Assembly: GCA_009914755.4 (NCBI GenBank)
Contig: CP086569.2
Coordinates: forward strand, 18,272,001 to 18,336,000
Direction: 5' to 3'
From: the human T2T-CHM13v2.0 reference genome, Homo sapiens
DNA: 64,000 bases
Part shown: in pieces, positions 1-64,000 of the stretch
How positions within the stretch are numbered: position 1 is the first letter of the stretch
How the letters are laid out: the number at the start of each line of letters is the position of its first letter
Translations under genes and position numbers: made by a program
Notes under the pieces: generated by a model
What the model was told of the DNA's origin: nothing
Database searches by the model: none
What the model saw: only the letters and a program-made list of their open reading frames with translations

Positions 1-175
1 TTGTGGGGTGGCAGGAGGGGGGAGGGATAGCATTAGGAGATATACCTAATGCTAAATGACGAGTTAATGGGTGCAGCACACCAACATGGCACATGTATAC
101 ATATGTAACAAACCTGCACATTGTGCACATGTACCCTAAAACTTAAAGTATAATAATAATGAAATGAAATAAGAA
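1..175 (+). mobile_element. L1 (L1PA-like) 3' UTR end, 5' part cut by the window edge
   Basis: Matches the canonical L1 3' terminus: ggggagggatagcattaggagatatacctaatgctaaatgacgagttaatgggtgcagcacaccaacatggcacatgtatacatatgtaacaaacctgcacattgtgcacatgtaccctaaaacttaaagtataataataa. An A-rich tail follows to ~255. Confidence 0.85.
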
Positions 176-539
176 TTAAAAAAAGAACCTGGGAAGAAAA
201 AAAAATAAAAATAAAAAATAAATTTACTTTCAAATATCTAAAGACATTTTTAACAAGTTTTATGTAATGGTATATAAAAATAATAATATACCATGACCCA
301 TTTGGGTTTGTCACTGTGCAGCAGAGATTGCTTATTAAAAAGTCTAGAAATGAAATTTATCTCAGTTTTGGATTAGGAGAGAAAATACGATCCTCTAATT
401 GGAAAAAGAAAAGTCATTGATAATATTTAATTGTTATATCTCAAAATACACTGTAAATTGGAAATCAAATGGAACTTACTTAATGGAGTAAAAGAACATA
501 AGAAAGAAAGAGCAAACATTGCCTTAAAAGGAAGCACAT

Positions 540-840
540 TATTATTATTATTATTTACATTTATTTTCAGAGACAGTGTCTTACTTTGCTGCCCAGGCTG
601 GAGGGCAGTGGCAAGAACTTAGCTCACCACCACAGCCTCCAACCTGTGGTCTCAAGCAATCCTTCGACTTTAGCTTCCCCGGTAGCTGGGACTATAGGAA
701 TGCACCACCACACCTGCCTAATTTTTTTATAGAGAGGGAGTCTCATTATGGCTGGTCTTTAACTCCTAGGCTCAAGCAATCCTCCCAACTTGGCTTCCCA
801 AAGTGCTGAGATTAGAGGTATGAGCCTCATCACACCTAGC
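540..840 (-). mobile_element. Alu SINE (full length)
   Basis: Reverse complement of the Alu consensus: a T-rich tail 540-570, then agacagtgtcttactttgctgcccaggctggag ... ggcttcccaaagtgctgagattagaggtatgagcctcatcacacctagc. Confidence 0.9.
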
Positions 841-1477
841 TACATTATCTTTAAAAATGAGATGAGGATACACACATGCCAGATGATATTTTATTCATAT
901 GATGATATTTTGCAAGTTTGGCAAATAGAAACAAATCAGGTAACAGTCAAGCCTATGTTCTAATATGAATCCATAGTATCCCTGATGAATTCTGAGTGAG
1001 AAGAGTGAATCAGTGCAAATACTTTGGAAAACAGTTTAATATGATCTGTAAGGCTGAACATCCCCAGAGCCTGTGGCTAACCACAACACTCTTAGGTGTA
1101 TACCAAATAGAAACTGAAACATATACAGTAGACAATGGAAAAAAATGTAGAATAATGTACATAGCAGCATGGCTTTCAATACAAACTCTAGAGACCATGC
1201 AGGTCTCCTCTGATAATAGCACATGTGTCCTCACATAACAAATTTTCATGTGCCACTCATTATCACACAGCACAGCACTGTGGGAAACAGCAGTGGTTTC
1301 ACTCAGTGAAAATCATGAGGTCAACAAGATGCCAAACTGACACTTACCCTTTTTTTCTTTTGAAAATTAAAGCCAATAAAAATAAACATATGCATGTTTA
1401 AAAATACAGGCCAGTGAAACAAGGCCTCATTTTAGACAACATAAAGGAAGTAAGAATATCCCAAACATAAGATCCAT

Positions 1478-1600
1478 GTTAGTTATGGACTGAAAATTTG
1501 TGTCACTCCCAAAACCCATATGTTGAAGTCCTAATCCCCAAGGTGATGGTACAGATAATTGGAATTTAGGATGATTTGACTTATGATTATGTGAAAGTGA
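1478..1600 (+). mobile_element. MaLR LTR fragment (MLT1-like)
   Basis: Carries the motif aaacccatatgttgaagtcctaatccccaaggtgatggtac that is typical of the 5' part of MLT1-type MaLR LTRs. Confidence 0.45.
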
Positions 1601-1605
1601 AACAT

Positions 1606-1688
1606 GGCCAGGAGTAGTGGCTCACACCTCTAATCAAGCACTTTGGGAGGCTGAGATGGGTGGATCACTTGAGGTCAGGAGGTCACCA
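1606..1688 (+). mobile_element. Alu 5' fragment (left monomer only)
   Basis: ggccaggagtagtggctcacacctctaatcaagcactttgggaggctgagatgggtggatcacttgaggtcaggag, then an abrupt junction into L1 sequence. Confidence 0.8.
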
Positions 1689-1690
1689 CC

Positions 1691-2232
1691 AGATGTGCCT
1701 TTCAAGAGCTCCTGAAAGCAGCACTAAATACGGAAAGGAAAAACTGGTACCACAAACTGCAAAAACAAACCAAAATGCAAAGACCATCAACACTATGAAG
1801 GAACTGCATCAACTATGGGCAAAATAACCAGCTTGCATCATAATGACAGGATCAAATTCACACATAACAATATTAGCCTTAAATTTAAACAGGCTAAATG
1901 CCCCAATTCAAAGGCACAGACTGGCAAATTGGATAGAGTCAAGACCCATCAGTGTTCTGTATTCAGGAGACCCATCTCATGTGCAAAGACACACATAGGC
2001 TCAAAATAAAGGGATGGAGGAAGACTTATCAAGCAAATGGAAAGGAAAGAAAAGCAAGGGTTGCAATCCTAGTCTCTAATAAAACAGACTTTAAACCAAA
2101 AAGATCAAAAGAGACAAACAAGGGCATTATATAATGGTAAAGAGATCAAGGCAACAAGAAAAGCTAACTATACTAAATATATATTCAGCCAATACAGTAG
2201 CACCCAGATTCATAAAGCAAGTTCTTAGAGGC
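1691..2232 (+). mobile_element. L1 internal fragment (ORF1 end, inter-ORF spacer, ORF2 endonuclease N-terminus)
   Basis: Matches the L1 ORF1/ORF2 junction: accagcttgcatcataatgacaggatcaaattcacacataacaatattagccttaaatttaaacaggctaaatgccccaattcaaaggcacagactggcaaattggatagagtcaagacccatcagtgttctgtattcaggagacccatctcatgtgcaaagacacacataggctcaaaataaagggatggagg. Track ORFs 1815-2009 and 1952-2134 are degenerate endonuclease-domain reading frames. Confidence 0.85.
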
Positions 2233-2325
2233 CTATAATTGCACTTTTTATTTATAATATTTTCAACTTATGATGGGTTTATTTGGCTGTAACCTCACTG
2301 TTATTCATGGAGCATCTATATTAGA

Positions 2326-2331
<6 letters not shown>

Positions 2332-2377
<46 letters not shown>

Positions 2378-2384
2378 AAGAGGT
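2332..2384. repeat. (GT)n microsatellite ending in (GC)n
   Basis: Uninterrupted gtgtgt... of ~20 units followed by gcgcgcgc. Confidence 0.95.
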
Positions 2385-2507
2385 CAAAAACTTCTCTGGC
2401 CAGACAGAATAAACAAAGGGAAGGGAAATTAAAGGCAGAAATAGAGAATAGGGTATTACTTTCCTAAAAACTATTTTCTGGGAACTATATCATAAATACC
2501 TTTTTAT

Positions 2508-2792
2508 CTTTTTTTTTTTTTTTAACTTCTTGAGACAAGCCCCCACTCTGTCATCCACGTTGGAGTGCAGTGGCACAATCACAGCTCACTGTAGTCTCCA
2601 ACTCCTTGGCTCAAGTGACTACCACACCTGGCTTGCTTATTAACTTATTTATTTATTTATTTATTTATTTCTGTAGAAATGATGTCTTGCTTTGTTGTCC
2701 AGGCTGGTCTTGAACTCCTGGGCTCAAGTGATTCTTCCACCTCAGCCTCTCAAAGTGCTAGGATTATAGGCATGAGCTACCACACCTGACCC
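2508..2792 (-). mobile_element. Alu SINE carrying an internal (TTTA)n tract
   Basis: Poly-T 2508-2523; gagacaagcccccactctgtcatccacgttggagtgcagtggcacaatcacagctcactg ... ctcaaagtgctaggattataggcatgagctaccacacctgacc; ttatttatttatttatttatttattt in the linker at 2640-2672. Confidence 0.9.
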
Positions 2793-3375
2793 ATGTAAAA
2801 AAATTGTTAATGTAGCAATTCATTTATGTGCTGCGAACAGCAATGACATATGTTTGTATTTCAGGAATAAGGAAAGTTTTCTGGGGGAAGTCTAATGCTT
2901 TTTGTCAACTAAAGAAACATAAAGGAGAATTTTCAATTCTTAGTTCTAACACACATAATGCTTCTCAAACCCTGTATAGGGTGCCAATGCTTTTGGTACC
3001 TATCCACATTGTCTCCATTGTTCATTCTCCCAGAATAAACTTCTTCACAAAGCTTTCCTAGCAACCTGCTATGTCTGGTTTATGTTGTCACATGGATGAA
3101 CAGAATTTGATGCATCATAATATCTGAGTCATGCACACTCATTACTGGCCTTTTGATGGTGCATTTAGTTGAGCTTTGTTTAGTTACTTAATTTGGTATT
3201 GCATACAATGGAGTAAGCATCTGCAAACCACCACACAGACAAAAGTCAGTATCATGACAATACATTACTTTATTCAATGATTTCCTCAACTAACCCATAT
3301 TTTCATTCTAAGTTAATCATCATGATTGTCTTAATTCATTTGAGTTGCTATAATAAAATATTGTGGACTTGGGTG

Positions 3376-3565
3376 CTGATATTGTTTGGCTCTCTGTCCC
3401 ACCCAAATCTTATCTTGAATTGTAATCCCTACATATCAAGGGAGGGACCTGGTGGGAGGTGATTGGATCATAAGGCTGGTTTTCCCCATGCTGTTTTCCT
3501 GATAGTGAGTGAGCTTTTATGAGATCTGAGGGTTTTATAAGGGGCTCTTCCCTTTTAGCTCTCTA
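3376..3565 (+). mobile_element. MaLR LTR fragment (THE1/MST-like), 3'-truncated
   Basis: tgatattgtttggctctctgtcccacccaaatcttatcttgaattgtaatccctacatatcaagggagggacctggtgggaggtgattggatcataagg... matches the THE1/MST LTR 5' region. Confidence 0.6.
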
Positions 3566-3934
3566 ACACACATACAGCAGCACATAGAAGATAAATACAA
3601 TTCATTTGGGCTGAATAGTAAGTCTCTTGTTTTTACTTCTATGCACATTCATGAGAAAGCTGTTTTCACAAAATTAGGTAAAGTCTACTCAATTATGTAT
3701 ATATTTGCATGTCTATATTAGTCTTCCCCCAAATAAAAAATATATAGACTTTTTTTTCTAAATCCTTTTCCAGTTCATCTGAAACCACATTTGGCTAACA
3801 TTATAACTAGAGGATTGGTGAATATTTTCTGGAAGATATGTATTTCTACATGTTTCTTTTTTACATAGACAAAGAAAATTTCATATATTTACAATGGACA
3901 GCATGGTGGTTTGAAGTAGATATACAATGCGGAA

Positions 3935-4290
3935 TAACTGAATTTAGCTCATTAACAAATGTACTACTTCACATAGTTATGATTTTTGTGGAGAAAATTT
4001 CACATCCACCCTTTTAGCATTTTTCAAGAATACAACATACTATTACATGTAGCCACCACGTGGTGCGATGGATCTCTTGAACTCATTCCTCCTGTTTAAC
4101 TGAAATTTTGTATCCTTTGGCCAACATCTCTCCAACACCCACTGCCCTCATTAACCACCATTCTACCTCTACTTCCATGAAATAAACATTTTTAGACTCT
4201 ACCTATGAATAAGACCATATGCCATTTGTTTTTCTGTTCTTGGCTTAAAATAATAGTTGCCTTAGGCTTACAAACTAAGCAACAACAATG
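3935..4290 (-). mobile_element. Old L1 (L1M/L1PB-like) 3'-region fragment
   Basis: RC-oriented match to old L1 3' ends: gaactcattcctcctgtttaactgaaattttgtatcctttggccaacatctctccaacacccactgccctcattaaccaccattctacctctacttccatgaaataaacatttttagactctacctatgaataagaccatatgccatttg. Confidence 0.5.
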
Positions 4291-5264
4291 TGAATTCTGT
4301 GTTTCCACATGTTTATTTTTGTATAAATTAAGTTAATCCCAAATGCTGAGATGATTTAATTTAAGTTAAAGTATATGAAGAAATTAGAAATCCCTTTAGT
4401 CAATATAGGTCACTGAAAGTTATTGGGATTATGGCATGTTTGTGTGTTTGTGTGTGAGTTTGTGTGCACAAGAGGCCAAGAGCTTCTCAAGTCAGAGCTC
4501 TTCTACCTATTTTTCTAATGAAAAGAACTAGTACTATTTCCAAACAACTCATATATTGAGTAAACATGGATATCTTAATATGTGGCAGTTTGAGATAAAT
4601 GAAAATATGAATCACATATATGGTCAATAAAAGCTGGTCATACATAGTTTGTTTTTGTTTTTTTAATAATCTACGTAAGTGTCTTTGTACCAAATCTTAC
4701 CTCAAGGAACACACTTTTTCTTCATGCCTCAGCTTGAACTGAGAGTTAGTTAATCTGCGCACTCTCAAATACATTGGCTTCAAGAGATAAAAAAATCATT
4801 TTAAATAGAAAATTCAGATTAGGACACTGAATATTGAAGAGGCTATTGTTGACTCCTAATACAGAAGACCAAGGCCATGCCTTCTCCTCCTTCTCTAATT
4901 CCTACCCAGCAGACCCAAGCACACAATGTCATCTGGCTGAAGGTAGAAAATTTATCATTTGCCTTCTGGAAAAGTTTTTCCCAATGTAGTGTTCACTACA
5001 CCATTTGGGGAGTTTGCTAAAATAAAGATCCTTGCATACTACAACAAGAGAATTAATTCTTTGATGGTGGGTGAGAAATGCTCCTAAAACAATCTAGTAC
5101 TTAAAAGCACTCCAGGTGAACCTCATTCAGATAAAATACATGAAGACACCCCATGCTCACAACAGAGGCTTCAGAGCTTTCAAATGCTTATACACCAAGT
5201 GATTTCAACAAGTGTATCTCATTATCCATTGACCTTGACTAATGTCTTAGAGAGTTTTGCGTTT

Positions 5265-5650
5265 CTGTAAAATGATATCTCAGTCTGGGTAATTGATGAT
5301 AAAAAAATTTATTTAGCTCATGATACTAGTTGCTGGAAGATTGGGCACCTTGTAATGGCCTAAGACTTCTTCTGTTCATAGCAGAATGGGAGATGGTTTG
5401 TGCAGAAATCACATGGTGAGAAAGTAAGCAAGAGAGACAGCAAGTGAGCTGCCCAGCTCTTCTAAAGAACCAGCTCTTGCAGGAACTAATAGAACTCACC
5501 CATTACTGCAAGGATGGCATGAAGACATTCAAGAGGAATTCACTCCCAGGATCCAAACACCTCCAGTTAGGCTCCACCTCCAACATTGGGGATCCAATTT
5601 CAACATGAGGTTTGGGAAGATAAACATCCAAACTACAGCAATCAACCTTC
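5265..5650 (-). mobile_element. MaLR LTR (MST/MLT-like)
   Basis: Right end ...gggatccaatttcaacatgaggtttgggaagataaacatccaaactacagca is the reverse complement of the MaLR LTR 5' terminus. Left end is tctcagtctgggtaattgatgataaaaaaatttatttagctcatg. Confidence 0.55.
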
Positions 5651-7727
5651 CAGAGTGGGTAGGAAGAATGGAAATGTCGAGATTGATGGGGACAACTAAT
5701 AAAATAAAGGGGTAATGTAAATGGATTCACAGGTTGGGTGGTTCTTGATCCAAGAAAAGTCTTACCTTATTTTCCCCTATGATTAGGACTAATATTGGAA
5801 AGTGCATGGTATGGAACTAGTACTCAGTGATCTGTAAAAACCTGTGCATTATCCAAGACAGAGATAAATTTTCCAGTAATTAGAAAGTCTTCTCTCATGA
5901 GCACACTTCCCCCTCAGGGGAGGTTCCTTAGGGATGCAAGTTTTGGCATGCCTTATTAGGCTAAAGTATGCCTAAATTAGGTGACCTAATTTAGGTCACC
6001 ACCATTCCAACTGATGCATATATGTGATCTAAGGTTTTGAACAGAGGTATCATCAGGGATTGTGCATTTCTTTTCTATGAAGTGACATTTCATAAGGTCT
6101 GAGGTCATTATTTTGCAATTAACTAATGCCTATTAATGCCTATGCAAGCATTTTAATTTTTACTTTGTGGTGTATGCCATTCTCTTTGGCAGACACTGAG
6201 AGAGAACAGATTTTTAAATGCTGTTTATGGTCCGATGTGCATGTGATCATTTGCATAGGCAATAATTAGCTAGTACAGAATTCTCTTGGTTTGGAGCTGC
6301 CAGGTTTTATTGTTTCTAAGTTCCACTTTTGTATAAAAATGAATGACAGCTATGCCTTTTACGGTGTAACTCCCAGGAAACACACACACCCACACACACA
6401 CTCTCTTTGACAGACAAAAATAGAAATTAAGAAACAATGTGAAAGACTAAGCATTCATCTGAAAAAAAAATGTGAGATTCTGAGATATCTCTAGAAAATA
6501 TAAAGATAGCAACTGATCCTCCATTGCCAGTCATGAGGGAAATTAATGTAATGGACTCAATAAATATAATATCACATAAACACTCCCATCCCCTACACAA
6601 CTTGGTGTTTTGTCTTTGATTCTTAAACAACAAATACAATATCATTGAAATTACTTGATGAATGAATTAGCTTATTTTAAGTTGTTACTAAGTTCTTACT
6701 GTCTTTTTAAAATGAGAGCATAGTATCTTATATATAATTTATATGGAATTTATTTTCTTAGGTATCCATTAGGTTCAGAGCATAATTGAATGGATGGTCC
6801 AGAGAGATCTCATGTTCCTTCCTTCACACATGCACTGCCTCTCCCATTATCAACATCTCCCACCAGAGTGGCACATTTGGTGCAGTTGATGAAACTATGT
6901 TGACACATCATTTTCACTCAATGTCCATAGTTTACTTGAGGGTTCATCTTTGGTGTTGTACAAAATGTGGGTTTGGACCAATGTATAGTGACATGGATCC
7001 ACCATTGCAGTGTCATATTTGTAGGGCCATGTAATTACAGTGTGATTATACTCTTAAGGACTTTACAGCACTTTTGTTTATGGGGATTTATTTTTCAGTT
7101 GAATTCCTACTGCTTCCAAACACAAATTATATTTGTCTTATATTCTATCTGCAGAAGTCTCCCGGCTGCATATCAAAAGCTCCCCAAACTGTGCTCTTCA
7201 TCTTCATTTTGTTTTTTTAAGCTAGAAAACAGCATCACCCCCTTCAGAATCATCTAACAATGGAGATATCTGCCCAAGAATACTTTTTGTGTCAAACACC
7301 AAATAAAAAATGTAGCAGTTTACTCTGATGCAGTGATAATGTATTAAGGGGTAGAATTATGAAAATAAAATTTGCTATAGGAGAAAATGATGCTTCCACT
7401 CTTAAGGCAAAATTTTGACCCAATTAGGCAAATTAAAAGCACCATTCATGTCTCAATTAATTCTCAATCTTAGCAGCGGGCTTCTTGGTTTTCACAACTT
7501 AACAATTGCTTAGGTTAAAATAATGTAAACCCTATCAAACAAGAGTCTCTGGAATATACAGAATTACTAAATGCTAGGCACTACTTTTTTCATAAATGAA
7601 CAATTTTCATTGATAATTTATAGAAAACTCCCTTGAAGTGGTAGAATTTTGAACATGTTCAGAAGATAGAAGGGTACAGATGCTGCCTGCTTTAAAATTG
7701 TCAAAATAATCAATATTAAGAACCTCA

Positions 7728-7830
7728 AGGGCCTAGTTCACATCTGTAATCCCAACACTTTGGGAGACCGACTGGAAGGATCATTTGAACCCAGGAGTTG
7801 AAGACCAGCCTGGTCAACAGAGGGAGACCC
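7728..7830 (+). mobile_element. Alu-like monomer fragment (FLAM-like)
   Basis: gcctagttcacatctgtaatcccaacactttgggagaccgactggaaggatcatttgaacccaggagttgaagaccagcctggtcaacagagggagacc. Confidence 0.7.
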
Positions 7831-7840
7831 CCCACCTCTG

Positions 7841-7905
7841 CACACACACACAAACACACACGCACTCACACACACACACACTCTGTCTGTCTCTCTCTCT
7901 CTGCC
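7841..7905. repeat. (CA)n then (CT)n compound microsatellite
   Basis: cacacacacaaacacacacgcactcacacacacacacactctgtctgtctctctctctctg. Confidence 0.9.
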
Positions 7906-8941
7906 CCCTTAAAACATAGACTATTAATGTAAATTTCCTCATGCCTCTTAAGTCAGCTACATATCAAAATTGTGTGGATAATAGCAAGAAAGGGAGATTG
8001 GCAATGTAACATTTAAAAAATGTTAAATGTCTGAATTGCACATTAAATGTCTACAGGCACATCTTATCATATACCTATTTCTATTTGTGATTGAATAGGA
8101 CTTTGGATAGGAAGAAAATCAATTAGTAATTCTAAGCAGAAAATGAGGTTTGATTTACAACATGAACATCAATTCTTGGCACAGCCTGCAACTCTTAATG
8201 TTTATTTAAATTGAAATTGATCTGCCTTTCTTAAAGACTGTAATTTGAAACACATTACAACCAATTATCCTGGAATGAAATTATTTAAAATGTACCCAGG
8301 ACAAACTACATTTGTTAATAAGTACCCAGTTCATTTGCTGATGTAGACAATAACAATTTTTGAAGGTGTTTGTAGAATTAACAATACATATTTAACAGAA
8401 TTCTATTGGATTTATGGTGAAAGCAGATACTGTAGTGCCTCCTTTGTGGCATTTTTGCTTTAAATTATTAAGGAGACTTAAATTGTTGCAGATCAATGTT
8501 GCCAGATACAAAAATAAGACTTGATTAGATACCAAGAAATAATCTTGAAAATGTATTGGAGACAGAGCAAGGATTTACTGGACACTCTTCCAGGCACAAG
8601 TACTTCTGAACATTAACTAATATTTCTGGGTCTTAGGCTTCCATGTCTTTCAGAATGAAACTGTTGACCCTCTCAAATGAAGAGTCATTATCTGCAGTGG
8701 TTCTGCTGTCACCTTGATTTGAGTTTGAAAATGCAGGCTGCCATTGCAAGTCCATGCCTCAATATGTCCTGAAGAGAGAATGCATTGGTCCTATCAAGGA
8801 AAATAGGTGCCTAGGAGGAAATCAACATGGTGGGAAAAAGTTTCAAAAGACTTGTGTCATGAGGGCTTCTTATTCAGTAAAGCTCCATTGTCCCTGGTCC
8901 AGCAGAATTCAATTTCCAGAAAATAGAGAGAATGGATTTCA

Positions 8942-9226
8942 TTTTCTTCATTTTTTTTTATTTTATACTTTTATGTTAGATTCAGAGAACATATGTGTAA
9001 TTTTGTAACCTAGGTATATCACGTAATGCTGAGGTTTGGCATACAGTTGATCCCATGACACAGGTACTGAGCATAGTACCCAACAGTTAGTAGCCTCTAG
9101 TAGACCCAGTGTCTACTTTTCCCATCTTTATGTCCAAGAGTATACAATGTTTAGCTGCCACTTATAAGTGAGAACATGTTATAATTGGTTTTCTGTCTTA
9201 ATTTGCTGCTTAGGATAATGGTTTCC
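8942..9226 (-). mobile_element. Older L1 (L1PB/L1MA-like) 3' end
   Basis: Poly-T, then ttatacttttatgttagattcagagaacatatgtgtaattttgtaacctaggtatatcacgtaatgctgaggtttggcatacagttgatcccatgacacaggtactgagcatagtacccaacag ... cacttataagtgagaacatgttataattggttttctgtcttaatttgctgcttaggataatggtttccagctc, the reverse complement of an older L1 3' end and ORF2 terminus. Confidence 0.7.
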
Positions 9227-9285
9227 AGCTCACAGTGGCTCATTCCTGTAATCCCAGGACTTTGGGAGGCTGAGGACAAGATTTT
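9227..9285 (+). mobile_element. Short Alu fragment
   Basis: cacagtggctcattcctgtaatcccaggactttgggaggctgaggacaagattttgaacc. Confidence 0.6.
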
Positions 9286-9559
9286 GAACCCATTGTCCAC
9301 CTTGGAAATCATTTTGAAAATAAAAGACTAGCCATGGTTTCTTCTGCCTTTCATCTTCCTTAACCCATTCTTGATACCTAGTTTTTCTCTATTTATATAT
9401 GATTAGCAGTGTGTGCATGTATATGCCTGTGGGTTTTGTTTTCACCTATTCCTCCAAGACCCTCTAAAATAAATTAGTGAGTTATTTTCTTTTTTCTTTT
9501 TTTTTTTTTTTTGAGGTTTCAGGGCATCTTTGGTGCCACAGTAGCTCAAGAAGAGCCTT

Positions 9560-12025
<2,466 letters not shown>

Positions 12026-13796
12026 ATTCATCGCACAAATTTGAGAGACTCAGCTCTATGAATAGGAATCAGAATTTACTCAGGGAAGACAAAAAAAAAA
12101 AGGATCTATGCCAAGAGATTTCTGGGACCAAGTTTTCTGCTTTCTAAACAACATTAATATTTTCAGCAAATATGATTTGGATTTAAAGTGGTCCTTCAGT
12201 CATAAAAAATGAAATCTATGAACTACTTTGGACACAGCTTGGATAAACTTGATTTCCTGAAAAATTTTACCATCTGTCAAGAAGCTGTCAACATTGACCT
12301 GAATTATTCATTTTCATTCAGTTACAGAGTAGTTTTTACACAGAAGTCTTTGAGATTGTTTCTGATTTACCCAGAATTGTGGGACAAATCCTCTCAGATC
12401 CCTTACTACAGCCCTGATAAGTAGCCATAAAAGGAATATGCTCCATTAGATCTGAAGCTCAGAAAAGTCTGATGCCACATATATCTAAGGCTGTCTATGC
12501 TACCTTGTACCACATCTGAGGTGTCTGCCCAACAAGCATCCACATAGTTTCCCAAAATGGTTTTATTTCAAAAAAGATGATTATACAGTTCTGCATATAT
12601 TGAAAAGAGTCATCAATATCAGGGTCCTCCATGGAAAAGAGATACTTTGTTAACTGAATAGAGATGAACAGCACAACTCAGTGCTGTGGCTTTTTGACAG
12701 ATGACAAAATGTACCAGAAAACCAAGTCTAACATGTTAAACAACATTGATATTTGTGAAATAAACTATCTTTATCTAAAATTCTATTAAGGAGGCAAAGA
12801 AACATGAATGAGGAAAGTCATAGAAATAATCTATATGGCATCAAAGCATTATGAAAAATGAATGTGTGGGATGATACAGCCACAGAGAGTTGGGTCGATC
12901 TGGCAGTGTGTTCTGTTAGAAATATGTGGGAGAGGATATTGCATTACAGTCTTTCTAGGCAGTAACACTTGATGTAAACCCATGATAGTATCTTCCTGTC
13001 ATGGGTTGTTTTCCCTGTCATAAAACCTGACAGGGTGTGTGTTTATGTGTATGATCTGCCATTCTGTTTGGGTAAAGACCTATTCCTTCACACCAATTCA
13101 ACTGTGGCAGTCATTGTCTAATAAATGCATTAGGAAAAAAAATCCTCACCATGCCTCATGAATTTAGATGCTCTGAGAAGCACATAATGCTCAAAAGATG
13201 TAATCTTCTTGAGGGCACCCAGAGATTTCAGGAAACACAAGAAATAGCAAATTAGGTTGCAGCAGGAAAATTAAGGAATCAGAGAGACTGAGGGGTCGAG
13301 GAGGAATTATTTAATTATTTAGGTGCACTGACCCAGTCAGATTCACATTCAAAGGACTGAGACCCAAACAAAGAGTCAAGATACCTTTTAAGCATTTCTT
13401 GGGGCAGGGGGAGAGCTGTGCAGGGAGAAGCATATTACAGAAGTGAGAAACAAAGGCAGTTATTCAGTTAAGACATTTATTACATTATTTCTTACTTTTC
13501 AAGGAACAGCATGTTTTATGACTTGAGATTATCTGTTTAGTAACCTTGCAGCTGCACAGCTAGAGAAACAGTCTTCACAATGCCTGGGAAAGGGACAGAT
13601 AAGGCTCACTAGCCACAGAAAAACAAGCAGTTAATTTTTAAAGGACTTCAGCTCTTCCTCTTCCTCAGGGGGAATTGGTTTTTCTTACATACAACTGAGT
13701 TTTTGCTTACACAGTTTTAAATTTCTTTTAATTCCTGTTCCAGGGTGACAGCTTAATTCCCATGAGTTGAAAGATTTATTTAAGTTATTTTGTTGA

Positions 13797-13840
13797 TGTC
13801 ACAAAAGTCATTGCGGTTTTTGCCATTACTTTCAATATAA
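13797..13840 (+). mobile_element. Possible mariner (MADE1/Hsmar1-like) terminal fragment
   Basis: cacaaaagtcattgcggtttttgccattactttcaat resembles the Hsmar1/MADE1 terminal-inverted-repeat region (ttaggttggtgcaaaagtaattgcggtttttgccattac). Confidence 0.4.
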
Positions 13841-14329
13841 TGTATATATGCTTATGCGTACTCTAATATGTAAATGTCCACATACTTATATATACTTATG
13901 TGTATAGCAATGACTGATATAAAATGTACACCTACTTACAGGTATAACAATGACTGTATTTAGTATGAGGATTTCTCAGGAAGACCACACATATAGGAAA
14001 TAGGAAACAGGTAGAAAGAACCCAGACCTCGGAGGAGTCACCAGAATGCAGGGCACTATAGGAAGTTCTGTTAAGTGTGAAGAAGCAAGGCACTGCAAAC
14101 AGAAAAAGGGAAAAAAAGAGAGGGCAGATTAGTAGGTATGAAAGCCTGGGCTATTACAAGAAAAGAATATGGACTTATGGATACTGGATCAAACTCATTC
14201 ACTTCTATGAGTGAATTAGATTAACAATGTTGGGTTTTGTTGACTACAGGTGAGAACAGAGAATATGCAAATTTTTCTTCAAAACTGGACACCTGTGGAC
14301 CCAAAGAAGAGAACAAACAAGCACTGGGA

Positions 14330-14475
14330 TCAGTTTAGGGTAGAGGGAGGAGAATGAGGAACAAAAAGCTTATTGGGTTGTGCTTATTTAGGTGGTGAAA
14401 TAACTCATACACCAAACCCCATGACATGCAATTTACCTTTGTAACAAACCTAACAAAAGGGTTTAAAAAAAAATG
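14330..14475 (+). mobile_element. Old L1 3'-end fragment with a short A tail
   Basis: gggtagagggaggagaatgaggaac...ttaggtggtgaaataactcatacaccaaaccccatgacatgcaatttacctttgtaacaaacctaacaaaagggtttaaaaaaaaa parallels the L1 3' terminus. Confidence 0.5.
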
Positions 14476-14898
14476 AAGAGTCTGAAGGCTAACATCTATA
14501 CCCAGTAGATGGAAAATGGTATAAAATGGAAAATAGTATAAAATCTTCCAACAGCTAAATGCAATACCACACCAGAAAGTCTAAATAAGAATTCTATCAC
14601 ACAGATAAGAGAATCTCAACTAAGTGATGAACACATACATAACATCAACAACTAAGCATTACTGATGAATTCAAGAGCCATAAATCAAATGGATGAGTGT
14701 GTCTTCAAAATCAATGAACATTTGAAAATAATGCCTACTTTATTATATAAATTATACATTTGGTAATCCAAAGACTCCATCTAAGTGAAGAGGTGATCAA
14801 GGAAACAGAAAAAGATATTTAATTAAGTATATTTAACATATTCAAATATATAAATAAGAGTACTGGGTCTTTATAACAACAGTCGATGATCATAGAAA

Positions 14899-14926
14899 GC
14901 CTGAGCAACAGAGCGAGACTCCATCT

Positions 14927-14961
<35 letters not shown>
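14899..14961 (+). mobile_element. Alu 3'-terminal fragment with (A)34 tail
   Basis: cctgagcaacagagcgagactccatctc followed by 34 A. Only the last ~30 nt of the Alu body is present. Confidence 0.8.
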
Positions 14962-14963
<2 letters not shown>

Positions 14964-15278
14964 TCCTGGCCCCTGTTTTTGACTTTCTTTTCTTCAACAT
15001 CAGGGTCACTTGGGAGATAATTAAAAGCTTAACCCCACCAAGAGCTATAGTAATAGGAACTGTGGTGAAGACACTTAAGTCTAACCTATTAAAATGCATT
15101 GCTATCCATTCTGTTATATGCAATATTGCCCTGTATAATTCAAGGAAAGTAAGGCGGATTATTCACCGTAGCCCTAATTTTTCCTGCATGAGTGAATAGA
15201 CATGCACACACAGAAACATACACACATTCATTCACATGCATATGCACGCGCTCAGTAATGTTTGAAAAGTATTGCTGT

Positions 15279-15576
15279 GGTTGGGTGCAGTGGCTCAGTC
15301 CTGTAATCCCAGCACTTTGGAAGACCGAGGTAGGAGGATCACTTGATGTCAGGAATTCGAGATCAGCCTGGCCAATATGGTGAAACCTTGTCTCTACTGA
15401 AAGTACAAAAAAATTGCCCAGGTGTGGTGGTGGGCGTCTGTAATCCCAGCTACTCAGGAGGCTGATGCAGGAGAACTGCTTGGACCAGGGAGGTGGAGGT
15501 TATAGTGAGCCAAGGTCACTGCCACTGCACTCCAGCCAGAGTCTCAATAAATAAATAGATAAATAAATAAATAAGA
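15279..15576 (+). mobile_element. Alu SINE with (TAAA)n tail
   Basis: ggttgggtgcagtggctcagtcctgtaatcccagcactttggaagaccgaggtaggaggatcacttgatgtcaggaattcgagatcagcctggccaatatggtgaaacc ... gccactgcactccagccagagtctcaataaataaatagataaataaataaataag. Confidence 0.95.
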
Positions 15577-16261
15577 AAAAAGGAAAAAGGAAATGTACTG
15601 GTCTAACACAAAGGTAGTAGTTAATTTCTTAACATAGGAAATGACTTCATTGCTGACACCATGTTAATTATTGTTATAAAATCTCAAAATAGACAAAGAA
15701 AAAATAATATCAACTCTACAAGGAAAAACTACTGAAAATATTTGAAGTGGAAGAATCTCCTTGTTTTCTTCAATGTATTTTCAATAAGATTTGACCTCAA
15801 GGTAGGGTCTGGCTTTCAGAACTTCCATGCATCTGCTGTCTTCATCGATACAGGCAAATATCACAACTGGTGTTATTTTCTTCTGCTATGTCCCTACAGT
15901 TTTTTTATCTGGAGGAAAATGGGTACAGTTTCAAACAGATGTTGGCAGTAGCCAACCAGAAAAGCCCTAAAAGTATGCCAGTGGATGGAAGGGGGCCCCA
16001 GAGTATTCTAGGGAATCTCAGTGACTCAGTGAAGTAAGGAGCCAGTCTTTCTAGTCTGCATTAATGAATAAGAAAGAAACTGAATAAGGCAGAGCATAGA
16101 AAGACTCATTTCAAAGGAATCCTGCACTAGGGAGCTCCAAATAGCACTGCAGTATAAAGCTTTATCAGACAACATAGCATGCCCACTGTTCATTCATAGA
16201 TGGTTATGGCAAAGGCATAGATGATGGATATAGAAATAAAGATAGTTATAAATAGATATAT

Positions 16262-16672
16262 GCATTAGTCCATTCTTGCATTGGTATAAAGAAATTCCTG
16301 TGGAAAGGTGATTTATAAGAAAAGAAGCTAAATTTTCTTATGGCTCTGCAGGCTGTACAGGAAGTGTGGTACTGGCACATGCTCAGCTTCTGGGCGGCCT
16401 CAGAGAACTTTTACTCATGGCAGAAGGCAAAGCAGGAGCCGGCATGTCTCATGACAAAAGCAGCAGAAAGAAATAGAGAGTGGGGTAGGGAGGAAGTGTC
16501 ACAGACTTAAACAAGCAGATCTCATAAGAACTCACACACTATTTCAAGGACAGCACCAAGCCATGAGAAATCTGTCTTCATGACCTGAAGACCTCCTACC
16601 AGGCCCCACTCCAACACTGAGGTTTAAAATTCAACATGAGATTTGGCAGGGACACATATCTAATCTATATCA
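16262..16672 (-). mobile_element. MaLR LTR (THE1/MST-like), near full length
   Basis: Reverse-complement match along the THE1/MST consensus: cattagtccattcttgcattggtataaagaaattcctgtggaaaggtgatttataagaaaagaagctaaattttcttatggctctgcaggctgtacagg ... ccaggccccactccaacactgaggtttaaaattcaacatgagatttggcagggacacatatctaatctatatca. Confidence 0.7.
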
Positions 16673-17094
16673 TGTGGTTATATAGACTTAGATATATTCT
16701 TATAAATAGATTTAGACTCATGGGGTGCATAATGACATTTATGTCAACAGAGAAGCATAGATATGAGAGTGGTTCTGTAAGATTATGAGACCATATTTTT
16801 ACAATACCTTTTCTCTGTTTTACAATACTTTTCTCTACAACCACCTTGCAATATGTTTCAGCACAGAAATAATTACCATAGTGTTACAACTGCCTATAGT
16901 ATTTAGTATAAGAACATGCTGTACAGTCTTGTAGCCTAGGAGCAATAAGCTATACCATACAGCCTAGGTATGTAGTAGGCTGTCCCATCTTGGTTTGTGT
17001 AAGTGCATACTAGGATATTCCCTTGATGACAGAGTCAGCCTAACAACTCATTTTTCAGAACATATTCCTATTGTTAAGTGATAGATGACTGTAG

Positions 17095-18135
17095 TTATTT
17101 AGATATAGATAGATATAAATATAACTACATAGATAAAGGTATAGACATAGATAATAGAGATTAGATATAGATACTGTTACAAATATATAAATAAATGAAT
17201 ACATATATAGATATATGTATGGGTATGTTTATGACTATAGATATGGATATGTTTATAGATACAGATGTCATCATAGATAGATATATATGTGGAGATAGAG
17301 ATACAGATGTATAGATACATAGGTATTTGGGTAGATATGGTAATATAGATGTAGATATATAGATATATACATATAGGTATCAGCATAGATATGTAGATAT
17401 ATAGACATAGATGTAATTAAAATATAGCTATATTTATAGATAGAGATGTAGTCATAGATATAGCTGTAATTAGAGATATGTTTATAGATATAGATGTGGT
17501 TATAGATTAGATATATTTATAGTTGTAGTAATAAATATAGATGTATTATAGAAATAGATACAGATGTAGTTATATATAGTTTATATGTAGTTATAGATAT
17601 AGATGTAGTTATAGATAGATTTATAGTTATAGATGTAGTTATATAGATGTAGTTTAGATAGATTTATACTTATAGATGTAGTTATAGATATATTAATATT
17701 TATAGATGTAGTAATAGATATAGATGTAGTTACAGATATAGATACTGATGTAGTTACATAGTTAGAGTTTATATTTAGTTATAGACATAGATGTAGTTAT
17801 AGATATATTTATAGTTATAGATGCAGTTATATAGATGTAGTTATAGATATATTGATATAGATGTAGTTATAGATATATTCATAGTTATGGATATAGTTAT
17901 AGATGTACTTATAGATAAAGTATAGTGTAGATATGCTTGCAGTTATAGATGTATAGATATAGATGTAGTCATAGTTTTAGAAGTAGATGTAGTTATAGGT
18001 GTAGTTATAGATATGGTAATAGATATAGATGTAATACAGATATAGATGCAGTTATAGATATAGACATAGTTACAGTTATAAATGTAATTATAGATATAGA
18101 TGTAGTCATAATTATAGATGTATAGACAGTTACTA
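17095..18135. repeat. Degenerate minisatellite, ~1 kb, unit ~18 bp (GATGTAGTTATAGATATA-like)
   Basis: Dozens of imperfect tandem units such as atagatgtagttatagatat and atagatgcagttatagatat. Track ORFs 17177-17386 and 17943-18155 are YIYI-type low-complexity artefacts of this repeat. Confidence 0.85.
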
Positions 18136-18451
18136 CTTTTACCATTACTCTTCATGGAAAAACCACAATTACTTTTGCATCAACCTAATGTATTCTATAT
18201 GATCTTAATTAAATAAGTGTGTTCTTTTCCTTATATTTGAAAATTTGTTCTGTGCATTTGAATATTTTTATCTCTAATCATACTTAGAAATCAATTCTAT
18301 TTGGACAGTTACTTCTTAGGAATGAAAACAAAAATGGACCTTTAAGAAATATTGAGAATAAAAGGTTGACCGATCTGTTGTGCATTATAGTCTTGTAAAT
18401 TCAGGAGGAGCAGTTCCCAAGTGTTAACTGTGGCTCCACTATTTTTGGGTG

Positions 18452-18478
18452 GACACACACACACACGCACACACACAC
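18452..18478. repeat. (CA)n microsatellite
   Basis: cacacacacacgcacacacacaca. Confidence 0.85.
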
Positions 18479-18833
18479 AATCATGATCCTACTCATCCCA
18501 CATCTCTGTCTCCAGAAAGACAGCCAATGTATTAGTGCAATATAATGAACAAGTAGGTAAGTAGGTACCTACCTGCTTTGCTTCCTCTAGCTGATGAATG
18601 AAAATTTTAATGTAAGAAACAAAATTTCAGTCCTCTCATTGACTCAGTTCTAACAAAATTGATGATTCTGACTCAATCAACAGAGAAATGAATAAAGTAC
18701 AAAAATTAGTGAAGCTGATGCTATTTTCCCAAAAATCTTCCCTTACGATTATACACCAAAAATATTTAAGAACAGATAATTAATGTTTTTAAAAAGAGGG
18801 TTTCTCTGTGCAAATATTCTCAACAGTACTGTA

Positions 18834-19115
18834 TTTTTTTTTAAGACATCATCTAGCTCTGTCACCCAGGCTGGAGTGCAGTGGCACAATTTCGGCTCAC
18901 TGCAACCCGAGTTCAAGTGATTCTCCTGCCTCAGTCTCCAGAGTAGCTAGGAATACAGGGACCCACCACCATACCTGGCTAATTTTTTATATTTTAGTAG
19001 AAACGGGGTTTCACCATGCTGCCCAGGCTAGTCTTGAACTTGTGAGCTCAGGCAATCCGCCCACCTTGGCCTCCCAAAGTGTTATGATTACAGGCATGAG
19101 CCACTGTGCCCAGCC
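18834..19115 (-). mobile_element. Alu SINE
   Basis: tttttttttaagacatcatctagctctgtcacccaggctggagtgcagtggcacaatttcggctcactgcaacc ... cctcccaaagtgttatgattacaggcatgagccactgtgcccagcc. Confidence 0.95.
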
Positions 19116-19671
19116 AATACTATTGTATTTTAAGTCAGCAATATAGTGACAAGGCAAAAGGAGTAAGGAAAATATTATTATGCAATACAGTTACAAGAAC
19201 TGCAATTTCTATTACAATGGTAAATTGGACTCTCAATATATTCAACTTTCTTCAGTTCTCCCAAACCTCAATCCCACACACCCATCATAGTGCTTAATGA
19301 ATCCCTCTTCTCTTCTACAGTTCTGTAAAGACGTGTCATTATTTGGTGTTCATTTTCTTAAATAGCATTTCCTCTCCTGCCTTCTATCAGCACAACTACT
19401 GAAAGTACTTTTAATGTTTGTTGCTAAGTAGCTTAAAACTTTTGCAGTACCTTTTTATGAGAATTCACAGCCATGTGACTGTATCCCTGAATTCCCTGGG
19501 TGACATTGTTTCTTTGTCACCTAGCAACTGCTATGAAGAAAAAGTGAGTAAGAGACAAACATTGGTTGAGTTACATTTTAGAGATGGAGGATTGCTTGTT
19601 ACTGAAGCATCACCTTGTGTATCTGATAGATATATCACTGTTCTGAAGTTGTACAATGGCACCTTGGAACT

Positions 19672-20040
19672 TGATATAGTTTGACCATGTCCCCATGAAA
19701 ACCTCATCTTGAATTGCAACTACCATAATCCCCATGTGTCACTGGAGGGACAAAATGGGAGGTAATTGAATCAGGAGAGCTAGTCTTTCCTGTGCTGCTC
19801 TTATGATAGTTAATAAGTCTTAGGAGAGCTGATGCTTTTATAAAGCAGAGTTTCGCTGTACACACTCTCTTACCTGCCGCCATATAAGATGTGACTATTT
19901 TGTTCCTCATTTGCCTTCCACCATAATTGTGAGGACTTCCCAGCCATGTGGAACTGTGAGTTCATTAAACCTCTATCCTTTATAAATTACCCAGTCTTCA
20001 GTATGTCTCTATTAGCAACATAAGAACAGTCTAATACACA
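19672..20040 (+). mobile_element. MaLR LTR (THE1/MST-like), full-length solo LTR
   Basis: Starts tgatatagtttgaccatgtccccatgaaaacctcatcttgaattgcaactaccataatccccatgtgtcactggagggacaaaatgggaggtaattgaatcagg and ends ...cctctatcctttataaattacccagtcttcagtatgtctctattagcaacataagaacagtctaatacaca. Collinear with the THE1 consensus from 5' TG to 3' CA. Confidence 0.8.
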
Positions 20041-20335
20041 ACTCATCTAAGAAATCCCTCAAACTCTGTGACTATTCATAGCATGTATTACTGTGTCTTC
20101 TGTTTTAAATTTGCATCTTCTTCTTTTGGGTACTCTCAAAGTCTCAGAACTCACTGCTTTTACACCCTGCCCAACATCACTGTTTGAAAATCTGCAAGTT
20201 GAATACAGTGTTTAAGTAATTCACTCTAAAGTATCAATAATATTAATACAAGGGACTACTCATTCAAGACTTTTTTGGTTATTCAGGAATTTATTAACAT
20301 GACATAATTTCTTACTATGGTATAAATGTTTCTGT

Positions 20336-20645
20336 TCCCTCAAAATTCATATGTTGAAAACCTAATAATCTATGTGATTGGTTTATGAGGTGGGGCCTTT
20401 TGGAGGTGAAGAAGTCATGACCGATTGGAGACCTTCTAAAAGTTACCCCAGAAAGCTTCCCTGCCCCTTCTACCATTTGAGGATTCAGAGAGAGTTCAGC
20501 AGTCTGCAACCCAGAAGGTGACACTTATCAGAAACTGACCATGCTGACACCCTGGTCTTAAACTTCTCAGGCAACAGAACTGTCAGAAATAAATGTCTAT
20601 TGTTCATGAATTACCCAGTTTATGATATTTTGTAATAGCACCTTG
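20336..20645 (+). mobile_element. MaLR LTR (MLT1-like)
   Basis: tccctcaaaattcatatgttgaaaacctaataatctatgtgattggtttatgaggtggggccttttggaggtgaag ... tcagaaataaatgtctattgttcatgaattacccagtttatgatattttgtaatagcacc follows the MLT1-type LTR layout. Confidence 0.55.
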
Positions 20646-21230
20646 TATTAGTCAGGGTTCTCTAGAGGGACAGAACTAATAGGATAGATGTATATATTAA
20701 AGGGAGTTTATTAGGGAGTATCGACTCAAATGATCACAAGGTGAAGTCTCATATAGGCCTTCTGCAAGTTAAGGAGCAAGGAAGCCAGTAGTGTCTCAGT
20801 CCAAGTCCCAAAAGCAGGGAAGCTAAGAGTGCAGCCTTCAGTCTGTGACTGAAGGCCTACAAGCCCCTGGCCACCACTGGTGTAAGTACAAGAGTCCAGA
20901 ATCCAAAGAACTTTGATTCTGATGTTCAAAGGCAGAAAACATCCAGCATGGGAGAAAGACAAAGACCAGAAGACTCAGAAAATCCGCCTCTTCCACCTTC
21001 TTCTAACTGCTTTTTGTAATCAGCTGGCAGCCAATTGGATGGTGCCCACCACCTTGAAGGTAGGTCTTTCTGAAGGTGGTTTTTCCTCTCCCTGACTCAA
21101 ATGTTAATCTCTTCTGGCAACACTCAGAGACATCCAGATACAGTCAGAAACAATACTTTGCATCCTTCAATCTAATCAAGTTGGCAATTAATATTAATCA
21201 TCACACAGTCCAAATGGACTAAGCCAATAT
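20644..21230 (-). mobile_element. MaLR LTR (MST/MLT-like), abutting the previous LTR
   Basis: Begins ttgtattagtcagggttctctagagggacagaactaatagg, the reverse complement of a MaLR LTR 3' terminus (...gagaacggactaatacac). Continues ...caaatgatcacaaggtgaagtctcatataggccttctgcaagttaaggagcaaggaagccagtagtgtctcagtccaagtcc... Confidence 0.5.
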
Positions 21231-22744
21231 TAAATTCCAATAGTTAAATTCAGCTCTATGAGGACAAAGACTTTGAGTGTACATAACTATGTGACCTATT
21301 GTTTTCAAATCCTTTGGATACATACCTAGATGTGGGGATCATATAGTAATTCTATTTTTAGGTTTTTGAGAAAACTCCATGAGGCTTTATAATGCCTGTA
21401 AAGTTTACATGCCCAACAAAAGTAAATGGTGTGTTTCAAAACTGTAAGAGAGTGCATTTTGAATGTTGTCATGACCAAAAAAAAAATTCAATGTAATAAA
21501 TATGTTATTTAGTTTGATTTTAAGCATTTTATACATATATCACAAAATCACTCAAATCCATAAATATATAAATATATGTCATTATAATTTGCCAATTTAT
21601 AAGAAAATAATATTTTTAAAAAAGACTTCTTTACAATAAAAAAGATTTTGAGAAATTTGCCCCTCAAGGTACATGAGAATATGCAAGAAGAATTAGTGTT
21701 ACTTAAGATTATCAATTCAAGTTTTCATCCATGTTTAGTTAAATCTGAATGTTCTTTTAAATCTTATTTTTGGAATGAAATGATCAATATAGAAAAATTA
21801 AACTTTTTAAATATATATATGTATTAGTATGTAAGATTTATGTCATATCTGTATAATTTCATTCAAATTACCTGAACAGAACATGGGTTGTGGTGAAAAT
21901 TTATAAAATGGGATTACTACCCCTGGTTTCTTATTGAAATGAGGTTTCCAACCCAAAAGCTTCAAATTTTAACAGGAAAACGCTATGCATTATGTAACAA
22001 AAGCACCTAGACAGTTATGGTAAAGCTGATAGAGCTTGAAGATAAAATAAAATTTTACTCTGTAATAACATCAATTCCTAATAGCACTTTTTCATATTTT
22101 AAGTGAAAATATTATGCTTTTTAAAGAGAAGATGCTATAAGGAAATATAAATGATAGGCTTTCACACAAAAAAATGTTTGCTGGCAATATCCAGAAATGG
22201 GTATTAAAATGGACACAATGCATTTTACTACAGCCATGAGCTATGTAAGACATGATGTTCTTCTTAGTTTACTGTGTTGGGCAAGGCCCAGTGTTTCAAT
22301 TCAGTTGAATCTGACTTTCACTCATTATTTAAATATGTTCCTTAATCTGCTTGAATCTTAGTTCACATATGCAAAATAGAAGTAAGCTAAATTTGATAGA
22401 CATACATTGTAGAGCTTAGTTACAAGGCTCATACGTGGTCAAAGAGGGAGAAATGTGAGATGGAAAAGATATGCCCTGCATGGAAAACTGTTCCTTGTGA
22501 ATAATCCAACTTTCCGGGTCCTGAGGAGAATCAATTTTTACTTGAAGTCTATCATGTGAAGACAGGTTGTAGAAAACACTTACAAAACGAATTGGACATA
22601 CCAAAGAGGTGACTGAGTCTCCTTTAGTAGGGGAGAAGGAAGTTAAATAGAAGTTGGAGACAAGATTGCCCCAGTTCTTGGCTGCAAACCTGAGTTTTTT
22701 TTAATGGGGGTAAAGCAGAATCATTTTACTTATCATGGATGACA

Positions 22745-24010
<1,266 letters not shown>

Positions 24011-24123
24011 GCACAAAGTTAACCATGAAAGTTTCACTTGAAAGCTACACTTTTCAGCTTTATTGTACAGTTTCCAGCTTCACTGAGGCATAATTTACAT
24101 AAAACACCTTTTAAAGTATAAGT

Positions 24124-24439
<316 letters not shown>

Positions 24440-25630
24440 TAAATTTTATGAGTTCTATTAATTTTACTATTCTGTGTAACCCCTGCCAATCAAGACAAAC
24501 CAGCTGGAACACCCTAACACATTTCTTTATTCTTCTTGCAGTCAATCCTTTTACATGACTCCCTGCCCCAGAGAAGCACAGATGCATTCCCCATTCCTCT
24601 GGTTTTGCCTTTTCTAGAATTTCATATAAATAGCATCTTGCATGTAGGCAGACTTTTGTGCATGATTTATTTCATTCAACATAGTGTTTTTTTAAGATTT
24701 ATCTACGTTGTCTCACTAATTGTTTTGCTTTTGATTTGTTGAAGAATTTTCATTGCAGGAAATGTATAAATTAAATATGTTTATTCATTGACTAGTTGAT
24801 GGATCTATGGTTGTTTTTCTTTTAATTTTGTGAATAAAGCTGCTTTGAATTCATGTACAAGTTTTTGTAGGTGTATGTTTTCATGTTTCTTTGATAGACA
24901 CTTAGAAGTGGGATTTTAGTATTTTGTGATTAGTGCATGATACAACCTCAGTCTTTCAAATAGATAAAACATTTATGAACAGTTGATTTCTTGCAGATTA
25001 TATTTCTTATATCTCCTCTAAAATGTTAGCAAACAGTGATGTTACTATTAAGGATTTGATAGCCTAAGAAGATGTTCTAAAATTAGAATTATATTACTTG
25101 ATGTGTTAAATGTACTTTATATTAACTCCATATGGTCAGTCAAATATTTATCTGAGAATAAGAGTACACCAGCATTTAATTTCTTCAATCACCACAGAAG
25201 TTTCTAGATTGTTTACATTGGCATCAACAGGATAGTATTGCAAACATACATCTCCAGTCAATGGTATGACCTAAATGTCCACCAATAGGTGGACATATGT
25301 AAAATTTCAACATATGTTAAATGTGTGTATTTTCAAGAAAGGTAGTTCCTTTAAAATACCCTATTTCATTCTAGACCACAGAGTGTATGTAAAAAAATGC
25401 AAGCTTATTATAAGCATCTTTGAAGTGTTTGTTCTATCCCTTTAGAGTACATAGTGAATAATTTTGGAGACTGGGTGACTATTTTTCATTCACCAGTTTC
25501 TTTTTCTCCAATTTTTCCTGTGTGACACTGATTCTTTTTATTCAGCAAAATAATGACTAACACTTTGAATACTTATTTTAAACCAATAAACAGAGACATA
25601 GGTTGTTGTTTGTTTATTAGGTTATTATGT

Positions 25631-25905
25631 TTTATTTATTTATTTATTTATTTTGAGACAAGGTATCGCTCTATCACCCATGCTGGAGTGCAGTGGCATA
25701 ATCACAGCTCACTGCTGCATCTATTTCCCAGGCTCAAAAGATCCTCCAACCTCAGCCTCCAGAAGAGCTAGGACTACAGGCCTACATCTCAAAACCAGCC
25801 TTTTTTGTGTGTGTGCTTTTTGGAGAGATGAGGTTTTTCCATGTTGCCCAGGCCTGTCTCAAAGTCCTGGACTCAAGCAATCCTCCCATTTTGGCCTCCA
25901 AAAGT
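25631..25905 (-). mobile_element. Alu SINE (diverged, slightly truncated)
   Basis: tttatttatttatttattttgagacaaggtatcgctctatcacccatgctggagtgcagtggcataatcacagctcactgc ... ctcaagcaatcctcccattttggcctccaaaagtg. Confidence 0.85.
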
Positions 25906-26587
25906 GAAGATCTATTTTTTAAAGATGTGGATTCCTTCTGCAAGCCAATAGGATGAAGAACATTTAAAAATATAAATATGGCTTTGAAATTGTCAGAGTT
26001 CATCATTCTTCAATGTGACTCACTTATTAGGCACATTATTTGCTTCCTCACATTGTGTATTCCCAAAATGCTGATTTTATTGTGGGTGTGATTGTTGGTA
26101 TATGACTGTCTGATTAGAAACCATGAAAAAGTATTCAGTTCAACTTTTCTATGTTGTATATATTTACTGATTGTGAATAGATTACCATGTCATTTCTTGA
26201 GTTCAGAAGTGGCCAAAAGTACCCATGTGAAAAATTACATTTTTAAGTAAAACAATTATGCCATACTTGCACATTTATCTTTTCCCTCAAATGTAATTCA
26301 ATACAATGTTTTACACCACCAATGAAAGTCACCATAATGGTACCTTTCCTTTTGCAAGGCAAGTTATAATCTGATTATCATCCTTGATTGAACAAGTTAA
26401 ATCTAACTGAATCTTCTTTAGTCAGGGAAAGATTATGTTGTACCCTCTATCCGACGATGATTTTCTTGGAAAAGGCAGGCCAATATAAAGTATTAAAAGA
26501 ATTAGTTGTTGTACTGTTTAAATATGTAATTTCAAGCACTGTTTACAGAATTCTCAATTTGTGGGGTCCCCAACGGCTAATGGTTGA

Positions 26588-26938
<351 letters not shown>

Positions 26939-27623
26939 TTATTTCTTCATTAAACTAGGGCAGGAGAGAAATAAGGGTTTAGAAAATAATTAACTTTAAA
27001 AATATCCTTAAATTAATAACTCTTTTTTCATTTTTAAAAATCCCCTGAGCATAAGAATACATGAGCGCTTTCCATTTTAAATGAATTTTTATCTTTTCGA
27101 TGTTTATTAAGATGTTACAGGATTTGCCGTTTAATCCAGAAGTTGTTCTATCATCAGAAAATAACATGCTACTAAAGAAAACGTAAACTTATTGGATAAA
27201 TTCACAGATATATATTGTGTAGATTCTAAAAGCTGATCTATATTTATTACATTATATTTGCTTTTAAAACCTACTACTTATGGCTTCAGGAAAAAATTCC
27301 CAGGTTATTTTTTTTCTAATCTTGTTTTATTCTCCTGAGATTGATAAGTAACTTATTTATCATGACTAATCTATCATGGCATGGCACATGTTGCAAATGT
27401 ACTCCACATTTTGAGAGTAATATTGATGTATGGATACTTTTAGGCCGTATGGCTATGAGGAAAACTCAATGATCTGGTCGAATACTTCACAAAAAAATGT
27501 TGCTTTGTTTTAGAATATAGTTATGTTTTAAATTTGAGATTGGTCTCTCTCTCTCTCTGTCTCTCTCTTATATGTATGTGTATGTATACATGTGTGTAGG
27601 ATATACATATCTATTAACTATTT

Positions 27624-28013
27624 ATATATCTGTCATTTACCCATTTCTATCTATAACTTTTCTAAGCATTTGGATATATACTTACAATTGAAAATTATTC
27701 TACAGTTTTATACATATATATCTAAATATATACATCTAATATATATATAAATATATATATATAATTATATATAAATATATATTTTATTATACACATAAAT
27801 AATATATTTATAAAAATATATTAGATATATTTAGATATATATGTTTAAATATATATATTTAATATACATTTAATATAGATATATATGTTTAAATATACAT
27901 ATGTTTAAATAGATATCTCTCTGTATATATAACTGTAGAATAATCTACAATTGAAAGTATATATCCAAATGCTTAGAAAAGTCATAGATAGAAATGGGTA
28001 AATGACAGATATA
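27624..28013. repeat. AT-rich palindrome: ~83-bp inverted-repeat arms around a ~225-bp (TA)n-rich spacer
   Basis: Left arm 27624-27706: tatatctgtcatttacccatttctatctataacttttctaagcatttggatatatacttacaattgaaaattattctacagtt. Right arm 27931-28013: aactgtagaataatctacaattgaaagtatatatccaaatgcttagaaaagtcatagatagaaatgggtaaatgacagatata. The arms are reverse complements with ~3 mismatches; the spacer is almost pure TA/TATAAA repeats. Confidence 0.85.
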
Positions 28014-28200
28014 TAAATATATATCTAAATATATATAGATATACATTTGACAGATATATATGACAAATATATAAATATATATCTAAATATATATAGATAT
28101 CTAAAATATAGATATCTAAATATATATAGATATCTAAAATATAGATATCTAAATATATATAGATATCTAAAATATAGATATCTAAATATATATATATATA
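28013..28200. repeat. AT-rich tandem repeat (~33-bp unit) next to the palindrome
   Basis: agatatctaaatatatatagatatctaaaatat repeated about 4 times. Track ORFs 27982-28269 (-) and 28047-28235 (+) are translations of this repeat. Confidence 0.85.
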
Positions 28201-28202
28201 TA

Positions 28203-28441
28203 GTTTTTCTTTTGTTGTTTGTTTTTGTTTGTTAATTTTTGACAAACAGGCTGGAGTGCTGTGGCGCAATCTCAGCTCACCGCACCTCTGCCTCCCAGGC
28301 TCAAAGGAGTTTCACGACTCGGCCTCCTCAGTGGCTGGAATTACAGGCCTGTGTCACCACATCTGGGTAAATTTTTTGTGTTTTTAGTAGAGATGAGGTT
28401 TTTCCACGTTGCCTAGGCAGATCTCAAATTCCTGGCCTCAA
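28203..28441 (-). mobile_element. Alu SINE (partial)
   Basis: acaggctggagtgctgtggcgcaatctcagctcaccgcacctctgcctcccaggctcaaaggag ... tttagtagagatgaggtttttccacgttgcctaggcagatctcaaattcctggcctcaag. Confidence 0.8.
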
Positions 28442-28749
28442 GTATGTTTGGTTTTTAAATCTTCCATAAATAGTACTAACCCATGTATATCTTCATATAA
28501 CTTGCTCTTTTAGCTTAACATTAGTTTTTTCAGGTATATTCATGTTGAGATGTGTGTGTGTGTGTGTTTGTGTGTGTTTATACACACACAGAGTATATTT
28601 TGTTTTTATATCTTCCATAAATTATATCAACCCATATATATCTTTACATAACTTTCTCTTTTAACTTAACATTAGATTTTGCAGGTATATTTGTGTTGAG
28701 ATGTGAGATTGTGTGTATGTGTGTGTGTGTGCTTATACCTACACAGAGT
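28442..28749. repeat. 2 x ~152-bp tandem duplication, each copy ending in a (GT)n-rich tract
   Basis: Copy 1 is ...aaatcttccataaatagtactaacccatgtatatcttcatataacttgctcttttagcttaacattagttttttcaggtatattcatgttgagatgtgtgtgtgtg...cacacacagag. Copy 2 is ...atatcttccataaattatatcaacccatatatatctttacataactttctcttttaacttaacattagattttgcaggtatatttgtgttgagatgtgagattgtgtgtatgtgtg...cctacacagag. Confidence 0.8.
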
Positions 28750-29577
28750 TTCCCCAAATACAGTGTTTTGATTTTATGATGGTGTAAAACTGATATGCAT
28801 TCAGGGGAAACCGTACTTAGATTTTTCAGTGCTGATCTTTTCCTGGGCTAGCAATATGTAGTAGGGCATTCTCTCCAGATGCTGGACAAGAGTAGGGAGC
28901 CAAAGCTCCCAGTCAGCCCTGAGATCATGAGGGTAAGCAATTTGACTCCACAGTGAAATGTGTTGCCAAATGGTTTTGTTCAACTGCAGGCTAATGTGAC
29001 TGTTCTTAGCACATTTTAAGGTACGCTGGTCAAAGTCATCATGTTCAGTAAGCTAAGTATATTCAGTGCATTTTCAATTTACAATATTTTCAACTTACAA
29101 TAGGTTTATCAGAATGCAACCCCATCATAGCCCATCAAAAAGCCTATGTACTTACATAAAGTCATACATTGCTTAATAAGGGGGATACACTCTGAGAAAT
29201 GCAACATTAGGTGGTTTTACCATCGTACAGACGTCATGGAGAGTACTTACACAAACATAGGTGACACACATATTTTCATTTATTTATGTTTTTATGTGAA
29301 AAGCTAAATTTCTCAGCACTATTGCTTAATATCAGTCATTTTCCCTACTTGATCTGCAATGCCAGTATCAAGTGTGATATATTAGGTTTCTGTGTATGCT
29401 TCATTATAACCTTTAACTTTTAGGACTATATATATAAATATGTATATGATATATATGAGATACACATTTCCACATATATGCATATACATACACATATATA
29501 CACACACATATACATAAAACAGTCTTTGCTTGATATGGCTCTATATTAATAAACAATAAGTATTTTATTTATTCCTC

Positions 29578-29744
29578 TTTTTTTTTTTCTGAGACAGGGT
29601 TTCACTCAGTTGCCAGACTGGAGTGCAGTGGCATTGTCATAGCTCACTACAGCCTCAACTTCTTGGGATAAGGTGATCCTCCAGTCTCAACCTCCCAAGT
29701 AGCTGGGACTGCAAGTACATACCACATCACAACATCTGGCTAAC
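29578..29744 (-). mobile_element. Alu SINE (3' half, diverged)
   Basis: tttttttttttctgagacagggtttcactcagttgccagactggagtgcagtggcattgtcatagctcactacagcctcaacttcttggg ... cctcccaagtagctgggactgcaagtacataccacatcacaacatctggctaa. Confidence 0.8.
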
Positions 29745-30048
29745 AGTTTTTTTGTTTTGGAGACAGAGTGTCTCTCTGTCCAGCCTGAGTTCAGTGGACA
29801 ATATCGGCTCACTGCAACCTCTGCCTCCTGCATTCAAATGATTCTCATACCTCCGACTCCCAAGTAACTGGGACTACAGGCATCGGCCACCATGTTCAGC
29901 TAATTCTTTTTTGTGTGTGTATTTTAGTAGAGACAGGGTTTCACCATGTTGTCCAGGGTGGTATCAAACTACTGAGCTCAGGTAATCTGCCCTCCTCAGG
30001 CTCCCAAAGTGCTTGTAGGATTACAGGTGTGAGCCACTGCACTTGGTC
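29745..30048 (-). mobile_element. Alu SINE (full length), directly abutting the previous partial Alu
   Basis: cagtttttttgttttggagacagagtgtctctctgtccagcctgagttcagtggacaatatcggctcactgcaacctctgcctcc ... ctcccaaagtgcttgtaggattacaggtgtgagccactgcacttggtc. Confidence 0.9.
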
Positions 30049-30816
30049 TTGGCTAACTTGTAGAGTTAGGATTTCTTGGTCACACAGGCTATTGGTTCCT
30101 GTATTGATGAAAAATAAGATTACTTCCTGCTCACCTCTTACAGTATTCAAACTGTTAAATAAAATCTCCAAATGTTTCTCAGTGCAGAGACTGATGTGGA
30201 GTGCTTGTGTTTGACAGCTTTCATTTCTTTGGGGCATGTAAAATGTCAAGGAGAAACAGCCTAATTTTCTCTGTGGTATATATGATCAATGAGTGATACT
30301 TAATAATTTAGTACACAAACATATGTATGACATTTCCCGAACTACAGAGGCCAACAAAAGTCCGCAGAAGCCCTGTTCCTTGGGAGAACACTGTTTTCTC
30401 TACCCTCTGGGATTCACGCAGAGGAATAAGGACATCCTTCGGCAACTGCGTGTCAGCTTTGGGGTAACTTAGGAAAAGACTTACCATGTTTCTGTTTCAT
30501 CCCTCATTCTACATAGCCTGAATGAGTGTTCTTGTTTATTTGAGCATTTACGTGTCCATCTTCCTCTCTGTACATGAAAGCACCTATCCTTCATTCTGTA
30601 GTAAAAACACCCTTGCTATAATTGTCTATCTACACCCAGCTTTTTGTACCAAATATTTGGATGATTCAACCCTTTGCTTGTTGTCATGACCACTAGCACA
30701 ACCCTTGTCTTTATTTTTGGCAATAACCAAGTTCCTACACTCCTTCTCCTTAAGTAACTTGAAACTTGCTTTCATTTTTCCTCCATCCCTCCCTGGTATC
30801 TCCAAACAATGAATCT

Positions 30817-31116
<300 letters not shown>

Positions 31117-32182
31117 TAAACCATGAATCTTCATTACAAAAGTTGTATTGCCTTCTTCTCTGTTCCTACGTGACAGTCTCAGACAATCAAATTCTGTCAT
31201 TCAGCTAGTATTTTCTAGTATTCCAATTCTTGCACAACTTCAATGTAATCTACACTGGAATATAAAATCCACTCACCTGACCTTTGTTCATTGTCTCTTC
31301 TCTCCCATATTTGGAAGTAGGAACTGTTTGAACAGCCCTGTATAACAAATAACATCGGCATTTACTTAGTACCTCTAGGAAATCTTTTGTGATTAACTAT
31401 AATCCCTCTTCCAAATCATTTTGAAATTTTAGGAAATATCATGGATAATCAGGTAATTTTATTTGATTAATTGGCTATTTGATAAATGTTCTATTTCTCT
31501 GTAACAGCTCCACTAACAAAACAAGTTAAACTCCAACGGGCTTTAAGTTCTCTCCAATGTCACAGAATATATTCCCAGTTTGCTATTCTTTTCTTAAGAG
31601 TGCATGGTATGTATATTGATATATCCCTTTTTACTGTCTTTATGTGACAATTATAAATAAATACTGATCAATAAATATATATTGCTTTGAGTGAGTGAAT
31701 GAGTATTTTGGGTCTAATTTGTAATATGCCTATTCTCAATCTCTTTTATATTGTTATCATTTCTTATTCTATATTTCTGCTGTAATCTAATTTTTGTGCA
31801 AAACAAAGATTGTTTCTTCCTCAAGTTGCTAATTTTTGCCAGTTAAACCTACTTGCTGGAATCAAAAGTACATTTTCATGTAAATGTAGTCACGTTTGTA
31901 TTTTTGGTAAAAACTTAATCTTTTTAAATTGCCTAAGATTCCTCTATTGATTTTTTTTCCTCTTGATGGAATTAATCTTCTCATTGTAAATTAAATAGCA
32001 GTACAATTTTGTAGGACCAATCCTATTTTTAAAATGCCTTGTTTCATCAATTCTATATATTTCCTAAAAGCCACAAGGCTATAACATCCTTCAGTTTTAT
32101 CTGACAATGTTTCCACAAAAATTTTTACACATATTCAGAAATATTTCATAAATTTTGTTATTGACTGAAGGTTTCTGTTTCT

Positions 32183-32680
<498 letters not shown>

Positions 32681-32699
32681 GTATCTTTTTCCCACGTTT

Positions 32700-32858
32700 C
32701 TTTTTTTTTTTTTCAGTTATACTTTAAGTTCTGGAATACATGTGCAGAATGTGCAGGTTTGTTACATAGGTATTTATACACCTGCCATGGTGGTTTGCTG
32801 CACCCATTAACCTGTCATCTACATTAGGTATCTCTCCTAATGCTATCCCTCCCCTAGC
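32700..32858 (-). mobile_element. L1 3'-terminal fragment (~140 bp plus poly-A) lying between the two Alu halves
   Basis: Poly-T 32700-32715, then ttatactttaagttctggaatacatgtgcagaatgtgcaggtttgttacataggtatttatacacctgccatggtggtttgctgcacccattaacctgtcatctacattaggtatctctcctaatgctatccctcccctagc, the reverse complement of an L1PA/L1PB 3' end. Confidence 0.85.
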
Positions 32859-32903
32859 GCTGGCTTCAGAAATGGCACTACACATCTACAACTAACTGAT
32901 CTC

Positions 32904-33043
32904 TTTTTTTTTTTTTTTTTTTTTTTTTTGTATTTTTAGTAGAGATGAAGTTTTACTATGTTTGCCCTGCTGGCCTCAAGTGATCTACCCACTTTGGTCT
33001 CCCACAGTGCTGGGATTATAGGCATGAGTCACCAAGCCCAGCC
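32904..33043 (-). mobile_element. Alu, left-monomer half (continuation of the split Alu)
   Basis: Long T run, then gtatttttagtagagatgaagttttactatgtttgccctgctggcctcaagtgatctacccactttggtctcccacagtgctgggattataggcatgagtcaccaagcccagcc. Confidence 0.8.
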
Positions 33044-34539
33044 TAAGCTGTCAAGCCTGTGGTATACTACTGCAGCAGCCAGAACTGACTAAGACATATA
33101 TTATTAGGATTTACATATATTTCCCACAGAACACAGTTGAAATACACACCCATTGTGTTTAATATTTAACAAGTTATTACTGAACTTCACTTTTTTTTTC
33201 TTGTCTATGAATGTATTGTTGAATTTCCTTATGGGAATCTTTTTATAAAATGCTATGTCACTTCAGCCCTGTGAAGTCTGTGTGTATACTACAGGATGAT
33301 TGCTGAAGACTTTGTTTTCCCCCATTTTTACTTGAGTTAGGATCTTGGTTGTGGTTAAGTATGTCAGAAAGCTACATCAGAGTGAGATCTGAGTGATGAC
33401 AGCTGTCACTGGGCAGGGGTTCTGTGACTTGAGTTTCTTAGTAGGGGTTTTTATGGGAACAGTTCTGCATTTAGCTTGGTATTTCTCCTGCATGGGTCAC
33501 TTCTGGTTTTGAAACATCCATATTAATTTTTAAAGTTCTTACAAATTTGATTAACTAACAACCACAAGTAAATTCATTTCTGCTTAACCTACTTGGAAGA
33601 CCTGCTATTTTAAAGGCTAATTCATGGAAATATGAGTTTAATCATCCTAGATTTAATTAATGGTTCAGTTAGTGCTTTTATAGGGGAGCGCTAGGATTCC
33701 TACTATAAGGCTAATCTTTTCTAAGCTCGTCATTCTTTTGCAGTTACAATTTCATCTCTCTTGTATCATATCTATTTTTTGCATTATTCATAAACTGGCA
33801 CTTGAATTTTAAGAGATACGTTGTTAAGCAAAATTTTAAAATGTTACAGTTAGTCCATAATTAGTCCAAAGAAATATATATTCATCTCAAGGACATTAAG
33901 TCAAGCCAATATGTTGCAAAACCTATTTTGTGTGTATTCCCTGACTTTAAAATTAGGTTTTCAAAAAGATTACTCCCAAGGATTTGAGATCAAACCTCAA
34001 CCCTCAACCCTCATATTATACTGACATTTTAAGAGCAATCATTTGCAATATATATAGGTATGTCCACATTAAATGCCCATGTATATTTTTGGGTAGTTTT
34101 CATTATATATTTTTCATTATTGTTCTGAGTTAAGAATCTCTAAGTTATTACTAAAAATTCCCTGAGATGATACTTCCTGATCATTTATGACTCTACATGT
34201 TTCTCCAAAAATAACAATTGTGTATTTTAGCATGTGGTTACAAGCTCCAAATAAAAGCCTGTAGGTTTACAAGACTTGGGATTTATCTCTACTTTCTGTG
34301 ATAGGTGTCAAATGAATGCCGTCTTATTGGATTTGTTTTTCCAGCAGCCGATATTTCTCATCCACAAGAAGCTCCAGTTCAATTCAAAATTTTGTATTAA
34401 TAACCCGAATATCTACCAAGTCAAGAAAATTTTTTTAGAAAAGCAAAGAATTTATGAACTTACCACATTAAAATAATAACTTTTAATGTCTGGAGGCATT
34501 GCTTTCATGTCTAATTTTTTTTTCTTTGAGCAGAGATAA

Positions 34540-35350
34540 ATGACTTACATATTCGGTATCATATATTATATGCTACCTTATTTGCTACCTTATTTGCTAA
34601 CTTATATGCTACCTTATTTGTCTTCTGTTGATTTAACATTATATATCACTCTCTTTCCCTTTGTGTGTGTGTGTATATATGTAATATATAACATATATTA
34701 TATATTACTCCTATATTTATATTGTATAAATATATGAATATGTAATATTTGTTATAAGTATAATATAGATAACATGCAATTTATCATTGTAACCATTTTA
34801 AATTATACAATTCAGTGGCACACAGTACATTCACAATATTGTGCAACCAACCAACACCCCTATCTAATCCCAGAACATTTTCAAAACATATGTATTTATT
34901 TTGTAAATATGTATTTATTTTGTAAATATGTATTTATTTTGTAAATATGTATTTAAACATATATTCATATATATTGATATATTTATATATAAATATCTAC
35001 ATATTTATATATAAATATGTAAAAATGTATTTATATATTATATATAAATATATAAAATGTATGTATTTATATATAATATATAAATATATAAATATATAAA
35101 ATGTACATATTTATATATACTTATTTCTAAAATATATATTTATATATTTAATATATGTATTTATTCCTAAAATATATATTTATATATTTTTAATATATTT
35201 ATTTATTCCTAAAATATATATTTATATACTTACATTTATTGATTTGTAAAATATATTATATATTTATCTAATATATTTATTTGTAAAATATATGTATTTA
35301 TACTTATCTTTTATGTATATATACTTATCTTTTAAATATATAATTATTTT
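34540..35350. repeat. AT-rich low-complexity region with nested tandem repeats
   Basis: 12-bp tgctaccttattt units (34568-34620); (TA)n; a 23-bp unit tattttgtaaatatgtatttat repeated 4 times (34893-34975); multiple taaaatatatatttatatatt repeats. Confidence 0.85.
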
Positions 35351-35989
35351 AAAATTATATACATATGAATTTATTTTTAAATATATGTTTTATGCCATGA
35401 AGTATCAAAAGTGTATATAAGTATAGGTTTTTAAAAACCTGCAACAAGCATTTCAATAGCAATTCTCATTCAACTCAGGAAAAAGAGAAATAAAACTAGG
35501 CAGTGATTTTTATCAAAAGTGTGAGGTGAAGGAGGCCTTAGATTCAACAATGAGATAAGAAATGTAAGCAACATTTTGGAAGTTGATGTATGGGGTGAGA
35601 ATTGCCCTATTAGAATATGGCACGTTATATCTTGTTTTTAGGTCTCTATGCTCACTGATCAACAAAATGCCTGTCTTTTTAAGTAACTTTTGCAACCCTA
35701 GGATAAGCACAGTTAGTAAGCTTTAGCTACACCCTTTGTGGAGAATTTCGGACAGTTAGCAATGTGATCTTTCTTTCTTTCTTTTTTTTTTTTTTTTTTT
35801 TGCATAATTCAGTAGGTGCATTTGCATTGGTGTTTGCTTTGGATTCCCTAGAAGCACGTTCAGAACAGAGGTTCATAGGAAATTTGTTAGAGAGTGTTCC
35901 TGGGAAAAACACACAGTAAAATAGGAACATTTCTGAGGTCATATGGTAAATCTGTGTTTATCCTGTTGTGGGATCTTCAAATTGTCCTC

Positions 35990-36190
35990 CACAAAACCTG
36001 TACCCATGTTACTTTCCATTCTCATCAGTGATGAACAAGGTTTCACTGACGTGGAATAACCTTGAAAACATCATGCTTAGTGAAAGAAGAAAGACACAAA
36101 GGCCCCGTATCACATTACTCTACTATATGAAATTTCCAAAATAAGGACTTTCTCAGAGACAGAGAAAGACCATGGAGGAGAACATAGAGT
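35990..36190 (+). mobile_element. Old L1 (L1M-like) ORF2-end/3' UTR fragment
   Basis: gatgaacaaggtttcactgacgtggaataaccttgaaaacatcatgcttagtgaaagaagaaagacacaaaggccccgtatcacattactctactatatgaaatttccaaaataaggactttctcagagacagagaaagaccatggagg parallels the L1M 3' region (...atgctaagtgaaagaagccagacacaaaag...). Confidence 0.65.
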
Positions 36191-36589
36191 GTCACTTTGC
36201 CATACACTCCACTGCATTTTTTTTTTTTTTTTTTTTGACCAAGAGCTGCTTTGAGATTTATGCTGTTTGGATCTGGGTCAATCTTTGGCTTATCAATAAA
36301 TTTTAGTCTCTGTTAGCCTTACCGTCTTTAAGAAAATAAGTTATTCTGTGTTCATATCTGTATTTATTCCGTTTTGAATAATTTTATATAAAAGATACAA
36401 GGATTATTTTAATGTTACTGCACTGAAAACTGAGTGCAAGATTACTTAGCAGAACTTTTACAAGTTTCTGTTGACCTTGTTGACTGACCATGACAACTAC
36501 ATATTATGTAATAAATTAATTTATCATAAAAACATATATGTGATATATGTAATATGGATATATATATAGCATCACAAACAGAATTTGAA

Positions 36590-39430
36590 AACAAATGTAT
36601 GCCACTTTTCAGCTTCAAAAACAGGGCTGGAAGCTCGGGGACTTCCCATATCCCAGGATGGGAACTCCCCCAGTTCTGCCCCTTGGCAATTGAATGGTCC
36701 AGGGCAGCTGGCCTTTGTGAAAATTGGGAATATAAATTAGTGCACTTTTAACTATTGGCTGTGAGTGAAGTGCTGCAGGGAATCCCAGTTGGTAAAATGG
36801 ACACTGAGGGAATTTCCTGCCCGGATGGTGTTTGCTGACTGCTTATAAGTTAATGTGTCAAGACAGGACCTGTTGCTACAACAGAAATGTAAACTGGAAA
36901 AGGAAAATGCCAATATGATTTCCAGTCTGGCCCTGGCCCAATGCCAGGCCTATATATTAACTGATCAGGCTCAAAGCTATCAGCCTATTGCTGAAAAATG
37001 CAGCTGTCCAAGTGGACTGGTCAGGGTAAAACTGAAGGCCTAGTTATCCAGGGCTTGAAGCAGGTAAAAACCTAGCTCCTATTTCAAGGATTGGAATCAG
37101 CCATAATAAAATTCAAGGACCTGCTAAAATACTATAATTTGAAACTGCTACCAACAAAAAGGAGGCCCAGAAATTTGTTGGCTGGTTTAGCTTCTGGAGA
37201 CATCATATTTTCCATTTGGGTGATATTTTACAGCCTCTGCACGCAGTTGTTAGAAAACACTATAACTTTCCCTGGAGAAAGAAAGAGACCAAAGCCTTTG
37301 AGCAAGCTGAACAAGCAATGTAATTAGCCCTAGGCATTTGGCCTATATGGGATGAGGCAATAGAATTGCAGGTAACCATCCTGGAGCAGCATACAAATTG
37401 GAGCCCTTGGCAAAAAACAAGATAGAGAAAGAGTGCCTTTGGGGTTTTGGACCCAGAAATTGCCAGAGGCTGGGAAAGATTATATTCCCTTGGAAAAGCA
37501 GCTGTTGGCCTACTACTGGGCTTTACAGGAAAGAAAACACCTTTGTTTTATTCATGATGTTTTTATGAGACCCGACATTCCTATTACAATGCAGATCATA
37601 AGCTCCCCAAAACTCATCAGATAGGGCACACTCAAGGAAGTAGCATCATAAAATGGAAATGGTATATACAAAATAGGGCTAAGCCAAGACCAAAGAGGGT
37701 ATCATTTTTTACATGAGGATGTGCAAAACTTGCCAACTCAGGAACACTGAGCAAGTTCTGCAGATGGGGAAGGAAATTTTCTGCATGCAATGGGGCAAAT
37801 CCTTTGAAGAACTAAGCCCAGAGGATCAGAAATATTCTTGGTTCACTGATGGATCTGCCAAATACATTGGTGGGACCCGATGCTAGAAGGCCAGGGCTTA
37901 TAATCCTGTTAAAAAACATAAGCATTTCTGATGAAGGAAAGGGTGGGAGCAGCCAGATAGCTGAACTAGTAGCCAACTTCTGGGCTATTCAGGAGGAGGT
38001 CAGAGGAATCTGTCACTTGTGTATCAACTCTTGGTCAGTAGTAAATAGTCTTACTACCTGGATGCCCCAGTGGCAAAGAAAGAAATGGTTTACTGGGAAT
38101 AAAGAGGTTTGGGAATAAACAATACTGGGAAGATATCTGGATCCTTGTGCACACTATCATTATCACTGTTTTCCATGTTGATGCTCATGCATCTCTGCTT
38201 TTTGTTGATAGTCTATTAATCAGCAAGCAGATCAATGGCCAAAATTTCCACATAACTGAAAACAAATGCAGATGAATGGATTAAAACATGTTCAAGCCGT
38301 GCAATGAGAGGCATTATAGTCTATGGTAGTATATTGATAGTGATTACTGGGGAGAGTTAAAAATCATTTCATAAAATACCAACCCAGATTCTTTTGCCAT
38401 AAAGCCACAGATGCAGATTGCCCAGCTACTGATAGTACCCTGTCAACAATTAAGCCCCAAGGAAATTTCTGCCCTGATTAAAAACAGTATATAGAACTGG
38501 AGAATTCCGTTCCACTGGAGTGGGCAACTTAAGACTTGGAGCCAAACTATGGGTAAAACATCTATCAGATCCTGCCCCTAGGGTGGGCAATCATATAGCT
38601 ATGGGGAAGAAAATGAAGGGGTGGTACAATTTTCTAAAGAAAAAAAAAGTTCTCCTCTGTTTTTGTTATTACAGAGAATAACCTGTCTGCTAGTAATCAG
38701 TACCTAGATTGTCATGTCTGAGGCCAAAAATGAATTCAATAAATAGGTGGCCACTGCCACAAAAGAGGCCAACTGCACTCAATTCTCGCTATGTGTTGAG
38801 TTGCTTGCATGTAGAAAACTCTCTTAACAATAGTAGCACTGGACTTATGTTTCTATCAGATGAATTTGCTCAGCTGCATGTTGTTGTGTTGCAAAATCAA
38901 CATTAAACATGCTTACGAAAGCCCAAGGAGGGGTCTATGCCTTACTGCATACTGAGTGTTGTGTGCATATCTCTGACAATTCTCCCAAAATTACTCTCCT
39001 TGCCTAAGACATGCAGAAACAGGTAAAACAGTTAGCATCTAACCATCAGGACTGCATTATAAATTGTCTGTCCAATTGGCATTGGTGTTGGCCATGGTGG
39101 GTGTGATTTTTATTAATTGTGCTTTTAATTCTCCTGTGCTTACCCTGTATCTGTAATCTATATCAACTATGCCTTCCCCATGTATCTATACACATTTTGT
39201 CTTAAAACTATGTGTCAAATTGAGGCCAAATGTGGAGGAAGAGTTAAATATTAAATTTGAACTCAATTGAACATGGACATAAACAATGGTCACCAAGTCC
39301 CAGAACAGGTTGCATGAGCCTCTTGAGGCATTCATCCAAGATTGTTGAGGAGAATTCTCTATTTCAATCTGTTCTTATACATTAGTCATTGAAAAAAAAC
39401 CAGACAATCTGTGGGTGCCAAGCCATCCAG
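36590..39430 (+). mobile_element. Endogenous-retrovirus internal fragment (pol RT/RNase H remnant and gamma-type env TM); 5'-truncated with internal deletions
   Basis: Track ORFs give an RT connection-domain-like peptide (FWTQKLPEAGKDYIPLEKQLLAYYWALQERKHLCFIH, 37433-37624). An RNase H-like peptide at 37849-38118 has the SAQxAEL-type motif (GSSQIAELVANFWAIQEE), and an ...VFHVDAHA motif follows at 38160-38200. At 38855-39000 an env TM immunosuppressive-domain region reads ...VLQNQH then, after a frameshift, ...LTKAQGGVYALLHTECCVHISDNS, matching the gamma-type pattern LQNRRxLDLLTAxxGGxCxxLxExCCFY. The membrane-anchor-like SNWHWCWPWWV...LLIVLLILLCLPCICNL follows. Expected integrase and env SU are largely absent. 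Confidence 0.7.
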
Positions 39431-39599
39431 GTGCCAAGGCAAGAGACTGAGGACATGAGCTGCTCCAGTATAATAAAATACAAAATAAGAATAGTTATAT
39501 CAGATATAGATCTTAGATATGATTATATATGAATATCATTAATCATTAGCTTGTAGCAATTACTCTTTATTCCAATATTACAATAATCCTTGCTCTATA

Positions 39600-40440
39600 A
39601 TCATAACCTAGGAAAAATCAGGCCATATAGAGATAGAAGCTGAGGAGATATAGTGAGAAGTGACCAGAGGACAAGAATGCAAGCCTTCTGTTATGCCCAG
39701 ACAGGGCCACCAGAGGGCTCCTTGGTCTAGCGGTAATGCCAGCCTCTGGGAAGACGCCATTGCCAAGTGGACCATGGTCTAGCGGTAGCCTTAGTGTCAA
39801 GGAAAAATACCTGCTACTTAGCATACCGGGAAAAGGAGTCTCCCTTTCACCCTGGGGAGTTTAGAGAAGACTCTACTCCTCTACCTCTTGTGGAAGGTCT
39901 GACATTAGTCAGGACCACCCGCAGTTATTTGGAGGCCTAACCATCTCTCTGTGATGCTGTGCTTCAATGGTCAAGCTCCTAGTCCACCTTCATGTTCCAT
40001 CTTGTACACCTGGCTCTGCCATTTAGTTAGCCGTAGCAAATTAATGAAAGTACTAAAAGTCTCTGATAAGCAGAAATAATAACTTAAGCTGTTTCTCTCT
40101 TTCTCCTTTGTCTCTCTGCCTTGGCTGCCAGGCAGGGAAGGGCCCCCTGTCTAGTGGACAAGTGATCCATGTGGCCTTACCTATCATTGGAGATGGCTCA
40201 CACTCCTTATCCTGCCCCTTTCTCTTGTATCCAATAAATATCAGCGCAGCCTGGCATTCGGGGCCACTACTGGTCTCTGCGTCTTGGTTGTAGCGGTCCC
40301 CCAGGCCCAGCTGTCTTTTCTTTTATCTCTTTGTCTTGTGTCTTTATTTCTACAATCTCTTGTCTCCACACACTAGGAGAAAACCCCCCGACCCTGTGGG
40401 GCTGGACCCTACCACAATCACCAAAACAAGTTAACCATTT
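39600..40440 (+). mobile_element. 3' LTR of the preceding ERV fragment (boundaries approximate)
   Basis: Purine-rich stretch at 39615-39660. Internal duplication of ggtctagcggta at 39728-39790. Poly-A signal ccaataaatatcagc at 40230-40245, and the LTR ends ...ggaccctaccaca. The U5-like end (tctttgtcttgtgtctttatttctacaatctcttgtctccacacactaggagaaaacccc) is LTR-like. Family not identified. Confidence 0.55.
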
Positions 40441-40541
40441 TGTGTTTCTTCAGCCCAGTCACAAAGGGCCCTAATGACTGGGCCTCATGCCAAACAAAGC
40501 ATTACAAAAAAGCTAGGGTCCCAGACCACACTAAACCTTGA

Positions 40542-40864
40542 TTTTTTGTTTGTTTGTTTGTTTGTTTGTTTTTTGAGATGAAGCCTGGTTCTGTTGCCCA
40601 GGCTGGAGTTCAGTGGTACAATCTCAGCTCACTCTAACCTCCCCATCCTGGGTTTCAAGTGATTCTCCTGCCTCAGCCTCCCAAATAACTGGGATTACAG
40701 GAGTACATCACCAGGCCCCCCTAATTTTTTTGTATTTTATTTCTAGTAAAGATGAGGTTTTACCACGTTGGTTGGGCTGGTCTTGAAATCCTGACCTCAA
40801 GAGCTCTGTCCACCTCAGCATCCCAAATTGCAGGGATCACAGGCATGAGACACCATGCTCAGCT
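40542..40864 (-). mobile_element. Alu SINE with (TTTG)n tail
   Basis: ttttttgtttgtttgtttgtttgtttgttttttgagatgaagcctggttctgttgcccaggctggagttcagtggtacaatctcagctcactc ... catcccaaattgcagggatcacaggcatgagacaccatgctcagc. Confidence 0.9.
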
Positions 40865-40884
40865 CTATGACTGATTTTCTTATT

Positions 40885-41036
40885 TTTTATTGCCCTGTAT
40901 GCCTACAACTATGTAAAAAAAAAAAAAAAACTACTTAAGAAGCTCAAGCCCGGTAAGATAAATTCCTGATTAGCTAACTCAGAACTCACAGTTGGGATTT
41001 GGTTTGCGTCTTGGTTTTTACTTTTTTATTTGAACA
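40885..41036 (+). repeat. ~150-bp direct repeat, copy A; copy B at 42196-42351
   Basis: ttattgccctgtatgcctacaactatgtaaaaaaaaaaaaaaaactacttaagaagctcaagcccggtaagataaattcctgattagctaactcagaactcacagttgggatttggtttgcgtcttggtttttacttttttatttgaacag. Confidence 0.7.
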
Positions 41037-41084
41037 GAAAGCAAATTGGAGGTTGCCAGAGACTAGAAAGAAGGACTGTGAGTT

Positions 41085-41300
41085 GGCTGCTAATGAATAC
41101 AAGGTCTTCTTTTTGGGTGATAAAAGTGTTCTGGGACTAGATAGAAGTGGTGTTTGCACAATTTTGTGATTACCCTTAATGCCACTGAACTATATACTTT
41201 AAAATGATTAAAATGGTAAATTTTATGTTATATGTGTTTTACTGCAATGAAAGATAAACTTTATCTTTCATTGCAATAAAAGATATATAAAAATACATAC
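41085..41300 (+). mobile_element. Old L1 (L1M-like) 3' UTR end
   Basis: gggtgataaaagtgttctgggactagatagaagtggtgtttgcacaattttgtgattacccttaatgccactgaactatatactttaaaatgattaaaatggtaaattttatgttatatgtgttttac... matches the L1M 3' terminus (...gatgaaaatgttctggaattagatagtggtgatggttgcacaac...ccactgaattgtacactttaaaatggttaattttatgttatgtg...). Confidence 0.7.
41243..41276. repeat. Perfect 33-bp palindrome (16-bp arms) at the L1M 3' terminus
   Basis: tgcaatgaaagataaa c tttatctttcattgca. Confidence 0.9.
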
Positions 41301-41529
41301 TTATATAATAAATCAATATTTATATAGATATTTATATAAACATATTGAATATATTTAAAATAACATATTTACATTACATAAAATTTATATAAAATGTTTA
41401 TATATTTATAAATGTACATGTGCTATACATATTTGTGTGTACATATAAATATAAACATTAACATAAATATAAATGTAAATTAATTATAACAGCATTTCCA
41501 GCCTACCACAAGTGTGGCCACAAAAACTT

Positions 41530-42060
41530 CCCAGCATGTTTGAACTCTTTGTGGCTGCTACAGTCTACAGTAAACTACTGCAATGCTACAGAGTTAACCA
41601 AAATGTATTTTCACACTGCTGGAGGATAGAAGTCTAAAATTAGAGTTTGCAGGACACTGCTCCCTCTGAAGGCTCTGGGGAGGATCATTACTGCCTCTTT
41701 AAAATTTTGTGGTCTGCAGGCACCTCTTGGTTTGTGGCTTCATCATTCCAGTCTTCAAGGCCAACATCTTCAACTCTCTCTCCTCCATTTTGACATTGCA
41801 TTCTCTTGTCCATGTATGTCCAAACCTCTCTTTATCTCCCTTCCTTAAGGATTCTTGTGATTACTTTGGGCACAGCTGGATAATCCAGAGTCATCTCCCA
41901 TCTCAATATCCTTTCTACATCTTATCTGCAAAGTGTCTTTCCCCATGCAGTCACATATCCCTAGCTTCTGGGGATTTGGATTGGATGACATCTTTGAAGA
42001 TGACTTTATTTAGCCTAACTACACCCAGGTTGAAGGCTCTCTCTTGCTGAACCAACTAAT
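41530..42060 (-). mobile_element. MaLR LTR (MLT1-like), partial
   Basis: ctgctacagtctacagtaaactactgcaatgctacagagttaaccaaaatgtattttcacactgctggaggatagaagtctaaaattagagtttgcaggacactgctccctctgaaggctctgg parallels the reverse complement of the MLT1 LTR 3' region (...ctgctataacaaaataccatagactgggtggcttaaacaacagaaatttatttctcacagttctggaggctggaagtccaagatcaaggtg...). Track ORF 41709-42050 (113 aa) lies wholly inside it. Confidence 0.5.
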
Positions 42061-42195
42061 AAACCCAACTTTTTCAACTACATGTGTCTTCTTGGTGGTC
42101 TTTGGCTAGAGGACATTGAAACATTAAGTTTGAAAATAAAAACAGAGACTGCCCTCTGAGTAAATCTCAGAGGTCGACTGATCAGGAAATAACCT

Positions 42196-42351
42196 TTTAT
42201 TGTTCATTGCCCTGTATACCTACAACTATGCCAAAAAAAAAAAAAATTAAGATGCTCACAGCATTGTGAGATCAATTCCTGATTTGCTTACTCAGAATAC
42301 GCACACTACCATTATGACTTTTGTCTTGGTTTTTATTTTTTTATGTGAACA
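42196..42351 (+). repeat. ~150-bp direct repeat, copy B (partner of 40885-41036)
   Basis: ttattgttcattgccctgtatacctacaactatgccaaaaaaaaaaaaaattaagatgctcacagcattgtgagatcaattcctgatttgcttactcagaatacgcacactaccattatgacttttgtcttggtttttatttttttatgtgaacag. Confidence 0.7.
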
Positions 42352-43113
42352 GTGATTCTGATGTGGCTGCTTTTCAGTGATGTGCATTGAGGTGCTTTAC
42401 TCTCTACCACAGATAAAAATTAATGTAAATGATTTCAATCCACTCCACTGTAGTTCACTGGACCAAGCTTATTAATTCAACTGTGAATAGCTGGAAATGT
42501 GGAACTTGCATTTTAGATTTTTCCAAAGTCTCATTTTTAATACTCACACATTTTAGGGTGTTCAAGAGAAAATAAATGATTGCCTTAAAGGGATAATTTA
42601 TCATGACTCTGCATGTGAAAGGAATTGCATTGAATTTTTCCCCCAATAGTAGAAATAGCCCAATTCCTATGGCAAAATAGTAATAATCTATTTATAGCCA
42701 GAGTTAGGTAAGAAAAGTGCAGTCCTTTTTAGTTTCCCTAGGTAAGCATTGATCAAATTGCATTTTTCATTAATGAGAGTATCTATGAAATCAGTAGAGA
42801 TTAAGTGTATGAATAATTGTCAAATAGTTGCACAGAAAGCAAAAGAACTTTCAATAAATTTGTTTCACTTTTTCCCCCAGGTATTTTCCTCTCCCCTTAT
42901 TCTTTCCGTCCTCTGCTAATTTATTTATGAAGCAATTTATTGAACTTCTATTAAGTGAAAGGCCATGGGGAAATCAAAATATGTGAGGTAGATTCCTACC
43001 CTCAAAGAGCTGATCACAAAGAAGAGACAGACTCCTAAAAGAGGCAAAAAAACTAAAAAGGAGACATGATAATAATAAATTAATGAATAGGGTGGCAGTT
43101 TTCATCATAGTCA

Positions 43114-43504
<391 letters not shown>

Positions 43505-44566
43505 GAATGAAAGAAAAAAGAAAACCTTGCAAGAAGACTAGCAATGTCAACTTATGGGTCTTATTCATAGAGTTATGCAACTTGGAGGCAAATGAGAACC
43601 AGTATCCTTTCACCTGCAAGCATCCTCAAAAATCAGAATATCCTTCAATATTTTCTCCTCCAATATTGGCTTATAAGTAGAAACATCTAAAATACAGTTA
43701 TGCATCATTTAACTGCATGGTTAAATTCTAAGAAATTTATCACGAGGCAATTTCATCATTGTGTGAACATTAAATGGTACACTTACACACACCTAGATGG
43801 TCTAGGTTATTGCACACTTGGGCTACACACCAGTACAGCAAATAACTGTATGGAACACTGTAGGCAACTTAATACAACAGTAGATATTTCCATACTTGAA
43901 TATATTTAAATAAAAACACAGTACATTAAAAATACTGTTATTATAATCTTCTGGGGCCCCCACTGTCTGTGGGGTCTACTTTGCTGTGATTTACACAACA
44001 ATATTATAGCGTGCAAAAATATTGTGAGAGGCTTGAGAAAACCTGATCATTGGTAAAAAGCTGAAACAGTAGGTTATTTGAAGGAGGTTGAACATATTTG
44101 GGGACCTATAAGATAATTTTAGGATTTTGCCATGAAGACTAATCACATAGGAAAAAAACAAAATTAAAACCTCATTGCAAGTATGCAAAATCTTAGAGAG
44201 AGATTCAAATTTTAACTTTTTTTAACTTTTAAAACTTTTTTTAAGTCTAATGTTAATCTGAAAAGAATGTTTTTCTGTTTGTGCCAGTACAAATCAATAG
44301 GACTGGATAAACTGGTTTTAAGTCTGTTATTCTTATAATACATTTATAGATTTAATCTAGGTAATATACTTTTTAGGGGACTTAACCACTTTGTGTTTAT
44401 ATATGGCCATTATAGTATGTTGCAAACATATATTCTGAGTAAGTACTTTGGGTTGTGTATACATAGATCTTCAGATTCTCTGATTTACTTGATAAAATAC
44501 TTCAGTGGGCATAGAACTTCACATGTCAATGTACAGATTTTTTATAAAAACAACCTTTTAATTATA

Positions 44567-44856
44567 CTTTATTTTATTTTATTTTATTTATTTTTTTGAG
44601 AGGGAGTCTCGCACTGTCACCCAGGCTGGAGTGCAGTGGCAAAATCTCGGCTTACTGCAAGCTCTGCCTCCTGGGTTCACACCATTTTCCTGCCTCACCC
44701 TCCCAAGTAGTTGAGACTATGGGTGCCTGCCATCACTCTTTGACAATTTTTTTGTATTTTTAGTAGAGACGGGCATTCACTGTGTTAGCCAGGATGGTCT
44801 CAATCTCCTGACCTCATGATCCATCTGCCTCAGCCTCCCAAAGTGCTGGGATTGCA
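44567..44856 (-). mobile_element. Alu SINE (5' end slightly truncated)
   Basis: T-rich tail, then gagagggagtctcgcactgtcacccaggctggagtgcagtggcaaaatctcggcttactgcaagctctgcctcctgggttcacaccattttcctgcctcaccctcccaagtagttgagactatgggtgcctgcc ... cctcagcctcccaaagtgctgggattgcat. Confidence 0.9.
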
Positions 44857-44999
44857 TATACCTTATTTTTTTAATCTGCCTGCAAATGTATTTAAAATGA
44901 TATAACTTTATATATAAAAAACATACAGCATCAAGAAGGATAAGCAAATTCTCCACAATCTCAAAATCCACAGGAGATAGAATTGTCAGAAGTATTTGA

Positions 45000-45563
45000 A
45001 CCAGAGCAACTCCATCTTGAATAGGGGCTGACTAAAATAAGGCTGAGAACTACTGGGCTGCATTCCCAGACAGTTAAGGCATTCTAAGTCACAGGATGAG
45101 ATAGGAGGTTGGCACAAGATACAGGGTCATAATGGCCTTGCTGATAAAACAGGTTGCAGTAAAGAAGCTGGCCAAATCCCACCAAAACCAAGATGGCAAT
45201 GAGAGTGAACTTTGGTTATCCTCACTGCTACACCCCCACCAGCACCATGACAGTTTACAAATGACATGTCAATGTCAGGAAGTTATCCTGTATGGTCTAA
45301 AAAGAGGAGGCATGAATAATCCACTCCTTTTTTAACATAGCATCAAGAAATAACCATAAAAATGGGCAACCAGCAGTCCTCGGGGCTGCTCTCCATGTGG
45401 AGTAGCCATTGTTTTATTCTTTGACTTTCCTAATAAACTTGCTTTCATTTTGCTCTATGGATTCATCTTGAATTCTTTCATTTCATTTTCAATTCATTTC
45501 AAGGTCCAAGAACTCTCTCTTGGAGTCTGAATCAGGACCTTTTTCTGGTAACACAATGAGGCT
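45000..45563 (+). mobile_element. LTR fragment (3' portion), resembles the LTR12/HERV9 LTR family
   Basis: ggggctgactaaaataaggctgagaactactgggctgcattcccagacagttaaggcattctaagtcacaggatgagataggaggttggcacaagatacagggtcataatggccttgctgataaaacaggttgcagtaaagaagctggccaaatcccaccaaaaccaagatggcaatgagagtgaac ... ataaccataaaaatgggcaaccagcagtcctcggggctgctct ... cctaataaacttgctttcattttgctctatgg ... ctggtaaca. This is a strong recollection of LTR12-type U3/R sequence, but a database comparison is needed. Confidence 0.55.
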
Positions 45564-45819
45564 GAAAAACTTCAAATCTTACATCTTCTGTGAAATTATT
45601 GTTATTATTTATTTTTAAATGAAATTATTATTTTATCTTATTTATGTTAAAATGACACAATAATTGCATCTATTTCTAGAGTACAATGTGATGTTTTCAT
45701 AGATGCACACATGATGAAATGATTAAATCAAACTAATTAGCTTATCACTTCACTTTTTTATTTGTGTTTTTGTGTGTGTTGGTCAAATATTTAAAATGGG
45801 CTTCCCCAGTAATTTTGAA

Positions 45820-45990
45820 ATATACATTACATTATTAATAAGTACAGTCACCATGCTGTGCAATAGATTTCAATAAATCATTCTTCCTATCTAACTGGAA
45901 CTTTCCTCTTCAATCAACATCTCTTCATTGTCTTTCTTCACTCCTCTGTCCCTGGCACCCATCATGCTACTCTCTGCTTCTGAAACCATC
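45820..45990 (-). mobile_element. Old L1 3' UTR fragment (tentative)
   Basis: tacagtcaccatgctgtgcaatagatttcaataaatcattcttcctatctaactggaactttcctcttcaatcaacatctc resembles the reverse complement of L1M/L1PB 3' UTR (...tacagtattgttaactatagtcaccatgctgtacattagatctccagaacttattcatcttataactgaaagtttgtaccctttgaccaacatctcc...). Confidence 0.4.
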
Positions 45991-46199
45991 TTTGTAGGTT
46001 ATATCAGTGAGAAAATTCTAACAGTAAGCTACGCTAGCCTATCTTGCCTTTCCCTTAATTATTTTTGGGCTACTGGGGCAAGCTAACTTGGAAAGACATT
46101 TAGGCTACAAGTTAAATAATAATAGGGCTTGCCCCTAAATGCAGCCACATTTGAAAAGCTAATGGGAAGCATTCAGACTGCAGGGAGAAGAGGAGCCTG

Positions 46200-46650
46200 A
46201 TTCCTGCTAATGCGCAGACATGAAGGATTGCCAGCTATTATTCCAGAGATTATAAAATGTGCAACTTCCCCAATTACTCCTGCACCACCCTTGAAGATTA
46301 GCCTTCTGAGATATCTTGCCAGTCTTTTTGCATGTCTAACACCCATGACTTCACATGGACCTACAACCCAGCCCCTGTGGCCATACCCAGAAGCAATCCA
46401 GCCCACAGGAGGACAGCTTCAACCCCCTACGAATTCATCTCTGCCATAACCAATCAGCAGCAAGCACCGGTTACCTGGCCACTTCTACCTCTTCCTCCAA
46501 ACTATCCTTGAAAAACCTACAAGCTTTGAAAAAGACGATTTGAATATGAATTCCATCTCACACGTGGCATGGCCATCTTCCTGTCTGTTAAACTTTTTCT
46601 CTACTACAGTGCCTTGGTCTTTCTTGATTCGGTGGGCAGGAGGAACCCCT
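46200..46650 (+). mobile_element. Diverged partial copy (3' two-thirds) of the LTR-like repeat found at 46914-47568
   Basis: cccctgtggccatacccagaagcaatccagcccacaggaggacagcttcaaccccctacgaattcatctctgccataaccaatcagcagcaagcaccggttacctggccacttctacctcttcctccaaactatccttgaaaaacctac is collinear with ...atcttgtggaccccatacaggcactgattgaatgcaggaagagagcttgactcactatgattttatctctgaccaatgagcccttctgggtcactggcttccccctacccatcaagttgtccttaaaaactctg in the full copy. Confidence 0.5.
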
Positions 46651-46913
46651 CATGCAGCTACACTTCTATGAGCTTTTCTTTCATAGATGCCACATGGAAC
46701 TGAGATCATGCAGTATCTGTCTTTCTGTGCCTAGCTGATTTCACTGCATATAAACCCTCCAGGTTTATTGATGCTTTCACCATTGTCTATTTTACAACCT
46801 CAGAAGACAGCCTAAAAGTTGATTTTTGTAAACTCCTGTACTGGTAAGCAGCTGTTGGATATGTCATTTAATTTGTTTTCCTCCACTTGTTTTCCTATCT
46901 GTAAGATTGAAAC

Positions 46914-47568
46914 TGCCTTTGCAAAATTATGACTGAGACAATCAAAGAGATCTAACAACGGACTCCATCTTGCTTCTAACCCCTAAGCTGTCCTTGTTCA
47001 CACCTTGCTAAACTAACTTTGGGAGAAACTTAGTTTATAGTTTAAACAAAGACGGTAACATCGCTTTCACAAAGCAGACCTCCTTCTTGCCTATAGACTA
47101 GATTGCCTTTGTAGGACTAATATTAGCCACAAGATTAGAAATTATGGCTTAGGAGTCATGCAACTGGAGGCTACAAAATTCTGACCCTCCCTAAACTGCT
47201 CCTAAGATTAGTGCTTGTGATATTTTGCACTTGATGGATCAGTTGGCCCCACCCAGATCAATAAACTGGCTCATCGGATCTTGTGGACCCCATACAGGCA
47301 CTGATTGAATGCAGGAAGAGAGCTTGACTCACTATGATTTTATCTCTGACCAATGAGCCCTTCTGGGTCACTGGCTTCCCCCTACCCATCAAGTTGTCCT
47401 TAAAAACTCTGCTTCCTGAATGCCCAGGGAGACTGATTTGAGTAATAATAAAACTCTGGTCTCTTGCACAGCTATCTCTGAGTGAATTACTCTTCTTTAT
47501 TGCAATTCCCTTGTCTTAATGAATCATCTCTCTAGGCAGCAGGTAAGATGAACCCCTTGGTGGTTACA
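46914..47568 (+). mobile_element. LTR-like repeat, copy 1 (~655 bp; TG...CA termini; CCAAT-like box and AATAAA signal)
   Basis: Starts tgcctttgcaaaattatgactgagacaatcaaagag and ends ...ctaggcagcaggtaagatgaaccccttggtggttaca. Contains ccaatgag, ttaaaaactctg, taataataaaactctggtctcttgcacagc and ctcttctttattgcaattcc, an LTR U3-R-U5-like layout. About 85% similar by eye to 60586-61260. Family not identified. Confidence 0.6.
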
Positions 47569-47784
47569 AATTTGGTGGCTCATCTGGGTTTGCCCTTGTG
47601 GTGACCTGCCTGTGGTTCCATATCCCCCCTCCAGCAATGGATCCAGAAGCCAGCCCAAGTGCCACCTAGTGCTCTTGGATTGGGGGCTGACCATGGTACT
47701 CTCTGTACTGGCAGGTGCTGCTGACCCAATTTGCATCAATTTAATTGCAATAAAGAAATAATCCTGAGGAGACATCCCTTAACT

Positions 47785-47995
47785 GTAGCCCTATTATAGG
47801 GTGTCTCTCTGTAGCCCCATTGTGGGGTGTCTGGATTGATGAGCTTCCTAGGCACTGCCAATGCCTCCTTCCTTCTCCTGACTGGTTCTGTAGACCTTTG
47901 GTGGGGTGTATGTAGCCCCATTGTTGAGGGTCTATTTGTAGCTCCACCATAGGGTATCTGTGACTATAGCCTCATTGTGGGGTGTCTGTTTGGCT
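47785..47995. repeat. Minisatellite, ~6 units of ~36-40 bp, each with a ccccattgtgggg-type mini-palindrome
   Basis: Units: ctgtagccctattatagggtgtctctc; tgtagccccattgtggggtgtctgg; tgtagccccattgttgagggtctattt; gtagctccaccatagggtatctgtg; actatagcctcattgtggggtgtctgttt. Confidence 0.8.
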
Positions 47996-50879
47996 CTTAG
48001 TGTATCTCTGTTGGCTGTTTCTAGCTAGTAGGAAGAGTACTTGTCTGGGAGATTTCTCCTCAGTCAGGAAGATTTTGAGGAGGTTTCTCAGATGGAGAAT
48101 AGGAGAACAGTTTGGAAGGGGTACTCTTGGAGTTCTTCAATAGGAATCTGGTTTGGAAAGCTTTTTGTCCATATCATCTCTGTGTGTGTTTGTATATGTG
48201 GAAGAGATCTCAGAGGCAATGTGGATGAAAGTCCAGCTGGCCTAACTCAGAGAATCCTCCTTATTTGTCTTCTCACATTTGATCAACCCTAAAGAAGTCT
48301 CAATGGGTGGGTCTCTTGGGTTGACTATCTGCTCTTCCTCTTGCCAAGAGACCCCATTGTGAATTACCACTCAGTGGTCCATCCCCACCTGGAGTAAATC
48401 AAAGACAACAAGGATGAACAAGTAAAAGTTTAAGCTTTGCCAGGTTTATATTGAGTGCTGAATGAAGTGACTAATGTCTGTTTTGTCGTATGTATTTTGC
48501 TGAGATGGAAAATGTTAATTTGGTTCCCCATGCAGCCTGTTGGGCAGCATCTTGTAAATTAAAAATCTTGTGTATAGTTCCATAAAACAGTAAAGGATGA
48601 TTTTTTCTTGTAAAGTGGCTTCAACCAGAAGCCACTCTATTATTCTGGAAGCTGCAGGGAAAGGGAACCCAGGGACCTGGTATGGCAGTGAAAAGGGTAA
48701 GAAATTCTTACCAGCCAAGTTTCTAGTCTCTCTTTCTCTGTCTGGGTAAAACAGTAAACTATTGGTCTCCTCTACTAGGGTTTAATCAATAGAAAAAGGG
48801 ATTTGTAAGACTAGCCTTATGCTGTACCAAATCTGGTGTTCTTTGTGCTAAGAATTTGTCTTTCTGTGCTCTGTAATGGAGAGACAGGTATCATAGGATA
48901 GAATGTGAGTTTAGAACCCCTATAAGCCTGCTTTTCAAGCCAGCTTGGCAGGCTGGTCAGTAACGAACTTTGCCATAAGTCTCTGATACCAATACTGTAT
49001 GAATTTCTCTGTCTTGTTTTGTGTCCTTACAGCTTAAACTTGTGACCATGTGGAGATACTTTCTTTTGGTTTCCACCCACCAGAGGACAAAAATTTAGGG
49101 GTTCATGCCATAGTTAGTCCTAAAAATTTTTCTTAAGCAGTTAAAAGCCTTACAAGCTTAAAATTGGCTTCTCTAGGCTCCTTCTGGGAAAAGCAATAGA
49201 AACTGTTCAATGCTATATAGCTCAGTAGTTAAGGCTTTATATTTTGGCAGTGGTGGCTTGGGTTCAATTGTTGGCTTCTGGAATAATTCCTTTCTGGTTG
49301 TTATTTGTGCAGCTTTGCCATTTATTGAGGTTTTTTCCCTAGTTTCTGATTTCCTCTCTTGAATTTTCCTTTCTCTGAACTACCTTATGGAGATTCTAAA
49401 TCTTGCCTTAAAAAATAAAAGAAAAGAAAAGAAACTGCTTACCATGTATTTGCAGCACCTAGGAGGTTACCTTTCATGAAATTCAGAAGCTAGAAATATT
49501 GGCCACTTGGCATAGCTAAATCAGGTATTAAGAAATTTAAAAGAACTTATTTTTAAAGAGTGCTATGGTTAAAAGTTATCTTAATTAAAGTGGATAAACA
49601 AGCTATAGATATATTTAAAAGACCTTTATGTTTTTCTCTTCTTGGAAGTTGTTTTTCTGGAAAAACGTTTTTTCATCTTAGTTGACTGAATTAGTTTTCT
49701 CCATTGTTTTGTCTTGCCACTCTTAATGCTCACCTAAGAGGCCCTAAGATAACTTCTGGTAGCCTGGAACTCCTTGGAGAAACAGGGGAGGTGCCATAGA
49801 CCCAATTTTGGGAGATAAAAACCTCTGTTTTCCTCATGAAACCCCAGGAATTAAAAGCAGATAAATCCCTCTCAAAATCAAGGGCTCTGTTCTGTTTTGC
49901 ATTGTGTTATCTGACAGTTTTAAGTTTTGTGGGTATCAGAAATTACTTCACATTATAATAACTAGGTAGAAAATATATTTTAAGAGATAGCTAATAGTAG
50001 CTATAGAGGGATACTTGACTGTGTGCACACTCGGATCAGAGAATCTTGCTCTTGGCAACCTGAAAGATAAGGAAACACCCCCATCTCCCCACTGGGAGAT
50101 AAGACTCTTATGAGAGAAGAGCTCATTAAAAAAAAATGGGCTGATTGGCTTTGGGTTGCCTTGCAATGAAATAAAGGATAGAAGCACTGCACTGTCTTCT
50201 CCTGTAGTATTTCCCTCTTTCTAGAGATCCAGTACAAAATGGAACCCTTAAGTCTGGGTATCTGTCTTTACATTCAACTACTTATTTGCTGCATATTTAG
50301 TTCTAGAAATGCATGCTTTTCTGACCCTGTTCTTCCAAGGGCTCCATCCTGAAGCCAGTAATCCAGTTAAGAAAATGACAAAAAGTTTACAAGTGCTGAA
50401 TCTTCTATCTGTGTGTATATTTGTGTTGTATGTTTATATATAAAGGAACACTGATGATTAATTGGCTTTGAAAAATAAGCACTTAAATGAAATATTTTCT
50501 CAAAAAATAGAAACTGTAATGCCTTTTGGTTCACATGACTTTAGAAATCTTTTGGAAATAAACACAGTTTTAAAGATTATTGGTAAAAAAAAGTCTTGAA
50601 AATGTAGACATTTCATCTAAATTAAGGTCAGATATCAGGTTTGCTAAATGCTTTAAGGTAAAACTGTTTCTTTGACTTTTGAAAATTGTTTGATTTACCT
50701 ACTTCATAGCATTGGATTATAAATAAGGCCAGGGGACATAGGAAGAGCCATACCCACCCACTAGATGTGCTAAAAGAAGTCAGACCTCATCTTCATTTGT
50801 GGCTAATATCCTAGGGTCCAACCCTAGTACATAATTAAAATCACTTACTTATCAGGTTTTTCACTAAAAATAAAAGTTG

Positions 50880-51180
50880 CTGGCCCACAGCAGTGACTCA
50901 CACCTGTAATCCCAGCATTTTGGGAGGTCAAGGCAGACAGATCACCTAAGATTGGGAATTCAAGACCAAGCTGACCAACATATAAAACCCTTTCTCTATT
51001 AAAAATACAAAAATTAGCTGGATGTGGTGTTGTGTGCCTGTAATATCAGCTACTTCAAAGGCTGAGACAGGAGAATCACTTGAACCCAGAGGGCAGAGAT
51101 TGTGGCGAGCCAAGATCGTGCATTGCACTCCAGCCTGGGAAACAACAGTGAAACTCCATTTCAAAAAAAAAAAAAAAAAA
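50880..51180 (+). mobile_element. Alu SINE with (A)n tail
   Basis: ggcccacagcagtgactcacacctgtaatcccagcattttgggaggtcaaggcagacagatcacctaagattgggaattcaagaccaagctgaccaacatat ... cattgcactccagcctgggaaacaacagtgaaactccatttcaaaaaaaaaaaaaaaaaag. Confidence 0.95.
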
Positions 51181-51731
51181 GTGCTGAAAGTTAACATTGT
51201 AACATGTAGTTGAGACCATTGGAAAAACATTTTACATACAAGGTGTATAGGAAATGTGTTTTTCATTAAAAAAATGTATATATATATGAAGGCATAGGAA
51301 TATGGCTTTTGTTAAAGGTAATGTAATTTTGTCTAGTTCAAAGCGTTTTAAAAATTGTCTTAACCTAAAAGAGTAACGGAACACAATTAAAACTTTAAGC
51401 AAAGTGAAAAGGGTTTATAAAGGGTTAATCTTGTAATATTTCTGTGGGTATAAAGAATTTGGCTGCTAAGATTTAAAAGAAATCATTTAGCTTTTTTCCT
51501 TAAGTAAAAGCTTTAAAATCATACTAATTTGGGGCTAGAATCTGGGGCCATGTATCTGAATAACAGGGTTTTATTTATTTATTTTTTTATTTTTATCTGC
51601 TATTTAATGGAAATTTGTAAAGGGTTCTAATAAGTTTATGAAAATCTTACTTTATAGTCAAACTGAATAAAACTGGATACAGACATAAAATTTTATTTAA
51701 TAAACTAGCTTTAACATTAAAGATGCACTAA

Positions 51732-52091
<360 letters not shown>

Positions 52092-52469
52092 TAATATATT
52101 TTTTTCCCTTTGGTAAATTGCAAAAGAAAAAAAAAAGGAGAAGGAGAGAGAAAAGACAGATTCAGTTGGCCTCATGCTATCTTCATGGGGTCTTTTTGGA
52201 AAGCTAGATCTCCACTATCAGAGTAAAGATTTTTCATTTAAAAATTTTTTTCGAGTTTATCATTTTGGCCAAATGAAAAACTTATGGTGACCTGGTATTC
52301 TATTTTGTGATATCTAGCATTTTAAACCTTAATATTTAACAAACTTTCCAAAATCAAATTATAAAATGTCTCTTTATTACCTAATATTTTAGATATTAGG
52401 TCCTCTAAAGTCCAAAAATAACTTTTGACTTGTTTGGTACAAATATGATACAAGGAGCATTGTCAAATA

Positions 52470-52745
52470 TAAAATGGTGTATGGGTTTCTTTAGTCTAAA
52501 TTCATATAAATGTTTTATTGGTATGTGTTCAAAAACTATGTACAACTCCCATAATTCTAATATAATTTAGCATATGTTACCAGTAATAATTATAATTACT
52601 ACATTAACAGACTGTGTGCCACAGAGGTAACAAATTTCTTTGTCAATCATGTCTTTAACTGTGGCTGCCCTAAAATGATTTTGTCACCCACAGACAACTG
52701 TCATTCTGATCCTCCTTCAAAGATGATTTTATAATCAGCTTTTAT
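52470..52745 (+). repeat. Local segmental duplication, copy 1 (partner at 52860-53420)
   Basis: ttcatataaatgttttattggtatgtgttcaaaaactatgtacaactcccataattctaatataatttagcatatgttaccagtaataattataattactacattaacagactgtgtgccacagaggtaacaaatttctttgtcaatcatgtctttaactgtggctgccctaaaatgattttgtcacccacagacaactg... aligns at ~70-75% to copy 2. Confidence 0.6.
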
Positions 52746-52859
52746 ATTTTATAAAATTTCACAGGTGCTCTTAAATGCTGGATACTAATTAATAGTACTG
52801 GAGATTGTGAGATTAAAATAAAGAAAACAGTTTCAAATAAAAAAGTAAATAGTATTTTA

Positions 52860-53420
<561 letters not shown>

Positions 53421-53432
53421 CAGGTCTCATAT

Positions 53433-53909
53433 TGTAATGCCAAAGGTTCTTGCCTTAGCCATGCCAAAGAGAGACATGGATTGGACTGAGAGAAAAAAAG
53501 CTGTAGGCTTTATTGAGCAGAGTGACAATACAAGGCTTCCACCATGTAGAAGGGGTCCCAAGAAGGTAGCCAGTATTAGAATTTTTGATCACCTTTTAAA
53601 CTCTTTAGGGCGGGAAATACATGCAGAAGGAAGATGTCACCAGAGCAAGAAACAAAGACAATTAATGTATCTTAGATCTTGATGGAAACCAGAATTGTAA
53701 CTTAAGTTTTATCTACCTTATGACCTTGCAGCAGCATGGCAAAGGAGATGGGATCTCACAGGATTTTACAAATTGTGTTTACAAGGAATTAGAATTGGGA
53801 GCATAGATAAGGTCTGCTGGTCACAGAAATGTTAAATGCTTTTAACATTGTTTTTAGGTTCAGGGGATGGGGACGGGAGACAGGGGGTGAGGACACAGGG
53901 AAGCTTACA
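53433..53909 (-). mobile_element. 3' LTR of the provirus (as written on the plus strand)
   Basis: Read on the minus strand it starts TGTAAGCTTC... and ends ...GGCATTACA, a TGTAA/TTACA inverted terminus. It contains tcaataaagcctacagc (AATAAA). The env stop codon lies 2 bp from its edge. Confidence 0.8.
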
Positions 53910-53911
53910 GC

Positions 53912-54190
53912 TTACAGCCAAGGTGTCCATTGGTTAAACATATTCCAGGGCCCTGAGTGTTGAAGCTCCTTTTTTCTACTTTCTGTTCGTTCTCTTATTT
54001 CTTTGACCTTTTCAGTAATGATTTCTGACTGGTTAATGAAATAGCAACATTCTTCTCGTAAGAAGAGGCAGGCTCCTCCCCTTTCAGCTGTTAATAAGTC
54101 TAGGGCTCTCCAGTTTTGAAGAGCTACCACAGCTAGAGAATTAAGCTGGCTTTGTAGGGTCACTAGGGAGTCGGCCACTCGTTCCATATC
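53912..54190 (-). pseudogene. env TM remnant with an intact immunosuppressive-domain region; membrane anchor and tail missing
   Basis: Track ORF 53912-54187 (-) reads [91 protein letters not shown]. Syncytin-1 (HERV-W Env TM), recalled from memory, reads [74 protein letters not shown]... Confidence 0.8.
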
Positions 54191-54525
54191 GTCATTTAAT
54201 TCTCATGATAATTTATAATAGAATTGGATGGAAGAGGTTATGCCTCCAATTCCAGTCCCAATCCTACCCAGTATTCTAGTTCCTGCAATAAAAGGGACAA
54301 TAAGGACTTGCGTGTGGTGAGATTGGGGTATAAGGAGACTTTGTAACTCCTGTTCGGTATATATGGACATGGGAGGTGCTAGAAAGGAGAGAAAGAGTAG
54401 TTCTTTTGGAATGCCATTTAGGCATTAATAGCTGTGCTATTATAGATGAAAAAAATGCCTGAAGTTAGACAGGTGTAACCTGAGGTCTTGTACTAGTCTC
54501 CACTGACCATTTGGTTTTTGTATTC

Positions 54526-54970
54526 CTAGTATTGTGATGTTGCAAGGAATGCTACACTTTCTTGAAAGATCCCACCACTTTTCCTTATCAAAGGCAATAT
54601 CCTCAAAGGCCTGAAACTCTCAAAGGATTTCTTCAGTAAGAAAACTAAACCTTGAGCTTTTAATTGTCTAACGATATCCTGTAATCCTTTGAGAGCTTCA
54701 GGCCTTAAGGGATATTGACTTTGATAAGGAAAAATGGTGGGATCTTTTAGCCTGATTTGGACTGGATGGGCATTCTTTGCTCTTCCAAATTGTCCTTCTA
54801 AGGCCCAGACCTCAAAGTTGATTCCTTCTTCAGGTAGGAAACAATGAATAGGTAATTTGTTCCCCATATTAATGTAGATAATGGTCCTGGCTTTGGCTAA
54901 TATGTCCCTCCCTAATAAGAGTGTGGGACTTTTGGGCTTAACAAGAAAGGCATGTGAAAAGAGCAAAATC
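54526..54970 (-). pseudogene. Protease C-terminus and RT N-terminus remnant; the rest of pol is deleted
   Basis: Track ORF 54526-54966 (-) reads ...HAFLVKPKSPTLLLGRDILAKARTIIYINMGNKLPIHCFLPEEGINFEVWALEGQFGRAKNAHPVQIRLKDPTIFPYQSQYPLRPEALKGLQDIVRQLKAQGLV... The gamma-retroviral protease end (HxFL..P.CP.PLLGRDxL.K) and RT start (VWA...A..A.PV.I.LK.......QYP...EA..G.) are recognisable. Only ~340 bp separate it from env TM. Confidence 0.75.
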
Positions 54971-55348
54971 TCCCAGCTGCAGCTGAGGAGGTGAGCGAAA
55001 TACCTGGTTACAGGCTGTCCTAAGATTCCTTAGATAGCAAATGACTTTAAGGACAGTCATTCAAGGCAGGAGATTAAAACTGAGAAGGCCACGCCAGTGT
55101 CCAGGAGGAAGTCCACTTCCTGGACCTCAATGGTCAAACTTACCCAGGGCTCTGTGAGGGTGATGGCATGAGCTGGCACTTGTCCTGGGCACCCTCAGTC
55201 CTGTTGCTGAAACATCTGCTTGGGTGCTTCTGGCCCAGAGGGCCTTCATCCTCTAGGGCAGTGTGCCTTCCAGTGACTGCCTTGGCATATTAGACATGGG
55301 TGAGGCAACAGTTTTATTTTATTTTATTTTATCTTCGACAATCTTTCT

Positions 55349-55667
<319 letters not shown>

Positions 55668-55699
55668 GGACAATCTTTCTTAAAAGTGTCCTTGCAAAC

Positions 55700-57000
55700 T
55701 GCACTGATAACAAGCCCTACTATGCAACTGGCCTGTTCCTCTCTTGGTTCCCTCTGAGTCACCAAGGTCTGTTGTCTGAGGGCCATGACTAAGCCTGCAG
55801 CCTTTCTCTTATCTCACTTTTCCCTTTCTGCCTGTTCCTCTTGGTCCCTGTTATAGAACACTGAGGTTGCCAGGTGTAGTAATGTCTCCAAATTTTGTTC
55901 TGGGCCTAAAGCAGACTTTTGGAGTTTTCACCTAATGTCAGCCACTGATTGGTGATAAATTTATCCTTTAAAATAAGTTGGCCTCCTAAGGAATTTGGAG
56001 TTAGGGAGATGTGCTTTCTGAGGGACTACCTTGGCCTTTCTAGAAAAGCAGAGGTTTTTTGTTTTTCTTTTCCCTATGTAATTGTGGATAGCATTGACTA
56101 GTTCATAGGCTTTTTCCCAGTCTTCCTCAACCCTTCTAAAATGCAAGTTAGCAAATGCTTGTGGCTCCAATCTCCATGATCAGTCAGTATCCCAGAGAGG
56201 TTCTACAGTGGGAACTGCCTGTTGCCCTGTGGAGAATTTTTCCCTCTTCTCCAGGGTCATTCAATCATTTACCTGGCTAAGGTACCACAGATCCCCAAAT
56301 TGCTGGGCTGCTGCTAAAGCTGATTTCTTTTCAGTAGGACTTAAGGTCTGATCAAGAAGCAACATGATATCTTTCTATGTTAGATCAAAGGACTGCCAGA
56401 ATCCTTGCAGGACATCTATACCGTTATCAGGATCATCCGAGAATTTCCCTAAATCTGGCTTTACTTGTTTTAAATCTGAGAGTGAGAAGGGGGCATGCAT
56501 GTGAATGGGCCCAAATTCTCCTCCTACTGTTTTTAAGGGACATAGGTTGGATGTCTGGCTTACGGAGTTTACGTTCTCTTTCTGGTGTGCCTTTAACACT
56601 TCAATGGGGATGGATGGAAGAGAGTCAATAGGGGAGGAGAATGGGTCTGAGGGAAGAGGCCCTGAGTATGGAGGTAGTAACTGTGGGCCTCTGTCATTTT
56701 GGCAAAGCTTGCAGGCTTGGCACAGGGCAGTATTGTCATGAAGGGCAAAGAAAGCCTGTACATAAGGGACTTTACTCTATTTATCTTCCTGTTTATAGAA
56801 AAGATCTAGCTGTAGAAGAGTGTTATAATTAATACTTCCCTCAGGGGCCACATTTTTCCATTTTTTAAGAAATTCCATGGCCAGGCAGTTGTACAGAAGA
56901 AAATCAGCTGCTTCTTTTTTAAGGTTTCATGGTTGAATTCGTCCCAGTTATTCAGGATATATCTTAAGGCAGAGTCTGGTTTTGAAGTTGTGGTGCCCAT
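55700..57000 (-). pseudogene. gag remnant (MA start and CA region), frameshifted
   Basis: Track ORF 56806-57000 (-) reads MGTTTSKPDSALRYILNNWDEFNHETLKKKQLIFFCTTAWPWNFLKNGKMWPLREV; HERV-W Gag N-terminus, recalled, is MGNIPPKAKTPLRCILENWDQCDTQTLRKKRFIFFCSTAWPQYPLQGRETWLPEG. ORF 56375-56599 (-) reads ...CPLKTVGGEFGPIHMHAPFSLSDLKQVKPDLGKFSDDPDNGIDVLQGFWQSFDLT; HERV-W CA-region, recalled, is CPLQAVRGGEFGPARVPVPFSLSDLKQIKIDLGKFSDNPDGYIDVLQGLGQSFDLTW. ORF 55961-56170 (-) is further CA-like sequence. Confidence 0.8.
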
Positions 57001-58350
57001 CTGGAATTTTAAACACAGAGATGCCCATACCCCTTGTTAGTCCTCGGACTCATCTTCTCTTAGGGTGTCCCCCAAGGGTCGGGTCCAGTTGTGCTCAAAG
57101 CTCATAGTGGCTTTTCCTGAGCCCTCCATCTACCAGATTTAACCATGCTTACCAGCAAGATAGAAACTTCATTTGCCCCTGCCGTGCACCCATTGACCAC
57201 TAAATGGGGCACAGGGACTGTTGAATTTATTGTGGTCTTTCTTCCAACACATGCTCCCTGTTCCAGGGTTGTAAGGCCTGGGTCAGGGGCACCACTGATG
57301 ACTGCATACTGAGGCCCAATTTACATGGGCCTGGCCATAAAACTGTCCTTCAAGGAGGAATCTCTGAATTAGCAACAAGAGGCTTAGTAAACTTTAAGAG
57401 GGTGATGCATGTCCTCTAGGCCAGGGCTGAGAAAACAGCTGCTGTACTCTAGCCTTCTGTCCCCACTTGCCATCAAAGGAGTAAGCCCCTCTCTTAAGGT
57501 GGTACAAGTATCTTGTGTCCTAACTGACTTTATTTTCTTTCTTCCAATACCAACTATTGAATGGTTCAAATAGCAATTCAATGGCTCTAAGAGCTGTGCC
57601 CATGCACCACAGATTGTACTCCAGAGGCCCCAAGGAAGGGGAAAGTCTATCTGGGGAGCAATGGAGGAAATGCCCTAAGGCTTTTATTATCCACATGAAA
57701 ATTATAGACCTGTTTTTAAATTGTCCTGATGTGGGGGACCATACACTATGGTGGGGAACTGGCCCTTCAAAATAGCCATTGAATGGCAACACCTGTCTTA
57801 ACCCTGGAGGGCACCATGAACAGGGATCTTCTGGACACCATCCCAAGAATTTAAGACTTCTAAATAGGGAATCTTGATCCTGCATAGCAGGAATAACCTT
57901 GCTTGTGAAATGAGGAAAGAAGTCTAGCCAGTGGACATTAGTACCTAGGAAGCTGGGGTCAGAAAACGTGGTGGTTTCATGCTCAGTAACCCTTGCAGGG
58001 GGAGCCTCTGCCAGGAGATCTGGGAGACTAGAACGTCTGCTGATAACTCCCAGGTGTACTTTGAGACCACCACGGAAAGTTAAAGAGTATGTACTGGGTC
58101 CAGACTAACTAACGTTCCCAGCCTCGGAGGGTTGGGGGTTGTCAGAGAACCCTTTTCCAGACAGCCTGACACCTGTGTCTTTAGTCCAGCGGCTGTGCTA
58201 ATAGCTTTTAGTGGCTGACAGGTGCCTGGTTGAGCCTCCAAATTCTAAGGAAGGACAGGACAGCATAGCAAGCGAAAGAGGTCTAACCATACTCACTACG
58301 TGATGATCTGGATGCCTTTCCTGGAGATCCTCCTGGCTGGCTTGCCAAAA
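57001..58350 (-). other. Long 5' leader between the 5' LTR and the gag start (primer-binding-site region unassigned)
   Basis: On the minus strand, the sequence right after the 5' LTR is ttttggcaagccagccaggaggatctcc, a TGG-initiated stretch I cannot match to a tRNA. The leader is ~1.35 kb before the MG... gag start. Confidence 0.5.
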
Positions 58351-58823
58351 TGTAATGCCAAAGGTTCTTGCCTTAGCCATGCCAAAGATTTAGTGTGGTG
58401 GCAGCCCACAGTGACAGAGGGACACGGATCAGACTGAGAGAAAAAAGCTGTAGGCTTTATTGATCAGAGTGACAGTACAAAGCTTCCACAGCATGGAAGG
58501 GGTCCCAAGTGGGTAGCCAGTGTTAGATTTTTTTCATCACTTTTTAAACTCTTTAAGGTGGGAAATACATGCAGCGGGAAGATGTTACCAGAGCAGGAAA
58601 CAAAAACAACACGTCTGAGGTCTTGAGGAAAATCAGAAGCATAACTTAAGTTGTATCTGCTTTATGACCTTGCAGAGGCATGGCGAAGAAGACAGGAACT
58701 CACAGGATTTTGCAAATTGTGTTTACAAAGAATTGGAATTGGGAGCACAGTGAAGGTCCACTGGTCACAGAAAAACAGGCTTTTAACATTCCGGGGACAC
58801 AGTGAAGCTTACAGCAAAAGTTT
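58351..58823 (-). mobile_element. 5' LTR of the provirus
   Basis: tgtaatgccaaaggttcttgccttagccatgccaaagatttagtgtggtggcagcccacagtgacagagggacacggatcagactgagagaaaaaagctgtaggctttattgatcagagtgacagtacaaagcttccacagcatggaaggggtcccaag ... gacacagtgaagcttaca is collinear with 53433-53909 apart from indels. Confidence 0.8.
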
Positions 58824-60263
58824 CACTGTTTATAGCTTTCTTGGGGAAGAAAACACATGCACAAATTCTGATGTTAGGAATATTTTAAGCATATATCTTC
58901 AATATTATTCATCCAGGACCAAAGTAAGTCCTGATGCAGGAAATCAGTGAGTTTCACAGCTTTCTCAGACCCTACTTGACCCAGGAAGCCCAGCTGTAAC
59001 CTCCTCTCAAAATAACTTTAAAAATTGTTCTATTGGAGTAGAGAAAAGAAAACAAAACTTCTAGGATTCTCATGAAAATCAAATGTGTTAAAAATTGCTA
59101 AACATTTTGTTTTCAGTCAAAAGAACTTATTTATTTACAGCTATTTGTAACTTTTAACAAGTGAGTAAAATATACTCTTGTAAACAAAATTTGAAGCATA
59201 TTTGTTCCTATCTGATTTCTCTGTAATTTGGAAACTGTTAGTAAATATTCACAATTTATAGCAGTTTAGTTATTTGTGTAAGTACAATTAGAATGTTTTC
59301 TTTTGTAACAGGACACGACAGGGAAAAACTAATTATTTTACCAAGGCTTTCAATGAAATGGTATGCTTTCTTTAACTAATTAAAGTTGACTTATAAAGCC
59401 AACAAAAGTCACTGGGGAATCTGGCTTCATACCTTGTCCACAAAGAGTCCCTGTACAGCATTCCTGACCTGTGGTAAGTAAAAATTGTCACTTACTAATA
59501 GGCCCAGGAACCCCAAGTTATCTTGGGACCTCAAGAGGAAAGAAATTTATCTAACTCATAGGTACTTGAGGGTACAAATCCATTGCTAGGCTCAGCTTTT
59601 AAAAGGTCTTATCTGAGATTCTTCATGAAATAGAATTATATCAAAGCTAATTTAAAATGCCTAAGTAAAAAATAATTATCCTTGATGAACTTTATGCAAA
59701 TAATTAGCCAAGTACAATAAAATTGAAGTTTATTTTATAAAGAAAACAGTTCTATCATGATTTGTTTTTAATAAAAAATGGGACTGGAAAAAGAAAAATT
59801 ACACTTTAAAAGAAAAACTATAGTAAGCGTTTGTTAGCTGTTCTTGAAGTTTTTTTCTGAAGTTAAGACTAAATTCTAAATTATATATTGTTTGGAAGTC
59901 ACCAAACTAATGCTTTCAACTCTTTGCTTTTGAAATTGGGAATTGTAGTCCTCATCGTAGGACTCATTATTTATAATATACTAGACTGTTCACTTAAACC
60001 CTGCAGTAAAACTATAGATAAAAGTACTAATGATTCTGCCATGCAAGTCTTGGAAGCCCTGTCAGGCCTGCATGAGTACACTCAGACAGTAGCAAAGTGG
60101 TTCTACTCTTCTCAACTTGGGGTTCACTACTCTTCCCACTAAGTCGCCTGTCAGCAGGAAGAACCAAAGCTATCGATGACTTTTTCCCATCTCCATAGCC
60201 TACACCTAAAAATTAAGGTGTTACAAAACTCAAAGGGAGGGATTGAAGCCACGTTTGCAAGCT

Positions 60264-60584
60264 GTACGTGGTGGCTCACACCTGTAATCCCAGCATTTTG
60301 GAAGGCCGAGGTGGGCAAATCACAAGGTCAGGAGATTGAGACCATCCTGGCAAACATGGTGAAACCCCATCTCTACTAAAATACAAAAAAATTAGCCAGA
60401 AGTGGTGGTGCACACCTGTAGTCTCAGCTACTGGGAAGTCTGAGGCAAGGGAATTGCTTGAACCCAGGAGGCGGAGGTGGCAGTGAGCTGAGATTGTGAC
60501 ACTGTACTTCAGCCTGGTGACAGAACAAGAGACCATCTCAAAAAAAAAAAAAAAAAGAAAGAAAGAAGAAAGAAAAAAGAAAAG
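60264..60584 (+). mobile_element. Alu SINE with A/AG-rich tail, inserted ~10 bp inside the 5' end of LTR-like repeat copy 2
   Basis: gtacgtggtggctcacacctgtaatcccagcattttggaaggccgaggtgggcaaatcacaaggtcaggagattgagaccatcctggcaaacatgg ... cagtgagctgagattgtgacactgtacttcagcctggtgacagaacaagagaccatctcaaaaaaaaaaaaaaaaagaaagaaagaagaaagaaaaaagaaaagg. The flanks are gtttgcaag before and cctttgcaaa after, a TSD-like pair. Confidence 0.9.
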
Positions 60585-60585
60585 G

Positions 60586-61260
60586 CCTTTGCAAAATTAT
60601 GACTGAGATAGTGAAAGAGATCTGACTTAACTGAACTCATCTTGCTTCTAACTTCGAAGTTGTCCTTTTTCATTCCTGGGCATAGGCTAAACTAACTTTG
60701 GGAGAAACTTAGTTTATGGTTTAAACAAACACTCTAACAGCCCCTTCCCAAAGCAGAATTTCTTCTTGCCTGCAGACTAAATTAGCTTTGCAGAACTAAC
60801 ATTAGCCGCAAAATTAGAAATTATGGCTTCAGAGTCATGTAGCTGGAGGCTACAAAACTCTGACCCTCCCTAAACTGCTCCTAAGATCTGTGTTTGAGAT
60901 ATTTTGCAGATCTTACACTTGATGAACAGCTGGCCCCACCCAGATCAATAAACTGGCTCATCTGATCTTGTGGCCCCCACCTAGGAACTAACAAGGCAGG
61001 AAGACAGCTTTGACTCCGTGTGATTTCATCTCTGACCAATCAGAACTCCTGGTTCAATGGCTTCCTCCAACCCCACCAAGTTGTCCTTAAAAACTCTGAT
61101 CCCTGTATACTCAGGGAGATTGATTTGAGTAATAATAAAACTCCAGTCTTTCGCACAGCTGGCTCTGCATGAGGTTCTCTTTCTGTATTGCAATTCTCCC
61201 GTCTTAATGAATCAGCTGTGTCTAGGCAGCAGGAAAGGTTGAACACCTTGATCAGTTACA
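60586..61260 (+). mobile_element. LTR-like repeat, copy 2 (same family and orientation as 46914-47568)
   Basis: cctttgcaaaattatgactgagatagtgaaagagatctgacttaactgaactcatcttgcttctaacttcgaagttgtcc ... tggccccacccagatcaataaactggctcatctgatcttgtggccc ... tctgaccaatcagaactcctggttcaatggcttcc ... gtaataataaaactccagtctttcgcacagc ... ctaggcagcaggaaaggttgaacaccttgatcagttaca. Confidence 0.6.
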
Positions 61261-62206
61261 GGTTCAGCAAATAGATCAGGTGACTTCATGATTATTTTAG
61301 CTGTAAAACTTTGTTCTATTCTATCTGAAAAGTTTTTAGTCACAATAAAGTCAAGGGAGGTTTTCATGATCAATGGACTCTTTCTATACTTTTCAAAAAT
61401 CAAGTTGGTTCAATGACTACAATTTAGTGGGGGAACTCTTTACAATACAGAAATTATTAATGACCTGTTACATATGTACTCATGTTACACTATTGCCAGT
61501 GATATAGATGCTCTGAAATACACTTCTTAACTTAAACTAAGTCCTGCAATGTTTCATCTCTGCTCTGATTTGTGCCATAATTATTTTTGAACAAAGAGAG
61601 ATAAGCAGAACTCTGAGCTGTTAAATCCCTTAGATAGATTCACAGCCCAATGTATCCTTAAAGAAAGGGAAATAGGATCTGATGAAGATGTGTATTGGTC
61701 CTACATCAGCAGGTATAATTCACAGAAGCAATACCGGAAATGCTGTTGCCTGGCTTCTAACCCAGTAAGATTTCCAAAGCTCTCCTTAATACAACAGACC
61801 TGCTTCAACATCTGGCCACTTAATCTGTAGCTCATATATCGACATCATCTCAGCTAAGCCATGCAGTAGAGAAAGGCTCAATTATGCTTCTCAGCTTGGC
61901 TGCACCTTGGAATAACTTGGAAGGTTTGGAAAAAGAAATGCCTCCAAAAAGAGTCCATATATCAGAGACTTACTTAGGTGTTTAGAAATACGCTCGTGAA
62001 AATGCAAAATTTGAAATATTCCAAAGTGGTGCCAATGTGCAGGTAAATTCAAGAACGAATACTCTATGTATTCTTAGAAATGTGGGATCTATGGTCTCCC
62101 ATGATGCATTTTGCATGGGCTTTCACTATTTTTATGCGTTCATTGAGCATGATACTTTATCTAAGCACGGTGCATGTTAATATGCATTGTAAAGGAAGTT
62201 GCATAG

Positions 62207-64000
<1,794 letters not shown>

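What the first reader, a model, noticed from the sequence alone, without database searches (positions are those of the whole stretch)
27624..28200. AT-rich ~390-bp palindrome (83-bp near-perfect inverted arms, TA-repeat spacer) followed by a 33-bp AT-rich tandem array
Arms 27624-27706 and 27931-28013 are reverse complements with ~3 mismatches. They are separated by ~225 bp of (TA)n/(TATAAA)n. A four-copy agatatctaaatatatatagatatctaaaatat array follows immediately. Long AT-rich palindromes can extrude hairpins or cruciforms. In humans, palindromic AT-rich repeats (PATRRs) are hotspots for double-strand breaks and recurrent translocations, and they are unstable in cloning and sequencing. This locus is much shorter than the classic PATRRs, but it may still be length-polymorphic or a site of assembly error.
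Basis: partly seen in the sequence, partly recalled or inferred. Interest (0 to 1): 0.5.

Follow-up and report, generated by a model that had tools for sequence, protein, structure and literature searches.

The report
AT-rich spaced inverted repeat plus minisatellite
This is a real but ordinary piece of non-coding primate DNA: two 88-base inverted copies separated by 225 bases of TA-rich filler, followed by a short 33-base tandem repeat. It resembles the palindromes that cause recurrent human translocations, but it lacks the central symmetry that makes them dangerous.

Summary
Arms 27619-27706 and 27932-28019 are reverse complements at 84/88 positions (95.5%). A 225-bp spacer that is 91.6% A+T separates the arms. 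A 33-bp array of 3.8 copies (97% matches) lies at 28075-28199, 55 bp after the right arm rather than immediately after it. As single-stranded DNA the locus folds far better than shuffled sequence on both strands (z = -18.5 and -21.6).

It is not a classic PATRR. The two spacer halves are no more reverse-complementary than dinucleotide shuffles (z = 0.8). The halves of the whole palindrome are only 78.6% identical, with 22 gap columns. The hairpin recovers 52% of the half-duplex energy, against 79-95% for published PATRR11 alleles. Total length (401 bp) is in the PATRR range, so the difference is missing central symmetry, not shortness.

The best reading is an old inverted duplication inside a roughly 0.6-kb AT-dinucleotide-rich tract beside the tail of an antisense Alu. 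It probably has no function and is at most a weak hairpin or slippage site. The 33-bp array is the part most likely to vary in copy number. No independent assemblies could be reached, so polymorphism and age remain untested. Interest is low.

The parts
27619..27706 (.). Left arm of the inverted repeat (88 nt, 77.3% A+T; single-copy, not low-complexity sequence)
   Evidence: Pairs with 27932-28019 at 84/88. The repeat finder I1. Only two copies of its 35-nt core exist in the window. A sensitive blastn finds no other copy.
27707..27931 (.). TA-rich low-complexity spacer (225 bp, 91.6% A+T, 62.9% AT/TA steps). It carries scattered ATATCTAAATATATA-type motifs in both orientations and an off-centre hairpin of its own.
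   Evidence: Composition. The halves align to each other's reverse complement no better than dinucleotide shuffles (score 46, null 39 +/- 8.9, z = 0.8); the direct alignment scores 49. Folded alone it gives -34 kcal/mol, z = -3.8, with the main stem at about 27712-27745 / 27815-27845. Motif map.
27932..28019 (.). Right arm of the inverted repeat (88 nt, 75.0% A+T)
27709..27732 (+). 24-nt motif TATACATATATATCTAAATATATA just inside the left arm. It is a direct repeat (23/24) of 28012-28035 and shares the core motif of the 33-bp array.
   Evidence: Local alignment and motif map. D1 family.
28012..28035 (+). Second copy of the 24-nt direct repeat, overlapping the outer end of the right arm. Together the two copies bracket the spacer plus right arm (303 bp start to start).
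28020..28074 (+). Transition zone of degenerate minisatellite units, with duplications of the arm-end motif GACAGATATATA (28004, 28049, 28062)
   Evidence: TRF 66-bp period row 28054-28202.
28075..28199 (+). 33-bp AT-rich minisatellite, 3.8 copies at 97% matches, unit ATAGATATCTAAATATATATAGATATCTAAAAT. The unit is itself a near-palindrome (28/33 self-complementary in one rotation) and contains two AGATATCT palindromes.
   Evidence: TRF. In-register copies and self-complementarity. Exact unit matches. Fold of 28038-28215 gives -31.2 kcal/mol, z = -5.4.
28204..28443 (-). Old, 5'-truncated Alu in antisense orientation. Its A-tail (T-rich on the + strand, about 28200-28245) directly abuts the minisatellite.
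   Evidence: blastn finds at least 18 other copies in the window at 65-75% identity. Sequence read. The Alu assignment rests on my recognition of the consensus.
27544..27608 (.). (TC)n and (TG/TA)n microsatellites on the left flank of the inverted repeat
   Evidence: TRF rows 27544-27568 and 27577-27608.

Best explanation
This is a non-coding, most probably functionless structural feature of a human or great-ape chromosome. It is an old local inverted duplication whose two 88-bp copies (95.5% identical) bracket 225 bp of TA-rich low-complexity DNA. The whole lies inside a roughly 0.6-kb AT-dinucleotide-rich tract beside the A-tail of an old antisense Alu. The 3' part of that tract has recently amplified into a 33-bp minisatellite.

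Shown:
- the anatomy;
- strong hairpin potential on both strands;
- absence of central symmetry;
- an energetic cost of hairpin or cruciform formation far above that of PATRR alleles.

Inferred, origin: a TA-rich tract that is self-complementary by composition let a nascent or broken 3' end fold back or switch template. It copied the adjacent unique 88 bp in reverse and returned to the forward template at the ATATCTAAATATATA motif. That motif now sits as a 24-nt direct repeat on both sides of the spacer plus right arm.

Inferred, age: the arms differ by 4.5%. At 0.5-1.1e-9 substitutions per site per year per lineage, that suggests an event tens of millions of years ago.

Inferred, behaviour: the long asymmetric spacer blocks centre-nucleated (S-type) cruciform extrusion. 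The 88-bp stem can form only when about 400 nt are single-stranded at once, which exceeds the 100-200-nt eukaryotic Okazaki initiation zone. The locus is therefore tolerated and stable. At most it is a weak site of fork pausing or slippage under replication stress. The young 33-bp array is the part most likely to vary in copy number and to give sequencing trouble.
For: - Arms, spacer and array coordinates and identities.
- Folding z-scores of -18.5 and -21.6.
- Spacer not palindromic beyond its composition (z = 0.8; direct alignment scores as well).
- Energetics with one parameter set: observed Gstru -111.9, Gds -427.7, so dG = +102 kcal/mol and a ratio of 0.52. Idealised perfect palindromes built from either half give dG of about +5 and a ratio of 0.98. 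Random 436-nt windows give +234 +/- 10.
- Published PATRR11 alleles have dG of 8-26.5 and ratios of 0.79-0.95 (PMC3197554).
- AT/TA dinucleotide content is 63% in the spacer and array and 17.5% in the window. The FRA16C AT-dinucleotide-rich sequence has 66% (PMC6765107).
- The Alu tail abuts the array.
- The arm is single-copy in the window and absent from three collections.
- There is no target-site duplication.
- Literature on the need for central symmetry and on spacer effects: PMC1851657, PMC3834812, PMC8053094, PMC10164571, PMC7999016.
- Host: an L1 ORF2 fragment at 10739-12025 differs from human L1 ORF2p at about 4 of 420 residues.
Against: - No orthologous or allelic sequence could be retrieved. 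The age, the direction of the duplication and the stability are inferred from one sequence.
- The 24-nt direct repeat could simply be the minisatellite motif rather than a template-switch scar.
- The energy comparison mixes ViennaRNA (Mathews 2004 DNA) values with published mfold values. The idealised palindrome controls land in the published range, which suggests the scales are comparable.
- AT-rich spacers melt easily, so C-type extrusion or hairpin formation under stress cannot be excluded.
- The arms were not checked against a repeat library (Dfam is not available here).
Confidence: 0.7

Rival explanations
1. It is a genuine PATRR-type rearrangement hotspot. The sequence in hand would be an asymmetric (or clone- or assembly-degraded) allele, while longer symmetric alleles in the population extrude cruciforms and break at the centre.
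For: Two of the three published common PATRR features are present: an AT-rich centre with less AT-rich ends, and an AT-rich flank carrying a direct repeat of about 30 bp, as at PATRR8. The 401-bp size is in the PATRR range. PATRR11 has asymmetric alleles of 63-434 bp that rarely translocate. PATRRs are known to be unstable in clones.
Against: The centre shows no residual reverse-complement signal above composition, so a simple central deletion does not explain it. The arms have diverged by 4.5%, which argues for long undisturbed persistence. A+T content is 85%, against more than 90% for PATRR11/22 and 97-99% for PATRR8. The energy ratio is 0.52, below every PATRR11 allele, including the non-translocating ones. 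PATRR8 primers are absent. No paper contains the arm or array k-mers.
Confidence: 0.07
2. It is a non-autonomous DNA transposon (MITE-like) whose long terminal inverted repeats are the two arms and whose interior has decayed into AT-rich simple sequence.
For: The architecture of inverted termini around a non-coding interior fits superficially.
Against: There is no target-site duplication at any plausible boundary: ATATCTATTAAC / TATATCTAAATA at 27619/28019, and likewise at the other boundaries. Identity does not peak at the termini. There is no other copy in the 64-kb window and none in the metagenome, prokaryote-genome or viral collections, although those collections are weak tests for a primate repeat. 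The 88-bp arms are much longer than the terminal repeats of the human MITEs I know of (from memory).
Confidence: 0.05
3. It is a functional AT-rich element, such as a DNA-unwinding element or replication origin, a scaffold/matrix attachment region, or a nucleosome-excluding boundary. The hairpin potential would be incidental or regulatory.
For: A+T is very high and AT/TA content is 63% over about 0.5 kb. Such tracts melt easily. The window holds two other long AT-rich or GATA-type tracts, so the region is rich in them.
Against: Nothing in the sequence distinguishes it from neutral microsatellite or minisatellite growth at an Alu tail. No conservation or chromatin data are available. The young, homogeneous array (97%) points to ongoing slippage rather than constraint.
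Confidence: 0.05
4. It is transcribed and makes a long hairpin RNA (a precursor of a miRNA or endo-siRNA, or a double-stranded RNA substrate).
For: An 88-bp stem would be a good double-stranded RNA. Weak sub-threshold Rfam hits to AT- or TG-rich miRNA families lie nearby: mir-3149 at 28081-28164, 23.8 bits against a gathering score of 100; mir-297 at 27568-27628, 27 bits against 90.
Against: No Rfam family reaches its gathering score in the window. The weak hits sit in low-complexity sequence and do not cover the arms. There is no evidence of transcription or of a gene nearby.
Confidence: 0.03
5. It is an assembly, cloning or amplification artefact (a fold-back chimera).
For: Palindromic AT-rich DNA is notoriously error-prone in cloning and sequencing.
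Against: Fold-back chimeras give identical arms joined head to head. Here the arms differ at 4 of 88 sites and are separated by 225 bp of asymmetric sequence. The right arm is joined on both sides to sequence that shares motifs with the left side.
Confidence: 0.03

Closest known systems
Palindromic AT-rich repeats at constitutional translocation breakpoints (PATRR11, PATRR22, PATRR17, PATRR8)
   Same: It is several hundred bp long and has an AT-rich centre with less AT-rich ends. A further AT-rich region on one side carries a direct repeat of about 30 bp (PATRR8 has 35-bp and 28-bp flanking repeats). Predicted single-strand hairpin potential is strong.
   Different: It is not a nearly perfect, spacerless palindrome. 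Pairing is limited to the outer 88 bp and the 225-bp centre is asymmetric. Whole-element arm identity is 78.6%, against 92.7-100%. A+T is 85%, against more than 90-99%. Hairpin energy is 52% of the half-duplex energy, against 79-95%. No known translocation or polymorphism is attached to it.
Spaced or divergent inverted repeats (quasi-palindromes) studied with Alu inverted repeats in yeast (Lobachev laboratory)
   Same: Two homeologous inverted copies (95.5%) are separated by a non-palindromic spacer. The predicted behaviour follows the same rules: instability falls steeply with spacer length and with mismatches, and returns when long single-stranded DNA is exposed.
   Different: The arms are 88 bp rather than about 320 bp and are not transposon copies. 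The spacer is TA-rich and partly self-pairing, which could lower the barrier relative to the random spacers used experimentally.
AT-rich minisatellites of the rare fragile sites FRA16B (33 bp) and FRA10B (about 42 bp), and AT-dinucleotide-rich sequences of common fragile sites such as FRA16C
   Same: It has a 33-bp AT-rich, self-complementary tandem unit. AT/TA dinucleotide content is about 63%, close to the 66% of the FRA16C element.
   Different: The unit is unrelated to the FRA16B consensus (19/33 identical, which is the shuffle expectation). It has only 3.8 copies (125 bp). Normal FRA16B alleles have 7-12 copies, fragile alleles up to 2000, and demonstrated fragile AT-dinucleotide-rich sequences are kilobases long.

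Membership tests
PATRR (translocation-associated palindromic AT-rich repeat) | Nearly perfect palindrome of several hundred bp without a spacer (arm identity 92.7-100% in PATRR8; match 95.7-98.9% and loops of 4-41 bp in PATRR11 classes) | tested here: not met
   Only the outer 88 bp pair well (95.5%). The halves of 27602-28037 are 78.6% identical with 22 gap columns. The spacer halves are no more reverse-complementary than shuffles (z = 0.8). Reference values.
PATRR (translocation-associated palindromic AT-rich repeat) | [quoted passage not shown] | tested here: met
   The centre is 91.6% A+T and the arms are 77.3% and 75.0%. Feature as listed in PMC4255720.
PATRR (translocation-associated palindromic AT-rich repeat) | Another AT-rich region flanking the palindrome | tested here: met
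   28020-28199 is 85.5-89.6% A+T and includes a 33-bp direct repeat. PATRR8 has 35-bp and 28-bp flanking repeats.
PATRR (translocation-associated palindromic AT-rich repeat) | Overall A+T above 90% (PATRR11/22) or 97-99% (PATRR8) | tested here: not met
   85.1% over 27602-28037. Reference values.
PATRR (translocation-associated palindromic AT-rich repeat) | Low free-energy cost of going from duplex to hairpin (dG = Gstru - Gds/2 of 8-26.5 kcal/mol in PATRR11 alleles) | tested here: not met
   dG is +102 kcal/mol with a ratio of 0.52. Idealised perfect versions of the same sequence give about +5. Published table. The software differs (ViennaRNA versus mfold).
PATRR (translocation-associated palindromic AT-rich repeat) | Being one of the described loci (tested for PATRR8 only, by its flanking primers) | tested here: not met
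   PATRR8-512F and PATRR8+227R have no match with up to 3 mismatches in the window. PATRR11 and PATRR17 sequences or primers were not obtainable from the library. Their published A+T content or size does not fit.
PATRR (translocation-associated palindromic AT-rich repeat) | Breakpoint of constitutional translocations at the palindrome centre; size polymorphism in the population | not testable with these tools
   No human population or breakpoint data are available. Attempts to fetch independent assemblies failed.
AT-rich minisatellite fragile sites (FRA16B / FRA10B type) | Tandem AT-rich unit of about 33-42 bp | tested here: met
   33-bp unit, 89.6% A+T, 3.8 copies at 97%.
AT-rich minisatellite fragile sites (FRA16B / FRA10B type) | Sequence relationship to the FRA16B consensus ATATATTATATATTATATCTAATAATATATC/ATA | tested here: not met
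   The best cyclic, two-strand match is 19/33. Shuffled-unit null: mean 19.6, sd 1.45, max 25. Consensus taken from PMC2875025.
AT-rich minisatellite fragile sites (FRA16B / FRA10B type) | Expansion to kilobases (up to about 2000 copies; normal alleles 7-12 copies; 14 copies stall forks in vitro) | tested here: not met
   3.8 copies, 125 bp, in this sequence. Reference values.
AT-dinucleotide-rich sequence (flexibility island of common fragile sites) | AT/TA dinucleotides are a majority of steps (66% in the FRA16C element; background below 16%) | tested here: met
   62.9% in the spacer and 63.2% in 28020-28202, against 17.5% in the window. Reference.
AT-dinucleotide-rich sequence (flexibility island of common fragile sites) | Length associated with fragility (3 kb or more shown to drive fragility; more than 400 bp reported to perturb forks under stress). 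Also a run of at least 7 consecutive 300-nt segments folding below -40 kcal/mol. | tested here: not met
   There are two blocks of 225 and 183 bp interrupted by the right arm. Only 2 consecutive 300-nt segments fall below -40 kcal/mol (ViennaRNA was used rather than Mfold).
MITE / terminal-inverted-repeat DNA transposon | Target-site duplication flanking the inverted termini, and multiple dispersed copies | tested here: not met
   No duplication at boundaries 27619/28019, 27602/28037 or 27624/28014. Single copy in the window. No repeat library was available, so the copy-number test is weak.

The most novel reading that the evidence does not exclude
The locus could be an undescribed PATRR-type site whose allele in this assembly is an asymmetric or degraded variant. 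Longer alleles with a symmetric centre would segregate in the population and act as a hotspot for double-strand breaks, inversions of the spacer, or palindrome-mediated translocations with other PATRRs.
Probability: 0.06. Interest if true: 0.55.

Novelty: new member of a known kind. Interest (0 to 1): 0.15.

Why it matters
It matters little as it stands. The human genome holds many AT-rich inverted repeats: one catalogue counts 718 near-perfect palindromes longer than 200 bp (quoted in PMC7999016). Another analysis finds about one cruciform-prone long inverted repeat with a short loop every 3 Mb on chromosome 1 (PMC3834812).

The useful result is a clean negative. The locus has the outward look of a PATRR: an AT-rich centre, GC-containing ends and an AT-rich repeat flank. 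It lacks central symmetry, which published work identifies as the property that governs cruciform extrusion and translocation frequency. It therefore illustrates that length and A+T content alone over-call 'PATRR-like' sites.

Practically, the 33-bp array and the TA-rich spacer are plausible places for copy-number variation, read-depth drops and local mis-assembly. If population data showed symmetric alleles, the locus would become a candidate new palindrome-mediated rearrangement site.

Tried and rejected
1. Identity with known PATRR loci. PATRR8 flanking primers are absent. PATRR11 and PATRR17 primers or sequences are not printed in the accessible papers.
2. Literature search for six 21-25-nt k-mers from the arms and the array: 0 papers.
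3. Independent copies of the locus. An exact 35-mer from the arm and a 32-mer from the unique left flank gave 0 hits in metagenome contigs and in prokaryote genome contigs. The arm 35-mer gave 0 hits in viral contigs.
4. Fetching other assemblies through ORFs that overlap or neighbour the locus. Exact look-ups of the 95-aa and 62-aa ORFs were not on record. A homology search with the 95-aa ORF, in which the 33-bp unit is in frame, returned nothing at E <= 0.001.
5. FRA16B relationship: rejected, because the unit similarity equals the shuffle expectation.
6. The idea that the whole 436 bp (27602-28037) is a degenerate spacerless palindrome. A gapped alignment suggested this. It was rejected because the centre aligns equally well in direct orientation and no better than shuffles. 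The outward extension 27602-27618 / 28020-28037 is mostly the minisatellite motif.
7. Rfam: nothing at gathering score in the window. Only weak hits to low-complexity miRNA families appear at E of 0.015-0.55.
8. Transposon reading: no target-site duplication and no second copy.
9. Gene context: ORFs of 90 aa or more are L1, ERV and Alu-derived or low-complexity. No host gene was recognised, so the chromosomal locus could not be named.
Full report
**What is there.**

The inverted repeat is the longest within 1 kb of itself anywhere in the 64-kb window. The repeat finder gives arms 27619-27732 and 27906-28019, 114 nt at 88%. The near-perfect block is 27619-27706 against 27932-28019, with 84 of 88 positions complementary (95.5%). 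The mismatches are at 27655, 27684, 27691 and 27693.

27624-27706 pairs with 27932-28014, with 4 mismatches. The literal coordinates give 60 mismatches.

Between the arms lie 225 bp (27707-27931) that are 91.6% A+T, with 62.9% of dinucleotide steps being AT or TA. The window average is 17.5%.

The 33-bp array occupies 28075-28199, with 3.8 copies at 97% matches. The array starts 55 bp after the arm, not immediately. The intervening 28020-28074 holds degenerate units and two extra copies of the arm-end motif GACAGATATATA.

**Is it more than chance?** Yes. A 35-nt core of the arm occurs exactly twice in the window, once on each strand, against 0.00 expected from shuffles. As single-stranded DNA, 27595-28045 folds to -115.7 kcal/mol on the + strand and -117.1 on the - strand. 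Dinucleotide shuffles average about -38 (z = -18.5 and -21.6), and none of 100 shuffles does as well.

**Context.** The window is primate DNA.
- It holds many Alu copies.
- It holds a degraded ERV, with a TLV_coat env hit at 53912-54187, and L1 fragments.
- One L1 ORF2 fragment (10739-12025) differs from human L1 ORF2p at only about 4 of 420 aligned residues. A human or other hominine source is therefore likely.
- No host gene was recognised, and no Rfam family reaches threshold.

Immediately right of the array lies a T-rich stretch (about 28200-28245). It leads into an old, 5'-truncated Alu in antisense orientation (28204-28443, sequence). The AT-rich tract therefore sits on the Alu's A-tail. 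From general knowledge, such tails are a classic seed of AT-rich micro- and minisatellites. Left of the repeat are (TC)n and (TG/TA)n microsatellites.

**Is the centre part of the palindrome?** A gapped alignment first suggested that the whole of 27602-28037 (436 bp) is one degenerate palindrome. That does not survive a control.
- The two halves of the spacer align to each other's reverse complement with score 46. Dinucleotide shuffles give 39 +/- 8.9 (z = 0.8).
- The direct, non-inverted alignment scores 49.
- The innermost 30, 60 and 90 nt on each side give z = -1.1, -0.4 and 0.3.

The centre is therefore TA-rich filler that is self-complementary only by composition. It has a modest off-centre hairpin of its own (-34 kcal/mol, z = -3.8). 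Needle-style identity between the two halves of the whole element is 78.6%, with 22 gap columns.

**Energetics.** I followed the published PATRR procedure, dG = Gstru - Gds/2 (PMC3197554), using ViennaRNA DNA parameters.

| Sequence | Gstru | Gds | dG (kcal/mol) | Gstru / (Gds/2) |
|---|---|---|---|---|
| Observed element | -111.9 | -427.7 | +102 | 0.52 |
| Idealised perfect palindromes built from either half | -205.7 / -212.2 | -420.8 / -434.6 | about +5 | 0.98 |
| Outer arms joined by a 4-nt loop | -78.4 | -195.4 | +19 | 0.80 |
| Random 436-nt windows | | | +234 +/- 10 | |
| Published PATRR11 alleles | | | 8 to 26.5 | 0.79 to 0.95 |

The PATRR11 ratios are my arithmetic on the published table. 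The locus is thus a strong outlier relative to ordinary sequence. It is still far from every PATRR11 allele, including the asymmetric alleles that almost never translocate. The software differs from the published mfold values. The idealised controls fall in the published range, so the scales look comparable.

**Comparison with PATRRs.** PMC4255720 lists three common features.
1. A nearly perfect palindrome of several hundred bp. This is not met.
2. An AT-rich centre with less AT-rich ends. This is met: 91.6% against 75-77%.
3. Another AT-rich region on a flank. This is met. The flank even has a 33-bp direct repeat, reminiscent of the 35-bp and 28-bp repeats flanking PATRR8.

At 401 bp it sits among PATRR11 (445-450 bp), PATRR8 (about 350 bp) and PATRR17 (about 190 bp).

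What is missing is central symmetry, and the literature treats that as decisive.
- Asymmetric PATRR11 and PATRR17 alleles extrude poorly and translocate rarely (PMC1851657; PMC3197554).
- A 434-bp PATRR11 allele with imperfections clustered near the loop is predicted not to extrude at all (PMC3834812).
- At physiological salt, extrusion starts from 8-10 bp at the centre.

Only an 8-bp AATATATT palindrome sits at the geometric centre here (27815-22, read).

Work with Alu inverted repeats in yeast shows the following.
- Fragility falls sharply once the spacer exceeds 8 bp (PMC8053094).
- Recombination falls 300-fold from a 12-bp to a 100-bp spacer (PMC10164571).
- Gross rearrangements fall about 20-fold from 12 to 200 bp (same paper).
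- The eukaryotic Okazaki initiation zone, 100-200 nt, limits lagging-strand hairpins (PMC7999016).

Forming the 88-bp stem needs about 400 nt to be single-stranded. Widely spaced repeats do become reactive in long single-stranded DNA, so a low level of stress-dependent instability is not excluded.

**The array.** The 33-bp unit is built from two AGATATCT palindromes. It is 28/33 self-complementary in one rotation. The array region folds better than shuffles (z = -5.4).

It belongs to the general class of AT-rich minisatellites typified by FRA16B, but it is not related to that unit. The best match is 19/33, and the shuffle mean is 19.6 (consensus from PMC2875025). With 3.8 copies it is far below normal FRA16B alleles (7-12 copies) and fragile alleles (up to 2000 copies).

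The spacer and array have the AT/TA richness of fragile-site AT-dinucleotide-rich sequences (63% against 66%). They total only about 0.4 kb in two blocks. Demonstrated fragility involved elements of 3 kb or more (PMC6765107). Only two consecutive 300-nt segments fold below -40 kcal/mol, where the cited criterion asks for seven.

**Origin (inference).** The motif ATATCTAAATATATA occurs just inside the left arm (27718), just outside the right arm (28021) and in every array unit. A 24-nt direct repeat (23/24) at 27709-27732 and 28012-28035 brackets the spacer plus right arm.

This fits a model in which the ancestral locus was [unique 88 bp][AT-rich minisatellite][Alu tail]. A fold-back or template-switch event in the self-complementary TA-rich tract would have copied the unique 88 bp in reverse and returned to the forward template at the minisatellite motif. 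Snap-back from short inverted repeats as a source of palindromic duplication is documented (PMC7999016).

The direct repeat may instead be nothing more than the minisatellite motif. I cannot tell which arm is ancestral.

Arm divergence is 4/88, or 0.047 after Jukes-Cantor correction. At 0.5-1.1e-9 substitutions per site per year per lineage (my assumed rates), this implies about 21-47 My if there has been no gene conversion. That again points to a stably inherited structure. The 97%-homogeneous array must be much younger or under ongoing slippage.

**Rivals.**
- A MITE-like transposon is unlikely. There is no target-site duplication and no second copy.
- An assembly fold-back artefact is unlikely. 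The arms differ at four sites and are separated by asymmetric sequence.
- A hairpin-RNA gene has no support.
- A role as an unwinding element or matrix-attachment region cannot be tested here.
- The most interesting surviving alternative is that symmetric alleles exist in the population and that this is an asymmetric variant of an undescribed PATRR. I give it about 6%.

**What could not be done.** No human or primate genome collection is reachable with these tools. Scans of metagenome, prokaryote-genome and viral contigs for the arm, scans of the first two for a unique flank, and protein-based look-ups through overlapping ORFs all returned nothing. No paper contains the k-mers. Polymorphism, orthology and chromosomal position therefore remain open. 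The decisive checks are listed under next steps.

**Verdict.** This is an ordinary spaced, AT-rich inverted repeat with an adjoining minisatellite: a new instance of a well-known kind, with low predicted cruciform and translocation potential. Interest is low.

Noticed in passing
window 54565-54629 and 54683-54747: A second local inverted duplication: 65-nt arms, 91% complementary, 53-nt spacer. It lies inside a degraded endogenous retrovirus (pol-like ORF 54526-54966 on the - strand; env TLV_coat hit at 53912-54187). It is not AT-rich, and its spacer is shorter than that of the main finding.
   Followed up: partly
window 17100-18105; 22762-22928; 23228-24002: There are long GATA-type microsatellites: (TAGATA)n of about 1 kb and (AGAT)n of about 0.17 kb and 0.8 kb. 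They account for the strong GC skew at 22-24 kb. The 33-bp unit of the finding is built from the same TAGATA/TATCTA half-sites.
   Followed up: no
window 34880-35360: Another AT-rich tract (about 480 bp, 55% AT/TA steps; GC is 25.7% over 34-36 kb). It is made of a 20-bp repeat and of degenerate 42-44-bp minisatellites, with weak overlapping inverted repeats at 70-73%.
   Followed up: partly
window 28441-28728: A 151-bp tandem duplication (2 copies, 84% matches), each copy ending in a (TG)n run. It lies directly after the truncated antisense Alu that abuts the minisatellite.
   Followed up: no
window 10739-12025 (+), 9796-10762 (-), 62370-63998 (-): There are L1 fragments. The 428-aa ORF2 piece at 10739-12025 is about 99% identical to human L1 ORF2p in the PDB (8c8j, 8uw3). 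It is therefore a very young L1, which suggests a human or hominine source. It sits next to an inverted L1 piece at 9796-10762.
   Followed up: partly
window 27568-27630 and 28081-28164: There are sub-threshold Rfam hits to low-complexity miRNA families: mir-297 and mir-466 on the TG/TA microsatellite, and mir-3149 on the 33-bp array. Scores are 20-27 bits against gathering scores of 85-100, which most likely reflects chance and composition.
   Followed up: yes
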